From positions 58,670 through 122,669 of the forward strand of contig JBAZXK010000001.1 in the NCBI GenBank assembly GCA_041659905.1: a stretch of DNA of 64,000 bases, written 5' to 3'. The notes below the pieces were generated by a model. That model had not been told where the DNA came from and searched no databases. It worked only from the letters and a program-made list of their open reading frames with translations. This stretch comes from Patescibacteria group bacterium (lineage in GTDB: Bacteria > Patescibacteriota > Kazan-3B-28 > UBA10110). Positions 1 to 64,000 of the stretch are shown here, one piece after another. The translations under genes and the position numbers were made by a program. How positions within the stretch are numbered: the stretch's first letter is position 1; every line of letters begins with the position of its first letter.

Positions 1-34
1 CGGGGCTGGGGGAGAGGAAATCTGGACCTTCCGG

Positions 35-403
35 GTGTTAAAAGTCGAGCGATCGCATATTGTGATGAAGTATCTGAAGCCGTGGGACAAATTAGATGTG
101 GCTAATAATTTTTTGGTGACTATTAACGGCAATCCGGGCGATGACGGGTTAGTGACTTATTTGGGTAAAATTACAGCCAATGCAGTTGGCGCTCAATTTG
201 ATGATTGTTTTGCGGCAGACAATGGTGATAAATTCGGCATCACACCGCTGACACAGAATAAGATTGAAGATCCCGGCGTTAAGGCCAAAATTGCTGAATT
301 CATCGACAAAGATGTCTTGGTAGAGATCAGAGGTAAGTTGACGGATCCCGCGATTGATTGCAACGGCAAACAATTCATCGTCCACGAAATCCAAGCGAAA
401 TAA
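35..403 (+). CDS. hypothetical protein
   Basis: 122 aa ORF immediately followed by a GC hairpin plus T-run (aaaccccc-gtgaa-gggggttt) at 404-427; no recognisable motifs. Confidence 0.4.
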   Translation: MLKVERSHIVMKYLKPWDKLDVANNFLVTINGNPGDDGLVTYLGKITANAVGAQFDDCFAADNGDKFGITPLTQNKIEDPGVKAKIAEFIDKDVLVEIRGKLTDPAIDCNGKQFIVHEIQAK

Positions 404-427
404 GCAAAACCCCCGTGAAGGGGGTTT
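404..427 (+). terminator. rho-independent terminator
   Basis: gcaaaacccccgtgaagggggtttcat hairpin right after stop of 35..403. Confidence 0.6.
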
Positions 428-897
428 CATAGCGGAGGAACCTGTTTGCAGTGCTCAATGCTGCCGCTGTTATAAGTCTCCAAGTAAAAATGTAGCTCGG
501 GAGACTTATAAAAAGGACGAAACACTGATGCGCATCCCGCCACTTTTATGACAGGGCTGCTGTTACGAAGCGGAGAATGATTAATGCCTACACATATAGG
601 CATAAACCATCCTGGAGGGTATGGCAACCCTGATAACACATTCTTCGCTAATTGGCGAGTTTGCTTGGTTAACTGATTGTCATCTGGCCGATCAGCAGAT
701 TGGTAATAGACTCCCCAAAGAGTGCTATAAGGTTCATAATAAGCCGGATGGAGATTCTTCAAGTCATATAGAATCCACTTATCCAGCTTAATATTCTGAA
801 TTAGGGTAAATATGTTACCCATTCTCTTCAAGTCCATGCGAGAACTAATCCGGATAGTAATATAGTAATCCGTTGTGACTAAGCGTTGAGTTGTCAA
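427..897 (-). CDS. hypothetical protein
   Basis: 156 aa ORF on minus strand, no recognisable domain; weak. Confidence 0.3.
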   Translation of the reverse strand: MTTQRLVTTDYYITIRISSRMDLKRMGNIFTLIQNIKLDKWILYDLKNLHPAYYEPYSTLWGVYYQSADRPDDNQLTKQTRQLAKNVLSGLPYPPGWFMPICVGINHSPLRNSSPVIKVAGCASVFRPFYKSPELHFYLETYNSGSIEHCKQVPPL

Positions 898-1025
898 TAT
901 TTCACCTCCCAGATGCGGTATTGATCGAGGACTCGCACATCTTAAGATAATATACTTATGGCTCGACAGTCAAATAGTCAATCAATCTTTGAAGCCTAGT
1001 AAGGAGTTTTTGGTACAATAGGAGA

Positions 1026-2414
1026 GTGAAAAATGCTAGTCCCAAACATTATTTTATGGTAGGAATAGGAGGTATCGGCATGCAAGCGCTGACGGACGTG
1101 CTTTTAGGGTTAGGACATAAAATTACCGGCAGTGACATTCAGGATTTTCCCGGCCGGGAGAGATTAGAGAAAAAAGGCGCCCAAGTTATTATTGGTGCTC
1201 AGATAGCGGCCAATATCCCACTCGATATTGACGGTTTAATCTATACTTCGGCGGCTGTGCGCGGCCAGCAAAAGCATCCCGAGATCGAAATAGCTAAGAC
1301 CAAAGGTTTGCCGGTTTGGAAGCGTTCGGAATTTATCGGCGAACTCATGCAGGATAAAATTGGGATTACCGTTTCGGGCACTCATGGTAAAACTACTACT
1401 TCGACCATGATCGCTTTGATGCTGCAAGAAGGCGGCTTAGACCCCTCGGCGTTAATTGGAGCAGAAGTACGGAGTCTATCGGGCTGCGGAATTCTGGGCA
1501 CTAGCGAATACATAGTAGTAGAAGCCTGCGAATATGACAGAGCATTTTTGGATATGAAACCCAAAATCGCAGTTCTCACCAATATCGATGCCGATCATTT
1601 GGATTATTATCAGGATATTAATGAGATCAAAGCTGCTTTTGCGCAATTTCTCCAATTAGTTCCTGAAGATGGCTTGATTGTAGTTTGCGGGGATGATCCT
1701 AATATTTTAGACATTTTGTCTCAAGCTAAAGCCAAAGTTATCAAATTCGGATTTGGTCCCAATAATGATTGGACAGCGAAAAATGTGGTTTATCGGGACA
1801 GAAAAATGGAGTTTGAGGTGGACGGGATTAAAACTTTTCTGAATTTCCCTGGCAAACATTTGGTTTTAGATGCATTAGCGGCAGTAATTGTCGCGAAACA
1901 TTTGGGGGTGAGCGACCCGGCGATTAAAACGGTTTTAGAAAATAAATTCCATGGCGCTGCCCGCCGATTTGAAATATTAGGCGAAACCAAAGGAGTCACC
2001 TTTGTCGACGATTACGGGCACCATCCTACGGAAATTGCCGTCACCTTAGCTGCCGCCAGAGAATATTTTAAGACTAAAAAGATTTATGTGGTATTTCAAC
2101 CCCATCAGTATAGTCGGACTCGCTTGTTGCTCTCGGATTTTGCCAAGAGTTTTGGCTCAGCGGATGAACTTTTATTAGCCCCAATTTTAGCCGTGCGCGA
2201 TAGCGCAGAAGATTTAAAATCGGTGAGTACAGAAAGGCTGGCCCGCGAGATCAATCAGGTAAGTCACAACGCTACTGCTTATGCTGATTTTCCCGAGATC
2301 AGTGCTTATCTAAAAGATAAGCTGCAGCCGGGGGATGTAGTGATTTCTTTGGGGGCAGGGAAAAATAGCGACTGGGTTCGGGAATTTATTTCCCAGTATC
2401 TAACATTGGAGTAG
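1026..2414 (+). CDS. murC: UDP-N-acetylmuramate--L-alanine ligase (Mur ligase family)
   Basis: N-terminal MVGIGGIGM Rossmann motif, GTHGKTTT P-loop, Mur ligase middle and C domains; followed by ftsQ as in dcw clusters. Confidence 0.85.
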   Translation: MKNASPKHYFMVGIGGIGMQALTDVLLGLGHKITGSDIQDFPGRERLEKKGAQVIIGAQIAANIPLDIDGLIYTSAAVRGQQKHPEIEIAKTKGLPVWKRSEFIGELMQDKIGITVSGTHGKTTTSTMIALMLQEGGLDPSALIGAEVRSLSGCGILGTSEYIVVEACEYDRAFLDMKPKIAVLTNIDADHLDYYQDINEIKAAFAQFLQLVPEDGLIVVCGDDPNILDILSQAKAKVIKFGFGPNNDWTAKNVVYRDRKMEFEVDGIKTFLNFPGKHLVLDALAAVIVAKHLGVSDPAIKTVLENKFHGAARRFEILGETKGVTFVDDYGHHPTEIAVTLAAAREYFKTKKIYVVFQPHQYSRTRLLLSDFAKSFGSADELLLAPILAVRDSAEDLKSVSTERLAREINQVSHNATAYADFPEISAYLKDKLQPGDVVISLGAGKNSDWVREFISQYLTLE

Positions 2415-2416
2415 CT

Positions 2417-3292
2417 ATGAAACGGGGGTTTGCTTTCGAAAAGTTATTTAAGAAAATGGTAGCGAATACCAGGACATCATTGCGACCGACAGTCAGTTTT
2501 TATACAACTAAGCCGTCTTTGGTTCAGCCGGGCAAGCATCGGCTGAAAAAATTAGCCTGGCAGCCGAAATTATCACATCGGCCATTGCAAGCCGTAGCCA
2601 CACCCCTGATTCGGACTTGTCTGGGTGTAATTTTGATTTTACTGATCTACTTTTTATTCGGTTCCCGTTTTTTTATTTTAGAAAACTTGGTTATCCAAGG
2701 CAATCGCTTGGTGGATGCAGCCATTATCGAAAAAACGGTTTTTCCTAACGGTTTTCATAAAACAAATGCTTTACTGTTTAATGAAGCCAAAGCCAATGCG
2801 CAAGTAATGACGCTGGCGCAAGTCAAAGCGGTAAATTTTCAGAAACAGATTTTTCAACATCAGCTGCTGATCAATATCGAAGAGCACGAAACTTCTCTGA
2901 TCTGGCAAACTAACGGAGAAAAGTTTTTGGTCAATCGGGCCGGAGTGGTTTATGACATAGCTCCGCCCGAAAGTCCTCTGATAGTAGTAGAAGACCTGAA
3001 AAACGTACCGGTGAATTTAAAACAGCAGATTTTGACCACCGATTTTATTGAATTTGTTAATTTTGTGGCAGCTAATTTGTCGCGTAAGACTAAAGTGAAT
3101 GTGCGCCAGATGATTGTTCCGGAAACCACTTTCGAATTAGAGGTAGTCACTAACGAAGGGTGGAAAATTATCTTTGATACCACTAAAAGTCCTGACACCC
3201 AGCTCAATAATTTAGCTAAAATTTTGCAAGGCGGCGCCCAACCCCGCCAATATGTCGACCTTCGTATTCTCGATCGCGTTTATTACAAATAG
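2417..3292 (+). CDS. ftsQ: cell division protein FtsQ/DivIB-like (POTRA domain)
   Basis: single N-terminal TM helix then POTRA-like region; positioned directly after murC. Confidence 0.65.
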   Translation: MKRGFAFEKLFKKMVANTRTSLRPTVSFYTTKPSLVQPGKHRLKKLAWQPKLSHRPLQAVATPLIRTCLGVILILLIYFLFGSRFFILENLVIQGNRLVDAAIIEKTVFPNGFHKTNALLFNEAKANAQVMTLAQVKAVNFQKQIFQHQLLINIEEHETSLIWQTNGEKFLVNRAGVVYDIAPPESPLIVVEDLKNVPVNLKQQILTTDFIEFVNFVAANLSRKTKVNVRQMIVPETTFELEVVTNEGWKIIFDTTKSPDTQLNNLAKILQGGAQPRQYVDLRILDRVYYK

Positions 3293-3305
3293 AGTATAAA
3301 GGAAC

Positions 3306-3437
3306 AATTAGATTCCCTCCTTGTTGAGCCTGCCTGCCGGTTTACCTGCCGTAGGCATGGTAGGCAGGGAGGGGTTAGGGGAGGTGGATAAATAATTAAT
3401 CCACCCCTCTCAATCTCCCCTCGGCAAGGGGAGAAGT
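3306..3437. repeat. MITE-like palindromic element family A (gagcctgcctgccgg ... ggtggataaataattaatccacccc ... cccctc..ggggag)
   Basis: near-identical copy at 38016-38178; contains perfect palindromes cctgcctgccgg/ccggcaggcagg and ggtggat..atccacc. Confidence 0.7.
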
Positions 3438-3516
3438 TCTGTTTGTTAAATGCTGACCATTTGGTGTGGTTCTTTGTCGGCTATGCTATTATAAAAGGTG
3501 CAACTTAGGAGGTAAA

Positions 3517-5022
3517 ATGGCAGATAACAAAGCTCTCTACCGTCGGTGGCGGCCGCAGGTCTTTGCGGATTTGGTAGGGCAAAACCATGTTAAGCAAACT
3601 ATCATAAACGCCATTAAACAGGGGCATGTCAGTCATGCTTATTTGTTTGCTGGGCCCCGGGGGACTGGCAAAACTTCATTGGCGAGATTGGTAGCCAAGG
3701 CCCTTAATTGTTTAGACCTGAAAGAAGGTGAACCTTGCGGCAAATGCGCTAATTGTTTAGCTCTGGCAGGGGGACGTATGATTGATTTGATCGAAATTGA
3801 TGCCGCCTCCCATACTAGCGTCGACGATGTCAGAAATCTGATCGAACGGGTTAATTTTACTCCCTCAGTCGGTAAATATAAGGTTTATATTATCGATGAA
3901 GTGCACATGCTCTCTAAGAGTGCTTTTAATGCTCTCCTAAAAACCTTAGAAGAACCGCCGGCGCATGCTATTTTTATTTTAGCTACCACGGAAGTACATA
4001 AATTGCCGCCTACAGTCATCTCTCGCTGTCAGTATTTTGATTTTCATTTTCTCTCTCATGCGGAAGTCACGGAACAATTGCGCAAAATTGCCAAACAGGA
4101 AAAAGTGGATATCGACGATGAGGCTCTCCGAATTATTGTCGACAATGCCGAAGGCAGTCTCCGCGATGCCATTAGCATAATGGATCAGGCGACGAGCTTT
4201 GCTGACGGCAAGGTGGATCCAACTACTTTAAAAGACCTTTTAGGGATTGTGGATACGCGATTAGTGGGTGAGCTTACTCAAGCTTTGCTGGATAAAAACG
4301 TTGTGGCAGGCATCAATTTGATCAATGAAACTTATTTTAAAGGATACGATTTAAATCAGTTGAGCAAACTTTGGCTGGAATTTTTACGCGAATTACTAAT
4401 GATCAAATTGGGGAATAGCCAACTAGTCCAAAAATCAGAAGACGAAAAAATGGCTATGGCAAAACAGGCGGAGGGTTTTACTGTCAGCAGTTTAGTTAAT
4501 TTGTTGCAGCGGCTGGTAGAAGCCATCAATCAATATAAGGTAGCTAGTTTGCCCCAGTTAGCTTTAGAAATGGTGCTGGCCAAAAGCTGTAGTGAAACCA
4601 GTGCAACGACCCAGGGCAAATCTATGTCGGTAGCAGTACCGCCGATAGCTCATCCAGTTTCAAATATAATTGAACCGGTGGCAGAGCCTTCTTCTTCTCT
4701 GTTGTCGCCGGATTTGAGTGCGGCAGTTTTGTCCGCACCGGGAAGCAGTGAGATTAAGGAAAAATTATGCGAATTATTGAGCGCTGCCAGTCCCTCGCTC
4801 GGAGCAGTGCTTAAAACTTGCCAGGTAGAAAATCCGACCGGTAAATTGCGCATCAAAGCTCCCAGTAAGTTTTTAAGAGATACTCTGGAAAAATCTACTA
4901 ATCGAGAATTGATTCGGGAGCAATTGGTTAAGTTACAGGTAGGCAGTTTAGAAATCGAATATATAGCGGAAGAGTCGCTAGAAACGGCGGCAGCAGTGGC
5001 CAAGGTGTTTGATATAATGTAA
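3517..5022 (+). CDS. dnaX: DNA polymerase III subunit gamma/tau
   Basis: AAA+ clamp-loader motifs GPRGTGKTS, zinc module CGKCANC, DEVHML, SRC; AGGAGG RBS 6 nt upstream of the ATG at 3517 (the ORF track starts earlier at 3466). Confidence 0.9.
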   Translation: MADNKALYRRWRPQVFADLVGQNHVKQTIINAIKQGHVSHAYLFAGPRGTGKTSLARLVAKALNCLDLKEGEPCGKCANCLALAGGRMIDLIEIDAASHTSVDDVRNLIERVNFTPSVGKYKVYIIDEVHMLSKSAFNALLKTLEEPPAHAIFILATTEVHKLPPTVISRCQYFDFHFLSHAEVTEQLRKIAKQEKVDIDDEALRIIVDNAEGSLRDAISIMDQATSFADGKVDPTTLKDLLGIVDTRLVGELTQALLDKNVVAGINLINETYFKGYDLNQLSKLWLEFLRELLMIKLGNSQLVQKSEDEKMAMAKQAEGFTVSSLVNLLQRLVEAINQYKVASLPQLALEMVLAKSCSETSATTQGKSMSVAVPPIAHPVSNIIEPVAEPSSSLLSPDLSAAVLSAPGSSEIKEKLCELLSAASPSLGAVLKTCQVENPTGKLRIKAPSKFLRDTLEKSTNRELIREQLVKLQVGSLEIEYIAEESLETAAAVAKVFDIM

Positions 5023-5049
5023 AGTCTTCCGATTAACCCCATAAACACT

Positions 5050-6420
5050 ATGCAACTGCCGAGCAATTTAATGCCACCGCAAAATGTCGATGCAGAGAAA
5101 TCTCTGTTGGGGTCTTTATTGTTGGACAAAGACGCCATTATCAAGATTGCAGATCTGATTCGACCGGACGATTTCTACGAAGATCGCCATGGCATTATTT
5201 TTGGCGCCATGATGAATTTGTATGAAAAAATGCGGCCGATTGATGTAATCACTGTTACGGATGTTTTGCGGGATATGAAAAAATTAGAGGCGGTGGGAGG
5301 CGCGAGCTACTTGACCAGTCTGGCGGGAGGATTACCGAGTAGTGCCAATGTGGTTCGGTATGCGGAAATCATCGTTTCGAAGGCTACCCTTCGGGGGTTG
5401 ATTGCCGCCGGAGCCGATATTACCTCATTTGGTCATGCAGAAAATAAAGAACTCGACACGTTACTGGACGAAGCCGAGAAACGCTTGTTTATGGTGGCAA
5501 GACGTTACCTTAAGGGAGGGTTTGTGTCTGTGCGAGATGTGTTAGGCGAAGCGTTTGAAAGAATTGATAAATTACACGAGCATCGGGGCCAGACTCGAGG
5601 CGTTCCTTCAGGTTTTAAATTATTGGATAATATTTTGTCTGGTTTTCAGAAATCCGATCTCATTGTGGTAGCGGCGCGGCCGAGTATCGGGAAAACCAGT
5701 TTGGCGCTTAATTTTGCCTTGAATGCAGCCAGTGAAGGATATTCCATCGGTATGTTCCATTTGGAAATGTCTAAAGATCAGGTGGTTGATAGATTGATTA
5801 GTGCCCAGTCAGGGATTGATTCTTGGCGGTTGCGGACGGGCAATTTAAGAGAAGAAGATTTTAGCCGGTTGTCTGACGCCATGAGTAAATTGTCCGAAAT
5901 GCAAATTTATATCGATGATTCACCCGGGTCGAATGTTATGGAAATGCGGACTAAGGCACGGCGGCTGCAAGCCGAAAAAAAGCTAGATCTCCTGGTGGTG
6001 GATTATTTGCAATTAATGGAGGCACGGAAAAATTCCGATAGCCGGGTGCAAGAAATCTCGGAAATTTCCCGGGGTCTAAAAGCCTTAGCGCGGGAATTGA
6101 ATATTCCGGTGATTGCGGTTTCCCAATTATCGCGTGAAGTGGAAAAGCGGCCGCGGAAAATCCCACAACTGTCTGATCTGCGGGAAAGCGGTGCCATCGA
6201 ACAAGATGCCGATATCGTTATGTTTATTTACCGGGAAGATTACTACAATAAAGATACTGAACGGCAAAATATTGCCGATATTATCATTGCCAAACATCGC
6301 AACGGTCCGATTGGGCAAATCGAACTTTATTTCAAACCGGAAATTATGACCTTCCGCACTCTAGAAACTGAGCGGGGATTAGAAATTGAAACGCTAGTCA
6401 CGATGGAAGAGACCGCTTAA
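5050..6420 (+). CDS. dnaB: replicative DNA helicase
   Basis: DnaB N-terminal domain plus RecA-like domain with Walker A (ARPSIGKTS) and Walker B (LLVVDYLQLM). Confidence 0.9.
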   Translation: MQLPSNLMPPQNVDAEKSLLGSLLLDKDAIIKIADLIRPDDFYEDRHGIIFGAMMNLYEKMRPIDVITVTDVLRDMKKLEAVGGASYLTSLAGGLPSSANVVRYAEIIVSKATLRGLIAAGADITSFGHAENKELDTLLDEAEKRLFMVARRYLKGGFVSVRDVLGEAFERIDKLHEHRGQTRGVPSGFKLLDNILSGFQKSDLIVVAARPSIGKTSLALNFALNAASEGYSIGMFHLEMSKDQVVDRLISAQSGIDSWRLRTGNLREEDFSRLSDAMSKLSEMQIYIDDSPGSNVMEMRTKARRLQAEKKLDLLVVDYLQLMEARKNSDSRVQEISEISRGLKALARELNIPVIAVSQLSREVEKRPRKIPQLSDLRESGAIEQDADIVMFIYREDYYNKDTERQNIADIIIAKHRNGPIGQIELYFKPEIMTFRTLETERGLEIETLVTMEETA

Positions 6421-6488
6421 ACGGTACTCCCAAGGCAATCGAAAAAGTTTACTGTTATAATAAAAGAAGAATAACAGTAACTCTCTTT

Positions 6489-7733
6489 ATGAGTAAGCAG
6501 CCAAGGCTAGTTATATGGGAGTTTCTTAAAGGGGAACTACGCACTATTTTAGCGCTAGTCTTGGTGTTGGCTATTTTTGTCGGTTTTGGTTTGGCGGCCG
6601 GTGATGACAGTATTATTTTTGATTTTGGTACAGGTAATAGTTCAGAGCTTTTCCCGGGAGCTTTACCGGTTAATGGCGGTGCCACGGTTTATCCGAAAAC
6701 CCTGAATAATATTACTTATGGTTGGCAAACACCTTATGTGGCCGAGCACAGCAGTGGATCACAGGTGAATAATTTGCTGACCACCGATTCTAATCAAGGC
6801 GCAACTCCCAATACTTTTAAAGTGAGCGGGCTAACCAGCCCTTATTACACCGTTACTGTTATCAGCGGTGCACTCAATAGTGATCTGACGACTAAGATCG
6901 TCGTAAACAGTGCCAATTATTTAATCAACTCAGTTGCGGGAGAATGGCAGACGGTTACGTTCAAAGTCACTGCCAATAGTGGGGCCATTGATTTTCTGTT
7001 CAGCCGGCAAGGCAAAAATCTCTGGGGAATTAATGCGCTAACTTTAACGCCTGCGAGTGCGCCTCCGATTTCGCCAACCTTTACTCTTTTAGTTGAACCG
7101 ACCGAACATCAAGTGGCGGCCGGAGGCACTGCGCTATATCAGGTGGCGGTAGACCAAGTAAATTATTATGGCAGTGAAGTGGTTTTGTCGGTGGTCGGCT
7201 TGCCCACCGGCATGAGCGCTAAGTTCACGCCCGTTTCTGGTACTCCGCCTTTCACAGCGGCTCTAGAAGTTTCTGTGGACGCTGCTACAGCCACTACTCG
7301 CTACGGCTGGATGGTGATAGGCAAAGGCGATGATCCCAGTGCTTATACGGTCAACAAACACATCGGTCTGTTGGTCACCCAACCAGGAGAAGAGGTTGAA
7401 ATAGTGCCTGTCTTCCCTCCGATTACTAACCAGGAAGCCCAGGTGCGCATTGATCAGTATTCCAAGCTCGAAGTGAAAAAGCTGCCTGATGGACAAGAAA
7501 TTAGTTCCCTGGCCGATATTGCCCAAGTTACCTCCTCGGGTATCCCAGTGATGTCAGAACTGCCCCTACCCACTTCTTTAGTAGATGCTTCTTTACTTCA
7601 ATTAACCAAAGCCGGTATAATTGGCACGGTGGTAGACAGCGCTCCTCCCGCGCAAGTTCTGGGAGAAACGGACCAAAAAAGACCAGGATTTTGGGCGCAA
7701 TTCTTTGGCGCGATGTTTAACCCTGCGAGATAA
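6489..7733 (+). CDS. hypothetical secreted/membrane-anchored protein
   Basis: N-terminal TM/signal segment, Thr/Ser-rich predicted extracellular region; no known domain recognised. Confidence 0.5.
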   Translation: MSKQPRLVIWEFLKGELRTILALVLVLAIFVGFGLAAGDDSIIFDFGTGNSSELFPGALPVNGGATVYPKTLNNITYGWQTPYVAEHSSGSQVNNLLTTDSNQGATPNTFKVSGLTSPYYTVTVISGALNSDLTTKIVVNSANYLINSVAGEWQTVTFKVTANSGAIDFLFSRQGKNLWGINALTLTPASAPPISPTFTLLVEPTEHQVAAGGTALYQVAVDQVNYYGSEVVLSVVGLPTGMSAKFTPVSGTPPFTAALEVSVDAATATTRYGWMVIGKGDDPSAYTVNKHIGLLVTQPGEEVEIVPVFPPITNQEAQVRIDQYSKLEVKKLPDGQEISSLADIAQVTSSGIPVMSELPLPTSLVDASLLQLTKAGIIGTVVDSAPPAQVLGETDQKRPGFWAQFFGAMFNPAR

Positions 7734-8003
7734 TATAGACAACAATGGTAACACAAGGATTTATTCAAGAGTTCAAGCAAGAAGCTCTCCGGCAGCGAGA
7801 TTTTACTAATTCGTTCTGGCGGCAACTCGCGGTAATCATCGTTTCGATTGTTATTATTCAAATTGTCGGGCCCTATATAATTTTCTGGGGAACCAATATC
7901 GCTGCCAACCAATTCAAGTGGTTTTAAGTTGAAGCTTAAAACTGACTGGCAGCCCCGCTATGGGCGATTTTGAAGTATTGTCATAAATAGGTAAAATAGA
8001 GCT

Positions 8004-8744
8004 ATGTCTAAAAGAGAACGGGAAAGAAAACAGCAGAAACTTGATGAGCGCCGGGCGGCCCTCCGAGAACTGAGAGCCCAACGGAATTTATATCGAGTGG
8101 CTTTCCCTTGGAAAAAACTGATTTGGGCGGTTGGCAGCACCGTCATGATTGTTTTGTTAGTTTGGCTAGTGCCTCGGGGAATCGTCTGGGCGAGTAGCTT
8201 AAGCAAAGTTTCGGGCCCCTTTGGCGAGATTAGCCGTAAAGAACTGAATAACAGTAAATTTGCCACCATTGTGACTAACCAAGGCGATATTAAGGTGGAG
8301 CTGCTCAATACGATTTCTCCTAAAACCGTAGCTAATTTTGTCTTATTGGCGAAAAAGGATTTTTATGATGGCGTGAAATTCCACCGGGTGATTAAAGATT
8401 TTATGATCCAAACAGGGGATCCTTTATCGAAAGATGCTGATCCGGCCAACGATGGCACCGGCGGGCCGGGCTATACCTTTGCCGACGAGATCAGCGAGGA
8501 TAGCCCCAAACTGGTTCGGGGAATAGTGGCGATGGCTAATTCGGGAGTTGATACTAATGGCAGTCAATTCTTTATTGTGACCAAAGAAGCGGTCGATTGG
8601 TTGGATGGCAAACATACACCGTTCGGCCAGGTGGTTTACGGAATGGATATAGTAGATAAAATCGGCAACACCCCGACCGATGCGGCAAATGATCGGCCCA
8701 AACAGGATATTATCGTCAAGGATATTATTATTAGCACCAGCTAA
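8004..8744 (+). CDS. peptidyl-prolyl cis-trans isomerase, cyclophilin type, membrane anchored
   Basis: FHRVIKDFMIQTGDP and GTGGPGYTFADE cyclophilin signatures; N-terminal basic region plus TM helix. Confidence 0.85.
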   Translation: MSKRERERKQQKLDERRAALRELRAQRNLYRVAFPWKKLIWAVGSTVMIVLLVWLVPRGIVWASSLSKVSGPFGEISRKELNNSKFATIVTNQGDIKVELLNTISPKTVANFVLLAKKDFYDGVKFHRVIKDFMIQTGDPLSKDADPANDGTGGPGYTFADEISEDSPKLVRGIVAMANSGVDTNGSQFFIVTKEAVDWLDGKHTPFGQVVYGMDIVDKIGNTPTDAANDRPKQDIIVKDIIISTS

Positions 8745-8748
8745 GGTT

Positions 8749-9048
8749 ATGTTCGAAAAGACTAAAAAATTATTTGAGCTGCAAGGCAAGGCCAAAAAAC
8801 TGCAAGGTACTTTGCGCGAGATGGAATTTATGGGCAGTGAGTTGGGCGGTAAAGTCAAAGTAACTGTTACCGGTGAGCAAAAAGTTACCGCTATCGAGAT
8901 CGATGACAGCCTGGTTAATTTAGAAGAAAAAGCTAGTTTAATTAAATTTGTCACCCAAGCTACCAATGCTGCTATAAAACGCGCCCAGCAGGCGGCGGCT
9001 ACCAAAACCAAAGAGATTATGGGTGGTTTGGGCATCCCCGGACTATAA
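8749..9048 (+). CDS. ybaB: nucleoid-associated protein YbaB/EbfC
   Basis: MFEKTKKLFELQGKAKKLQ...VTGEQKVTAIEID typical YbaB; upstream of recR as in the conserved dnaX-ybaB-recR arrangement. Confidence 0.8.
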   Translation: MFEKTKKLFELQGKAKKLQGTLREMEFMGSELGGKVKVTVTGEQKVTAIEIDDSLVNLEEKASLIKFVTQATNAAIKRAQQAAATKTKEIMGGLGIPGL

Positions 9049-9049
9049 G

Positions 9050-9190
9050 GGTAGCATCTAGGGGTTAGCATCTGGCATCTAGCGATTGCATGAAAAGTTA
9101 TAATGAATTAGGGAAGATGCTACACGCGATTATTGCCAAACTGAAATTAAAGCCAAGCCCTAAATGCTGAATGCTATCCTCTAAATGCTA
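9050..9190. repeat. interspersed repeat family C (ggtagcatctagggg ... cctctaaatgctacc terminal inverted repeats)
   Basis: inverted termini differ by 2 nt; related agatgctaacc motifs at 12075-12100, 38183-38200, 45855-45895. Confidence 0.5.
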
Positions 9191-9195
9191 CCAAT

Positions 9196-9795
9196 ATGTA
9201 TTCATTACCCAAATCGGTTTCAAAGTTGATTGAAGAGCTCAGTAAGTTGCCGGGGATTGGGCCAAAAACCGCTTCCCGGTTAGCTTTTTATTTGATTAAA
9301 AATCCGGGGATGGATATCAAATCTCTGGGCGAGGCTCTGCTCGATCTGAAGAGTGATTTGGTTTATTGTGCCGAATGCCACAATATTGCCGATAGCGATC
9401 CCTGCTCAATTTGTACAGACAAAACCCGCGATGCGCAGATTCTGTGTGTGGTGGAAGAAGCCATTGATGTTTTAGCGATTGAGAAATCCGGCGGTTATCA
9501 GGGCAAATATCATGTTTTAGGCGGTCGGCTTTCGCCTTTGGAAGGCATCGCGGCGGCAGATTTGAATTTAGCTTCTTTAGTGGAGCGAGTGAAGAACTCT
9601 GATATTTCAGAAATAATCATTGCTACTAACCACAATATCGAAGGTGAAACCACGGCTTTATATGTCACGAAAATATTAGAAGCCACGGGTATTAAGATTA
9701 GCCGGATTGCCTCGGGGCTCCCGATGGGCAGCGACCTCGAATATGCCGATGAAGTAACGCTAACGCGAGCTTTTGAAGGGAGGCGGGCGGCATGA
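9196..9795 (+). CDS. recR: recombination protein RecR
   Basis: HhH N-terminus, C4 zinc finger CAEC..CSIC, Toprim domain; stop TGA overlaps next start (ATGA). Confidence 0.9.
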   Translation: MYSLPKSVSKLIEELSKLPGIGPKTASRLAFYLIKNPGMDIKSLGEALLDLKSDLVYCAECHNIADSDPCSICTDKTRDAQILCVVEEAIDVLAIEKSGGYQGKYHVLGGRLSPLEGIAAADLNLASLVERVKNSDISEIIIATNHNIEGETTALYVTKILEATGIKISRIASGLPMGSDLEYADEVTLTRAFEGRRAA

Positions 9796-10694
9796 AAGAA
9801 TCGCGCACGCTCTTTTTGATGCAGGCGTTGGTCGCCACTTTTTTGTGGTCAGCTTCTAAAATTATTTTAAAACTGGGACTGGGTTTGCTTTCCCCTTGGC
9901 TGCTTATTGGTTGTATTCAGGCAGTAGCTTTTTTGGGCCTATTAATTTATAGCCGGTTTTATCCGATAAAATTAAAACAACAGCTTAAATCAAGCGAAAT
10001 TTACGCTCTTGTTTTGTTGAGTATGATGGGGTTTGTGGTCGCTCCCGTGTTTTCTGTGATCGGTCTAAAATATGTGACCGGTCTTACCGCCGGTTTAGTG
10101 GCCGGCTTGGGGTCTGTTTTGGTAGTGCTGTTGGGCTGGTGGATTCTCAGGGAGCGTCCGCGGCAATGGCAAGCTTTCGGGATTTTATTGGCAGTACTGG
10201 GGGCTTATGTTTTTTTGGGTGACGGCCAATTTACCGGTTCTCTTTTAGGCGTATTTATGCTAGTGTTATCAGAATTTGCGTATGCTTTTAATATTGTTTT
10301 AACTAGATTACTCATGCGGCAACCGGGCGACCAATCATTATTAGTGGCTTTAATCGGCTCGTTTATGGGAGCAGCCATTCTACTGCCTGTCGGTTGGTTA
10401 ACCGGCAGCAGCGTAGCCCTGGGTTATTGGCAAACTTGGCTAGTAATTGGATCGGTCGGCCTAATTTTTGCTTTTGCCGGGCTCTTGTGGAATTATTCGC
10501 TAAATTATTTACTGTCGTTTGAAGCTTCGGTATTGCAAAATACCATGTTGATTCAGGTAGGTTTGCTCTCTTGGATTTTTCTGCGCGAAACGATTGTTTG
10601 GTATCACTGGTTGGGTGCGATAATAGTATTGATGGGAGTCTATTTAGTCAACCGACAACTCTTAAACCAGCGTTATGCATCCAGCCGAACTTAG
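9792..10694 (+). CDS. EamA/DMT family transporter
   Basis: 10 predicted TM helices, two EamA-like halves. Confidence 0.7.
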   Translation: MKESRTLFLMQALVATFLWSASKIILKLGLGLLSPWLLIGCIQAVAFLGLLIYSRFYPIKLKQQLKSSEIYALVLLSMMGFVVAPVFSVIGLKYVTGLTAGLVAGLGSVLVVLLGWWILRERPRQWQAFGILLAVLGAYVFLGDGQFTGSLLGVFMLVLSEFAYAFNIVLTRLLMRQPGDQSLLVALIGSFMGAAILLPVGWLTGSSVALGYWQTWLVIGSVGLIFAFAGLLWNYSLNYLLSFEASVLQNTMLIQVGLLSWIFLRETIVWYHWLGAIIVLMGVYLVNRQLLNQRYASSRT

Positions 10695-12051
10695 ATTTTA
10701 TAACACGCTTACTCGGCAAAAAGAAATTTTCCGATCCCTTAGGCGCGGAACAGTTTCACTGTATTCTTGCGGACCGACCGTGTACCAGGCGGCGCATATT
10801 GGCAACCTCAAAACCTATTTGTTTGTCGATATTTTAAAGCGGGTGTTGGAGTACGATGGCTATCGGGTGAAGCACATCATCAATATTACGGATGTGGGGC
10901 ACTTAACTTCCGATGCCGATACCGGCATCGACAAGGTAGAAGCGGCCGCAGAGCGGGAACACAAAACTGCCCCAGAAATTACCAAACATTATGCCGATCT
11001 GTTTCAAAAAGATTTGTTAGCGTTAAATATTGAAAAACCTACCAAATTCGCCTGGGCAAGTGAGTATTTAAAAGATCAGATCAAGTTAGTTCAGGAGTTG
11101 GAGAAAAAGGGGTATACCTACAAAACCTCAGATGGTATTTATTTTGATACCGCCAAGTTTCCCGAGTACGGTAAATTAGCCAAAGTTGGGGCCGGGGAGG
11201 CGAGAGTAGCTCATAGTAGTGGAAAACACAGTGAAGCAGATTTTGCGCTATGGAAATTTTCTCGGTCTGATGAAACCAGGCAGCAGGAATGGCCCAGCCC
11301 CTGGGGCGTGGGTTTCCCGGGTTGGCATTTAGAGTGTTCCGCGATTTCCACGAAAGAGCTCGGCCAGCCGTTTGATATCCATACCGGCGGCGAAGATCAT
11401 ATCGCTATCCATCACAATAACGAAATTGCCCAAAGCGAAGCCGCTTACGGAAAGCCTCTCGCTAACTATTGGCTCCACAGTATGTTTTTACTGGTAAATA
11501 ATGCTAAAATGGCCAAAAGCCAAGGGAATTTTTTGACCTTAGCGGATTTGGAGAAACAGAATTATGAACCATTGGCTTTCCGGTATCTAGTAATTTCCAG
11601 CCACTACCGCAATAAGTTAAATTTTTCTAAAGATGCCATGGACGGGGCCCAAAATTCATTAAATAAATTACGAGAGTTTTTTGCTAAACGAGCTCCGTGG
11701 GGAAAATCATTACAAAATCATCGTAAAGCTTTTATGTTGGCTTTGGGGGACGATCTTAATATGCCGGAAGCGATCAAAGAAGTTTGGAAGGTTGTAAAAT
11801 CCGATGAGGATTTGGCCGACAAACAAGCTACCATTTTAGATTTTGATCGGGTGTTGGGATTGGGGCTTAAAAGTTATCGCCCGCCGTTAATCCCGCGAGA
11901 GATTATCGATTTATCTCGTCAACGCGAAGCAGCTCGCGTCGCCAAAGATTGGATTAAATCCGACGAATTGCGCCAAGCCATTGAAGCTAAAGGTTATCAG
12001 GTTCTCGATACCGACTCCGGCCCCACCCTCAAGAAAGCATCTAGGGACTAG
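10675..12051 (+). CDS. cysS: cysteine--tRNA ligase
   Basis: class I HIGN and KMAKSQGN (KMSKS) motifs, zinc-binding Cys, DALR-like C-terminal domain. Confidence 0.9.
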   Translation: MHPAELRFYNTLTRQKEIFRSLRRGTVSLYSCGPTVYQAAHIGNLKTYLFVDILKRVLEYDGYRVKHIINITDVGHLTSDADTGIDKVEAAAEREHKTAPEITKHYADLFQKDLLALNIEKPTKFAWASEYLKDQIKLVQELEKKGYTYKTSDGIYFDTAKFPEYGKLAKVGAGEARVAHSSGKHSEADFALWKFSRSDETRQQEWPSPWGVGFPGWHLECSAISTKELGQPFDIHTGGEDHIAIHHNNEIAQSEAAYGKPLANYWLHSMFLLVNNAKMAKSQGNFLTLADLEKQNYEPLAFRYLVISSHYRNKLNFSKDAMDGAQNSLNKLREFFAKRAPWGKSLQNHRKAFMLALGDDLNMPEAIKEVWKVVKSDEDLADKQATILDFDRVLGLGLKSYRPPLIPREIIDLSRQREAARVAKDWIKSDELRQAIEAKGYQVLDTDSGPTLKKASRD

Positions 12052-12074
12052 CCCTCCTTCGCTATAGGCTACGG

Positions 12075-12345
12075 AAGGGCAAGCATTTAGCATCTAAGGG
12101 AGAGAAAAATAATTCCCCTCCTGCCGGAGGAGGGGCTGGGGGAGGTGGGAGTATATATTCCCCGAGCGTAGTCGAGCCTGCCTGCCGGTAGGCAGGGGGC
12201 TACTTTATAATGTCCGTCATCCTGAATTTATTTCAGGATCTCCCCACCGTCATTCCCGCGGAGGCGGAAATCCAGACAAGAAAATAAACAGAAACATTTT
12301 TTCTGTTCTTTTCTAGATTCCGGCTCGGAGGCCGGAATGACGGAC
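12075..12345. repeat. composite repeat block (family C motif, family A ggggag/cctgcctgccgg palindrome, gtcatcctgaa hairpin, family B GTCATTCC...GGAATGAC element)
   Basis: matches to the other interspersed copies listed below. Confidence 0.6.
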
Positions 12346-12347
12346 AT

Positions 12348-12478
12348 AAAAAACACCCCGTTCTTTGTCCTATGGAGGTTCATTTCGCATAAAGAGTTCA
12401 GAAACGGGGTGAGGGGGGAAGAGGTTGTACGCTCACATTGACAGGAGGCTACATCTCAATCCCTTGAATATCAGGTAA
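12348..12478 (-). ncRNA. candidate small transcription unit D (promoter TTGACG-17-TATAAT at about 12479-12507 on minus, terminator 12348-12411)
   Basis: perfect -10 TATAAT with 17-nt spacer; transcript about 120 nt ending in a caccccgtt/aacggggtg stem plus T6; no RBS or credible ORF. Confidence 0.35.
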
Positions 12479-12505
12479 ATTATACTCCACCCCTGTTTTG
12501 GCGTC

Positions 12506-12709
12506 AAAAAAGAACCCGCCCGGCAGGCGGGCGGGGCGTGGTTTTGATGGCTAAAAGCCTTCCACTCTAACGAGAATTTCTGTTGCAAATTTAATGAATG
12601 TGCAAAGAGCCGAGGAACCCGATCTGGTACCCTCCAGATTGTGCGGGGAATAATAATGTACGCGCGGGGACTGCTCCCTCGGTCTATCTAACATGATTTG
12701 ACCATTAGT
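12506..12709 (-). ncRNA. candidate small transcription unit C (promoter TTGACA-18-TATATT at about 12710-12739, terminator cccgcccgcctgccgggcggg+T-run at 12506-12536)
   Basis: consensus -35, strong GC hairpin plus T-run on minus strand; next -35 starts immediately after the T-run. Confidence 0.35.
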
Positions 12710-12737
12710 AATATAGTTCATTTTTACTCTTGGTGTC

Positions 12738-12862
12738 AAAAGAAAAACCCCGCCATTAGAGGACGGGATTGTCGCGAAGAGTTTGACCGAAAGCCGATCA
12801 CGGATGCAGCTCCGTTGACGGTTGTTCCTTCGGCTGCAGAAAATGAAATAACTGTTATTTAG
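12738..12862 (-). ncRNA. candidate small transcription unit B (promoter TTGACA-18-TACAAT at about 12863-12892, terminator 12738-12768)
   Basis: same architecture as units C and D; transcript about 115 nt. Confidence 0.35.
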
Positions 12863-12890
12863 ATTGTATATTATTTCTATTCCTGGTGTC

Positions 12891-12929
12891 AAAAAAAATG
12901 ACCCCCACCGCCGTTGGCGGTAAGGGTCA
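12891..12929 (-). terminator. rho-independent terminator downstream of sdpI-like gene (unit A)
   Basis: tgaccc..ccgccaacggcgg..gggtca hairpin followed by T8 on the minus strand; TTGACA of unit B overlaps the T-run. Confidence 0.6.
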
Positions 12930-13016
12930 CAGAGGTTGACCGAAGAGGCTAATGGGGGGATTGGTCCCATTTTGTGACCCTTCGATCTGACCGGATCATG
13001 TCTTTTAGATTATAGC

Positions 13017-13682
13017 TTATTTCTGTTCTTTCCGGAATAGCAGGTAAGAATAAATCACTGGTACCAGCCCAGCCAAGATAATTCCAGCCATCGGGATGTA
13101 AAAATTCAGCGGGGTGGGCCAAATTGGTGTGGTAAAGAATAGCAATCCACCAATCACAAACATATATCCGCCCAAATGATGAGTCTTTTTCCAGTTATCA
13201 TCCGAGTTGAGTGTCCATGGCGTCCGGATACCCATAAAGAAGTTGGACTTGATTTGATGCAGATAATTGCCGATCAAAATAAACAAAGCTCCGACCGCCA
13301 TGGGCACAATTACATCAATTTTTAAGGGCTGGCCGGTAACTGCTACCCAAGTTGTAAGCAAGAACATAAATAGTAAGAATACCATCATGACATTTCTAAT
13401 CATCTGGTAGAAGCCCATGGATTGATGAAAATGTTCTCGGCGAGGTTCAAAGACTGGGATCAGTAAAAATAGCAGATACATCCCTAACATCATTACTGGA
13501 ATCCCCAAAGCGTGGCCCAGAGGGCTGGTCCAACCATCAACCTGGCCGGTAATGCCCCAATGGGATGGCACTAACGCGGGCAGTTTCGGATAAGCCCACC
13601 AGCCGACTGCTGCGGCGATAATAATAGTCAACCAAGAAAACCACTCATTGCGGATATTGAATTTGAATTTTTCTGTCGCCAT
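13017..13682 (-). CDS. SdpI/YhfL-family membrane protein (DUF1648-like immunity protein)
   Basis: multi-TM protein with IRTPWTL and W.KTHHLGG motifs characteristic of SdpI/YhfL family; ArsR-family regulator upstream on same strand. Confidence 0.6.
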   Translation of the reverse strand: MATEKFKFNIRNEWFSWLTIIIAAAVGWWAYPKLPALVPSHWGITGQVDGWTSPLGHALGIPVMMLGMYLLFLLIPVFEPRREHFHQSMGFYQMIRNVMMVFLLFMFLLTTWVAVTGQPLKIDVIVPMAVGALFILIGNYLHQIKSNFFMGIRTPWTLNSDDNWKKTHHLGGYMFVIGGLLFFTTPIWPTPLNFYIPMAGIILAGLVPVIYSYLLFRKEQK

Positions 13683-13724
13683 ATATTCTCCTTTATTGTT
13701 TAATATTTTTGAGTTACTCTCTTT

Positions 13725-13865
13725 GTCATTCCCGACCTTTCTCTTCTGTCATCCTCGACCGACGCGCATGGCGCAGTTCGGATCGGGGATCCCTGCCTAC
13801 CGGCAGGCAGGCAGGCCTAGATCCCAGATCCTGATTTGCCTTTGGCAATCCGGTCTGGGATGACA
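13725..13865. repeat. MITE-like element family B (GTCATTCCCG ... GGGATGACA) containing palindrome cctgcctaccggcaggcagg
   Basis: terminal inverted repeats; nearly identical copies at 55792-55894 and 59011-59129. Confidence 0.7.
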
Positions 13866-13866
13866 A

Positions 13867-14175
13867 TTAATACACAGAATCTTTACTATTAAATGTTTCT
13901 AATAAATTATTTAACACCTCGTAAAAAACCGTCGTATTAAGGGAATAGATAATCTTTTGGCCTTTTCGTTCGGAAGTTGCCAGATTGGCCTGTTTCAGCA
14001 CTGAAAAATGATGCGACAGCGAGGGCAGGGACAAAGCAGGGAAGCGGGAAGCAATCTGGCCAGCTGTCAGATCTCTTTTTTGGAGCAGTTTTAATATTCT
14101 TCTCCGCGTAGGATCAGACAAGGCATGCAAGGCAACTGAGATAGATTCAATAGTCATATTTAGATATTTAAACAA
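13867..14175 (-). CDS. ArsR/SmtB family transcriptional regulator (SdpR-like)
   Basis: HTH with LSDPTRRRIL and LSHHFSVLKQANL signatures of the ArsR family. Confidence 0.8.
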   Translation of the reverse strand: MFKYLNMTIESISVALHALSDPTRRRILKLLQKRDLTAGQIASRFPALSLPSLSHHFSVLKQANLATSERKGQKIIYSLNTTVFYEVLNNLLETFNSKDSVY

Positions 14176-14224
14176 CTATCTAAATACTACCAATAGATAC
14201 TTGGATTGTCAATATTCTAGGGCT

Positions 14225-14305
14225 GTCATTCCAACTCACTCGTCATCCTGAACTCGTTTCAGGATCTTTCCTGTTGTCATCCCTAGTGGAGTCGAGGGAT
14301 CTCGG
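14225..14305. repeat. family B/B' repeat copy (gtcattcc..gtcatcctgaactcgtttcaggatc..gtcatccc)
   Basis: shares the gtcatcctgaaYt..tcaggatct hairpin with 12213-12245 and 39358-39390. Confidence 0.6.
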
Positions 14306-14412
14306 CCATTTTTCTCCTATGGGTTATTGGTTTATAATGAGTTTATTCATTATCCTATTGGTGTTACATTGGCAATTGGATAAATTGGAAATTAACCCGC
14401 AGAGTTTAGTAT

Positions 14413-14486
14413 TGGGGCGTGGCCAAGTGGTAAGGCAACGGCCTTTGAAGCCGTGATCGTAGGTTCGACCCCTACCGCCCCAGCCA
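14413..14486 (+). tRNA. tRNA-Gln (anticodon UUG), CCA encoded
   Basis: cloverleaf by eye: acceptor tggggcg/cgcccca, anticodon loop cTTTGaa, T-arm gtagg-ttcgacc-cctac, 3' CCA. Confidence 0.8.
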
Positions 14487-14510
14487 TAAATTCGGAATGA
14501 AAATGATCTA

Positions 14511-14786
14511 TTGGGGGATATAATAGCGGCATTATTTGCTAAACAAACTAATAATATGATGCTTTTGCCACAAACAATGATTCAGATTGTTGGCTCTGGA
14601 GGGGGGCTCATTATTGATCTGGACAAGCAGATGCTTTTAACTGATTCCATGATTCAAATAGCAGCAGCTGCAGCGCACTCAGGTGCCAAGGTTACATTTC
14701 GTCTAGGTAAAACTATCCTTCTGAGCGATGTCATGATTCAAATAGCAGCAGCTGGTCGTGGTTCTGTAACTTTTGATCTCAGATAA
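14511..14786 (+). CDS. small protein built from three tandem about 25-28 aa repeats (MLLxxxMIQIAAA...), TTG start
   Basis: in-frame DNA-level tandem repeat atgcttttRnc..atgattcaaatagcagcagctg x3; no RBS, alternative ATG at 14556; could instead be a non-coding minisatellite. Confidence 0.3.
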   Translation: MGDIIAALFAKQTNNMMLLPQTMIQIVGSGGGLIIDLDKQMLLTDSMIQIAAAAAHSGAKVTFRLGKTILLSDVMIQIAAAGRGSVTFDLR

Positions 14787-14793
14787 AAACATT

Positions 14794-15516
14794 ATGGATC
14801 AAAACTATTATTTTATTGATGGGTCTGCTCTCTTGGCCCAAGTACGGACTCTCTGGAAAAAAGAACCTGCGTTTAATTGGCGTAGACTTGATCCTCTGAA
14901 GTTTATTAAACATCTTGCTTTTTCATACCCTGATCTTGGCTCAGCTAACTATAAAAGAGCTGAATTCTTTTTTCCATCTGGAGAACAAAATATAGAAACA
15001 TATCTTTTGACACCAGAAATCACAGCACCTGGACTCGTGCGCGATGTCCATTTTAAATACTGTGGGGAAAAATTAGATCGTTCTGTAGCGTATGAAAAAT
15101 GGTTGGAGGAAGAAGTGCCTCCACAATGGAGAGATAGGTGTGTCAAAAGTGAGAAAGGAGTAGATATAGAAATATGCTGTAATGCCTTAAGACTAGCCTC
15201 TATGGGAAAAATGGACCGGTTGTTCTTCTTTACTAACGACCGAGACTTTATTCCTCTTTGTAAAACCCTAAAAGATTTCGGTACTAATGTAAGCTTGATC
15301 CATCTTTCTAAACATACCAACCCAAATAAGCAACTTATTGACGAATGTGATTCTTATGACGTTTTAAAAGAGGACTACCTTAATAATATATTTGAAGATT
15401 CAAAGTTATCAGATGATAAGCAAATAAGTTCTATTGAAGAGATAGTTGATGTTGATGCCAACGCTACCGTTGAATTATTGCCTGAATCCCAAGAAGTTTT
15501 AGATAAAGCAATCTGA
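14794..15516 (+). CDS. NYN/LabA-like (PIN-like) domain protein
   Basis: YYFIDGSAL start and KGVDIEICCNALRLASMGKMDRLFFFTNDRDFIPL match NYN domain acidic residues; upstream in-frame ATG at 14773 is also possible. Confidence 0.65.
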   Translation: MDQNYYFIDGSALLAQVRTLWKKEPAFNWRRLDPLKFIKHLAFSYPDLGSANYKRAEFFFPSGEQNIETYLLTPEITAPGLVRDVHFKYCGEKLDRSVAYEKWLEEEVPPQWRDRCVKSEKGVDIEICCNALRLASMGKMDRLFFFTNDRDFIPLCKTLKDFGTNVSLIHLSKHTNPNKQLIDECDSYDVLKEDYLNNIFEDSKLSDDKQISSIEEIVDVDANATVELLPESQEVLDKAI

Positions 15517-15602
15517 TCTCTACTATTCTCCGACATAAAATCAATAATAGTTGGCATTATCGACATAACTGCATGGTCATTACTTATTGGCAAAATTAAA
15601 AT

Positions 15603-16016
15603 ATGAAGATAAGGCGGTATATTTCAACCGATTATTCTGATATTAAGCAAAACCTTATTGAAGGGGATTTGTTCTACGAGGAGTTAGATAACGAAAATAG
15701 ACTAAATCAGAAGATTCAGAAAGACCCCAATTCTATTTTGGTTGCAGATGTAGATAACAAAGCAGTCGGTAATGTCTTTATTATGGAAGATGGCTGGATG
15801 GCTCTAATATTTCATTTAGCTGTCAGAAAAGATTATCAGCATAAAGGCATTGGCACAGAACTACTAAAAGCTGCCGAAGCCTACCTTAAAGATAAGGGAT
15901 TCGAGGAAGTTCAGATTGTAGTTAGAGAAGCCAACCCTGAACTGCTGGGGTATTATGAAAAACTAGGATATCAGAAAGGCGGTTCCTTCAGGTGGATGAC
16001 CAAAGAGTTGAAGTAG
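15603..16016 (+). CDS. GNAT family N-acetyltransferase
   Basis: acetyl-CoA binding motif RKDYQHKGIGTELL; about 85% identical paralog at 24184-24600. Confidence 0.8.
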   Translation: MKIRRYISTDYSDIKQNLIEGDLFYEELDNENRLNQKIQKDPNSILVADVDNKAVGNVFIMEDGWMALIFHLAVRKDYQHKGIGTELLKAAEAYLKDKGFEEVQIVVREANPELLGYYEKLGYQKGGSFRWMTKELK

Positions 16017-16057
16017 AACCTGATAAGATAGAATTGAAAGAAATTAATTAATGAACC

Positions 16058-16453
16058 ATGGATTATAAGGGAGCAATTATTAAGGAAAGCTTGGAGAATA
16101 AGGATGTTCTTAAAGACATCAAAATTATAGATACCAGGGTTGAAGAAGTTACAAAAGAGCACGAAACACCTTGGCTATCCCAGTGGACAATACACAATAT
16201 TGAAGTTCCTGAAGACAAGGCAGATGAAATTGCTGAGAAACTTAGCCATTCCCTTGATTCTAACAATGGTGGAACTTGGTATGCTGACTTCAAGAATGAC
16301 CAGTACCACTATATTATTTACCGAGATAAAGTCTTTAAGGTAGATAGAAAAAGCAAGGAGCAATATGATGAGGCAGAGCAGTATGGTATTTCTATTGGAA
16401 CCACACCAAGTCAGCTCATAAACTATGAGGGTGAGTATAAAGATGCGGTTTAG
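16058..16453 (+). CDS. hypothetical protein
   Basis: 131 aa acidic ORF in the island; no recognisable motif. Confidence 0.45.
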   Translation: MDYKGAIIKESLENKDVLKDIKIIDTRVEEVTKEHETPWLSQWTIHNIEVPEDKADEIAEKLSHSLDSNNGGTWYADFKNDQYHYIIYRDKVFKVDRKSKEQYDEAEQYGISIGTTPSQLINYEGEYKDAV

Positions 16454-16464
16454 GAAGAAATAAT

Positions 16465-17439
16465 ATGGCTAAAATAATCCCACTAAATCATAGGACTATA
16501 GTTCAGCTTGTCCCTGTTTCGCCATATAACTTCGATGCTACTATCCATAAGCCATCTCATTTTCCATCATCAGACAATGAGTGGGAAAAGGGCAAATACT
16601 GGATTACTATGCGGTGGAAAGGTCAGAACTTGGGTTTGAAATTAGAAAATGAGGGGACTACTAAGAAGCCAAAGCTAAAGCTGAATGTTTATTCTCAAAA
16701 GCCGCTGACCAAAGATTTTATTGCCACTCTTATCCCAGAAATAGAGTGGAGATTTAATTTAAAATCAGATATCAGTGAGTTTTCTAATAAGTTTGAAGAT
16801 GATGAGGTGTTAGGTCCAGTATTGAAGAAATGGAAGGGAATGAAGCCTGTGGCCGCTAATTCACTCTATGAAACTTTGATGATATATATTGTCTTGCAAA
16901 ATGCGACTGTACGGAGAACAGCCCAGATGTTAGAAAATCTCTTTAATAAATTCGGTAAGCAGGTGTCTTTTGGTAACAAAGTTCTGTATACTTTTTGGGA
17001 GCCGCAAGATATTGAAAAGGTGTCAGAGGAAGACTTAAGAGTTTTAAAGCTTGGCTACCGAGCAAAATTTATCAAGAAAATCAGTCAACAGTTCGCCAGT
17101 TGAGAAATGGACGAGTTTGCTATGAGGGAGTTGGGCAGGGAAGCCCTAAAACAACAAACCCTTAAGCTATATGGTATTGGTCCAGCTTCGGTAGAATATT
17201 TATTATTTGAGGATTTCTATCATTGTGAAGGGCTGGAAACCATACCACCTTGGGAACAGAAGATATTTTCTAAACTCATTTTTGATAAGAAGCTGGTCCC
17301 TGTAGATAAAATTCTAAAATTCTTCCGCAATAGATATAAAGGGTGGGAGAAACTGGCATCCCATTATATTTGGGAAGACATTTTTTGGAAGCGAAAGACC
17401 CAAAAGATAGATTGGTTGGAGAAAGAAATAAGATTATGA
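16465..17439 (+). pseudogene. HhH-GPD family DNA glycosylase (AlkA/Ogg-like) interrupted by an in-frame TGA at 17101-17103
   Basis: ORFs 16465..17103 and 17107..17439 are in the same frame; the stop falls inside the HhH-GPD domain, ahead of the helix-hairpin-helix LKLYGIGPASVEYLL. Confidence 0.55.
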
Positions 17440-18335
17440 ATAAAAACAATACATTGACTTTAACACTCCTGTTTCTGTCAGCTGTGTTATACAGTAGTTA
17501 TTTTGTTTCCACGAAGTATATGTTGCTTCAAGGTATTCACCCCCTTGCAATTGCTTCTTCTGTCGCCACTGTCCTCACCGTGTATATAACAGTTATTATG
17601 TTTTTTGATAGAAATTTTGCCAAAGAAGTGCACAGGTTAGATTGGTATAAAATTAGTCCGTTATTAATTGCTGGGATTGCCGTATCGGGTATCGGCCCGA
17701 TATTGCTCTTTTACGGGCAAACTATGACCTCTGTCACTAACAGTGCATTTATATTTCAACTTTCTCCCTTATTTGCTGGTTTGTTGGGCATAATTTTTTT
17801 AAAAGAAAGACCACGGTTGTATTTCTGGTTAAGTCTAATAATAATCCTAGCAGGACTATTCTTTTTAACTACCAAAGGAGGCGTTAGCTCTCCTACGTTA
17901 GGCGACCTTATGGTTTTGATATTAGCATTTTTATTTGGAGCTTATAATACAATCGCCCAAACATTCTCTGTTAAAATGTCGCCCTTGACATTAAGTAACA
18001 TAAGAATGTTAGTAGGGAATATTCTGGTCATATTAAGTGCTTGGTTTATATTGGGGTCGGGTTCTGTGTTAGCACTATTTCAATTCCCATTGTTGATTAT
18101 ATTCAGTGCCCTGTTTATTTATCTCTATGTATTCGCAACACACGTAGGTATTAAACAAATAGGTTCTTCTAATACAACCGCATTACTTACAGTTACAGCT
18201 TTGTTTTCCACCTTGTTTGCTTCTTTGATAGGTGAGATACCAATGCCCATTCAGTTTATAGGAGGGTTGATTGTTATATTAGGGATAGTGTTGTTGGTTA
18301 AGAGGGGAATGAAGACTGTTACCATTCAGTCTTAG
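17437..18335 (+). CDS. EamA/DMT family transporter
   Basis: about 10 TM helices, two EamA repeats; start taken at MNKNN rather than the upstream in-frame Met. Confidence 0.65.
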
Positions 18336-18451
18336 ATATCTAGCGCATTGGTTAGTTCAGGCATATAAACACACCTGTCCAACCTCCTGAAAATCGTTAG
18401 CGTTACTGGCGGGTCAGCTCGTGATATAATCCCAGTGTATATTTATAATTT

Positions 18452-19615
18452 TTGTATATGTTTAAAAGAATATTTTATAGTGCCTTAGTGGTTATTTTAA
18501 TTATGTCTATTTCGGCACCAGTCATGGCTGCGCCGACATTTTTAATAGCTGATGAAAATGGCATAGTTAGCCTATCCAAACCTGTCAATGACGATGCGTA
18601 TATTGCCGGCGGGAATGTAACGATTGATCAGGATATCTGGGGTGACTTATTTGTGGCCGGTGGCACCATTGATATTAATACCGACATTGCTGGGGATCTA
18701 TTTATTAGCGGTGGGAACATCTCTATTCGCGGTTCAGTCGGCGATGACGTCCACATAGGGGGAGGTAATATCTCCATTTACGGAGAGATCAAAGACGACC
18801 TGATGATTGGTGGCGGAACGGTGCTGATAGCCGACACCGCAACTGTGCGGGGAGATCTTTTGGTCGGGACAGGCAATTTTGACTTGTATGGCACAGTTCT
18901 AGGCAATGTCAAAGCCGGTTTTGGCAATGCTAAAATTGCTGGGGTAATCAATGGTAACGCCGATTTGCGCTACGGCGACGGGAAGCTCATTTTTGCTGAT
19001 GGGGCTAAGATCCGTGGCCAGTTAGATTATTGGGCAAAAAGTGAGAATAATTCCTTTGATAAGATCGCAGGGACTATCACATATCATAAAATGACCAGCT
19101 CCAGATCTAGCTTGCCAATATTCGCTACCATCTTTGTTCCCACGGTCATATTGATGGGAATGTTTTGGCCGTTTATCAGCATTTTACTTTTAGGGGGGTT
19201 ATTGATTCTATTGTTGCCTAAATATCTTCCCAGGATGGTCGAAACGACTAAAAAAGATTACTGGACAGCGCTCTGGCAAGGGTTACTGTTTATTATTGTG
19301 GCCCCGGTGTTAGCTTTGCTGATTGCTTTCACTGGAGTTGGCATACCTATATCAGTAATCATGATGCTGAGTTTTGTTATTTTGGCAATTCTCGCTAGCG
19401 TACCTGTGTCGATGGCGATCGGGAGTTATCTATTAAAATACAAAGAAGGCGACAAGGCGAAACAATTTGGCGCGCTGGCCATTGGGGCATTAGTGTATGT
19501 TATTGTCGGGTCATTCCCGCTCATCGGTTGGTTGGTTAAGCTTATTCTCTTTGTGATTGGCATCGGAGCGATCTGGGTAGATTCTCGCTCCATGATCAAA
19601 AAAGGAATTTATTAG
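18452..19615 (+). CDS. membrane protein with N-terminal signal peptide, bactofilin/polymer-forming-like Gly-rich beta-repeats and C-terminal multi-TM domain
   Basis: repeats of GG(N/T)(V/I)xIxGxVxGDL; C-terminal about 5 TM helices. Confidence 0.5.
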   Translation: MYMFKRIFYSALVVILIMSISAPVMAAPTFLIADENGIVSLSKPVNDDAYIAGGNVTIDQDIWGDLFVAGGTIDINTDIAGDLFISGGNISIRGSVGDDVHIGGGNISIYGEIKDDLMIGGGTVLIADTATVRGDLLVGTGNFDLYGTVLGNVKAGFGNAKIAGVINGNADLRYGDGKLIFADGAKIRGQLDYWAKSENNSFDKIAGTITYHKMTSSRSSLPIFATIFVPTVILMGMFWPFISILLLGGLLILLLPKYLPRMVETTKKDYWTALWQGLLFIIVAPVLALLIAFTGVGIPISVIMMLSFVILAILASVPVSMAIGSYLLKYKEGDKAKQFGALAIGALVYVIVGSFPLIGWLVKLILFVIGIGAIWVDSRSMIKKGIY

Positions 19616-19787
19616 ACACCATCCACTACCCATAATCCAGTGCATCAGAGGTAGTCTAAACGCACCCGATCAATTCAGACCCAATTTTAATAATGGGTCT
19701 GTTTTACTATCTAAATTTGAATCCTCGCGTGGAGTTAAAATCTGATAAACTAAAAATGCAGTAGTTTAATAGTTAACATCTAAATAA

Positions 19788-20126
19788 ATGACATTCCTAG
19801 CGCATTGGTTGGTTTATACCTTAGCTATCATCATCACGACTTATCTCTTGCCCGGCGTTAATCTAACTGGATTTGCCGCGGCCTTGGTTACGGCATTAGT
19901 TTTAGGTTTAATCAACACAGTAATTAGACCTATTCTAATTTTATTAACTTTGCCGATCAATATTATTACTCTCGGTTTGTTTACCTTTGTCATAAATGCA
20001 GCCTTAATCTTGCTCGCTGCCGCTATTGTCCCAGGATTTATAGTTCAAGGTTTTTGGGCGGCATTAATCTTTAGTATCGTTTTGGCTATTATTGCTGCTG
20101 TCTTAAACGGGTTGTTGGGGAAATAA
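19788..20126 (+). CDS. phage holin family 4 / DUF360-like small membrane protein
   Basis: 112 aa, 4 TM helices, resembles YvlD/Phage_holin_4_2 family. Confidence 0.55.
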   Translation: MTFLAHWLVYTLAIIITTYLLPGVNLTGFAAALVTALVLGLINTVIRPILILLTLPINIITLGLFTFVINAALILLAAAIVPGFIVQGFWAALIFSIVLAIIAAVLNGLLGK

Positions 20127-20284
20127 TCTGAACCCAGCGTGTAGGTTAGAACCAAACCCACTGAAAACTGGTAGGACCGGGCTTCGCTATACTATGGAAA
20201 TCCTGTAGTTTCGACCGAAGCTCTTATTCGAGAGTCACCCCAACACTGGCCCAGCCGTCTATTTAGTTTTGTATAATATAAAAT

Positions 20285-21379
20285 ATGAAGAAGAAAATCT
20301 TATTTCTCTACAATGGCGGCACTATCGGCCAAGTCCCCACTGAAGTAAATGGGGTAATTGTGTCGGCTCCGCCAAAAGATGCGAGCATCTTTAAGGCCGC
20401 CGTAGACCCGATTATTGAGCGGTTCGGTGATAAGTTCGATATTGTTTATGAAGTCGTTACTACCAAGGAATCATCCAGTATGACTCCTCAGGATTGGGAA
20501 AGACTTATCTTTCGCATCAAAAAAGCCCAGGACGAGGAAAATTTTGATGCCGTAGGTATTGCTCATGGCACTGACACGCTGGCTTATACGGCCACAGCTC
20601 TTAGTTTTGCTCTGCATGGCGTCAATCCGAGTCAAAGCGGTTTGCGTATTCCTATTTGCTTAACCGGTTCCCAAAACCCCGTGTATATGGAAGGCGGTGA
20701 TGGGCGGTTTAATCTTGAAAATATGTTCAGGACCATCGAGCAGTGTATGGATGTGGGCGTGGGTGATGTCTTGATCAACTTTTGGAATCGCGTGCTGTTA
20801 GGTTGCCGCACAGTCAAGGTGAGTGAACGCGATTTTGATGCTATGCAGACTCCGGCGGTGTTGAATGCGGGGATAATTAACTCCCGAGGAGTGATTATTT
20901 ATCCTGAACGGGTCAGACTGGCAAAGAACGCCTTGCCAAAAATCCAATTAGCCCCCAAATTTGCTCGGGGGGTGATCAGTTTTGAACTAACTCCGGGACT
21001 GGATCCGAATCTTCTGCTTAGTTTTATAACAGCCGGGGGGATGTCGGCGATGATTCTAAAATCTCTTGGAGAAGGCAATGTTTGCAGTGAAGGGGCTTAC
21101 AATATGATTCCCGCAATCAAGCAGATCACGGGTGAATATATGACGCCTATTTTTATGGCATCGAAATTTATTGGCGGTAATGCTGACTCGGCGGTGGATG
21201 CCAGCGGCGCAGCGGCGATTAATGCTGGCGCTATTGCCTGTTACGATACTACCGACATCGCCATTGATATAAAAGTTCGTTGGCTGGCGGGAAATGGGCT
21301 TTGTTCCACTATTTCTGATTATTCTAAAGCCATGAAAACGAGCTATTGCGGAGAGGTAACCGAGCCAAAAGTACAGTAA
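20285..21379 (+). CDS. L-asparaginase type I / GatD-like amidohydrolase
   Basis: N-terminal LYNGGTIG threonine motif and HGTDTLAYTA motif of the asparaginase family. Confidence 0.75.
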   Translation: MKKKILFLYNGGTIGQVPTEVNGVIVSAPPKDASIFKAAVDPIIERFGDKFDIVYEVVTTKESSSMTPQDWERLIFRIKKAQDEENFDAVGIAHGTDTLAYTATALSFALHGVNPSQSGLRIPICLTGSQNPVYMEGGDGRFNLENMFRTIEQCMDVGVGDVLINFWNRVLLGCRTVKVSERDFDAMQTPAVLNAGIINSRGVIIYPERVRLAKNALPKIQLAPKFARGVISFELTPGLDPNLLLSFITAGGMSAMILKSLGEGNVCSEGAYNMIPAIKQITGEYMTPIFMASKFIGGNADSAVDASGAAAINAGAIACYDTTDIAIDIKVRWLAGNGLCSTISDYSKAMKTSYCGEVTEPKVQ

Positions 21380-21410
21380 ACGTAGTATTAAGGCCTACTC
21401 GAGATAATCA

Positions 21411-21818
21411 ATGAGCGATTTACCGAATAAAATAGTCTGCACGATCTGTAGTGGTCATAAAAGTACCTTGCCAGGATTGATTCCGGCTTATTTGCGCTAC
21501 GCTTCATCTAGAATAGATCTGGTGCACTCAATTTCTGATCAGCAAAAATTGCCATTCTTTATCCTGTCGGGGAAGTACGGCCTGATAAATGCCAACCAAT
21601 CGATTCCATATTATGATCATTTATTACTGGCAGATGAGGTAGAACATCTAGCAGAGATAGTAAAGGTGCAACTCAAAGGCGGCAATTGGAAATCAATAGA
21701 TTTCTATGTTAAAACCAATGATCCGGCATGGAAACCATATGTAGAAGTTATAACAAAAGCCGCTAATGATACAGGTATCACCTTGAATAAGTTAGAAATA
21801 TCATCAGCCATCAGTTAG
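21411..21818 (+). CDS. hypothetical protein
   Basis: 135 aa; FFILSGKYGLI segment; family not recognised. Confidence 0.45.
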   Translation: MSDLPNKIVCTICSGHKSTLPGLIPAYLRYASSRIDLVHSISDQQKLPFFILSGKYGLINANQSIPYYDHLLLADEVEHLAEIVKVQLKGGNWKSIDFYVKTNDPAWKPYVEVITKAANDTGITLNKLEISSAIS

Positions 21819-21837
21819 AACCTGATAAGATAGATTT

Positions 21838-22287
21838 ATGAATAAATATGACGGACAAGTAGAATCAGTGGTAGCTCCTATTATCGTCAATGATGAAGGC
21901 AAAATTTTACTGATGACATCGCCCAAATGGGGAGATAAATATACCTTACCGGGTGGCCATATAGAATACGGAGAAACTCTTTCTCAAGCTGCAGAACGAG
22001 AAGCTAAAGAGGAAAGTGGTTTAGATGTGAAGGCTCTCTATCTTGTGGATGCCGGGACAATGATTAACAGTCCAGAGTTTTTTAGAAAACAAGCCCACTT
22101 TGTTTATCATCGGGTGGCCTGCAAGGTTGTCGGCGGCGAACTAAATACTGATTCTGTAGAAACTACGGAATTAGTTTGGGTAACCCCGGAAGAAGCCCTG
22201 AAGTTGCCATTGGCGACTGGAATGGAAGTTTCGATCAAGAACTATATCAACGGTGTGAAATTAGATATGGGAGAATATGTATTCTAA
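21838..22287 (+). CDS. NUDIX hydrolase
   Basis: Nudix box GGHIEYGETLSQAAEREAKEESGL. Confidence 0.8.
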   Translation: MNKYDGQVESVVAPIIVNDEGKILLMTSPKWGDKYTLPGGHIEYGETLSQAAEREAKEESGLDVKALYLVDAGTMINSPEFFRKQAHFVYHRVACKVVGGELNTDSVETTELVWVTPEEALKLPLATGMEVSIKNYINGVKLDMGEYVF

Positions 22288-22288
22288 T

Positions 22289-22705
22289 ATGAAAAAAGTT
22301 GTTATCTGCGCCAGTGCGGCTTTTTATACGGAAGCCCAGGAATGGAAGAAAAGGTTAGAGGAAATAGGTTACAGAGTTACTACCACCCTAAAAGACATCG
22401 ATGAAAGCGATATTTTTCAGTACCGGCAAACTCATCAGGAGCATTACGCCAAAATGGCAGAGTGTGATATCGTATTTATCCTAAATTTAGAAAAGAAAGG
22501 TATCCCTGGCTATATTGGAGCGAGCGTTTTTGCTGAAATAGCTTTCACCATCGGTTTAAATATGGTGTTTAACAAAAATATCCAGATACTCTGTGTAAAT
22601 CCGATTCCTGACAATTTGCCGTATTCGGATGAACTCACTAAATGGCAAAAACTCGGCTGGATAAAACAATTCCAACCAGTTGCCGCACCTGAATCAGTAG
22701 AATAA
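22289..22705 (+). CDS. nucleoside 2-deoxyribosyltransferase-like protein
   Basis: MKKVVICASAAFY N-terminus resembles the PF05014-type Rossmann fold; assignment tentative. Confidence 0.4.
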   Translation: MKKVVICASAAFYTEAQEWKKRLEEIGYRVTTTLKDIDESDIFQYRQTHQEHYAKMAECDIVFILNLEKKGIPGYIGASVFAEIAFTIGLNMVFNKNIQILCVNPIPDNLPYSDELTKWQKLGWIKQFQPVAAPESVE

Positions 22706-22709
22706 ATTT

Positions 22710-23090
22710 ATGAGCAAATTATATTTTGACCACACATACGTTTCTGTCCAGGATATGGATAGGGCTATAAACTTTTACGAAACTCTTTTGAATAAAAAGG
22801 TTTCTTGTCGTGAAGAGAATATCTGGGCTGATTTTGACATAGGGGAAGGGTGTTATTTTGGCTTAATCAACCCCGACATTGTTAGTAAGGAGAGAAAAAT
22901 CGGGAATAACTCTATCTCTGTTTTTGCAACTGATAATGTTGATGAGGCTTACGAGAAGTTAAAAGATATGGGTGTAAAGATTATCCACGACATAGAAACT
23001 TTAAAATATACGGATTACTTTTATAGAATGTTTTTATGTGAAGATACCGAAGGCAACCTTATTGAAATCGCTCAGTATGACCGGTCTTAA
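22710..23090 (+). CDS. VOC/glyoxalase/bleomycin-resistance family protein
   Basis: paired beta-alpha-beta-beta-beta modules; N-terminal HTYVSVQDMDRAINFY pattern. Confidence 0.7.
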   Translation: MSKLYFDHTYVSVQDMDRAINFYETLLNKKVSCREENIWADFDIGEGCYFGLINPDIVSKERKIGNNSISVFATDNVDEAYEKLKDMGVKIIHDIETLKYTDYFYRMFLCEDTEGNLIEIAQYDRS

Positions 23091-23102
23091 CAGGATAAAT
23101 CA

Positions 23103-23552
23103 ATGAGCAAACAACCCATCCGCAATAATCTGATTATAGAACTTCATGTCCCTGATTTTGATGTCGCCAAGGAATTTTATGGGATATTAGGCTTCAGAGT
23201 AATTCTTGAACATCCTATTACAACTACCGAACCTGGCTATCTGGTGATGAAAAGACCAGATGTATTAGGGGATAGTATCATTAATTTTTATGGCGGTAAC
23301 GAGCAAGTTTATCAACAATCATATTTCAAAAACTTTCCTTCTACTACCAAAAGAGGCTATGCCACAGAGTTGACGATGCCTATCTCTAATGTTGATGATT
23401 TCTTTAATCAAATTTCACCCAAAATTAAAGACCATATTATGCAGGAGATTAAAGATAAGAAAGACGGGGATATGGCTTGGCGAGATTTTCGGGTAGGAGA
23501 CCCATTTGGTTTCTATTTAAGATTCACCGAACTGATAGATTGGGGACAATAA
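23103..23552 (+). CDS. VOC/glyoxalase-like protein
   Basis: ELHVPDFDVAKEFYGILGF N-terminal VOC pattern. Confidence 0.5.
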   Translation: MSKQPIRNNLIIELHVPDFDVAKEFYGILGFRVILEHPITTTEPGYLVMKRPDVLGDSIINFYGGNEQVYQQSYFKNFPSTTKRGYATELTMPISNVDDFFNQISPKIKDHIMQEIKDKKDGDMAWRDFRVGDPFGFYLRFTELIDWGQ

Positions 23553-23562
23553 TCAATATTGT

Positions 23563-24150
23563 ATGGCAAAAGTAAAAGTTTTAATCGAAGGATATGCGAA
23601 GGAGTTGGAAAATGGCTGGATAGCCAGCTCTACCGTCTGTTTGGTTACTACGGGGGATAAGAGAATAATTACGGATCCAGGCTGTAATCGAGAAAAACTA
23701 TTAGAAGCACTTAAAGGTGAGAACTTAGCTACGGGCGATATAGATTATGTCTTTTTGTCTCATTGTCATCCTGACCATGTTCTTTTAGCAGGAATTTTTG
23801 AGAAGGCAAAGTTTGTAACCTTTGACTCCAACTTACTTTACGATAAAGACCATCTCTCTAAATTTGATATACATATATTAGGTGAAGATATTGAGATTGT
23901 TGAGACGCCCGGACACGTACTGGAACACCTTTCATTAATAGTTAATACATCTCAAGGCAGAGTGGCGATTGCCGGGGATGTTATCTGGTGGGTAGATGGA
24001 GAAGAACAAAAGTTTGATATAGATCAGGAGGATCATTCTCAAGCAAAAGGAATGAATATGAAACAGTTAGTGGAAAGTAGACGAAATCTTTTAGAACACG
24101 CAGATTATATAATCCCTGGCCATGGGAAAATGTTTAAAGTCCAAAAATAA
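23563..24150 (+). CDS. MBL-fold metallo-hydrolase
   Basis: HxHxDH motif (LSHCHPDHV) and downstream His/Asp ligands. Confidence 0.8.
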   Translation: MAKVKVLIEGYAKELENGWIASSTVCLVTTGDKRIITDPGCNREKLLEALKGENLATGDIDYVFLSHCHPDHVLLAGIFEKAKFVTFDSNLLYDKDHLSKFDIHILGEDIEIVETPGHVLEHLSLIVNTSQGRVAIAGDVIWWVDGEEQKFDIDQEDHSQAKGMNMKQLVESRRNLLEHADYIIPGHGKMFKVQK

Positions 24151-24183
24151 TAGTAAAAATGCTTTATCCCAAATATTGAAATT

Positions 24184-24600
24184 ATGACGAAAATAAGACC
24201 ATACATTCCCATTGATTATCCAGATATTAAACAAAACCTTATTGAAGGGGATTTGTTTTACGAGGAGTTAGATAACGAAGGCAGAATAAATCAGAAAATT
24301 CAAAATAACCCTAATTCCATCTTAGTTACAGAGTTGGATGGTAAAGCAGTGGGTAATGTCTTTATTATGGACGATGGCTGGATGGCTCTAATATTTCATC
24401 TTGCTGTTAGAAAAGATTATCAGCATAAAGGTATTGGCACCGAACTACTAAAAGCTGCCGAATCCTATCTTAAAGATAAGGGCTATAAGGAAGTTCAAAT
24501 TGTAGTTAGAGAAGCCAACCCAGAGTTGCTGGGGTATTATGAAAAACTAGGGTATCAGAAGGGCGGTTCCTTCAGATGGATGACTAAAGAGCTACACTAG
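24184..24600 (+). CDS. GNAT family N-acetyltransferase (paralog of 15603-16016)
   Basis: about 85% aa identity to the first GNAT; same conserved junction motif after the stop. Confidence 0.8.
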   Translation: MTKIRPYIPIDYPDIKQNLIEGDLFYEELDNEGRINQKIQNNPNSILVTELDGKAVGNVFIMDDGWMALIFHLAVRKDYQHKGIGTELLKAAESYLKDKGYKEVQIVVREANPELLGYYEKLGYQKGGSFRWMTKELH

Positions 24601-24619
24601 AACTTGATAAGATAAATTT

Positions 24620-25138
24620 ATGAACGAAACTCTCAAAACTATTCTTAATCGGAAAAGCATTAGGGATTACACGGATAAACCTGTGAGTAAAGCAGATTTA
24701 ATCTTGCTTTTAAAGGCGGCTATGGCTGCTCCCAGCGGGGGTGACACTCGATCATGGTCTTTCTTCGTGATTCAAAATAAGGCGCTGTTGAAGGAATTGT
24801 CGGATATTCTAAAATACGGTCACATGATCCGGGAAGCGGGAGCTGTGATTGTAGTTTGTGGCAATCCCAAAAAATCTACTTTTGACGGTGATCAATACTG
24901 GATGTTTGATTGTTCTGTTGCTGCAGAAAATATTTTGTTGGCAGCCGAATCATTAGGTTTAGGGGCAGTTTGGACTGCTGTTTATCCTAATAAAGTTAGA
25001 ATTAAAAACGTGAAGAAAGTTCTTAATACCCCGAAAGAAATCGAGCCATTATGCACTATCTCGATCGGCCATCCTAAGTCAAAAGTAAAACCGAAAAACA
25101 AATTTGATCCCAAGAATATACATTGGAACAAATGGTAA
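24620..25138 (+). CDS. nitroreductase family protein
   Basis: RKSIRDY and PSGGDTRSW motifs of the NADH oxidase/nitroreductase fold. Confidence 0.8.
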   Translation: MNETLKTILNRKSIRDYTDKPVSKADLILLLKAAMAAPSGGDTRSWSFFVIQNKALLKELSDILKYGHMIREAGAVIVVCGNPKKSTFDGDQYWMFDCSVAAENILLAAESLGLGAVWTAVYPNKVRIKNVKKVLNTPKEIEPLCTISIGHPKSKVKPKNKFDPKNIHWNKW

Positions 25139-25141
25139 ATT

Positions 25142-25549
25142 ATGAAATCTTCTCTTGACCACATTTCTATTAATGTTTCTAATTCTCAAAAATCCATCCC
25201 CTTTTATAGGTCGTTATTTAAGTATCTTGAATATGACTTTCTAAAGGATAAGAAAGACTCCTTAGCAGTAAGAAAAAAAGGTGACTGCGATTTCTGGATT
25301 TATCCCACAGACAGTAAACACATACCTCATGGTTTTTGTGTAAATAATACAGGGCTAGGCCACATAGCTTTTAGGGTATCTTCTAAAGAAGATGTTGATC
25401 GATTTCACGAAGAATATCTAAAACCCAATAATGTTAGGGTATTCAATGGAGGGCCCAAAGCTTTTCCTCAATACACTCCCGATTATTACGCTGTTTTCTT
25501 TGAAGACCCCGACAGGATAAAATTAGAAGTTAATTCATTCAAGAGATAA
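25142..25549 (+). CDS. VOC/glyoxalase family protein
   Basis: LDHISINVSN..FY N-terminus and GLGHIAFRVSS second module. Confidence 0.6.
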   Translation: MKSSLDHISINVSNSQKSIPFYRSLFKYLEYDFLKDKKDSLAVRKKGDCDFWIYPTDSKHIPHGFCVNNTGLGHIAFRVSSKEDVDRFHEEYLKPNNVRVFNGGPKAFPQYTPDYYAVFFEDPDRIKLEVNSFKR

Positions 25550-25551
25550 CT

Positions 25552-26418
25552 ATGAATGCGGAATTTATCAGATTTACTACCGAAGATAAATTGATCCTAC
25601 AGGGGATTATTTATCGACCGAACAACTCCAGCGAAAAGGCCTATCTGCATATTCACGGCATGGCAGGTAATTTCTATGAGAATAGATTTCTGGATGCTAT
25701 GGCAAAAGAACTAACAGATAATTGCTATGCATTTATGAGCATCAACACCAGGGGGCACGACTACATTGCTGATTTCCCAATCGCTGGACCTGAAGAAAAG
25801 TCCAAAAAAATAGGGGATGCCTATGAAATATTCGAGGAATGCCTGCTGGATATCAAACCCGCAATAGATTATCTACAAAAGCATGGCTATAAGGAAATCA
25901 TTCTCTGTGGTCATAGTTTAGGAGCCGTAAAAGTTGCTTATTATATAACTAAAACCCAAGACCAGAGGGTTAATAAACTTATTCTAATGTCCCCTCCAGA
26001 TATGGTTGGACTGACTGAGAAAGAAAATGATTCTGAAAAGACAATGGAACAAGCCAAGAAAATGGTTTCCGAGGGCAAAGGTAACGAACTATTGCCCGGA
26101 TTGCTGTGGGGTTGGTATTACCTATCGGCCAATACCTATCTAAATTTTAGTGTCCGGGATAACCCTATTGATATTTTCAATACCTACGACAAAGCTAAAC
26201 TATCACTGCTTAGTGAAATTAGAATTCCAACTTTAGCTTTTTTGGGCGAGAAAGATGATGCAGCAATAATGTCCCCTCGAGAAGCTTTAGAGATTATGAA
26301 GAGCAAAGCTACACAAGCTCCGATATTTGATATAGATATTATCCCCAGTGCTCCGCACAGTTACTTTAGTCATGAAAGGGAAATGGTTCAAAAAATAGTG
26401 AGCTGGCTATTGATATGA
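25552..26418 (+). CDS. alpha/beta hydrolase
   Basis: nucleophile elbow GHSLGA, catalytic His near C-terminus. Confidence 0.7.
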   Translation: MNAEFIRFTTEDKLILQGIIYRPNNSSEKAYLHIHGMAGNFYENRFLDAMAKELTDNCYAFMSINTRGHDYIADFPIAGPEEKSKKIGDAYEIFEECLLDIKPAIDYLQKHGYKEIILCGHSLGAVKVAYYITKTQDQRVNKLILMSPPDMVGLTEKENDSEKTMEQAKKMVSEGKGNELLPGLLWGWYYLSANTYLNFSVRDNPIDIFNTYDKAKLSLLSEIRIPTLAFLGEKDDAAIMSPREALEIMKSKATQAPIFDIDIIPSAPHSYFSHEREMVQKIVSWLLI

Positions 26419-27017
26419 AAATAAAAACTATTATTTTTGATGTGGGCGGAGTCTTGGTTGAGAAAATATTCAACCCCATTCTAAATGAGCTGGCCAACAG
26501 ATATGATCTGGACTATGCTGTTTTAAAAGAATATTCCTGGTCACTGTTTGATAAAGTGATGCTAGGAGAAATGACCGAAAAGGAATTATTTAAGGATATC
26601 ATCAATAAATTCAATATTCCCGCGGAGGTAGCTTTATTAGAAGAAAGGTCTACGCATCTCAATCCTATCCCGGAAGTTTGGGAGTTTGTAAAGAAATTGC
26701 AGTACAAATATAAACTCATTATTCTGTCTAATTTAGGCCGGGACTGGGTCAAACTGAGAGAAGAGCAATTTCATATTTCCGATTGGTTTGATGAAGTTGT
26801 GTGGTCCTGCGATGTTGGTATCAATAAACCAGATAGACGGATTTTTAACTATATAATTGATAAGTTTGCTCTCGATCCGGAAGCATGTGTTTTTATAGAT
26901 GATAAACAAAATAATATTGATGCGGCTCAGAGCTTTGGAATGAAGGGAATAGTTTATCAGAATCCTCCACAGCTTGAGCAAGACTTGGCTGCATTAGGAA
27001 TTGATGTTGCATCTTGA
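26415..27017 (+). CDS. HAD family hydrolase
   Basis: motif I FDVGGVL at N-terminus and C-terminal FIDD motif. Confidence 0.8.
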   Translation: MKIKTIIFDVGGVLVEKIFNPILNELANRYDLDYAVLKEYSWSLFDKVMLGEMTEKELFKDIINKFNIPAEVALLEERSTHLNPIPEVWEFVKKLQYKYKLIILSNLGRDWVKLREEQFHISDWFDEVVWSCDVGINKPDRRIFNYIIDKFALDPEACVFIDDKQNNIDAAQSFGMKGIVYQNPPQLEQDLAALGIDVAS

Positions 27018-27178
27018 ATATTAGCCAAATTTAATTAAATTATGTGATAAATTTCAACGGCTCAATGGGCTGAGCCGTTGAAAGGAGCAGTTGTATACAA
27101 GTGCGGAGGTTCGGAGTATTCTGAAATATCCAATTATTGCAATCTTGAAAATAAAAAATACGGAGGTGACTTGCTGCT

Positions 27179-27505
27179 ATGAAAGCATTGGTCACGAAGC
27201 ATCGCAATTTTGATATCACTATCGATCGTGATGAATACAACACACTGCGGAAATCTTCCGTCAGTGGGGATTTGTTGCTAAGCAACGAAAACGGGACTCT
27301 CGGCGAGGAGCCGACTGGCAAATCGATCAAGTTAGCCCGTGAGGTCAACGCCAAAGAGTCCGTTTCTCTTAAGTTTGCAGGCACCTGGGAAGAGACTAAA
27401 GAAGTGGAAGTTGTCATAAATCCAGATGCTTTCGAGTATCTCGAAGACACCTGGGTGCGCGCTAAAAGTGGTGCTAGTAATATTCTGATCCAATGCCAGC
27501 CTTAG
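27179..27505 (+). CDS. hypothetical protein
   Basis: GGAGG RBS 8 nt upstream; terminator ccccgtaaatccggggg+T at 27535-27565. Confidence 0.5.
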   Translation: MKALVTKHRNFDITIDRDEYNTLRKSSVSGDLLLSNENGTLGEEPTGKSIKLAREVNAKESVSLKFAGTWEETKEVEVVINPDAFEYLEDTWVRAKSGASNILIQCQP

Positions 27506-27676
27506 TGCCCAATTTTTTGTACCACTTCTCCTCTTTATCAAATGAATACCCCCGTAAATCCGGGGGTTTTTCTTAATTATCGGGTCTGTCGTGAGAGATT
27601 TCTTATAAATAATTAGGTGATATAGGAGATATCTGTTAGTCTGGATGAGCATTATTAATAAATCAGAGGAGATCTT

Positions 27677-27871
27677 ATGTGCGACCAAACAACCAATCCA
27701 CCCACAGAGGGTGAAGAGACCAAGTGTACTTGTTCTGAAACTTGCCCGGACGATTGTAGCTGCGAAAAGTGTGGATGTGGCAAAGAAGCAGCAGAAACAG
27801 AAACACCTACCGAAACAGAAGAGACAGAAGAAAAGCCTGCAGAAGGGGGAGAAGAACCAGCTGCAGAATAA
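27677..27871 (+). CDS. Cys-rich metallothionein-like small protein with acidic Glu/Thr-rich tail
   Basis: KCTCSETCPDDCSCEKCGCGK (9 Cys in 21 aa); AGGAG RBS; terminator aacgccctgccggtgtcggcagggcgtt at 27893-27925. Confidence 0.5.
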   Translation: MCDQTTNPPTEGEETKCTCSETCPDDCSCEKCGCGKEAAETETPTETEETEEKPAEGGEEPAAE

Positions 27872-28015
27872 TTTAAATCTTTCGTGTTATTAAACGCCCT
27901 GCCGGTGTCGGCAGGGCGTTTAAATTAGCTCCTAGAGCAAAGATATTGACTTTATTCTTCTTTTTGATAGGATAGCCCAAGTACCTTATATCTTATCTCG
28001 CAAGGAGGAGATATC

Positions 28016-28273
28016 TTGCGATCAACATTCTTTCCTTTGGGGGCAGAAGTCACTTCAATAGGAGGTAAACCTCTCTCGGGAGTAGTGGTTGGATGCCGAC
28101 GGCTGTGGACAGAAGCGGAGAAACAAAAATACTCTGCAGACAAATTATTGCAAATAGTTTTCTTCTCTTCGTCACCCCGATCAGCATTGCAATCGGCGCA
28201 CGTCAGGGAGTTCCCACCGCACGAGCTAAAGTTGCTACCACAACTTCACCTCCAACAGCGGCTAGCGAGTTAA
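28016..28273 (+). CDS. hypothetical small protein (TTG start)
   Basis: strong AAGGAGGA RBS 7 nt upstream of TTG; terminator gcaagcctgtcatgtgacaggcttc+T6 at 28296-28330; sequence itself uninformative. Confidence 0.25.
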   Translation: MRSTFFPLGAEVTSIGGKPLSGVVVGCRRLWTEAEKQKYSADKLLQIVFFSSSPRSALQSAHVREFPPHELKLLPQLHLQQRLAS

Positions 28274-28487
28274 TTTATTTCCGGATTGGTTAAATGCAAG
28301 CCTGTCATGTGACAGGCTTCTTTTTTATATCATGTACAATAAATATACCCGCGCCCGAAGTATCGCGCGCGAGGTTTAAAACTATCCCACTACTAACAAA
28401 CCTGGAGGTGGACGAGCTTGTGGGGCATTGCTCTTACCCGCCTTGTCAGGGCAAGGCGGGTTTTCTTCTTTATGATAGAATCTAAAT

Positions 28488-29090
28488 ATGTCAGAAGAGG
28501 TAGAAAAAATTTTAGTGGTGCCAGCCGAGTGGGCAAATAATTTATGCCAGCCGGGCTTTACTTCGGATATTCATCCAAATTTTTTGGCTAAATTGCCAGA
28601 AATAGCTTTTTTTATGGATCGGCCAGCCGCCGAAATTAATCCAAAATTCCGGCAAATTATTCCATATATATTAGTAAAATATCAGAATAAGTATTTAACG
28701 GTCACTCGCCGGACCACGCAAACGGAAGTCAGATTACATAACAAAGTTAGCTTTGGGATTGGAGGACATATCAACCCGATTGATGGTGATACAACCAATA
28801 TTTTAGATGCCGGATTGCGCCGAGAATTGAGTGAAGAATTAGCAACCGATAATCCGCCGAAGTTTGATGAACTAAAACTGCTCGGCTTGTTGCGCGATGA
28901 TGTTAATGAATTGGAACAAGTACATTTGGGCGTGGTGATGCTGTGGGAAACAACTGAACCAATCGCCATTCGCGAAACCGACAAAATGGACGGGGAGTAC
29001 CTGACTTTAAATGAAATCGGCGCACGGCGAGAGCGGTTGGAAAATTGGTCCCGGTTGGTCTATGACCACCTAGGTGTCATGGTCAGCTAA
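28488..29090 (+). CDS. NUDIX-like hydrolase (degenerate Nudix box)
   Basis: GIGGHINPIDG...RRELSEELA approximates the GX5EX7REUXEEXGU box with the first Glu replaced by Asp. Confidence 0.45.
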   Translation: MSEEVEKILVVPAEWANNLCQPGFTSDIHPNFLAKLPEIAFFMDRPAAEINPKFRQIIPYILVKYQNKYLTVTRRTTQTEVRLHNKVSFGIGGHINPIDGDTTNILDAGLRRELSEELATDNPPKFDELKLLGLLRDDVNELEQVHLGVVMLWETTEPIAIRETDKMDGEYLTLNEIGARRERLENWSRLVYDHLGVMVS

Positions 29091-29188
29091 AAATAAGTAA
29101 CTCGTATATTCTGAAATAACTTGCCTGGGAAGTGTCTTTCTGTTACTCTGGGCTCAGTTTTCAAAAAATCTCGAAGGAGGTTCAGCCA

Positions 29189-29584
29189 ATGCCTGGCACC
29201 TTTATCATCGCTCTTTTAATTATTTTTGTACTAGCAGCTGTAGCAGTATCGCGGGGCAAGAAAAGCCGAAAAGTTTCTATTTCCTCTTCTATGTCCACTC
29301 AAGCGTCTTTCCAGCCAACGCCTACTAATACACCAAGGGTTGTTAAAAACTGGAAAGAGGCACCACGGGCGTCTGTCGGCGACAATCTTCATAGGAAACC
29401 TTCATCAGAAAAATCGATAACTGATAATGCCACGAACAAATTCAAACCCACTTCTGGCTATGAAGATGCTATCGACGAACAGCTCAAGAAAGCTAAGAAA
29501 TTAGAGCGCGGTGGAACCGGCGGGACTGATTCTCTTCCAAAAGAGGTTGCGGGAGATAATCCGAAAGAAGATAAAAAGCCGTGA
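29189..29584 (+). CDS. small membrane-anchored protein
   Basis: AGGAGG RBS before MPGTFII; one TM helix then low-complexity hydrophilic region; terminator at 29616-29645. Confidence 0.5.
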   Translation: MPGTFIIALLIIFVLAAVAVSRGKKSRKVSISSSMSTQASFQPTPTNTPRVVKNWKEAPRASVGDNLHRKPSSEKSITDNATNKFKPTSGYEDAIDEQLKKAKKLERGGTGGTDSLPKEVAGDNPKEDKKP

Positions 29585-29648
29585 ACTTACTGCCAGCACC
29601 TGCCAGCCAGATCTAAACCCCCTTTTCCCATTTGAGGGGGTTTGTTAT

Positions 29649-29677
29649 ATTGACAAGCACCTAAATAAACGCTAAGA
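29649..29677 (+). promoter_or_regulatory. sigma70-like promoter (TTGACA-17-TAAGAT)
   Basis: consensus -35, 17-nt spacer. Confidence 0.4.
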
Positions 29678-29713
29678 TAATTTCATTCCAAAGTAATATT
29701 TGTTCTTTGTATG

Positions 29714-29741
29714 GTGGGGTTCGATTCCACCTTCCCACCCA
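29714..29741 (+). other. tRNA 3'-half-like fragment (T-arm gtggg-gttcgat-tccac, acceptor 3' strand, encoded CCA) with no 5' half
   Basis: no complementary 5' acceptor strand within 500 nt; downstream terminator at 29786-29820 is homologous to the terminator after the tRNA at 30318-30392. Confidence 0.5.
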
Positions 29742-39216: not shown

Positions 39217-39392
39217 GTCATCCTGCGAAGCCCGGCGTAGCCAAAGGCGAAGACGGGTCATTCCCGATCTGCCTCCGCCCAGAGGGCTCGGCCCGGCGGG
39301 ATTGGGAATCCCCTGGCCGCGTCCCGCAACAGCGGGCAGGCAGGCCTTTGTCTTCTTCGTCATCCTGAACTTGATTCAGGATCTCCAGCTTG
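39217..39392. repeat. composite family B/B' repeat
   Basis: cgtcatcctg...gggtcattccc...gggcaggcaggcc...cgtcatcctgaacttgattcaggatctcc. Confidence 0.6.
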
Positions 39393-39404
39393 AGCTGTAT
39401 TCAT

Positions 39405-40151
39405 CTATGCCTTGGGTTGCTTGAGATTTTCCCAAAGGAGGTTAAAAATTGCCTTCAGGGTGTCGGAAATTTGTTGCGATTCAATAATTAGACTTATCTT
39501 TTCATCGCCAAACGACAGAATAGCGATTTTGTTGCCATAAATATTAATCTTGGTTTTAATCGGGAGCTTGCTCTCCGGCACAATTATTGTTTCGCGGAGT
39601 TCCTCAGCATCTTTCTTCTTACCTTCCACGGCATCTTTATCATAGGGGACGATCGAGCGAACTTTAATATGCTTCTTTTTCCTCTGAATGATATATTGAT
39701 TAACAAAAGTCTGGGGTACGACATCAAAAGTTCCTGCCCAGGTGCCAATAAATAATATCTCTGCTCCATCAGGTTGATTTAAGGTATCATTAAACACATA
39801 TTTCGATCCCTCAACGCCTTCATAAAACCTGATCTTAGGTTTTTGGGGACTTTGTTTAGTCAGGAGTAAAAGTTCGGGGGTTAACTCTTTAATTATTTTT
39901 TGTTGCCTATCGATTAATATATTTAGTCCTTCCGGGTCAATGCCGTCGTATAAAGTTCTTTTGCCGACCACGGTGGCAACAATCAACCCCCTAGCCACCA
40001 TATCGGCCAAAAATTCGTAAATCGATGTGCGTTTAACGCCAGATTTTTGGGCTAGTTTGGCGACAGTAGTGGGGCCAAATTCTAAAGCTGACAAATAGAC
40101 CTTGGCTTCTTTTTCGTTGAGTCCTAATTGCTGCAATTCTTGGGTTAACAT
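39405..40151 (-). CDS. TrmB family transcriptional regulator
   Basis: N-terminal wHTH LGLNEKEAKVYLSALEFGPTTVAKLAQKSGVKRTSIYEFL; paralog at 43281-44009. Confidence 0.8.
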   Translation of the reverse strand: MLTQELQQLGLNEKEAKVYLSALEFGPTTVAKLAQKSGVKRTSIYEFLADMVARGLIVATVVGKRTLYDGIDPEGLNILIDRQQKIIKELTPELLLLTKQSPQKPKIRFYEGVEGSKYVFNDTLNQPDGAEILFIGTWAGTFDVVPQTFVNQYIIQRKKKHIKVRSIVPYDKDAVEGKKKDAEELRETIIVPESKLPIKTKINIYGNKIAILSFGDEKISLIIESQQISDTLKAIFNLLWENLKQPKA

Positions 40152-40289
40152 AATTGGTAGAAAGATTTTTTATGTTGACGGAAATACCGACAGATACATT
40201 ATAGCACACCTTTAATCTGGGGTCAATAAGGTGGTCTGAACTGATTGTGACGAAATTGCAGGTGACTATATAAAATATGACGAAAATAG

Positions 40290-40318
40290 TTGACAATAAA
40301 ATAAGGTAGGCGTATACT
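40290..40318 (+). promoter_or_regulatory. sigma70-like promoter TTGACA-17-TATACT followed by leader hairpin (40328-40370)
   Basis: consensus elements; 8-bp stem gggatgag/ctcatccc in the 5' UTR. Confidence 0.45.
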
Positions 40319-40415
40319 GTCCGTATCGGGATGAGAAATATTCTACTCCCAGAGCGTAATACTCATCCCAGCACCTAAAAAATAGTCGGCAGACTAAAAA
40401 ATGCAGGGAGCCAAA

Positions 40416-40715
40416 ATGGAAAACCTCGAAGTTACTTTAATAAAATGCAGTAAATGTGTTGTCGGTGAGGCAATAACAATAAAACCGAGCATAATGGTTC
40501 ACGCACATGAATTCACTCCAAATGCAATGAAAATGGAACGAGTTCCCGACCAAAAGTTTGTGCGAATGAGCCAGAACTCAGTAATCGGCATTGTCGAAGG
40601 AATTACTGAAGGGGCGGTTTATATTTGGCATCAAAATAAAGAAGGTGTTTACGAATGTATTGCCTGCACAGAGTTTGTAGAAAAAGACGGCACCATTGAA
40701 GTCGTGTCAGACTAA
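40416..40715 (+). CDS. small zinc-ribbon protein (CxxC...CxxC)
   Basis: AGGGAG RBS before MENLEV; CSKC near N-terminus and CIAC near C-terminus. Confidence 0.45.
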   Translation: MENLEVTLIKCSKCVVGEAITIKPSIMVHAHEFTPNAMKMERVPDQKFVRMSQNSVIGIVEGITEGAVYIWHQNKEGVYECIACTEFVEKDGTIEVVSD

Positions 40716-40881
40716 AGTATAAATCATTAATCAGCAGGAGATTAATTCTCCTCCTTTTCTGAGTTTATGACTCAAACAAGTGTTGAATTCAGAAAAGGAT
40801 AATGTTATATAACATTACCTGTGTGCTAATTTTGACCGAAAAGCACATAAATAGGAATAATTATAAATCTAATAAATAGAT

Positions 40882-41955
40882 ATGAATACCAATAAAATAA
40901 GTTCTAAATTTGTGTGGTCAGTCATAGGTATCATGGTTGTTTTAATTGTTGGCTACTTTGTGTTTAAAGGTCCTGCTAATTTAGCAACAGTAGAACAAGT
41001 AAAAGTAGGAGCAATTTTGCCATTATCTGGTCCAGCAGCAGTTTTTGGCGAACCAATGAAGAATGGTTTAGACATGGCCATTAAAGATAATAAAAATATT
41101 CAGATTATTTACGAAGATAGTAAAGCTGTGCCAGCCGATGGGGTGACGGCCTACCAAAAGTTGATTGCCCAGGGGGTGAATGTGGTAGTCTCGGCCTACA
41201 GTGGTGTCAGTATACCTCTAGCTAAGTTGGCTTTGGAAAATAAAACTCCGTTAATCATGTCGATAGTTGCGGCCAGCAATGTGACAAATACATATGCGTA
41301 TCGGTATTATGCCAAACCCAGCAGCTATGTTATCCCAGCTTTTACCGATCCCAGCTCCCCGTTAAACAAGCTGACTGATATTGCTGTGCTGCATCAGGAT
41401 AGTGAGTATGGGAAGTCTATTAGCGACATTATTGTCGATGTGGCTAAAGAAAAAGATAAAAAGATAGTCATCAATGAGTCTTTCAAAGTGAATGAAACTG
41501 ACTTTTCTACGGTGATGCTTAAAATTAAGAACGCAAAGCCGCAAGCAGTTTTATTTGTTCCGTCTATGCCAGCTGAAGCGATTGCTATTATGAAAAAAGC
41601 CGATGAGTTAAAAGTAAATGCAATCTTTATTGAAACAGGGGCGGCTTTTTCTGACCCAGCGGTACAAAAACAAGCCCCAGCCATGACCTTCTATACAACG
41701 GGATTCAAATTCTCTCTGCCGGATGATAATTCGGTGTTCAAGGACCTCTACAAGAGTGCCTATGGGGCTAATGCGAACTTCGCTGCCGCCTTTGGCTACG
41801 ATATGGGCAAACTAATTGTCGCCTGTGCTAAAAAAAGTTCAAATATCCAGGCTTGTTTGTCTCAAACTACTAGTGTAGATGGGATCACAGGTAAGATCAC
41901 AGGAATTACTGGTGAGGAAATTAACCCACCCATGATCTTGATGAAGGTTAACTAA
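40882..41955 (+). CDS. ABC transporter substrate-binding protein, PBP type I (Leu/Ile/Val-binding-like), lipid/TM anchored
   Basis: N-terminal TM helix, VKVGAILPLSGPAAVFGEP start typical of LivJ-like SBPs; bidirectional terminator at 41975-42003. Confidence 0.7.
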   Translation: MNTNKISSKFVWSVIGIMVVLIVGYFVFKGPANLATVEQVKVGAILPLSGPAAVFGEPMKNGLDMAIKDNKNIQIIYEDSKAVPADGVTAYQKLIAQGVNVVVSAYSGVSIPLAKLALENKTPLIMSIVAASNVTNTYAYRYYAKPSSYVIPAFTDPSSPLNKLTDIAVLHQDSEYGKSISDIIVDVAKEKDKKIVINESFKVNETDFSTVMLKIKNAKPQAVLFVPSMPAEAIAIMKKADELKVNAIFIETGAAFSDPAVQKQAPAMTFYTTGFKFSLPDDNSVFKDLYKSAYGANANFAAAFGYDMGKLIVACAKKSSNIQACLSQTTSVDGITGKITGITGEEINPPMILMKVN

Positions 41956-42091
41956 GTTGTAATACGAAAAAACCTCCGGATATAACGGAGGTTTTTTCGT
42001 ATGTGTCTATGGTGTCATCCGCGGATTTCCTGTTAGCCAGCGGACTATTGAGTGGTTGTAATTTAAGAAAAGTTATAATCCAAAATCAAGA

Positions 42092-42121
42092 TTGACATAC
42101 GAAATAGCGGATTGGTAGAAT
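42092..42121 (+). promoter_or_regulatory. sigma70-like promoter TTGACA-18-TAGAAT driving tRNA-like element and tRNA-Met
   Basis: consensus -35 and near-consensus -10. Confidence 0.5.
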
Positions 42122-42160
42122 ATAAACCACATGCCCCGACCGGGTCGCCGGCGGGGACCG

Positions 42161-42232
42161 GGCGGTGTGAAAGGTTACATCATAAGGACTTGGGATCCTA
42201 TGTGATCGGAGGTTCAATTCCTCCCACCGCCT
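42161..42232 (+). other. tRNA-like element / possible pseudo-tRNA
   Basis: 7-bp acceptor-like pairing ggcggtg/caccgcc and canonical T-arm ggagg-ttcaatt-cctcc, but D and anticodon arms cannot be folded canonically by eye. Confidence 0.3.
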
Positions 42233-42251
42233 TGTCTTTGCACCTTTTCTG

Positions 42252-42324
42252 CGCAGAGTAGATCAGCTGGTAGATCACCAGACTCATAATCTGGAGGCCG
42301 CGGGTTCGAATCCCGCCTCTGCAA
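42252..42324 (+). tRNA. tRNA-Met (anticodon CAU); C1:A72 mismatch suggests initiator type
   Basis: acceptor cgcagag/ctctgca with C1-A72 mismatch, D-arm gatc-agctggta-gatc, anticodon loop cTCATAa, T-arm gcggg-ttcgaat-cccgc. Confidence 0.8.
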
Positions 42325-42418
42325 AGTTTGCCACCCACATACCTCTCTCTCAACTAAGGGAGGTATTTTTTGACTAACCTACTGAGCTCCTAACTAACTG
42401 ACCTGCTATCATATATTT

Positions 42419-43030
42419 ATGAGTGTGTTTGAGCAGATCGCAATTTGGGCGACGCAGATGATCGGGACTTTAAGTTATCCGGGAGTTTTAATGTTGATGG
42501 CGCTGGAATCCATGATTGCACCTATCCCCAGCGAGGCCGTGATGCCTTTTGCCGGCTTCTTGGTGGCCGAAGGCCAGATGAGCATGCTATCCGTAGTCAT
42601 CTGGGCCACTATCGGCTCAATTATCGGCAGTTTAATTTCTTATTACATCGGACTTTGGGGCGGTCGCGCTTTAGTTCTGAAAGTCGGTAAATATCTTTTG
42701 TTAAATGAGCATCATTTAGATGTGACAGAAAAATTCTTTCGCAAAAGGGGAGACATCACAGTTTTCATTAGCCGATTTATTCCGGTAGTTCGCCATTTTA
42801 TTAGTATTCCGGCTGGCATGGGCAAAATGCCGTTAATTCCTTTTGTGATTTATACAGCAGTTGGGGCGGGGCTATGGAACTGGATTTTAACTTATGCCGG
42901 ATTCCGCCTTCGCGCCAACTGGGCCACTATTACCCCGTATTTCCACATCGTCGACAAAGTTATTCTGGGAGTGATTGTTTTAGCTGCCCTCTGTTTTATT
43001 TGGAGCCAACTCAAACCCCGTAAAGTTTAA
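42419..43030 (+). CDS. DedA family membrane protein
   Basis: LMALESMIAPIPSE and FISRFIPVVRHFISIPAG DedA/SNARE-associated signatures. Confidence 0.8.
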   Translation: MSVFEQIAIWATQMIGTLSYPGVLMLMALESMIAPIPSEAVMPFAGFLVAEGQMSMLSVVIWATIGSIIGSLISYYIGLWGGRALVLKVGKYLLLNEHHLDVTEKFFRKRGDITVFISRFIPVVRHFISIPAGMGKMPLIPFVIYTAVGAGLWNWILTYAGFRLRANWATITPYFHIVDKVILGVIVLAALCFIWSQLKPRKV

Positions 43031-43035
43031 TCGTT

Positions 43036-43105
43036 GTCATTCCCGCGCAGGCGGGAATCCAGACATAAACAAAAACATCGTTACCTTTCTAGAAAGGTAA
43101 CGCCA
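43036..43105. repeat. family B repeat, partial copy
   Basis: gtcattcccgcgcaggcgggaatccagacataaacaaaaacatcg; right terminus not evident. Confidence 0.55.
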
Positions 43106-43280
43106 AAGTCCCGGGCAGTCGTCGAGGCTATGAAATGGCAAAAATCTCTGGGTGTTAATAGGCCCAACTTGCCCGATAATGCCATCGGCTTCAAACATGG
43201 CCTTAACCCACAGAGATTTTACTCATTCCATTACCGCCTCTCCTCCAATGCCCGGCCTAAAAGACAGCGAGCCAAGATTT

Positions 43281-44009
43281 TTATTTCTTTAGTTTTTTCC
43301 AGAGCAGGTGGTAAATCTGGCGCATGGTGTCGGCAATGCCATGGCTTTCAATTATGATACCGATCTCATCAGGATAAGACATGAAAGCTACTTTGTTATT
43401 GTAGATATTAATTTCGACTGGCGGATTAAACTCTTCCTTGGGGAGTAGTAGGGTATGGCTTAATTCTTCTTTGTCGCGGGCGGCATGTTCGCGAGTCCTT
43501 TTTTCATCCGTAGCTATTCTTTTAGCATAGATATGATGTTTATTTCTCTGAGCCAGATATTCTGCCGGGAAATCGGGAAGGGCTGCAAAAATATCTAAAG
43601 TATTAAATTCTAGAATTTCACGTGGCTTCTCTTTAATGGTATCAGCATAAATTTCTTCGATGCCAGATTTACCTTCATAGAAAACAATCTTAGGTTTGAT
43701 TTGACTCTTATTGTAGATAGCTTGTAATTCGGGCAGGCTATTAGTTAGTTCTTTTTGGTAGTGCTCAAAGCGATGAACCAAATTTTTAGGGGACTCGGCC
43801 ACGTAACGAGTCTTGTTTTTTTGTTTAGTTTTATAGACGAAATTACGGATAGCTAGTCGCTCTAGAATGGAATAACCGGTAGTCCTGATCACACCGGCTT
43901 TATGGGAAATATCTTGGGCAGAAGCCGTGCCCATCTCTAAAGCAGCTAAGTAGACTTTGGCTTCGTTAGGGGATAGGCCCAGATTATGTAAGGTGGTTTC
44001 TTTGTTCAT
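43281..44009 (-). CDS. TrmB family transcriptional regulator
   Basis: wHTH LGLSPNEAKVYLAALEMGTASAQDIS; same domain layout as 39405-40151. Confidence 0.8.
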   Translation of the reverse strand: MNKETTLHNLGLSPNEAKVYLAALEMGTASAQDISHKAGVIRTTGYSILERLAIRNFVYKTKQKNKTRYVAESPKNLVHRFEHYQKELTNSLPELQAIYNKSQIKPKIVFYEGKSGIEEIYADTIKEKPREILEFNTLDIFAALPDFPAEYLAQRNKHHIYAKRIATDEKRTREHAARDKEELSHTLLLPKEEFNPPVEINIYNNKVAFMSYPDEIGIIIESHGIADTMRQIYHLLWKKLKK

Positions 44010-44203
44010 AATTAGACGATTATTTCGTCATCATTCATCTCAATTATACCATTATTGAACAGTCTAGTCAATGCGATTATATCTTATAATACGAACATTT
44101 TATTAATGAGTATGTAATTTATAAATAATGACGAAAACAATAACAATCAGTATCATTGTCAGTAAGCACATGGCTCAGGAATATATATTAATTTTTTTCT
44201 CAA

Positions 44204-45319
44204 ATGAAAAATTGGACTTGGGTATGGGGAGTATTATTAGTGGTGATAGTAGTCGTGGGTTTAAGTCTGATATCCACCAATAAGTCAGTTGACAAAGAAC
44301 CAATCAAAATCGGTTTGTTAGCTCCCTTAACCGGCAACGGATCGGATATAGGGATTAACAATAAAAAGGCTTTTGAAGTGGCTGTGGCAGAAGTTAATGC
44401 TCAAGGCGGTGTCAACGGTCGTCCTTTTCAGGTAGTGGTAGAAGATAGTCAAGGCTGCGATCCAAAGGTGGGGGCCACTGCTATGCAAAAACTCGTTAAT
44501 ATCGACAAAGTAACTGCAGTTTATTCGATTGCCTCAGGCGTAGCCATGTCTTCTCATCCGATAGCCGAACAAGGCAAGGTAGTGCACTTTAGTTGTGCCA
44601 GCAATCCGACTGTTACTACTCTCGGAGACTATATGTTCAGAACAACTCCCTCAGACAGCTTCGCTGGCCAGGTGGCTGCTGATTATATCTTTAACCAAAT
44701 GAAAATAAAGAAAGTGGCTGTTCTCAACTGTGATAATGACTGGTGTGTGGGGCTAAAGAATGCTTTCAAGGAAAGATTTGTCCAGCAGGGCGGTAGTGTA
44801 GTGATCGAGGAGCAAATTAAATCAGGCGCCAAGGATATTAGGACGGAATTAGCCAAAATCAAAACTGTTAATCCGGAACTAATTTATTTCCCGAGTTATC
44901 CCATAGAGGCATTAACTGGGTTTAGGCAAGCAAAAGAATTGGGCATTAATGTGCCCATCTTTGGCGGAGATGTGTGGTTGGATGAAGTTTTAGCGAATAA
45001 TATTGCCGGTATTGGCGGTGATAAGTTTTTTACGACGCCAGCTAAAAATTATTCCGAGGCTTTTAAACAAAAGATTGGGGGCAGTGTATCTCTTTGCGCG
45101 CCAGATGCATATGATATTCCGATGATTTGGGCTAAAGTCTTGAAAAAAACTGGTACCGATCCAGAATCCTTCAAAAATGCTTTGTATAAAATGGCCCCTT
45201 ATCAAGGGGAAAGCGGAGTAATTAGCTTCGATGCTAATGGCGATCTCAAACAGGCAGTTTTCGATATCAAGTCATTCGCCGACGGTGCTATTAAAGATTA
45301 CCAACTCAAGGTTTCTTAG
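44204..45319 (+). CDS. ABC transporter substrate-binding protein, PBP type I (LivJ-like), membrane anchored
   Basis: N-terminal TM helix; IKIGLLAPLTGNGSDIG start; paralogous organisation to 40882-41955. Confidence 0.7.
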   Translation: MKNWTWVWGVLLVVIVVVGLSLISTNKSVDKEPIKIGLLAPLTGNGSDIGINNKKAFEVAVAEVNAQGGVNGRPFQVVVEDSQGCDPKVGATAMQKLVNIDKVTAVYSIASGVAMSSHPIAEQGKVVHFSCASNPTVTTLGDYMFRTTPSDSFAGQVAADYIFNQMKIKKVAVLNCDNDWCVGLKNAFKERFVQQGGSVVIEEQIKSGAKDIRTELAKIKTVNPELIYFPSYPIEALTGFRQAKELGINVPIFGGDVWLDEVLANNIAGIGGDKFFTTPAKNYSEAFKQKIGGSVSLCAPDAYDIPMIWAKVLKKTGTDPESFKNALYKMAPYQGESGVISFDANGDLKQAVFDIKSFADGAIKDYQLKVS

Positions 45320-45421
45320 GATAGGTTAAATTATTAACCAAGAGAATTTAGTAACCAACTTGCTACTTGATTTAAAAATCGTCCCCGCCAAATCGGTCGG
45401 GATCTCCTAAGGAGGGAGAAA

Positions 45422-45757
45422 ATGGTTAAGACCAGGAAGAAAATTTACTGGCTATCTGCTTCTGATCTGGACAAGCTACAGAGCGAAGCGATGGAGTACT
45501 TTCATGGCAATGACGCCGAAATTATAAAGGATTTTGTGCCACTGGAAGGGCTTCAAGATCTTAATAGTTATATTGCCACTCACGACGACGGATTTGTTTA
45601 TGCCGTTGATGCTCCTACCCACATGGTTGTGGGAGCGGCCCTGGATGGAAAAGAGTTTGGGCTCATGTATTACGATGCTACTAGTCTTGAGGTGTGGTAT
45701 GTAAACACACCTCACGAGAGAGCGATCACGCGAGTGAGCATCTTCTACCCTGAGTAA
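45422..45757 (+). CDS. hypothetical protein
   Basis: strong AAGGAGGGAG RBS; terminator aaaaatacccaccaagaattggtgggtatttt at 45808-45840. Confidence 0.55.
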   Translation: MVKTRKKIYWLSASDLDKLQSEAMEYFHGNDAEIIKDFVPLEGLQDLNSYIATHDDGFVYAVDAPTHMVVGAALDGKEFGLMYYDATSLEVWYVNTPHERAITRVSIFYPE

Positions 45758-45974
45758 CTGGCTTCGCTGGTGGTAATCACCGAGATAAAGAAGTCGCCTC
45801 GCACTTTAAAAATACCCACCAAGAATTGGTGGGTATTTTAGTTGCGCGTACGACTTCTCTCAGATGCTAACCGCTAACCCTTAGATGCTATTCTGGCGGA
45901 GCCAGCGGAGGAGGTGCTCGGTGGTCAGGTTTTTGAGATATAATAAAAGTAGTTATCTTTAATCGTTTAATCAA

Positions 45975-47111
45975 ATGGGGAAAAAGAGAAAGTCAGGGTT
46001 AATCTTATCTTCAAAGAAGCTATGGTTGCAGTTGATTGGTGTTGTAGTAATTGCAGGTGTTATTTATTATGGGGTATCGTTTGCCAATAAAAGTTCAGCT
46101 TTTGGCATAATTGAACCGGGCAATGGTCCGTCTTCCTTGGGTACGCAAATAGTTTATATATCTAATAGCGGGGACAATAACAATACGGGTCTAACCCAAC
46201 AAACCCCCGTTAGAGATATAAGAAAAGCGGTTGCAGTAGCCAACCAATTTAGTAGCAAGCTGGTTACTGTTAAGTTCATGGAAAGCCAATATCAAGCAAC
46301 ACCGAACGACTTATATAATTATCCTGGCGATTCGAAAATCTCAATATATAATCCGATGGCGATCGCTTTTAAGCCAAATGATACGATTGAAAGTGTTTCT
46401 ATTAAAGCGCCATATAGTAGCAATGCTTTGATTACAGTAGCAGTTTATGCGGATAGTCCGACACCTGTAGTTACTCAAAGTGTGTTTCTTGATAGAATCG
46501 GAGGTAACAACATCGGTTTGCAGATAGTTGGAGCTAAAGCACAAGTAATTGTGAAGAAAGGTAGATTTACGGGTGCAACTAGTCCGTCTAACCACTACCA
46601 GTTACAGGTAACAACCAGTAAATATGCCGAGATTATTGGCAATTATTTTGAACTATCTAAACCAATAATCGGTAGTTATAATGCCAACAGAGTGATGCCT
46701 AGCCTAAAACTGGGAGCTTTAGATAACAAACCGACTTCTATAAGGGTTACGGAAAACACTTTTATTTTACCGGCAGATTATAGTGAAACATATACGCCGG
46801 GAAGTGGTATAACCCAATCAGCCGGCATCTTGGTTATGACTGGTCCAGCTCAAATATTTGGTAATATTTTCAAAACTACCGGAATAGATAATTTCGTTGA
46901 CAAAATAGGCGGTGGCTTACTAGATTCTGGGAATTTACATAACATTGGCATTATTACTTGTTACGAATCTCGTAACGTGGAAATTACTAATAATGATTTT
47001 TCAACTTTCGATGGTTTAGATGTGGTTAGTCGTGCCCATATCGAACAAGCCTACCATAATGAAAACAAACAATCAGTTATCATAAAAGATAACTTCCTCT
47101 GGAAGCAATAA
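45975..47111 (+). CDS. hypothetical secreted protein
   Basis: N-terminal TM/signal segment; no recognisable domain. Confidence 0.5.
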   Translation: MGKKRKSGLILSSKKLWLQLIGVVVIAGVIYYGVSFANKSSAFGIIEPGNGPSSLGTQIVYISNSGDNNNTGLTQQTPVRDIRKAVAVANQFSSKLVTVKFMESQYQATPNDLYNYPGDSKISIYNPMAIAFKPNDTIESVSIKAPYSSNALITVAVYADSPTPVVTQSVFLDRIGGNNIGLQIVGAKAQVIVKKGRFTGATSPSNHYQLQVTTSKYAEIIGNYFELSKPIIGSYNANRVMPSLKLGALDNKPTSIRVTENTFILPADYSETYTPGSGITQSAGILVMTGPAQIFGNIFKTTGIDNFVDKIGGGLLDSGNLHNIGIITCYESRNVEITNNDFSTFDGLDVVSRAHIEQAYHNENKQSVIIKDNFLWKQ

Positions 47112-47223
47112 CTGTTGGATAAAAACTGCAAATTAACTGGCCCTGGCGATTGCTGGGGCTAGTTAATTTTGGCATGCCAAGATAGGATATAATATTAAAG
47201 GTATTATCATTAATATTAACCAT

Positions 47224-48159
47224 ATGGAAAAGACGTATAATTTTGCCCGAGATGGGTTTATGTATTTATTAAGCTATGCCACTCTGTTGGTTTCGAGTGT
47301 GGCGATGAATTATCTGTTGCGGGGGGTGGTAAATCACTATATTCCAGATGCGCTGGACCGAACCACTTTTTTGGGCAGCAGTTCGGAATTAGTCGGTTTT
47401 TTGGCAGCGGTAGTGATTGCCTTCCCAATCTTTCTTTATGTCAATTACTCCGCTAATAAATTATTAGGCCAAGGTAAAATAATCCATGATACGGGAGTGC
47501 GCCGATGGCTCTTGTATATTACTTTGGTAGTTGTAATCCTGGTTATTATTGCCCAATTGATCTCACTCTTTATCGCTTATTTCTCGGGTAATTTAGTTTT
47601 GAGGTCGGCTCTGGGAGCTGTAATTACGCTAATTATCGCTTTTGTGGTGTTGGGTTATCAGTGGTGGCATTTAAAATTCTTTGACGGCACTGCCAAAAAA
47701 ATCAGCACTAATTTCAAGATTTTTGAATGGGCAGTGATCGCTGTGGTGACGGCCGGAGTGATTTGGACATTCTTTGTCATTGATAGTCCGACTGTCATCC
47801 GCAATAAGCGGTTTGACGATACCCGCGTTCAGAGGTTGACGACGATCAGCTATTCCATCCAAACCTATTACGGCGATGCCGTGATTGGACATCGAGTTTT
47901 GCCAACCAGTTTACAGCAATTAGTCAGTGATACCAGAATCTTTATCGAAACTGATGGTCTGGTGGATCCGGTCACTAAACAGCAATTTGAATACAAAGTG
48001 TTGGCGGCAAAAAGCTATCAGTTGTGCGCGACATTTGCCACCGATAACACCAAAGATGCCGCTGCTGTTAATCAGCCCGCTGGCACGCCGAAATTTGTGG
48101 GAGCAAATTCATTCGCTCACCCGGTTGGCCGCAAATGCTTCGATCTGACTGTCCAATAA
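47224..48159 (+). CDS. hypothetical membrane protein
   Basis: about 6 TM helices in the N-terminal two thirds. Confidence 0.5.
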   Translation: MEKTYNFARDGFMYLLSYATLLVSSVAMNYLLRGVVNHYIPDALDRTTFLGSSSELVGFLAAVVIAFPIFLYVNYSANKLLGQGKIIHDTGVRRWLLYITLVVVILVIIAQLISLFIAYFSGNLVLRSALGAVITLIIAFVVLGYQWWHLKFFDGTAKKISTNFKIFEWAVIAVVTAGVIWTFFVIDSPTVIRNKRFDDTRVQRLTTISYSIQTYYGDAVIGHRVLPTSLQQLVSDTRIFIETDGLVDPVTKQQFEYKVLAAKSYQLCATFATDNTKDAAAVNQPAGTPKFVGANSFAHPVGRKCFDLTVQ

Positions 48160-48168
48160 AATAAACTT

Positions 48169-48909
48169 ATGCCGATTTTAGGATATATTGTCAGCGCCGT
48201 TTTAGTTGTCAGTTTAATTTCCCTGATCGGGGTAGTGTTCTTTTGGGTGAATCAGAAATTTGTTACCAAAATCGTACCCTGGCTGGTGGCGTTTGCGGCG
48301 GGCACCCTGCTCGCGGCCGCTTGGTTCGATTTGATCCCGGAAAGTTTAGTCGGATTAGGCGAAAGTGCTTTTATTTGGGTGGTGGCCGGGATTTTATTGT
48401 TTCTGTTGTTTGAACAAGTTTTGCATTGGCACCACGAACACGGCCACGATTGTGACGAATGCGGTTCTAGGCCCAAAGCAGTGGGTTATTCAGTTTTGTT
48501 GGGCGATGGCCTGCACAACTTTTTAGACGGAGTGTTAATCGCCTCGGCCTTTATGGCCAGTGTCCCAGTGGGGATAGCGACCACTATGGCGGTGATGTTC
48601 CACGAAATTCCTCAAGAGTTGGGAGATTTTGGTGTATTGCTGCACAGCGGATTTTCTCGCACCAAAGCGCTTTATTTTAACTTTATTTCTGCGCTCGCCG
48701 CTGTCGCTGGGGGATTGGTGGCTTATTTTGCCTTAAATAGTGTGCAAAATAGTATTCCTTACATTGTGGCGATCGGCGCCGGCGGATTTTTGTATATCGC
48801 CCTGACGGATTTGTTCGCCGAACTTAAAGGCGGCAAAAATATTATGTTGCGGTTAGGCCAGATGCTTGTTCTAATATTCGGCATGTTATTAATTTATTAC
48901 CTCGTTTGA
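48169..48909 (+). CDS. ZIP family metal (zinc) transporter
   Basis: HHEHGHDCDEC His-rich loop, HNFLDG and HEIPQELGDF ZIP signatures. Confidence 0.8.
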   Translation: MPILGYIVSAVLVVSLISLIGVVFFWVNQKFVTKIVPWLVAFAAGTLLAAAWFDLIPESLVGLGESAFIWVVAGILLFLLFEQVLHWHHEHGHDCDECGSRPKAVGYSVLLGDGLHNFLDGVLIASAFMASVPVGIATTMAVMFHEIPQELGDFGVLLHSGFSRTKALYFNFISALAAVAGGLVAYFALNSVQNSIPYIVAIGAGGFLYIALTDLFAELKGGKNIMLRLGQMLVLIFGMLLIYYLV

Positions 48910-49030
48910 TCCCCGTTAGAGATCCACTGCGGTTGATTTGCACTATAAGTATGTTTAGTCCATCGATAAATAAGTTAAAATATTTATTACTAATTTGCGG
49001 AAACACGATTGTTTCCTATCTCTAACGGGG
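48908..49030. repeat. 13-bp perfect inverted repeats (ccccgttagagat / atctctaacgggg) flanking about 95 bp AT-rich segment
   Basis: spans stop of the ZIP gene and the TTG start region of murB. Confidence 0.6.
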
Positions 49031-50094
49031 TGAAAAAGAATTACTCGCAATTCATTTTGAAAAGTCCAATTAAGGTGGCGCGGGGGGTAAAACTCTCGCG
49101 GTTTTGCACTATGAAGGTGGGGGGACCGGCGGATTTATTTACGACAGCGAAAACTAAAACAGAATTGATGGAAGTTTTGCGGTTAGCCCATAAATTAGGC
49201 ATCAAATATTTTGTGTTGGCCGGTGGAAGCAATGTGGTGTTTCCGGATAAAGGTTGGCGGGGGTTGGTGGTGAGGTATACAGCCAATCGGTTTGTCATTC
49301 TGAGCGAAGTCGAAGAATCTCGAGACACTAAAGCTCGGAGATCCCTCCACTTCGGTCGGGATGACAGAAAAAAAGCCCGGAATGACGGGAAGGTTGCTCT
49401 CCGATGGAGTCCGGATACTCCGTCCTCATATGGAGTCATTGGACCGATGCTTCGATCGGAGCGGTCGCGCATCTGCGCGACCGTGGAGGCGGGGGCGATG
49501 TTGGGGGAGATGGTGCGGAAATTGTTGAAACAGGGTTTAGGCGGATTTAATTTTTTGGCGAATATCCCGGGGAGTGTCGGCGGGGCAATTGTCGGTAATG
49601 CCGGCTGTTATGGCAAAGAAACGAAAGATTTTTTAGAAGAGGTCGAAATTTTTAATGTCAAAACCGGTAGAATTTCCATAATGAAACCAAGTAAATTAGG
49701 ATTTGATTATCGCCACTCTAAATTAAAAGAGCACCCAGAATTAATCGTCTTGAGCGCAATTTTTAAATTAGCCAAAGTTGATCCAAAACAGGCGCTTAAA
49801 GAAATCGCCGCCGAAAAACAGTCGCGTTTAGACAAACATCCGCAAGGTCCCTCTTGTGGGAGTTGGTTTAAAAACCCCGAGCGGGGCGTACCGGCCTGGA
49901 AATTCATTGATCAGGCAGGTTTGCGAGGCTATACCTTAGGCAAAGCCAGAATATCTCACAAACACTCTAATTTCTTGGTTAATTGTGGGGGAGCTACCGC
50001 GACAGACATTGTCAAACTATCTCGTTTAGTTAAAAAAAAAGTTAGCTCCCAGACAGGAATTTACCTAACAGAAGAAGCCCGGCTAATCAATTAA
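49009..50094 (+). CDS. murB: UDP-N-acetylenolpyruvoylglucosamine reductase with in-frame repeat insertion
   Basis: TMKVGGPADLF, GGGSNVVF, NIPGSVGGAIVGNAGCYG FAD-binding motifs; about 45-50 extra residues between the GLVVRYTANR and VEAGAML blocks are encoded by a family B repeat (49294-49388) plus palindromes; start codon uncertain (TTG at 49009 or 49057). Confidence 0.75.
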   Translation: MFPISNGVKKNYSQFILKSPIKVARGVKLSRFCTMKVGGPADLFTTAKTKTELMEVLRLAHKLGIKYFVLAGGSNVVFPDKGWRGLVVRYTANRFVILSEVEESRDTKARRSLHFGRDDRKKARNDGKVALRWSPDTPSSYGVIGPMLRSERSRICATVEAGAMLGEMVRKLLKQGLGGFNFLANIPGSVGGAIVGNAGCYGKETKDFLEEVEIFNVKTGRISIMKPSKLGFDYRHSKLKEHPELIVLSAIFKLAKVDPKQALKEIAAEKQSRLDKHPQGPSCGSWFKNPERGVPAWKFIDQAGLRGYTLGKARISHKHSNFLVNCGGATATDIVKLSRLVKKKVSSQTGIYLTEEARLIN

Positions 50095-50175
50095 CTCATA
50101 AGCTTCTTTTTAGGTTGAAAACAGGCATTTTTTTAGATATAATAAGACCATTATCGGTCTATATTTTAATTACAG

Positions 50176-51183
50176 ATGGAAGACAAAGATATGGGGGATT
50201 TTTCCCATAATGATGCGCCAGTGAGCGATGAGGAAATCGAGAGAATGCAACGAGCTAATAGCCCCAGAACTACCGGAGTAATGTTAACAGTGTTCGTGGC
50301 GATTTTAGTGATTATGATCGGAGGATTAGCTTCGTATTACTATTACAGCGTGCAAAAACAAGGCAGTAGCCACGAACAAATTATTCGAGAAAACTGGGAT
50401 GAGGTGGTCGTAACTACTACCAATCTGACTAATGATTTTGATAAAATCACAGAATTTTCCGCTTTCTTTGATGATACCAAGGGAAGCTTTCAGGAAACCC
50501 TGACTTCTAGCAACCGTGTTCTTAAAGATGTATCTTATAATCTGCAAAGTATCAGCGGATATGCTTTTTCCGGCAATATGGTTGTTACTAAGATGCAGGG
50601 TTTTGTAGAAGATTATTTGGATTATTTGCGAGAATTACAAAGCGTGATAGACAAGGGGCGTAGCGGTCTGATTAACGAGATCACTGAATTGGATGAATTG
50701 GATAGACTCAGCACGGCCATGAACGAGTCTTATGATAATCTGCTAATTGCCGACAAGTCTAAAACTATTGAATCCACTTTGCCGGCGAATCTGTTTAAAA
50801 TATCGGATGGAGCTAAGGATCTTATTCAAAAGTATCTAGACAACAAGAAAGAGCAAGGCAAAGTTGATGATGCAGTTAAGGCAGCCGCGGAGGAAATAGC
50901 CCGGAAATTCATGCAAGCATATATGAATAAGGATCCGGACAGCATGATGATGTATTTAACCGAACAAGCCAAATCGGAATTCAACCGCGGGATTGTCGAG
51001 GATGCCACGGAAATCAAAAGTTTTGAAATTACCGATACGCGCAAAATTACCGATACGCGCATGGAAATTGATGCTAAAATTAACAAAGAAACTCCCGACA
51101 AGGGAACGCAAATAGAAAAGCGGCGGTTTGTTTTGATCAAAAAAGACGACAAATGGCAGATCGACTCCTGGAAAGTCGTCTAA
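50176..51183 (+). CDS. hypothetical membrane-anchored protein
   Basis: one N-terminal TM helix then a largely helical hydrophilic region. Confidence 0.5.
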   Translation: MEDKDMGDFSHNDAPVSDEEIERMQRANSPRTTGVMLTVFVAILVIMIGGLASYYYYSVQKQGSSHEQIIRENWDEVVVTTTNLTNDFDKITEFSAFFDDTKGSFQETLTSSNRVLKDVSYNLQSISGYAFSGNMVVTKMQGFVEDYLDYLRELQSVIDKGRSGLINEITELDELDRLSTAMNESYDNLLIADKSKTIESTLPANLFKISDGAKDLIQKYLDNKKEQGKVDDAVKAAAEEIARKFMQAYMNKDPDSMMMYLTEQAKSEFNRGIVEDATEIKSFEITDTRKITDTRMEIDAKINKETPDKGTQIEKRRFVLIKKDDKWQIDSWKVV

Positions 51184-51257
51184 GGGGTAGAAAGTTAATA
51201 ATATAATAATTATTTAAAGCCATAGGCCGTAGCTAAGAGCGGTAATCAGTTCTATCT

Positions 51258-53972
51258 ATGAAAAAAGACGAAAATATTATCGAAGATCATATCGGGAAGG
51301 TAAATCCACGCATTCTCGAACAGGAAATGCAGGAATCCTATTTAGCTTACGCTATGAGCGTAATTATTTCCCGGGCTTTGCCGGATGTGCGCGACGGTCT
51401 TAAGCCAGTGCATCGGCGGATTTTGACAACTATGAATGATCTGCATTTGAGCCATGCCGCCAAGCATAGAAAATCAGCCAAGATTTGCGGCGATGTATCA
51501 GGCAACTACCACCCCCACGGTGAAATTATTGTTTATCCGTCAATGGTGCGCTTGGCGCAGCAGTTCAGTATGCGCTATCCCTTGGTTGATGGTCAGGGTA
51601 ACTTTGGTTCGATTGATGGAGATAATCCGGCCGCTATGCGTTATACCGAAGCCAGAATGACTCGGATTGCCGAAGAGATGTTACAGGATTTAGATAAGAA
51701 TACGGTCGATTTCCAAGACAATTATGACGCTACGCGGCAAGAACCCAAGGTTCTGCCTACCCGCCTGCCCCAGCTCCTTCTGAACGGTTCTATGGGCATT
51801 GCCGTAGGCATGGCCAGTAATATCCCGCCGCATAATTTAGGAGAAATAGTCGATGCGGTTTGCCAACTCGTAGATAAACCGGACAGTTCCGTAGACGATC
51901 TGATGGAGTATGTACAAGGTCCGGATTTTCCCACGGGCGGAGTGCTATATAATCCCGAAGAAATTAAAAGCGTTTATGCCACCGGCAAGGGCAGTGTCGT
52001 AATACGGGGCGTAGCTGAAATTGAAGAGGCTCAGCGCGGATATCGCATTATTATTACTGAGGTTCCTTATCAGGTGAATAAAGCCGAATTGGTGACTAAG
52101 ATCGCCGATTTAGTTAAAACCAAGAAGATCATTGGCATCTCTGACTTACGGGACGAGTCGGATCGTAAAGGCATCCGCATTGTTATAGAATTGCGCGCCG
52201 ATTCTTACCCTAAAAAAGTATTAAACCAGCTATTTAAACTCACACCACTGCAATCTTCTTTCCATGCTAATATTCTGGCTTTAATAGCCGGCGGTTTGCA
52301 GCCTAAAGTGCTCAGTCTCAAGTCGGTTTTGGAAGAATTTATTGCTCATCGGCAATCCGTCATCACGCGGCGGACAGAATTTGAGCTGGCTCGCGCCCAA
52401 GAACGCGCCCATATTTTGGAAGGACTGAAGATTGCCCTAGATAATCTTGATGCAGTAATCAGTACCATCAGAAAATCTGATACAAAAGAGGCTGCTCATA
52501 TTAATTTAGTTAAAAAATTCAAACTTAGCGACGCACAAGCCACGGCTATTCTAGAAATGCGTCTGTCGGCTTTAGCTGGGTTAGAGCGGCAAAAAATAGA
52601 AGATGAATATAAAGAAAAATTAGCCCTCATTAAAGATCTAAAGAGCATTTTAGGGGATCCGCAGAAAGTTTTGGAGATTATCAAGAAAGAATCCCTAGAA
52701 TTAAAAGCCAAGCATGGTGATGCTCGCAGAACACAAATTACTAATCAGACTCTCGGTAAATTCAGCGAAAAAGATCTTGTACCCAATGAAGAAGTAATTG
52801 TCACTTTAACTAAAGGGGGTTATATCAAAAGACAGCCAGTAGCGGTCTATCGTTCTCAGCATCGGGGAGGCAAGGGTATTATTGGTATGACCACTAAAGA
52901 AGAAGACCAAATCGAGATTATTCAATCTACGCAAAATCATGATGACATCTTTTTATTCACTAATCGCGGTCGGGTTTTCCGGCAGAAAGTTTATGAGATT
53001 CCCCAGGCATCTCGGATCGCTAAAGGCACGGCGGTAGTTAATGTTATTCAACTGGCGCCCGAAGAAACCGTGACTACTTTACTGACGATGCCCTCTTATA
53101 AGCCGGGAGATAATCTTGTTATGATTACGCATAGAGGAGTGATCAAGAAAACTGAAGCTGAAAAATATGCCAATATCCGGGCGAATGGTCTGATTGCTAT
53201 TAAACTGGATCCCGGTGACGAATTAAGATGGGTGCGCAAGTCCCGCAAGCAAGATACGGTAGTGATCTTGACTAAGGAAGGACAATCAATTCACTTTGAA
53301 GAAAGCGACGCCAGGCTCTTGGGCCGGAGCACTCGCGGAGTGCGGGGAATTAAGCTGCGGCCGCATGATGAAGTTATCTCAGCCGATGTGGTGAGGCCGG
53401 GCGAAGACTATGCCTGTTTAGTTATCGCAGAAAAAGGATTAGGCAAACGGACCAATCTAAATCAGTATTCGATTCAACGGCGCGGCGGTATCGGTGTCAA
53501 AACTATGCATCTAACCGATCGGACAGGCAAGATTGTGGGTGGCAGATTAGTAGAAAAAGTCTCTACGGCCGATCTCATTATTACCTCCAAAAACGGCCAG
53601 GTTATCCGGACTCCGCTTAATTCTGTCCCGATGTTAGGACGGGTGACACAAGGAGTAACTCTGATGCGCCTGAAAAGCGGGGATAAAGTCGCTTCCTTCA
53701 GTATTATTGCTAAAGAGGAAGAAGAGGGTAAGTCGGAAAAAGAATCCGCTCCCAAATCATCCCCGACTAAACCGGCGCCGGCTACCGCTATGCTATCAGC
53801 AACTAAAAAAGACAGCTTTGTTAAACGTAAAATAATCGGCGGCGGCCTAAGAGAAAAGACTTCCAAACTAGCCGAAAAAAGTCGGGGGTTTGTAAAGAAA
53901 AAGATTTCTCTGTCCGACAAGGAAACTAAGGCAGCCACTAGTCGGCTGAGCAGTAAAAGAAAGAAAGGATAA
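51258..53972 (+). CDS. gyrA: DNA gyrase subunit A
   Basis: [10 protein letters not shown] active-site Tyr region, C-terminal beta-pinwheel repeats, then a Lys/Ser-rich extension of about 90 aa. Confidence 0.9.
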
Positions 53973-53976
53973 AAAA

Positions 53977-54393
53977 ATGGCTATTAAAAATATTTTTCAC
54001 TATACTTATTATTTCGATGCGTCTATAAATTCAGAATTTCCCGGATTTTGGGCGATGGTGATTATATTAGCTCTGATTTTGGTGCTCTCGATCATTTTAC
54101 AGACAAGGCATAATAAATTATTCAAAAAACTAAACAAAGAAAAGAAGTTCTGGTGGGCGCATTGGTTAAATATGGGGTATACCTTGAGCATCACGGGGCT
54201 AATCTGGCTCTTTTTCCGTTACCAAGGCATTGCTTATTTCAACTGGCGATTCTGGCCCGCTTTGTTAATATTAGGAATATTGATTTGGCTGGCTTATTTA
54301 GCTTATCAACGCAGGCTACTCCCCAAACAACGCCTTGAGCAGGAAGCCGAGAAAAGCCAGGCTTATTATTTCCGGCGGAGACGCAAAAAGTAA
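53977..54393 (+). CDS. hypothetical membrane protein
   Basis: 3 TM helices, C-terminal RRRRKK. Confidence 0.5.
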   Translation: MAIKNIFHYTYYFDASINSEFPGFWAMVIILALILVLSIILQTRHNKLFKKLNKEKKFWWAHWLNMGYTLSITGLIWLFFRYQGIAYFNWRFWPALLILGILIWLAYLAYQRRLLPKQRLEQEAEKSQAYYFRRRRKK

Positions 54394-54468
54394 AAAACTT
54401 GACCAGGAGCTCGAATTTGCCTATATTAGATAGGCGTCGCTATATTATTAAGTTATATCCTATAAATT

Positions 54469-55773
54469 ATGGCTACTAAAGCCAAACCAGTGGTGACAGA
54501 TGATCCTATGGCTAAGCTGCTAGAGACAGCCGGGGATTTAGGTATTCTGAAAACCGGGGATTTGGTCGAGGGTATAGTCACCGCCGTAACTTCCAACCGG
54601 GTTTGGATCGATATTGCGGATGGTAAATTTACCGGAATAATTTCTAGTAAAGAGCTGGCGGAAGCCGGCATCTCCATGCCAAACTTCAAAGTGGGCGATA
54701 AGATCGTGGCTTCAGTTGTCGAACAAGAAAACGATGAAGGATTTGTCATCTTGAGCATCAGAGAAGCTTTGCGCAACCGGGGCTGGACTTCATTAGAAAA
54801 TCACTACAAAACCGGAGAGATGATTTCTGCCCGAGTAGTCGAAGCTAATCGCGGCGGTCTGATTATGGAAGCCGATGGCGTGCGCGGATTTTTGCCGGTT
54901 TCTCAATTAACCCCGACGCACTATCCGAGAGTAGGTAACGATAAAGACGAAATTTTAAGTAAATTATCTAAATTTGAAGGCCAAAACTTAGAAGTTAAGA
55001 TTATCGGTCTAGATAAAGATATAAATAAACTGATTTTCTCTGAGAAGGCCGCTAAACAAGAAGAATTCGATGCTCTCACTGCCAATATTCAGGTCGGAGA
55101 GGTATTGACTGGCCGCGTGAGCGGAGTGGTAGATTTCGGTATTTTTGTGAATTTTGGAGAATTAGAAGGGCTGATCCATATTTCAGAAATTAGCTGGGAC
55201 AAAGTCGATGATCCTAGAAATTATGCTAAGGTGGGCGATCGGATTCCCGTGCAAGTGATCGGTATTGAAGGTGATAAGATTTCTTTAAGCATGAAACGGT
55301 TAGTGGAAGATCGCTGGTTGGATTTGATTAAGGAATATAAAGTGGGCCAAGTAGTGGAAGGGGTAGTGACTCAAATTATGCCGTTTGGCGTGTTTGTTAA
55401 AGTCGAGGATAAAGTAGATGGACTGATTCATATCTCGGAATTGTCGTTTGAACATGTGGCCGACCCCAACGATATCGTTAAATTAGGAGACAAATTACAA
55501 TTAAAAGTTATTGATATCGAACCGGAAAGCCATCGTTTCGGCCTGTCCATTAAAGCTTTACAATTGCCAGACGAGGCGATTCCAGCTAAAAAATCGTCCG
55601 CGTCTGATTTGAATAAGTTAGGTTTATCGGATGCTTTGGTCCGCAAACTCAAGGAATCCGGTATCGATAATACAGCCATACTCAAAGCCAAATCCCTCGA
55701 GGAAATTAAGGCGATAAGCGGGATCGGCGAAAAATCTGCAGCCAAAATTATGGAAGCCCTCAAAAATGTGTAG
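54469..55773 (+). CDS. rpsA: 30S ribosomal protein S1-like (four S1 domains plus C-terminal HhH)
   Basis: repeated S1 OB-fold units (GxVxGxVxxIxxFGxFV); C-terminal GIGEKSAAKIMEAL helix-hairpin-helix. Confidence 0.75.
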   Translation: MATKAKPVVTDDPMAKLLETAGDLGILKTGDLVEGIVTAVTSNRVWIDIADGKFTGIISSKELAEAGISMPNFKVGDKIVASVVEQENDEGFVILSIREALRNRGWTSLENHYKTGEMISARVVEANRGGLIMEADGVRGFLPVSQLTPTHYPRVGNDKDEILSKLSKFEGQNLEVKIIGLDKDINKLIFSEKAAKQEEFDALTANIQVGEVLTGRVSGVVDFGIFVNFGELEGLIHISEISWDKVDDPRNYAKVGDRIPVQVIGIEGDKISLSMKRLVEDRWLDLIKEYKVGQVVEGVVTQIMPFGVFVKVEDKVDGLIHISELSFEHVADPNDIVKLGDKLQLKVIDIEPESHRFGLSIKALQLPDEAIPAKKSSASDLNKLGLSDALVRKLKESGIDNTAILKAKSLEEIKAISGIGEKSAAKIMEALKNV

Positions 55774-55791
55774 TTAACACCTATTCGCCTT

Positions 55792-55894
55792 GTCATTCCG
55801 GCCTCCGAGCCGGAATCCCTGCCTACCGGCAGGCAGGCAGGCCTGGATTCTGAATCCGAACTTGGGCCTTACGGCCAGTCGGTCCAGAATGACA
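55792..55894. repeat. MITE-like element family B copy with internal cctgcctaccggcaggcagg palindrome
   Basis: TGTCATTCCGG...GAATGACA terminal inverted repeats. Confidence 0.7.
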
Positions 55895-55932
55895 GATGGG
55901 ACAAGGTAAAAGTTAGGGAAACAACGAAGAAG

Positions 55933-57738
55933 ATGGCTGCAGCAAGCAGCTTTATTTATATTTATATGGAAGAAAATATTTCTCAATTTGAACGGCCTGA
56001 GGTAGTTATCCCGGCGGTAATCAAAGTCACTGAGCTGGCGCATCTATTAGATAAGCCGGTTACGGAAGTTATCCATTATCTTCTTAAAAATGGATTGTTA
56101 GTTACGCTAAATGACAATATCGATTTTGATACTGCCTCTATTGTGGCGGATGATTTCGGCTTCCAGGCTAAATCAGGCGGGGAGGATACCGCTACTGCCG
56201 ATGCAACTGAGGAAGCAGCGGGAGAATTAGTCCCCCGAGCGCCAGTAGTAACAATTATGGGCCATGTTGATCATGGTAAAACTTCACTCCTAGATTACAT
56301 CCGCAAAACCAAAGTGGCTGAGAAAGAGTCGGGTGGCATCACTCAACATATGGGGTCTTATCAGGTAGAATGTCGCGGCAAAAAGATAACTTTTCTCGAT
56401 ACGCCTGGGCATGAGGCATTTGGTTCCATTCGAGCGCAAGGAACTAAAGTAACGGACATTGTTATTTTAGTAGTCGCTGCTGACGAAGGTGTAAAACCGC
56501 AAACTATCGAAGCGATTGATTTGACTAAAGCCGCCAATGTTCCGGTAGTCGTGGCAGTAACTAAAATTGATCGCCCAGGAGCCAATATTGAAAAAGTAAA
56601 ACAAGAACTGGCTCAGCAAAATATTTTAACCGAAGAATGGGGAGGTAAAATTCCTCTGGTCAGCGTTTCTGCTAAAACCGGCGAGGGTGTCGATCAGCTT
56701 TTAGAGTTAGTTTGTCTGACCGCTGATTTAGCTGAACTGAAAGCGCCTGTAACCGGTTTAGCTAAAGGAATAATTATCGAGGCGCAGCAAGATATTAAAG
56801 TCGGTCAATCCGCCACCGTGATTGTCAAATCAGGTATTTTAAAGATAGCTGATGCCTTTGTAGCGGGATCTGTCTATGGCAAAGTTCGGGCGATGTATGA
56901 TCATGCCGGCAAGAGAATTGAGCGAGCTATCCCTTCTATGCCAGTGCGAGTGATTGGATTTATGGACCCTCCTCAGGTCGGCGAGATGTTGGTTGTGACA
57001 ACTGACGAAAAAACTGCTCGTCAACTGGCGGCTAGCCGCAAAGTAGCGGCGGGGCGTAAACTCACTGGCGGTAAAGCCGATTTCGGAGCGTTAGTAGAAC
57101 AGATGAAATCACGCCAAGGCGGCAATTTAAACGTGGTCTTGAAAGCCGATGTGCAAGGGTCGCTACAAGCAATTACAGGAGCACTGGCTAATCTCAAAAC
57201 CAATCGAGGCGGCGCAATCAATATTATCAACGAAGGGATAGGAAATATCAGCGAATCAGATGTGCTGACAGCGCAAGGGGGAGACGCTTTTGTCGTCGGA
57301 TTTAAAGTCGGAACTTTGCCGGGTGCAGCTAAAATGGCCAAAAAAGAAAACACGAATATATTGTCCTATGATATTATTTACAATTTAACCGATGATTTAA
57401 GTAAATTATTAGTAGAAGCCGGAGGATGGGAGCGGATAGAAACCATTGAAGCTACCGGCAAAGTTTTGAAAGTGTTTATGAGTACGGCTAAAAGCAAAAT
57501 CATCGGAGTTAAGGTGACTAAAGGCGAAGCTAAAAAAGATTATCTTTTCCGAGTTTATCGCGAGGAAGAGAAAATAGGGGAAGGAGCGATAAAAAAAATC
57601 CAATCAGTAGCCGAAGAAGTGGCTAGTGCTGCCAGCGGTGATTTTGGTTTCATGGTTGATATTAACTTTAAGATCAAAGAAGGCGACCGGGTAGATTTTG
57701 TGCGCGTAGAAAACGTTCAATCTCAACTAATCAAATGA
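55933..57738 (+). CDS. infB: translation initiation factor IF-2 (short N-terminal region)
   Basis: GTPase motifs [19 protein letters not shown]; C-terminal beta-barrel domains; exact start uncertain. Confidence 0.85.
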
Positions 57739-58112
57739 GCCATCGCCTCGAGCAAGTTCAACAGCAAATCCATCGGCTTATTTCCGAGTTCTTGTTAAAA
57801 GAAGGTAATTTTGGCATTGGCATTATCTCTATAAATGATATATTGGTAAGTCGGGATTTGAGTACGGTGAAGATTTGGGTGAGTTTTATCGCCGAGAAGG
57901 ATCAGGAGCAAGCCTTTAATCAACTATTGCGCCATGCTAATCAGGTTCAAACCTTCTTGTATCGAAATTTCCCAGTGAAAAAAGTACCTAAAGTTGTTTG
58001 GCAATTAGATACCAAACCTGACGCAGCCTATCGCATAGAAAAACTTTTAGATGATATCCGCCCAACTACAGGAACGAATCCGGGATCTGAAGAATCTGAC
58101 GCAAACAGCTAA
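57735..58112 (+). CDS. rbfA: ribosome-binding factor A
   Basis: follows infB with overlapping stop/start; KH-like RbfA fold, about 125 aa. Confidence 0.75.
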   Translation: MSHRLEQVQQQIHRLISEFLLKEGNFGIGIISINDILVSRDLSTVKIWVSFIAEKDQEQAFNQLLRHANQVQTFLYRNFPVKKVPKVVWQLDTKPDAAYRIEKLLDDIRPTTGTNPGSEESDANS

Positions 58113-59049
58113 AAAGATTCTAATAGTTTCTCATAGTAAACCGGATGGCGATGCTGTCGGTGCCAGTTTAGCGATGAAATTAGCTCTGCAAGCCGGAGGA
58201 CAGAGCGTGGAGGTAGCTTTTTTGGATGCTCCTCCCGAGCGGCTATCATTCCTGCCGCATTTTTTCAGTATTAAGGGTGAATTTTCTCCTCAAGATTTTG
58301 ATCTAGTTTTTTTAATTGATTGTGGCGACTGGTCGCGCACGGGTTTTTTTGCTGATACGGAATTGAATATCGATTGGCCGCCAAACTTGGCCGTGATCGA
58401 TCATCATAAGATTCAAAAACTTACTCCCGGAGTGCATATTGTCGATGCCACCGCTTCTTCCGCTTCCGAATTAGTATTTTATATTTTGACTGCTTGGGGA
58501 AGAGAAATCACCAAAGATATCGCCACCTGCTTGTTGGTGGGGATTTCTACTGATACAGGGAGTTTTCAGCACACTAATACTAGCCGAGCAGTGTTACAGG
58601 TAGCCGGGGAGTTAATGGAGAAGGGAGCCAGTTTAGGTAAAATTACCCGCTATGTTTATGCCGATAAAAGCATTGCCCGATTGAAGTTGTGGGGACGAGT
58701 ACTCCAAAAAATGCGGCGGAACCGGCGCTGGAATGTGCTTATTGCTATGATCACAGCGGCTGACTTGGAAGAGTGCCAAGCGACCGACGCGGATTTGGAA
58801 GGGGTGGTCGATCTGATGCGGACAGTTCCGCATGTTAAAGCGGTACTGTTAGGATCCGAACGCGGCGCTGAATTCAAATTTAATTTGCGCACCGAGGCGT
58901 TAGATGTGGATGTGAGCCGGTTAGCGGCCTTGTTTGGCGGAGGCGGCCATGTTAAAGCCTCCGGCTTTTCTATGCCGACATCAGATGTTGTTATTTCTGT
59001 TGCCCCTTCCGTCATTCCCGCGCAGGCGGGAATCCAGACAGAAAAATAA
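58051..59049 (+). CDS. nrnA: DHH/DHHA1 phosphoesterase (NrnA-like bifunctional oligoribonuclease/pAp phosphatase); C-terminal 13 aa encoded by a family B repeat
   Basis: HSKPDGDAVGAS, DHH (IDHH) and GGGH (DHHA1) motifs; start overlaps rbfA by about 60 nt so true start may differ. Confidence 0.7.
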   Translation: MISAQLQERIRDLKNLTQTAKKILIVSHSKPDGDAVGASLAMKLALQAGGQSVEVAFLDAPPERLSFLPHFFSIKGEFSPQDFDLVFLIDCGDWSRTGFFADTELNIDWPPNLAVIDHHKIQKLTPGVHIVDATASSASELVFYILTAWGREITKDIATCLLVGISTDTGSFQHTNTSRAVLQVAGELMEKGASLGKITRYVYADKSIARLKLWGRVLQKMRRNRRWNVLIAMITAADLEECQATDADLEGVVDLMRTVPHVKAVLLGSERGAEFKFNLRTEALDVDVSRLAALFGGGGHVKASGFSMPTSDVVISVAPSVIPAQAGIQTEK

Positions 59050-59129
59050 AAAAAGAAAAATGTTTTTGTTTGTTTTCTTGTCTGGATCCCAGATCCTGAT
59101 TTGCCTCCGGCAATCCGGTCTGGGATGAC
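59011..59129. repeat. MITE-like element family B copy
   Basis: CGTCATTCCCGcgcaggcgggaatccagaca ... gtctgGGATGACA. Confidence 0.7.
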
Positions 59130-59302
59130 AATTTTTTACTAACCTACTGACCTGTTAAAATCAGCTCTGGGAGCGGAAAACTCTTGACAAAACCTCCAAA
59201 AAGTAGTATGGTTAAATTATTGACAACAAGATTATGGTCGGAGCAGAAGTGCTCGGTAAACATACTATTCCACCTGTTAAAACAGGTGCGAAGGAGACCG
59301 AT

Positions 59303-59734
59303 ATGCCGAATATACCCAATGTTGGCGAGGTAGTTTGGACGGGGGATAATGAGTTTTCTTTCAGCTCCAGAAATGAATTATTCTTTGATCTGGAGAGGGA
59401 AGAGCGTAATATGGCGATGGGTTATGCTGATAGCAGTCCCAAAAAAGCTGCTGTTCTGACAGACATTGCAAAGACATTCAAACAAGAACAGAAAAAGCCG
59501 CTACGATTGGAAATTGAAATAAGATTCAATCCATACGACTTTGAGGTAAGCGGGAGCCAGCTTGACAATATTATTAACGGCCTGAATCAACATGTCTCTA
59601 AGGAATGTGTCGTAATTATGCGATACAGATTTCAGACAGTATCTCTTGCATTCTTTGTCGATGAGGACATCCGAGATCCATCCCGATACTTAGAGGCATT
59701 GGCTTACAAGATGAGAAAGTGGGCCCTTGTCTAG
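59303..59734 (+). CDS. hypothetical protein
   Basis: AAGGAG RBS before MPNIPNVGE; terminator ccccgggttaatcccgggg+T at 59760-59792. Confidence 0.5.
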   Translation: MPNIPNVGEVVWTGDNEFSFSSRNELFFDLEREERNMAMGYADSSPKKAAVLTDIAKTFKQEQKKPLRLEIEIRFNPYDFEVSGSQLDNIINGLNQHVSKECVVIMRYRFQTVSLAFFVDEDIRDPSRYLEALAYKMRKWALV

Positions 59735-59866
59735 CACATTTGTGCATTTGGATTTAATAATGCCCCGGGTTAATCCCGGGGTTGTTTTGTATTTGTTAAT
59801 ACTGTTCGAACGGTAGTGAGAACTATCGACCTACTAGTTCTCGTCGCTATGCTTCTCGAACAGTAC

Positions 59867-64000: not shown

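Follow-up and report, generated by a model that had tools for sequence, protein, structure and literature searches.

The 965 bp that separate the stop codons of sdpI and cysS hold no credible gene and contain, directly after sdpI, four back-to-back minus-strand units (A to D) in which predicted promoters and terminators strictly alternate. We give about an even chance to the reading that these are independently transcribed non-coding units, once at least five in number, making up a sibling-type small RNA (sRNA) cluster born from the sdpI 3'UTR. Each unit would then give rise to a discrete RNA of approximately 115 to 195 nt ending at a Rho-independent terminator; unit A would serve as the sdpI 3'UTR as well. 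A regulatory sRNA array had already been proposed in a preliminary description of this DNA and is still the best-supported reading, as the units are non-coding, lie on one strand, and have kept their hexamers, terminators, and cores; however, no target was found in the 64 kb and the folding z-scores were mixed.

The array lies in a 64,000-nt stretch of DNA, referred to here as the window, which belongs to an uncultured patescibacterium with ties to candidate division Kazan. The sdpR/sdpI-like pair reported next to it was confirmed using Pfam, with an ArsR-type HTH gene followed by a gene carrying SdpI and DUF1648 domains. The SdpI homologues identified share 78 to 88% identity and are labelled Patescibacteria, with one at 62% labelled Kazan. 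Conserved 5' of sdpR is an inverted-repeat operator, which at this locus has the form ATTTAGATA-N10/11-TATCTAAAT. The last codons of sdpI in the window read TTC CGG AAA GAA CAG AAA TAA and form the template of the array promoter module. Approximately 300 nt of repeat DNA lies between unit D and cysS. As a separate observation, the GGRATGAC palindromes adjoining the array are dispersed, with 16 copies present versus 1.7 expected. The features of the locus, in the order in which the minus strand is read, are as follows.

14212-14184, minus strand: sdpR promoter (consensus promoter scan)
14157-14186: inverted-repeat operator upstream of sdpR, TATTTAGATA-N10-TATCTAAATA, kept in 7 relatives
13867..14175, minus strand: ArsR/SdpR-like HTH repressor gene (Pfam HTH_20/HTH_5), probable start at the ATG at 14157
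13017..13682, minus strand: sdpI, SdpI/YfhL-family membrane protein gene (Pfam SdpI and DUF1648), stop codon at 13019-13017
12890..13014, minus strand: unit A, the sdpI 3'UTR, predicted RNA of ~110 nt, 8-T run
12931-12944, minus strand: shared motif, unit A copy, UUCGGUCAACCUCU
12740..12892, minus strand: unit B, paralogue of A, predicted RNA at ~12856-12741 (116 nt)
12892-12863, minus strand: predicted unit B promoter, TTGACA-18-TACAAT, 11/12 consensus
12778-12791, minus strand: shared motif, unit B copy, UUCGGUCAAACUCU
12770-12746, minus strand: predicted unit B terminator hairpin and T-run
12508..12739, minus strand: unit C, predicted RNA at ~12703-12509 (195 nt)
12739-12710, minus strand: predicted unit C promoter, TTGACA-18-TATATT, 11/12 consensus
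12703-12600, minus strand: C1, the 5' part of unit C
about 12590-12573, minus strand: decayed promoter module inside unit C, ATTTGCAACAGAAAT
12565-12538, minus strand: core of C2, the 3' part of unit C, GUGGAAGG-hairpin-AAAACCACGCCCC
12535-12515, minus strand: predicted unit C terminator hairpin and T-run
12348..12507, minus strand: unit D, predicted RNA at ~12472-12348 (125 nt)
12507-12479, minus strand: predicted unit D promoter, TTGACG-17-TATAAT, 11/12 consensus
12418-12430, minus strand: shared motif, looser unit D copy, GUACAACCUCUUC
12411-12354, minus strand: predicted long terminator hairpin of unit D, then a T-run, with the GAACCUCCAUA segment in its upper part
12135-12115, minus strand: terminator-like hairpin just ahead of the cysS 3' end (hairpin scan)
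10675-12051, plus strand: cysS, convergent with sdpI

Promoters, terminators, and transcript bodies

The preliminary description portrayed the region as a series of tandem mini-transcription units, and this holds for B, C, and D, each of which has a promoter matching 11 of 12 consensus positions and, by sequence prediction, a GC hairpin with a T-run 115 to 195 nt downstream. Unit A falls short of it, having only a TATAAT at 13014-13009, right behind the sdpI stop codon, and a weak -35 within the sdpI coding sequence with 2 to 3 of 6 consensus matches. Its terminator is a 15-bp hairpin (12930-12898), and unit A is primarily the 3'UTR and terminator of sdpI. Each -35 hexamer begins within or right behind the T-run of the preceding terminator, and this arrangement, also part of the first account, was found at all three internal junctions.

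Using a consensus scan of both strands, only 12 promoter sites of 11/12 grade were identified in the 64-kb window, three of them inside 420 nt on one strand (P ~0.006 for random placement, with the coupling to terminators not counted). Other such sites lie just 5' of tRNA genes, at 30252 (tRNA at 30317) and 42092 (tRNAs at 42161 and 42252); in this genome, therefore, a consensus sigma-70 promoter seems to be a genuine signal. The promoters of the array look constitutive. Control of the array by SdpR was considered and rejected, as the operator is absent and a single half-site at the unit B transcription start is at chance level; by eye, no SdpR operator was apparent in the unit promoters of relatives either.

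An internal motif said to be shared by the units, TTCGGTCAAMCTCT, is genuine in A and B, where its copies at 12931-12944 and 12778-12791 occupy the same 153-nt register, while unit D has only the looser copy. Its position is immediately 5' of the terminator; in unit B it remains unpaired, and in the minimum free energy (MFE) folds of A and D it is largely paired. The bodies of A and B alone are similar at z = 2.65, including the common 14-nt motif, and pairwise sequence comparison found no similarity of the bodies of C1, C2, and D to A/B or to one another. Folding of the predicted transcripts against shuffled sequences gave mixed results: z was -4.66 for A (MFE -48.4), -2.79 for D, -2.42 for B, and -1.8 for C. 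Unit C, like several units of relatives, folded no better than shuffles.

The units match no known repeat or RNA family in the searches performed. Tandem Repeats Finder (TRF) reported no tandem repeat in the array, as the units are too diverged, and BLASTN found no further copies of the units in the window or in the other loci, which speaks against the dispersed REP elements that had been named as a possible explanation. Rfam 15, the database proposed for checking the units, gave no match to the array at the gathering threshold (best subthreshold hit, E > 1). In seven related loci Rfam recovered only tRNAs, plus an anti-hemB match of 30 bits against a threshold of 49.5.

A combined ORF and Shine-Dalgarno scan found no credible ribosome-binding site or ORF inside the units, as stated at the outset. 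The only ORF proposed here encodes 139 amino acids (12551..12970), is also called in public records, and, as first noted, crosses two of the terminators. It has no Pfam domain and no homologue except itself among 5.8 billion proteins, and the corresponding "hypothetical protein" is flagged here as spurious.

Origin of the units at the 3' end of sdpI

To compare the internal promoters with their putative source, promoter modules were aligned with sdpI 3' ends, anchored on the -35. The sdpI genes end in the pattern ...TTC CGC CAA GAA CAG AAA TAA, and TATAAT or TATACT follows within a few bases of the stop codon. The last sdpI codons (TTCCGCCAAGAACAGAAATAA) and the conserved -10 just past the stop codon have been duplicated as the promoter module TTGACRCCAAGAACAGAAAT..TATAAT. 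In-register alignment also matched TTGACGccaagaacagaaatagagTATAAT of L035 to TTCCGCcaagaacagaaataatcTATAAT of the L038 sdpI gene. The aligned segments are as follows.

Window, sdpI end: -35 position ATTCCG, spacer gaaagaacagaaataagc, -10 TATAAT
L016, sdpI end: -35 position CTTCCA, spacer ccaagaccagaaatgatt, -10 TATACT
L038, sdpI end: -35 position TTCCGC, spacer caagaacagaaataatc, -10 TATAAT
L035, internal unit: -35 TTGACG, spacer ccaagaacagaaatagag, -10 TATAAT
L005, internal unit: -35 TTGACG, spacer ccaagaaaagaaatgata, -10 TACAAT
Window, unit B: -35 TTGACA, spacer ccaggaatagaaataata, -10 TACAAT
Window, unit C: -35 TTGACA, spacer ccaagagtaaaaatgaac, -10 TATATT

As the promoter modules copy the sdpI 3' end, the array apparently grew by repeated tandem duplication of this end together with the 3'UTR and terminator. 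The duplicated segment comprised the last ~20 nt of sdpI, the -10 after the stop codon, the 3'UTR, and the intrinsic terminator, copied serially in tandem. In the internal copies, freed of coding constraint, the Phe-Arg codons (TTCCGC) have become a consensus -35 (TTGACR), and each such copy is now a strong predicted sigma-70 promoter abutting the preceding T-run. In unit C two older units, C1 and C2, have fused, and a decayed promoter lies between them; the array originally had at least five units.

Units in related genomes

The relatives compared (loci labelled L0xx) conserve the sdpR-sdpI / cysS-EamA-recR synteny and differ widely in the length of the sdpI-cysS spacer, which is 0 bp in L018, 14 bp in L023, 85 bp in L036, ~270 bp in L038, ~310 bp in L004 and L026, 445 bp in L016, ~520 bp in L005, ~590 bp in L006, and 642 bp in L021, against 965 bp in the window. 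Relatives with the same synteny have zero to two complete units each, and one contig breaks off at the third. Two units each were identified in L016, L005, and L006 and one each in L038 and L004. In the Kazan locus L026 a single unit was found, under a 10/12 promoter of its own. At least two units were found in L035, plus a relic module lacking a -10, in a contig that ends inside the array. L034, whose SdpI is 85% identical, has GC palindromes and no units. As the array is missing in close relatives (L034 and the loci with spacers of 0 to 85 bp, L018, L023, and L036), it is dispensable. Other samples yielded contigs of this genome too, which were 100% identical and hence uninformative on population variation. 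A metagenome scan with SdpI recovered just one further partial relative. The promoter module, when searched for in viral contigs, gave two chance matches, of which the one inspected (L040) lies within coding sequence.

Where units are present, their layout recurs. The arrangement of the first unit, running from the sdpI stop codon and using the common terminator, was also found in L005, L016, L038, L006, and L035. Behind the sdpI stop codon, all relatives with a first unit have a -10-like hexamer. It is a -10 (TATAAT or TATACT) in the window, L004, L021, L006, L016, L035, and L038, with L005 having only CATACT. Internal promoters of relatives likewise abut the preceding terminator, and in seven internal units from five genomes the -35 and -10 hexamers match 10 to 11 of the 12 consensus positions. 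Transcript bodies are less conserved than promoters and terminators.

Three segments of the bodies have nevertheless been kept between genomes. A C2 core of the form GUGGRAG - variable hairpin - AAACCACRCCCC - terminator occupies the equivalent place in five genomes (the window, L005, L006, L016, and L038) with 22 invariant columns; elsewhere among the fetched loci it has one match only, in coding sequence of L037 and probably by chance. The inner hairpin of C2-type units varies in sequence and length and stays a hairpin (GGCU/AGCC, GGCCAGG/CUUGGCC, and GGAUCG/CGAUCU), a retention that is suggestive, five sequences being too few for statistics. The helix P1 (GUGG/CCAC) is invariant and thus uninformative for covariation, and the variable hairpin is not alignable column by column. 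A 3' block of unit D of ~45 nt (12382-12340) is about 90% identical to unit 2 of L016, including UGAACCUCCAUA. C1 is homologous to unit 2 of L035 (z = 4.2), which has its own terminator. Between two relatives, unit 1 of L035 matches unit 1 of L006 around GUACCUCC (z = 4.3).

This pattern has to be weighed against the main rival explanation, that the sdpI terminator region was copied over and over at the T-run/TTGAC junction, through slippage or unequal recombination, into units which, transcribed or not, have no function and are now decaying, an account to which we assign a minor though appreciable probability. The zero to two complete units of close relatives, some with no spacer at all, would be expected of such debris, as would the decayed promoter within unit C, the relic module of L035, the poorly conserved bodies, and an L005 mini-unit whose terminator follows a promoter after only ~43 nt. 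Against this, four-fold degenerate sites of sdpI are 38 to 48% identical between these genomes, which is near saturation, so that neutral DNA should be unalignable, yet the hexamers of the seven internal units still stand at 10 to 11 of 12. The -35, moreover, improved from TTCCGC to TTGACR instead of decaying, and the C2, D, and C1 cores are conserved across genomes. The retained hexamers and unit cores thus argue for purifying selection that would act on where transcription starts and stops and on short segments of the RNA.

Candidate functions and comparison with known sRNA clusters

Read as an sRNA cluster, the array would act in trans by base pairing, a role weakly suggested by analogy and by conserved C/U-rich islands resembling anti-Shine-Dalgarno sequences. 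Islands common to paralogous or orthologous units include CAAMCUCU, GAACCUCCAUA, and GUACCUCC; some sit unpaired beside the terminator, as in unit B, and others form part of predicted hairpins. They resemble the CU-rich seeds of Gram-positive sRNAs. The number of CU-rich tetramers, 35 against 26.9 +/- 5.5 in shuffles, is not significantly raised (P ~0.09). Using RNAduplex against 68 translation-initiation regions of the 64-kb window, no target stood out as an outlier, and the matches in the window to the reverse-complemented motif fell inside ORFs, with no convincing target site. It is also conceivable that the Shine-Dalgarno-like GUGGGAGG of C2-type units could pair with the anti-Shine-Dalgarno-like seeds of other units.

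A role in cis, with the units serving as fail-safe terminators or an insulator between sdpI and cysS, or tuning cysS by antisense read-through from the promoters close to it, is in our view improbable. The array does sit exactly between the convergent genes, and an extra minus-strand hairpin (12135-12115) lies near the cysS 3' end. Insulation, however, calls for terminators, and consensus promoters would instead send more transcription towards cysS; relatives cope with 0 to 14 bp between the two genes. Read-through is further disfavored by the predicted strength of the terminators and by the repeat DNA separating unit D from cysS.

That the units are genes for very small proteins, such as peptides tied to SdpI-type immunity, is very unlikely. 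Bacillus SdpI is linked to a peptide toxin, which lends the idea some appeal, and short ORFs of 12 to 47 codons can be drawn within the units. None of them, however, combines a proper Shine-Dalgarno sequence and spacing with a stop codon ahead of the terminator. The frame is not kept in C2, where, by eye, L005 has 30 nt between the conserved blocks and L038 has 34 nt, and the L035 homologue of the 47-codon C1 ORF, read from the sequence, ends after 5 codons. The small-ORF reading was rejected on the ORF and ribosome-binding-site scan and on this comparison of frames across orthologues.

Least probable of all is a type III ToxI-like RNA antitoxin, a CRISPR- or TIGR-like guide array, or a set of CsrB/RsmX- or 6S-like sponge RNAs: the layout is tandem and non-coding and TIGR-Tas arrays have been reported in phage and parasitic bacteria (PMC12045711), but TRF found no short, regular, near-identical repeats, the neighbours are sdpI and cysS with no toxin, Cas, or Tas gene adjacent, and Rfam gave no match. 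The multicopy RNA antitoxin considered in the preliminary description is not supported, as no toxin-like ORF lies downstream (only the convergent cysS), TRF repeats are lacking, and each unit is a predicted transcription unit of its own. Two related ideas were discarded: by eye, GGA motifs expected of a CsrA sponge number ~2 to 3 per unit, roughly the chance frequency, and the long hairpin of a 6S-like RNA was not formed in the fold of unit C.

Tandem or sibling sRNA arrays and 3'UTR-derived sRNAs are known kinds, and by its sequence the array belongs to none of those described. LhrC1-4 are arranged in tandem, each copy with its own promoter and intrinsic terminator. The LhrC1-5 family of Listeria monocytogenes consists of several copies of an sRNA of ~100 nt (PMC4132741). 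The units of the array resemble them in carrying CCUC(C/U)-type islands beside or inside terminators. However, the copies of LhrC strongly resemble one another and share regulation by LisRK, whereas only A and B are recognisably paralogous here and C and D differ. There is no sequence homology with LhrC, and a regulator site was looked for in the array and not found. The repeats of NsiR1 likewise each have their own promoter and terminator. NsiR1 is mentioned as a tandem array of Nostoc/Anabaena in PMC9045159, citing Ionescu et al. 2010. Its repeats are ~60 nt, many, and mostly identical, with a HetR-dependent promoter, in contrast to the strongly diverged units of 115 to 195 nt with sigma-70-consensus promoters described here.

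Duplication has also multiplied the genes for PrrF1/PrrF2, OmrA/OmrB, AbcR1/AbcR2, and the csRNAs (PMC4211561). PrrF1/PrrF2, OmrA/OmrB, and AbcR1/AbcR2 are, as here, adjacent duplicates that differ in copy number and arrangement from one related species to another, but they are Hfq-dependent pairs with >65% identity in Proteobacteria, whereas the array has four or five units of much lower identity in a bacterium of the Candidate Phyla Radiation (CPR). Among 3'UTR-derived sRNAs, those of the DapZ/MicL type have a promoter inside the upstream coding sequence and those of the CpxQ/SroC type arise by processing. Unit A and the C2-type unit of L005, L016, and L038 are similar in that they begin at the sdpI stop codon and use the mRNA terminator, with a conserved -10 box that overlaps the 3' end of the coding sequence (only CATACT in L005); they differ in the weak -35 of this first promoter (2 to 3 of 6 positions). 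We know of no known 3'UTR sRNA described with free-standing duplicates such as the later units of the array. Distinctive here are the promoter recycled from the last codons of the upstream gene, the heterogeneous cargo of the units, and the CPR host.

In a full-text literature search for small RNAs of Patescibacteria, only TIGR-Tas was found (PMC12045711), an unrelated system, and riboregulation in the CPR appears essentially uncharted. If the array is transcribed, it would add new sRNA families in tiny, host-dependent genomes in which 1 kb of non-coding DNA stands out. We put forward tentatively, and with well under even confidence, the broader idea that a Kazan-related CPR clade makes sRNA genes by "promoter capture," in which tandem duplication of the last codons and 3'UTR of a gene would turn codons into a consensus -35, and that the locus is a fast-turnover nursery of strongly expressed riboregulators, some with anti-Shine-Dalgarno-like seeds. 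Were this true, these RNAs would rank with the earliest riboregulators reported from the CPR and would provide a clean, datable case of de novo sRNA birth from a 3'UTR. Our main reading, too, has units born, fused, and lost quickly, which would make the array a young, fast-evolving nursery of sRNAs and not a conserved housekeeping locus. Whatever the function, the locus records stepwise how sRNA genes can arise: a 3'UTR and terminator are duplicated, coding nucleotides become a -35, cargo sequences diverge, and units fuse and die. The source of new bacterial sRNAs is thereby made a question that comparative genomics can test in this clade.

Inverted repeat and repeat-bearing ORF near sdpR

The region upstream of sdpR, which encodes an ArsR-type helix-turn-helix protein, and the 3' end of the convergent cysS gene contained the following features.

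14157-14186, minus strand: inverted repeat TATTTAGATA-N10-TATCTAAATA with 10-nt arms, between the sdpR promoter (14212-14184) and ATG 14157
14511-14786, plus strand: 91-aa ORF with three internal repeats, ...LLPQTMIQIVGSGGG / LLTDSMIQIAAAAAHSG / LLSDVMIQIAAAGRG...
12115-12135, minus strand: terminator-like hairpin CCCCTCCTCCGGCAGGAGGGG, then AATTATTTTT, shortly ahead of the 3' end of cysS

The inverted repeat is nearly invariant in six of the contigs compared with the window (L005, L006, L016, L018, L021, and L023) and still recognizable in the Kazan relative L026; it is probably the ArsR/SdpR autoregulatory operator. The repeat also points to ATG 14157, rather than TTG 14175, as the real sdpR start. 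The 91-aa ORF, for which there was no Pfam match, overlaps the NYN-domain gene directly downstream (14773-15516). At the other end of the locus, the block adjoining the terminator-like hairpin is kept in contig L034; no obvious plus-strand intrinsic terminator was found for cysS.

A minimal unit and tRNA loci

Positions 4745-4822 of the related contig L005 carry a promoter, TTGACG-18-TACAAT, matching the sigma-70 consensus at 10 of 12 -35/-10 positions, with a strong terminator only ~43 nt later. This is a minimal promoter-terminator unit, almost without cargo; an Rfam anti-hemB match spanning it scored 30 bits, below the threshold of 49.5.

Segment 29650-29820 of the window (plus strand) has a promoter of equal score, then part of a tRNA 3' region, ggtggggttcgattccaccttcccaccca, and after it a terminator similar to that downstream of the tRNA at 30317-30393. 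The latter, with an Rfam tRNA score of 56 bits, is a tRNA-Asn of 77 nt according to ARAGORN; the anticodon called is ATT, in an odd loop. Compared with 30252-30449 (plus strand), the 29650-29820 segment looks like one side of an att-site duplication flanking a small insert with an ORF at 29952..30266. Another tRNA, at 42161-42232, was found by Rfam only (34.7 bits) and is not called by ARAGORN.

Repeat families in intergenic spacers

Two repeat families were identified in the window.

12169-12197 and 13791-13819: palindrome CCTGCCTACCGGCAGGCAGG (29-nt arms, 90% complementary), one each side of the block formed by sdpI and the promoter-terminator array
12248/12334, 13724/13857, 14224/14275, 37802/37822, 43035, 49358/49379, 55791, 59010/59122, and 63868/63978: dispersed palindromic repeat ending in GGRATGAC

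The first also occurs in L016 and L006 spacers. The GGRATGAC repeat is present in 16 copies, against 1.7 expected, usually as inverted pairs whose members lie 20-110 nt apart and enclose a small hairpin, as in GTCATTCCGGCCTCCGAGCCGGAATC ... GGATTTCCGCCTCCGCGGGAATGAC (12247-12343). Contig L003 starts and ends at repeat-rich positions (window ~13810 and ~12214, respectively), where the assembly may break. Spacers of L004, L005, L006, L016, L021, and L038 also carry the GGRATGAC repeat, which is a REP/MITE-like element filling intergenic spacers of this clade.

What the first reader, a model, noticed from the sequence alone, without database searches (positions are those of the whole stretch)
49294..49480. 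murB carries an in-frame insertion of MITE-like palindromic repeat DNA in its FAD-binding domain
Between the conserved MurB blocks GLVVRYTANR and VEAGAML there are about 64 residues, where homologs such as E. coli have about 10-20. The extra DNA is a recognisable copy of the GTCATTC...GGGATGACA...GGAATGACG element seen about 10 times in intergenic DNA. It is followed by two further perfect palindromes (cggatactccg; ggtcgcgcatctgcgcgacc). The reading frame is preserved through to the normal C-terminus. So either MurB tolerates about 45 repeat-encoded residues in a surface loop, or this essential gene is inactivated.
Basis: partly seen in the sequence, partly recalled or inferred. Interest (0 to 1): 0.7.

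Follow-up and report, generated by a model that had tools for sequence, protein, structure and literature searches.

The report
Palindromic repeat DNA translated inside murB
An essential cell-wall gene (murB) of an uncultured Patescibacteria bacterium carries a 159-base in-frame insertion made of the genome's own small palindromic repeats; it sits in an exposed hairpin turn and the enzyme most likely still works, as in the known Rickettsia cases, and related bacteria carry different repeat insertions at this same turn.

Summary
murB (49009..50094, +) has 64 residues between GLVVRYTANR and VEAGAML, where uninserted orthologues have 11. The net gain is 53 aa (159 nt). The first 93 nt are two inverted palindromic units plus a half unit (tag YGTC, stem starting AT, short loop, 3-nt tail). 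They match the published "CGTC-tagged REP" superfamily, which includes Rickettsia RPE-6 and RPE-4, and about 30 such units lie in this window, mostly just 3' of genes. The remaining roughly 95 nt are other hairpin modules with no second copy in the window. The insert sits in the turn of a beta-hairpin at the start of FAD-binding domain II and is predicted to be disordered. murB outside the insert is under strong purifying selection (dN/dS about 0.08), whereas the insert evolves neutrally at protein level (about 1.1-1.2). Close orthologues carry at least six different in-frame palindromic inserts at this turn, from two unrelated repeat families, and at least three carry none. A distant lineage has a complete REP-associated tyrosine transposase in frame at the same turn. 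Verdict: a tolerated, translated repeat insertion. It is a new member of a known kind, with an unusual insertion hotspot.

The parts
49009..50094 (+). murB (UDP-N-acetylenolpyruvoylglucosamine reductase, type IIa-like). This is the longest ORF, 361 aa. The public annotation (P0001, 354 aa) starts at GTG 49030.
49294..49482 (+). The whole inserted or remodelled stretch: 63 codons replacing about 10 native codons of the beta-hairpin turn, a net gain of 159 nt (53 aa).
   Evidence: The stretch folds with z = -5.7.
49293..49321 (+). REP unit 1: tag TGTC, stem-loop ATTCTGAG-cgaagt-CGAAGAAT (8 positions with tandem G.A/A.G mismatches), tail CTC. It encodes VILSEVEES; V96-I97-L98 form the end of the native beta-strand.
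49338..49366 (-). REP unit 2, inverted: TGTC ATCCCGAC-cgaagt-GGAGGGAT CTC, read on the minus strand. Together with unit 1 it forms a 72-nt inverted dimer (49294-49365) that folds as one long hairpin. A 72-nt dimer of the same layout is present in orthologue L003.
49366..49374 (+). AGA AAA AAA (R-K-K), probably what is left of the native turn codons (GGG AAA AAA in uninserted orthologues).
   Evidence: comparison with L007, L002 and L003; inference
49376..49387 (-). Half unit CGTCATTCCGGG (tag plus the start of the stem, read on the minus strand), a remnant of a further REP. It is shared with orthologue L001.
49388..49398 (+). Short linker (GG AAG GTT GCT) shared with orthologue L001.
49399..49443 (+). 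A 45-nt module found only in this genome's allele and absent from L001. It contains the hairpin GGAGT-ccggat-ACTCC and direct repeats of ATGGAGTC. Its borders are ambiguous by a few nt because CCGATG occurs at 49401-49406 and again at 49444-49449.
49444..49482 (+). A module shared with L001, made of the hairpins CCGAT-gcttcg-ATCGG and GGTCGCGCA-tc-TGCGCGACC. The second hairpin shows a compensatory G-C to A-T change relative to L001.
12215..12342 (.). Intergenic cluster of CGTC-type REP units: 12215 (+), 12249 (+) and 12314-12342 (-).
13725..14303 (.). Two intergenic REP clusters, 13725-13865 and 14225-14303. The unit at 14275-14303 is the closest relative in the window of murB unit 2.
   Evidence: (pair I7)
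37803..37921 (.). Intergenic inverted REP dimer. It includes the canonical unit CGTC ATTCCCGC gaag GCGGGAAT CCA.
39217..39385 (.). Intergenic REP units, with tags at 39217, 39257 and 39359 (the last unit spans 39358-39385).
43035..43061 (+). A single REP unit just 3' of ORF 42419..43030.
55791..55893 (.). Inverted REP dimer just 3' of ORF 54469..55773.
59010..59130 (.). Inverted REP dimer. Its first unit supplies the last 13 codons and the stop codon of a DHH-family gene (...VIPAQAGIQTEK*).
63868..63986 (.). Inverted REP dimer. Its first unit supplies the C-terminal tail and the stop codon of trmD (...VIPDRIAKGKPGSGIQKEK*).

Best explanation
The insert is a mosaic of small palindromic mobile-type repeats that landed in the coding sequence of murB. 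It is transcribed and translated straight through.

**Shown**
- Its 5' part is an inverted dimer, plus a half unit, of CGTC-tagged REPs. This is the family that includes Rickettsia RPE-6 and RPE-4.
- Its 3' part consists of further hairpin modules added in at least two later steps. One step is shared with an orthologue and one is unique to this genome.
- The DNA sits in the turn of the first beta-hairpin of FAD-binding domain II. Its ends supply the last residues of the flanking strands (V-I from GTC ATT).
- The added 53 residues are Arg/Asp/Glu/Ser-rich and are predicted to be an unstructured loop.
- The catalytic and FAD-binding parts of MurB are untouched and under strong purifying selection.
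- The insert is neutral at the protein level, yet it changes more slowly than the synonymous sites of the flanks and keeps its stems by compensatory changes. It therefore evolves as a palindromic DNA/RNA element, not as a protein segment.

**Inferred**
- The enzyme stays active.
- This turn is either a uniquely permissive site or a 'nest' where a first repeat attracted later ones. That would explain why close relatives carry at least six different inserts there.
- How the units move is unknown, because no dedicated transposase is known for CGTC REPs and none is present in the window.
For: **Size and position.** The insert size and position come from anchor distances and from the PDB alignment: query 23-89 maps to 3tx1 37-103 and query 151-360 maps to 111-318.

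**Structure model.** AlphaFold2 gives strands 95-98 and 155-160 with pLDDT 23-30 between them.

**Location in MurB.**
- Query residue 155 aligns with P. aeruginosa MurB residue 87.
- In that enzyme domain II is aa 76-191 and its sheet begins with beta6-beta7 (PMC3689657).
- The insert therefore lies in the beta6-beta7 turn.

**Repeat family.**
- They match the published definition of CGTC REPs: tag CGTC or TGTC, 8-9 bp stem starting AT, loop 4-5 nt, 3-nt tail such as CCA, mostly inverted dimers, and location 3' of ORFs (PMC3733652).
- That paper's supplement lists R. conorii CGTC-1 peptides VIPAKAGI and SFPRKRES.
- The same peptide, VIPAQAGIQ, ends a gene in this window.

**Reading frame.** There are no stops in the frame used, and stops in the other + frames, in 8 of the 10 insert alleles; L085 and L154 each have one alternative + frame without stops.

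**Selection.**
- The flanks have dN 0.13 and dS 1.5-1.7.
- The insert has dN 0.39-0.42 and dS 0.34-0.35.
- Compensatory stem changes are seen: ATTCT/AGAAT versus ATTCC/GGAAT against L003, and GCGCA/TGCGC versus GCAC/GTGC against L001.

**Not required for function.** Close orthologues without any insert exist (L002, L007, P0007), so the insert is dispensable.

**Reproducibility.** The same DNA is present in a second public record.
Against: - There is no direct evidence of translation or of enzyme activity.
- The AlphaFold model rests on a shallow alignment of 19 sequences, so 'disordered' is only suggestive.
- The 3' half of the insert has no other copy in the 64-kb window, so its repeat nature rests on its palindromic structure and on its absence from other alleles.
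- The exact stem subtype of the murB units is not found elsewhere in the window.
- The rest of the genome was not available, so a second murB copy cannot be ruled out. None is present in the window.
Confidence: 0.8

Rival explanations
1. murB is inactivated by the insertion and is a recent pseudogene. The organism would then rely on another copy or on its host.
For: The added loop is large (53 aa) and sits 6-8 residues before a loop that contributes to the FAD pocket (the beta7-alpha3 loop; PMC3689657). Patescibacteria have reduced genomes and live as symbionts (general knowledge).
Against: - The ORF is intact, with every invariant MurB column conserved.
- dN/dS of the flanks is about 0.08 against two orthologues that are themselves inserted.
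- Eleven or more differently inserted orthologues all keep the frame.
- The protein passes the NCBIfam equivalog cut-offs.
- No second murB is present in the window.
Confidence: 0.05
2. The loop is a lineage-specific functional extension that has been exapted, for example as an interaction surface, and only happens to derive from repeats.
For: The turn carries extra residues in most members of the close clade. A distant clade (P0065, P0072, P0083 and others) keeps a 50-70 aa insert at the same turn, with a semi-conserved motif ending in GRDS.
Against: - In the close clade the inserts differ completely in sequence and length, and several orthologues have none.
- dN/dS within the insert is about 1.1-1.2.
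- What is conserved is the DNA palindromes, not the peptide.
Confidence: 0.08
3. The element is removed or skipped at the RNA or translation level (an unrecognised intron, or programmed ribosomal bypassing of a hairpin element), so it never appears in the protein.
For: The insert is extremely structured as RNA (z = -5.7). Hairpin elements that are bypassed by ribosomes are known in yeast mitochondria (my own knowledge, not checked here).
Against: - Every allele seen keeps the frame and avoids stops only in the frame that is used. Removal or bypass would not require this.
- There is no Rfam match even at E = 1.
- The element ends contribute residues that replace native strand residues.
- One caveat applies: the alleles were found through intact ORFs, which biases the sample towards in-frame cases.
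Confidence: 0.04
4. The insert is an assembly artefact: repeat-induced mis-joining in a metagenome-assembled genome.
For: Short repeats are a classic cause of mis-assembly. One relative (P0004/L088) shows a 41-aa gap at this place compared with an otherwise identical protein.
Against: - Identical sequence over 2065 nt is present in a second record.
- Inserts at the same place are found in independent samples and assemblers.
- The frame is preserved, and the gene order Zip-murB-...-gyrA is conserved.
Confidence: 0.03

Closest known systems
Rickettsia palindromic elements (RPE), in particular RPE-6 and RPE-4, which Di Nocera et al. 2013 equate with CGTC-1 and CGTC-4 REPs
   Same: - Short palindromic repeats inserted in frame into housekeeping genes and translated.
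- Hydrophilic peptides placed in loops.
- The same tag-stem-tail design, and even the same encoded peptides (VIPAKAGI / VIPAQAGIQ).
- Insertion as dimers or clusters encoding 20-82 aa.
   Different: - The host is a Patescibacteria (CPR) bacterium, not an alphaproteobacterium.
- The target gene is murB, which is not in that paper's list of intragenic cases.
- The insert is a layered mosaic with extra hairpin modules that are not CGTC units.
- Orthologues carry different inserts at the same turn. To my knowledge this has not been described for RPEs.
CGTC-tagged REP superfamily (Di Nocera, De Gregorio and Rocco 2013, PMC3733652)
   Same: - Tag CGTC or TGTC.
- Stem of 8-9 bp beginning AT.
- Loop of 4-5 nt.
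- Tail CCA, CTC or CTA.
- Inverted dimers.
- Location just 3' of ORFs.
- Occasional intragenic copies.
- No associated transposase.
   Different: - The two units inside murB have tandem G.A mismatches in the stem and a 6-nt loop.
- Several window copies have longer, composite stems (for example 13858, 59123 and 63869).
- The paper's text lists five phyla for CGTC repeats and does not name Patescibacteria.
REPIN-RAYT systems (GTAG-tagged REPs mobilised by a REP-associated tyrosine transposase)
   Same: Two inverted hairpin units form a larger hairpin of about 70-120 nt, present as a within-genome population. In a distant MurB (P0105) a RAYT flanked by inverted hairpins sits at the very same turn.
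   Different: - The tag is CGTC, not GTAG.
- No RAYT is present in the window.
- CGTC REPs are reported to lack a dedicated transposase.
- REPINs are typically extragenic.
Inteins
   Same: Selfish DNA kept in frame inside an essential, conserved gene.
   Different: There are no splicing domains, no Pfam or NCBIfam hit in the insert, and at 53 aa it is too short. The peptide is expected to remain in the protein.

Membership tests
CGTC-tagged REP superfamily (PMC3733652) | An unpaired tetranucleotide tag, CGTC (or TGTC/CCTC), at one end of the palindrome | tested here: met
   The murB units carry TGTC, TGTC and CGTC. Window copies carry CGTC or TGTC.
CGTC-tagged REP superfamily (PMC3733652) | Stem of 8-9 bp that begins with complementary A-T residues at positions 1 and 2 | tested here: met
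   Every unit starts AT and ends AT. Canonical copies have perfect 7-9 bp stems. The murB units have 8 stem positions, of which positions 6 and 7 are G.A/A.G mismatches.
CGTC-tagged REP superfamily (PMC3733652) | Loop of 4-5 nt and a 3-nt unpaired tail (consensus CCA) | tested here: inconclusive
   Canonical copies meet it: loops GAAG, GCAG or TTTAT, and tails CCA, CTC or CTA. The murB units have 6-nt loops and a CTC tail. Several other copies have long composite stem-loops.
CGTC-tagged REP superfamily (PMC3733652) | Mostly arranged as inverted dimers and located just downstream of ORFs | tested here: met
   Inverted pairs lie at 12249/12335, 13748/13858, 37823/37914, 55792/55887, 59011/59123, 63869/63979 and 49294/49359. 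Most lie within 0-50 nt of a gene's 3' end.
Rickettsia palindromic elements (in-frame RPE insertions) | In-frame insertion in a conserved protein gene, absent from orthologues, at a surface-exposed position that leaves the fold intact | tested here: met
   In-frame status is shown. Absence from L002, L007 and P0007 is shown. The beta-hairpin turn with low pLDDT is shown. Surface exposure is inferred, not measured.
REPIN-RAYT system | A cognate single-copy RAYT gene flanked by the same REPs in the genome | tested here: inconclusive
   No RAYT-like sequence was found in the 64-kb window by tblastn. The rest of the genome could not be searched.
REPIN-RAYT system | GTAG tag 5' of the hairpin | tested here: not met
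   The tags are CGTC or TGTC.
MurB (UDP-N-acetylenolpyruvoylglucosamine reductase), type IIa | FAD_binding_4 plus MurB_C domains, scores above the equivalog thresholds, and a conserved Arg/Ser/Glu catalytic set with Ser as proton donor | tested here: met
   - Domains are shown and equivalog scores.
- The best PDB hits are type II enzymes, 3tx1 and 1hsk.
- R235, S285 and E356 are invariant columns.
- Assigning these residues to catalysis rests on my knowledge of the family and on PMC3689657 (Ser as proton donor in type IIa).
Group I/II introns, ribozymes and other curated RNA families | A match to an Rfam covariance model | tested here: not met
   There was no hit at gathering thresholds in the window apart from four tRNAs, and none at E <= 1 in 49150-49600.

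The most novel reading that the evidence does not exclude
The beta6-beta7 turn of MurB may be a genuine, recurrent landing site for hairpin-type mobile DNA across bacterial phyla, not merely a place where insertions are tolerated.

- In the close Patescibacteria clade at least six different inserts occupy it. They come from two unrelated repeat families: CGTC REPs, and a 'CCCCT...AGGGG' element that is intergenic in this window.
- In a distant lineage a whole RAYT transposase with its flanking REP hairpins is kept in frame at the same turn.
- If this reading is right, these elements either recognise something in this stretch of murB DNA or RNA, or they use an essential gene's permissive loop as a safe harbour from which they cannot be lost by gene decay.
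Probability: 0.25. Interest if true: 0.65.

Novelty: new member of a known kind. Interest (0 to 1): 0.45.

Why it matters
- In-frame palindromic repeat insertions have so far been described mainly in Rickettsia and a few Proteobacteria. This case extends them to the candidate phyla radiation and to an essential cell-wall enzyme.
- It explains why the annotated MurB is about 50 residues too long. It also explains odd peptides such as VIPAQAGIQ at the ends of genes in these genomes.
- The set of orthologues forms a natural experiment: no insert, six kinds of insert, and layered inserts, all at one turn. It bears on how proteins tolerate and acquire new loops, and on how REP-like elements spread and turn over.
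- The contrast between strong protein-level selection in the flanks and DNA-level conservation in the insert shows that a selfish or structural nucleic-acid element can persist inside a coding region.

Tried and rejected
- **Exact 16-mer of the murB unit in the window.** It found no other close copy, so the statement 'same element about 10 times' had to be relaxed to 'same superfamily'.
- **Literature search by sequence string.** It returned only primer matches and was useless.
- **Protein database search with the 63-aa insert peptide.** It found no candidates, not even the protein itself, so it says nothing about how widespread the peptide is.
- **tblastn for a RAYT in the window.** Nothing was found.
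- **Rfam at gathering and permissive thresholds.** Nothing was found in or near the insert.
- **Terminator scan.** No intrinsic-terminator-like site lies inside the insert on the sense strand.
- **Neighbour-joining tree of the C-terminal 213 aa, to ask whether inserted alleles are monophyletic.**
  - The tree is star-like.
  - Insert types do not follow it. For example, P0010 and P0014 share an identical insert but have different C-termini.
  - This suggests recombination or chimeric assemblies, and the tree cannot decide between one ancestral insertion and many.
- **A third lineage, P0104.** It has a longer turn, but its DNA is not recognisably REP-like.
- **The 143-aa minus-strand ORF 49041..49472.** I regard it as a by-product of the stop-poor repeat sequence.
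Full report
**1. What is at the coordinates**

The ORF 49009..50094 (+) encodes a 361-aa protein. It is MurB:
- Pfam finds MurB_C and a split FAD_binding_4 domain.
- NCBIfam equivalogs PRK13905 and TIGR00179 are passed.
- The best solved relatives are type II MurB enzymes, 3tx1 (E 3e-42) and 1hsk.

The public database holds the identical protein, annotated as UDP-N-acetylmuramate dehydrogenase of a 'Patescibacteria group bacterium'. Its nearest named relatives are 'candidate division Kazan'. A second record (GCA_041664485.1, JBAYKS010000001.1) is identical to the window over 2065 nt around the gene. No second murB is present in the window.

**2. Size and position of the extra segment**

- The PDB alignment breaks in two. 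Query 23-89 matches 3tx1 37-103, and query 151-360 matches 111-318.
- The distance between the anchors SNxxFxD and FLANIPGS is 116 aa here. It is 63 aa in 51 of the 120 homologues listed, of which 94 could be measured, and in all uninserted close orthologues.
- The net insertion is therefore 53 aa (159 nt). In detail, 63 codons (49294-49482) replace about 10 native codons (K-I-G-S-G-K-K-F-A-E in L007).
- An AlphaFold2 model built on 19 orthologues places beta-strands at 95-98 and 155-160, with pLDDT 23-30 in between.
- Query residue 155 aligns with P. aeruginosa MurB residue 87. In that enzyme domain II is aa 76-191 and its sheet begins with beta6-beta7 (PMC3689657). By inference, the insert lies in the beta6-beta7 hairpin turn at the start of FAD-binding domain II.
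- The added peptide is 40% charged and 18% Arg, against 24% charged and 5% Arg in the rest of the protein.

**3. Anatomy of the insert**

Searches give the following layout.
- **49293-49321 (+).** One unit: TGTC | ATTCTGAG cgaagt CGAAGAAT | CTC.
- **49338-49366 (-).** A second unit in inverted orientation: TGTC | ATCCCGAC cgaagt GGAGGGAT | CTC. Together the two units form a 72-nt inverted dimer (49294-49365) that folds as one long hairpin.
- **49366-49374.** AGA AAA AAA, probably the native turn lysines.
- **49376-49387.** A half unit (CGTCATTCCGGG on the minus strand).
- **49388-49398 and 49444-49482.** These are shared with orthologue L001. They hold two further hairpins, CCGAT-gcttcg-ATCGG and the perfect GGTCGCGCA-tc-TGCGCGACC.
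- **49399-49443.** A 45-nt module with its own hairpin. It is absent from L001 and bordered by CCGATG on both sides.

The whole stretch folds at -87.9 kcal/mol, z = -5.7 against shuffles. No Rfam family matches it.

**4. What the units are**

The window contains 18 copies of GGRATGAC against 3.3 expected. It holds about 30 units of the form YGTC + AT-stem + loop + AT + 3-nt tail, usually as inverted pairs and usually right after a gene's 3' end. A typical copy is CGTC ATTCCCGC gaag GCGGGAAT CCA.

This matches the published description of CGTC-tagged REPs:
- The tag is CGTC, often TGTC.
- Stems are 8-9 bp and 'almost invariably' start with AT.
- Loops are 4-5 nt and tails are near CCA.
- Inverted dimers predominate.
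- Copies lie downstream of ORFs, with occasional intragenic copies.
- No dedicated transposase is known (PMC3733652).

That paper equates R. conorii CGTC-1 and CGTC-4 with RPE-6 and RPE-4. Its supplement lists the encoded peptides VIPAKAGI and SFPRKRES, and dimers such as SFLRKQES...DSRFRGND. In this window a DHH-family gene ends ...VIPAQAGIQTEK* and trmD ends ...VIPDRIAKGKPGSGIQKEK*. In both, the tail and the stop codon are supplied by a REP.

The murB units are atypical members, with tandem G.A mismatches in the stem and a 6-nt loop. Their exact subtype has no second copy in the window, and the nearest is the unit at 14276 (pair I7). The 3' half of the insert has no other copy in the window at all. 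No RAYT-like gene is present in the window.

**5. Comparison with orthologues**

The orthologues lie in the same gene order, DUF5671-Zip-murB-...-gyrA. Within the close clade (56-76% identity) the same turn carries the following:
- **Type A.** A CGTC dimer starting GTC ATT: this window (+53 aa), L001 (+51) and L003 (+21).
- **Type B.** A three-hairpin element GTCATTCTGG...CCAGGATGAC read in another frame: L005, L006 and L012 (+24 to +28).
- **Type C.** A 'TCTCCCCT..AGGGGAGA' element: L085 and L156 (+43 to +46).
- **Type D.** Another CGTC heterodimer: L154 (+28).
- **Type E.** A single inverted CGTC unit plus other sequence: L155 (+22).
- **Type F.** A 4-aa remnant: L157.
- **No insert.** L002, L007 and P0007.

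Type C belongs to the same family as three intergenic elements of this window (3375-3445, 38115-38185, 60555-60625). At least two unrelated repeat families have therefore entered this turn. All alleles are in frame. In 8 of the 10 alleles only the frame in use is free of stops; L085 and L154 each have one alternative + frame without stops. These alleles were found through intact ORFs, which biases the sample. No other indel hotspot is visible along MurB in this clade. A tree of the C-terminal half is star-like and does not follow insert type, so the number of independent gains remains open.

**6. How the insert evolves**

- Against L001 and L003 the flanks give dN 0.13 and dS 1.5-1.7, a dN/dS of about 0.08.
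- The alignable insert codons give dN 0.39-0.42 and dS 0.34-0.35, a dN/dS of about 1.1-1.2.
- MurB is therefore under strong purifying selection, while the peptide encoded by the insert is not.
- The insert's DNA has nevertheless changed far less than the neutral expectation set by the flanks' synonymous sites.
- Two stem positions show compensatory double changes.
- Possible causes are a younger age, concerted evolution with other copies, template-switch correction of quasi-palindromes, or selection on the hairpins. These cannot be separated here.

**7. Wider pattern**

- A distant clade (about 38% identity, labelled bacterium, Planctomycetales or UBP7) has 50-70 extra residues at the same turn.
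- One member, P0105 (L084 4654-6147), has 200 extra residues that match the NCBIfam REP-associated tyrosine transposase model (74 bits, E 1e-20, just under the cut-off of 80) and Pfam Y1_Tnp.
- These residues are flanked by inverted hairpins GGTGG-GGCGGGCAttccTGCCCGCC ... GGCGGGCAagaaTGCCCGCC-CCACC, and the whole lies in one ORF with MurB.
- A further Patescibacteria lineage (P0104) has a longer turn with no recognisable repeat.

**8. Interpretation**

The best-supported reading (confidence about 0.8) is a translated, tolerated insertion of CGTC-type REP/RPE-like DNA plus accessory hairpins in a solvent-exposed hairpin turn of a functional MurB.
- Inactivation is contradicted by the conservation data.
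- A functional, exapted loop is contradicted by the turnover and by dN/dS near 1.
- RNA-level removal is contradicted by the universal preservation of frame.
- Assembly error is contradicted by the replicate records and the independent samples.

What is new is the host phylum, the target gene, the layered build-up and, above all, the concentration of different inserts at one turn. Whether that reflects targeting, nesting on a first insert, or only an exceptionally permissive site is not settled.

**9. Verdict**

This is a new member of a known kind (in-frame REP/RPE insertions). Interest is moderate at 0.45, and it would be higher if the hotspot proves to be targeted.

Noticed in passing
L084 4654-6147 (protein P0105; Logan assembly SRR32818657, 39.5-kb contig): A MurB of a distant lineage carries a complete REP-associated tyrosine transposase (NF047646, 74 bits; Pfam Y1_Tnp). 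It is flanked by inverted GTGG-tagged hairpins and lies in one continuous 497-aa ORF, at the same beta-hairpin turn as the insert studied here.
   Followed up: partly
window 58051-59049 and 63218-63928: A DHH-family gene and trmD both end in REP-encoded tails (...VIPAQAGIQTEK* and ...VIPDRIAKGKPGSGIQKEK*). The repeat supplies the last 13-20 codons and the stop codon.
   Followed up: partly
window 3375-3445, 38115-38185, 60555-60625: This is a second palindromic repeat family (TCTCCCCTT..GAGGGGAG..). It is intergenic here, but in relatives L085 and L156 the same family is inserted in frame in the murB turn.
   Followed up: partly
L088 (protein P0004, candidate division Kazan GW2011) versus L005/L086 (P0003): An otherwise identical MurB lacks 41 residues, including native strand residues and most of the type B insert. 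This is either a repeat-mediated deletion or an assembly error.
   Followed up: no
proteins P0010 and P0014: The two MurB proteins share an identical N-terminal half and insert but have clearly different C-terminal halves. This suggests recombination within murB or chimeric contigs.
   Followed up: no
window 15603-16016 and 24184-24600: Two GNAT acetyltransferase paralogues are 85% identical over 300 nt and lie 8.6 kb apart, an unusual duplication for a small genome.
   Followed up: partly
window 19510-19517, inside ORF 18452..19615: GTCATTCC occurs near the 3' end of a 387-aa ORF without a recognisable hairpin. It is either a chance match or a decayed half unit.
   Followed up: no
window 31720-36501: A 1593-aa ORF has internal direct repeats of about 690-720 nt period (34351, 35029, 35749). 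It is probably a repetitive surface protein.
   Followed up: no
window 49041-49472 (-): A 143-aa antisense ORF overlaps the insert. It is most likely an artefact of the stop-poor, GC-richer repeat DNA.
   Followed up: no
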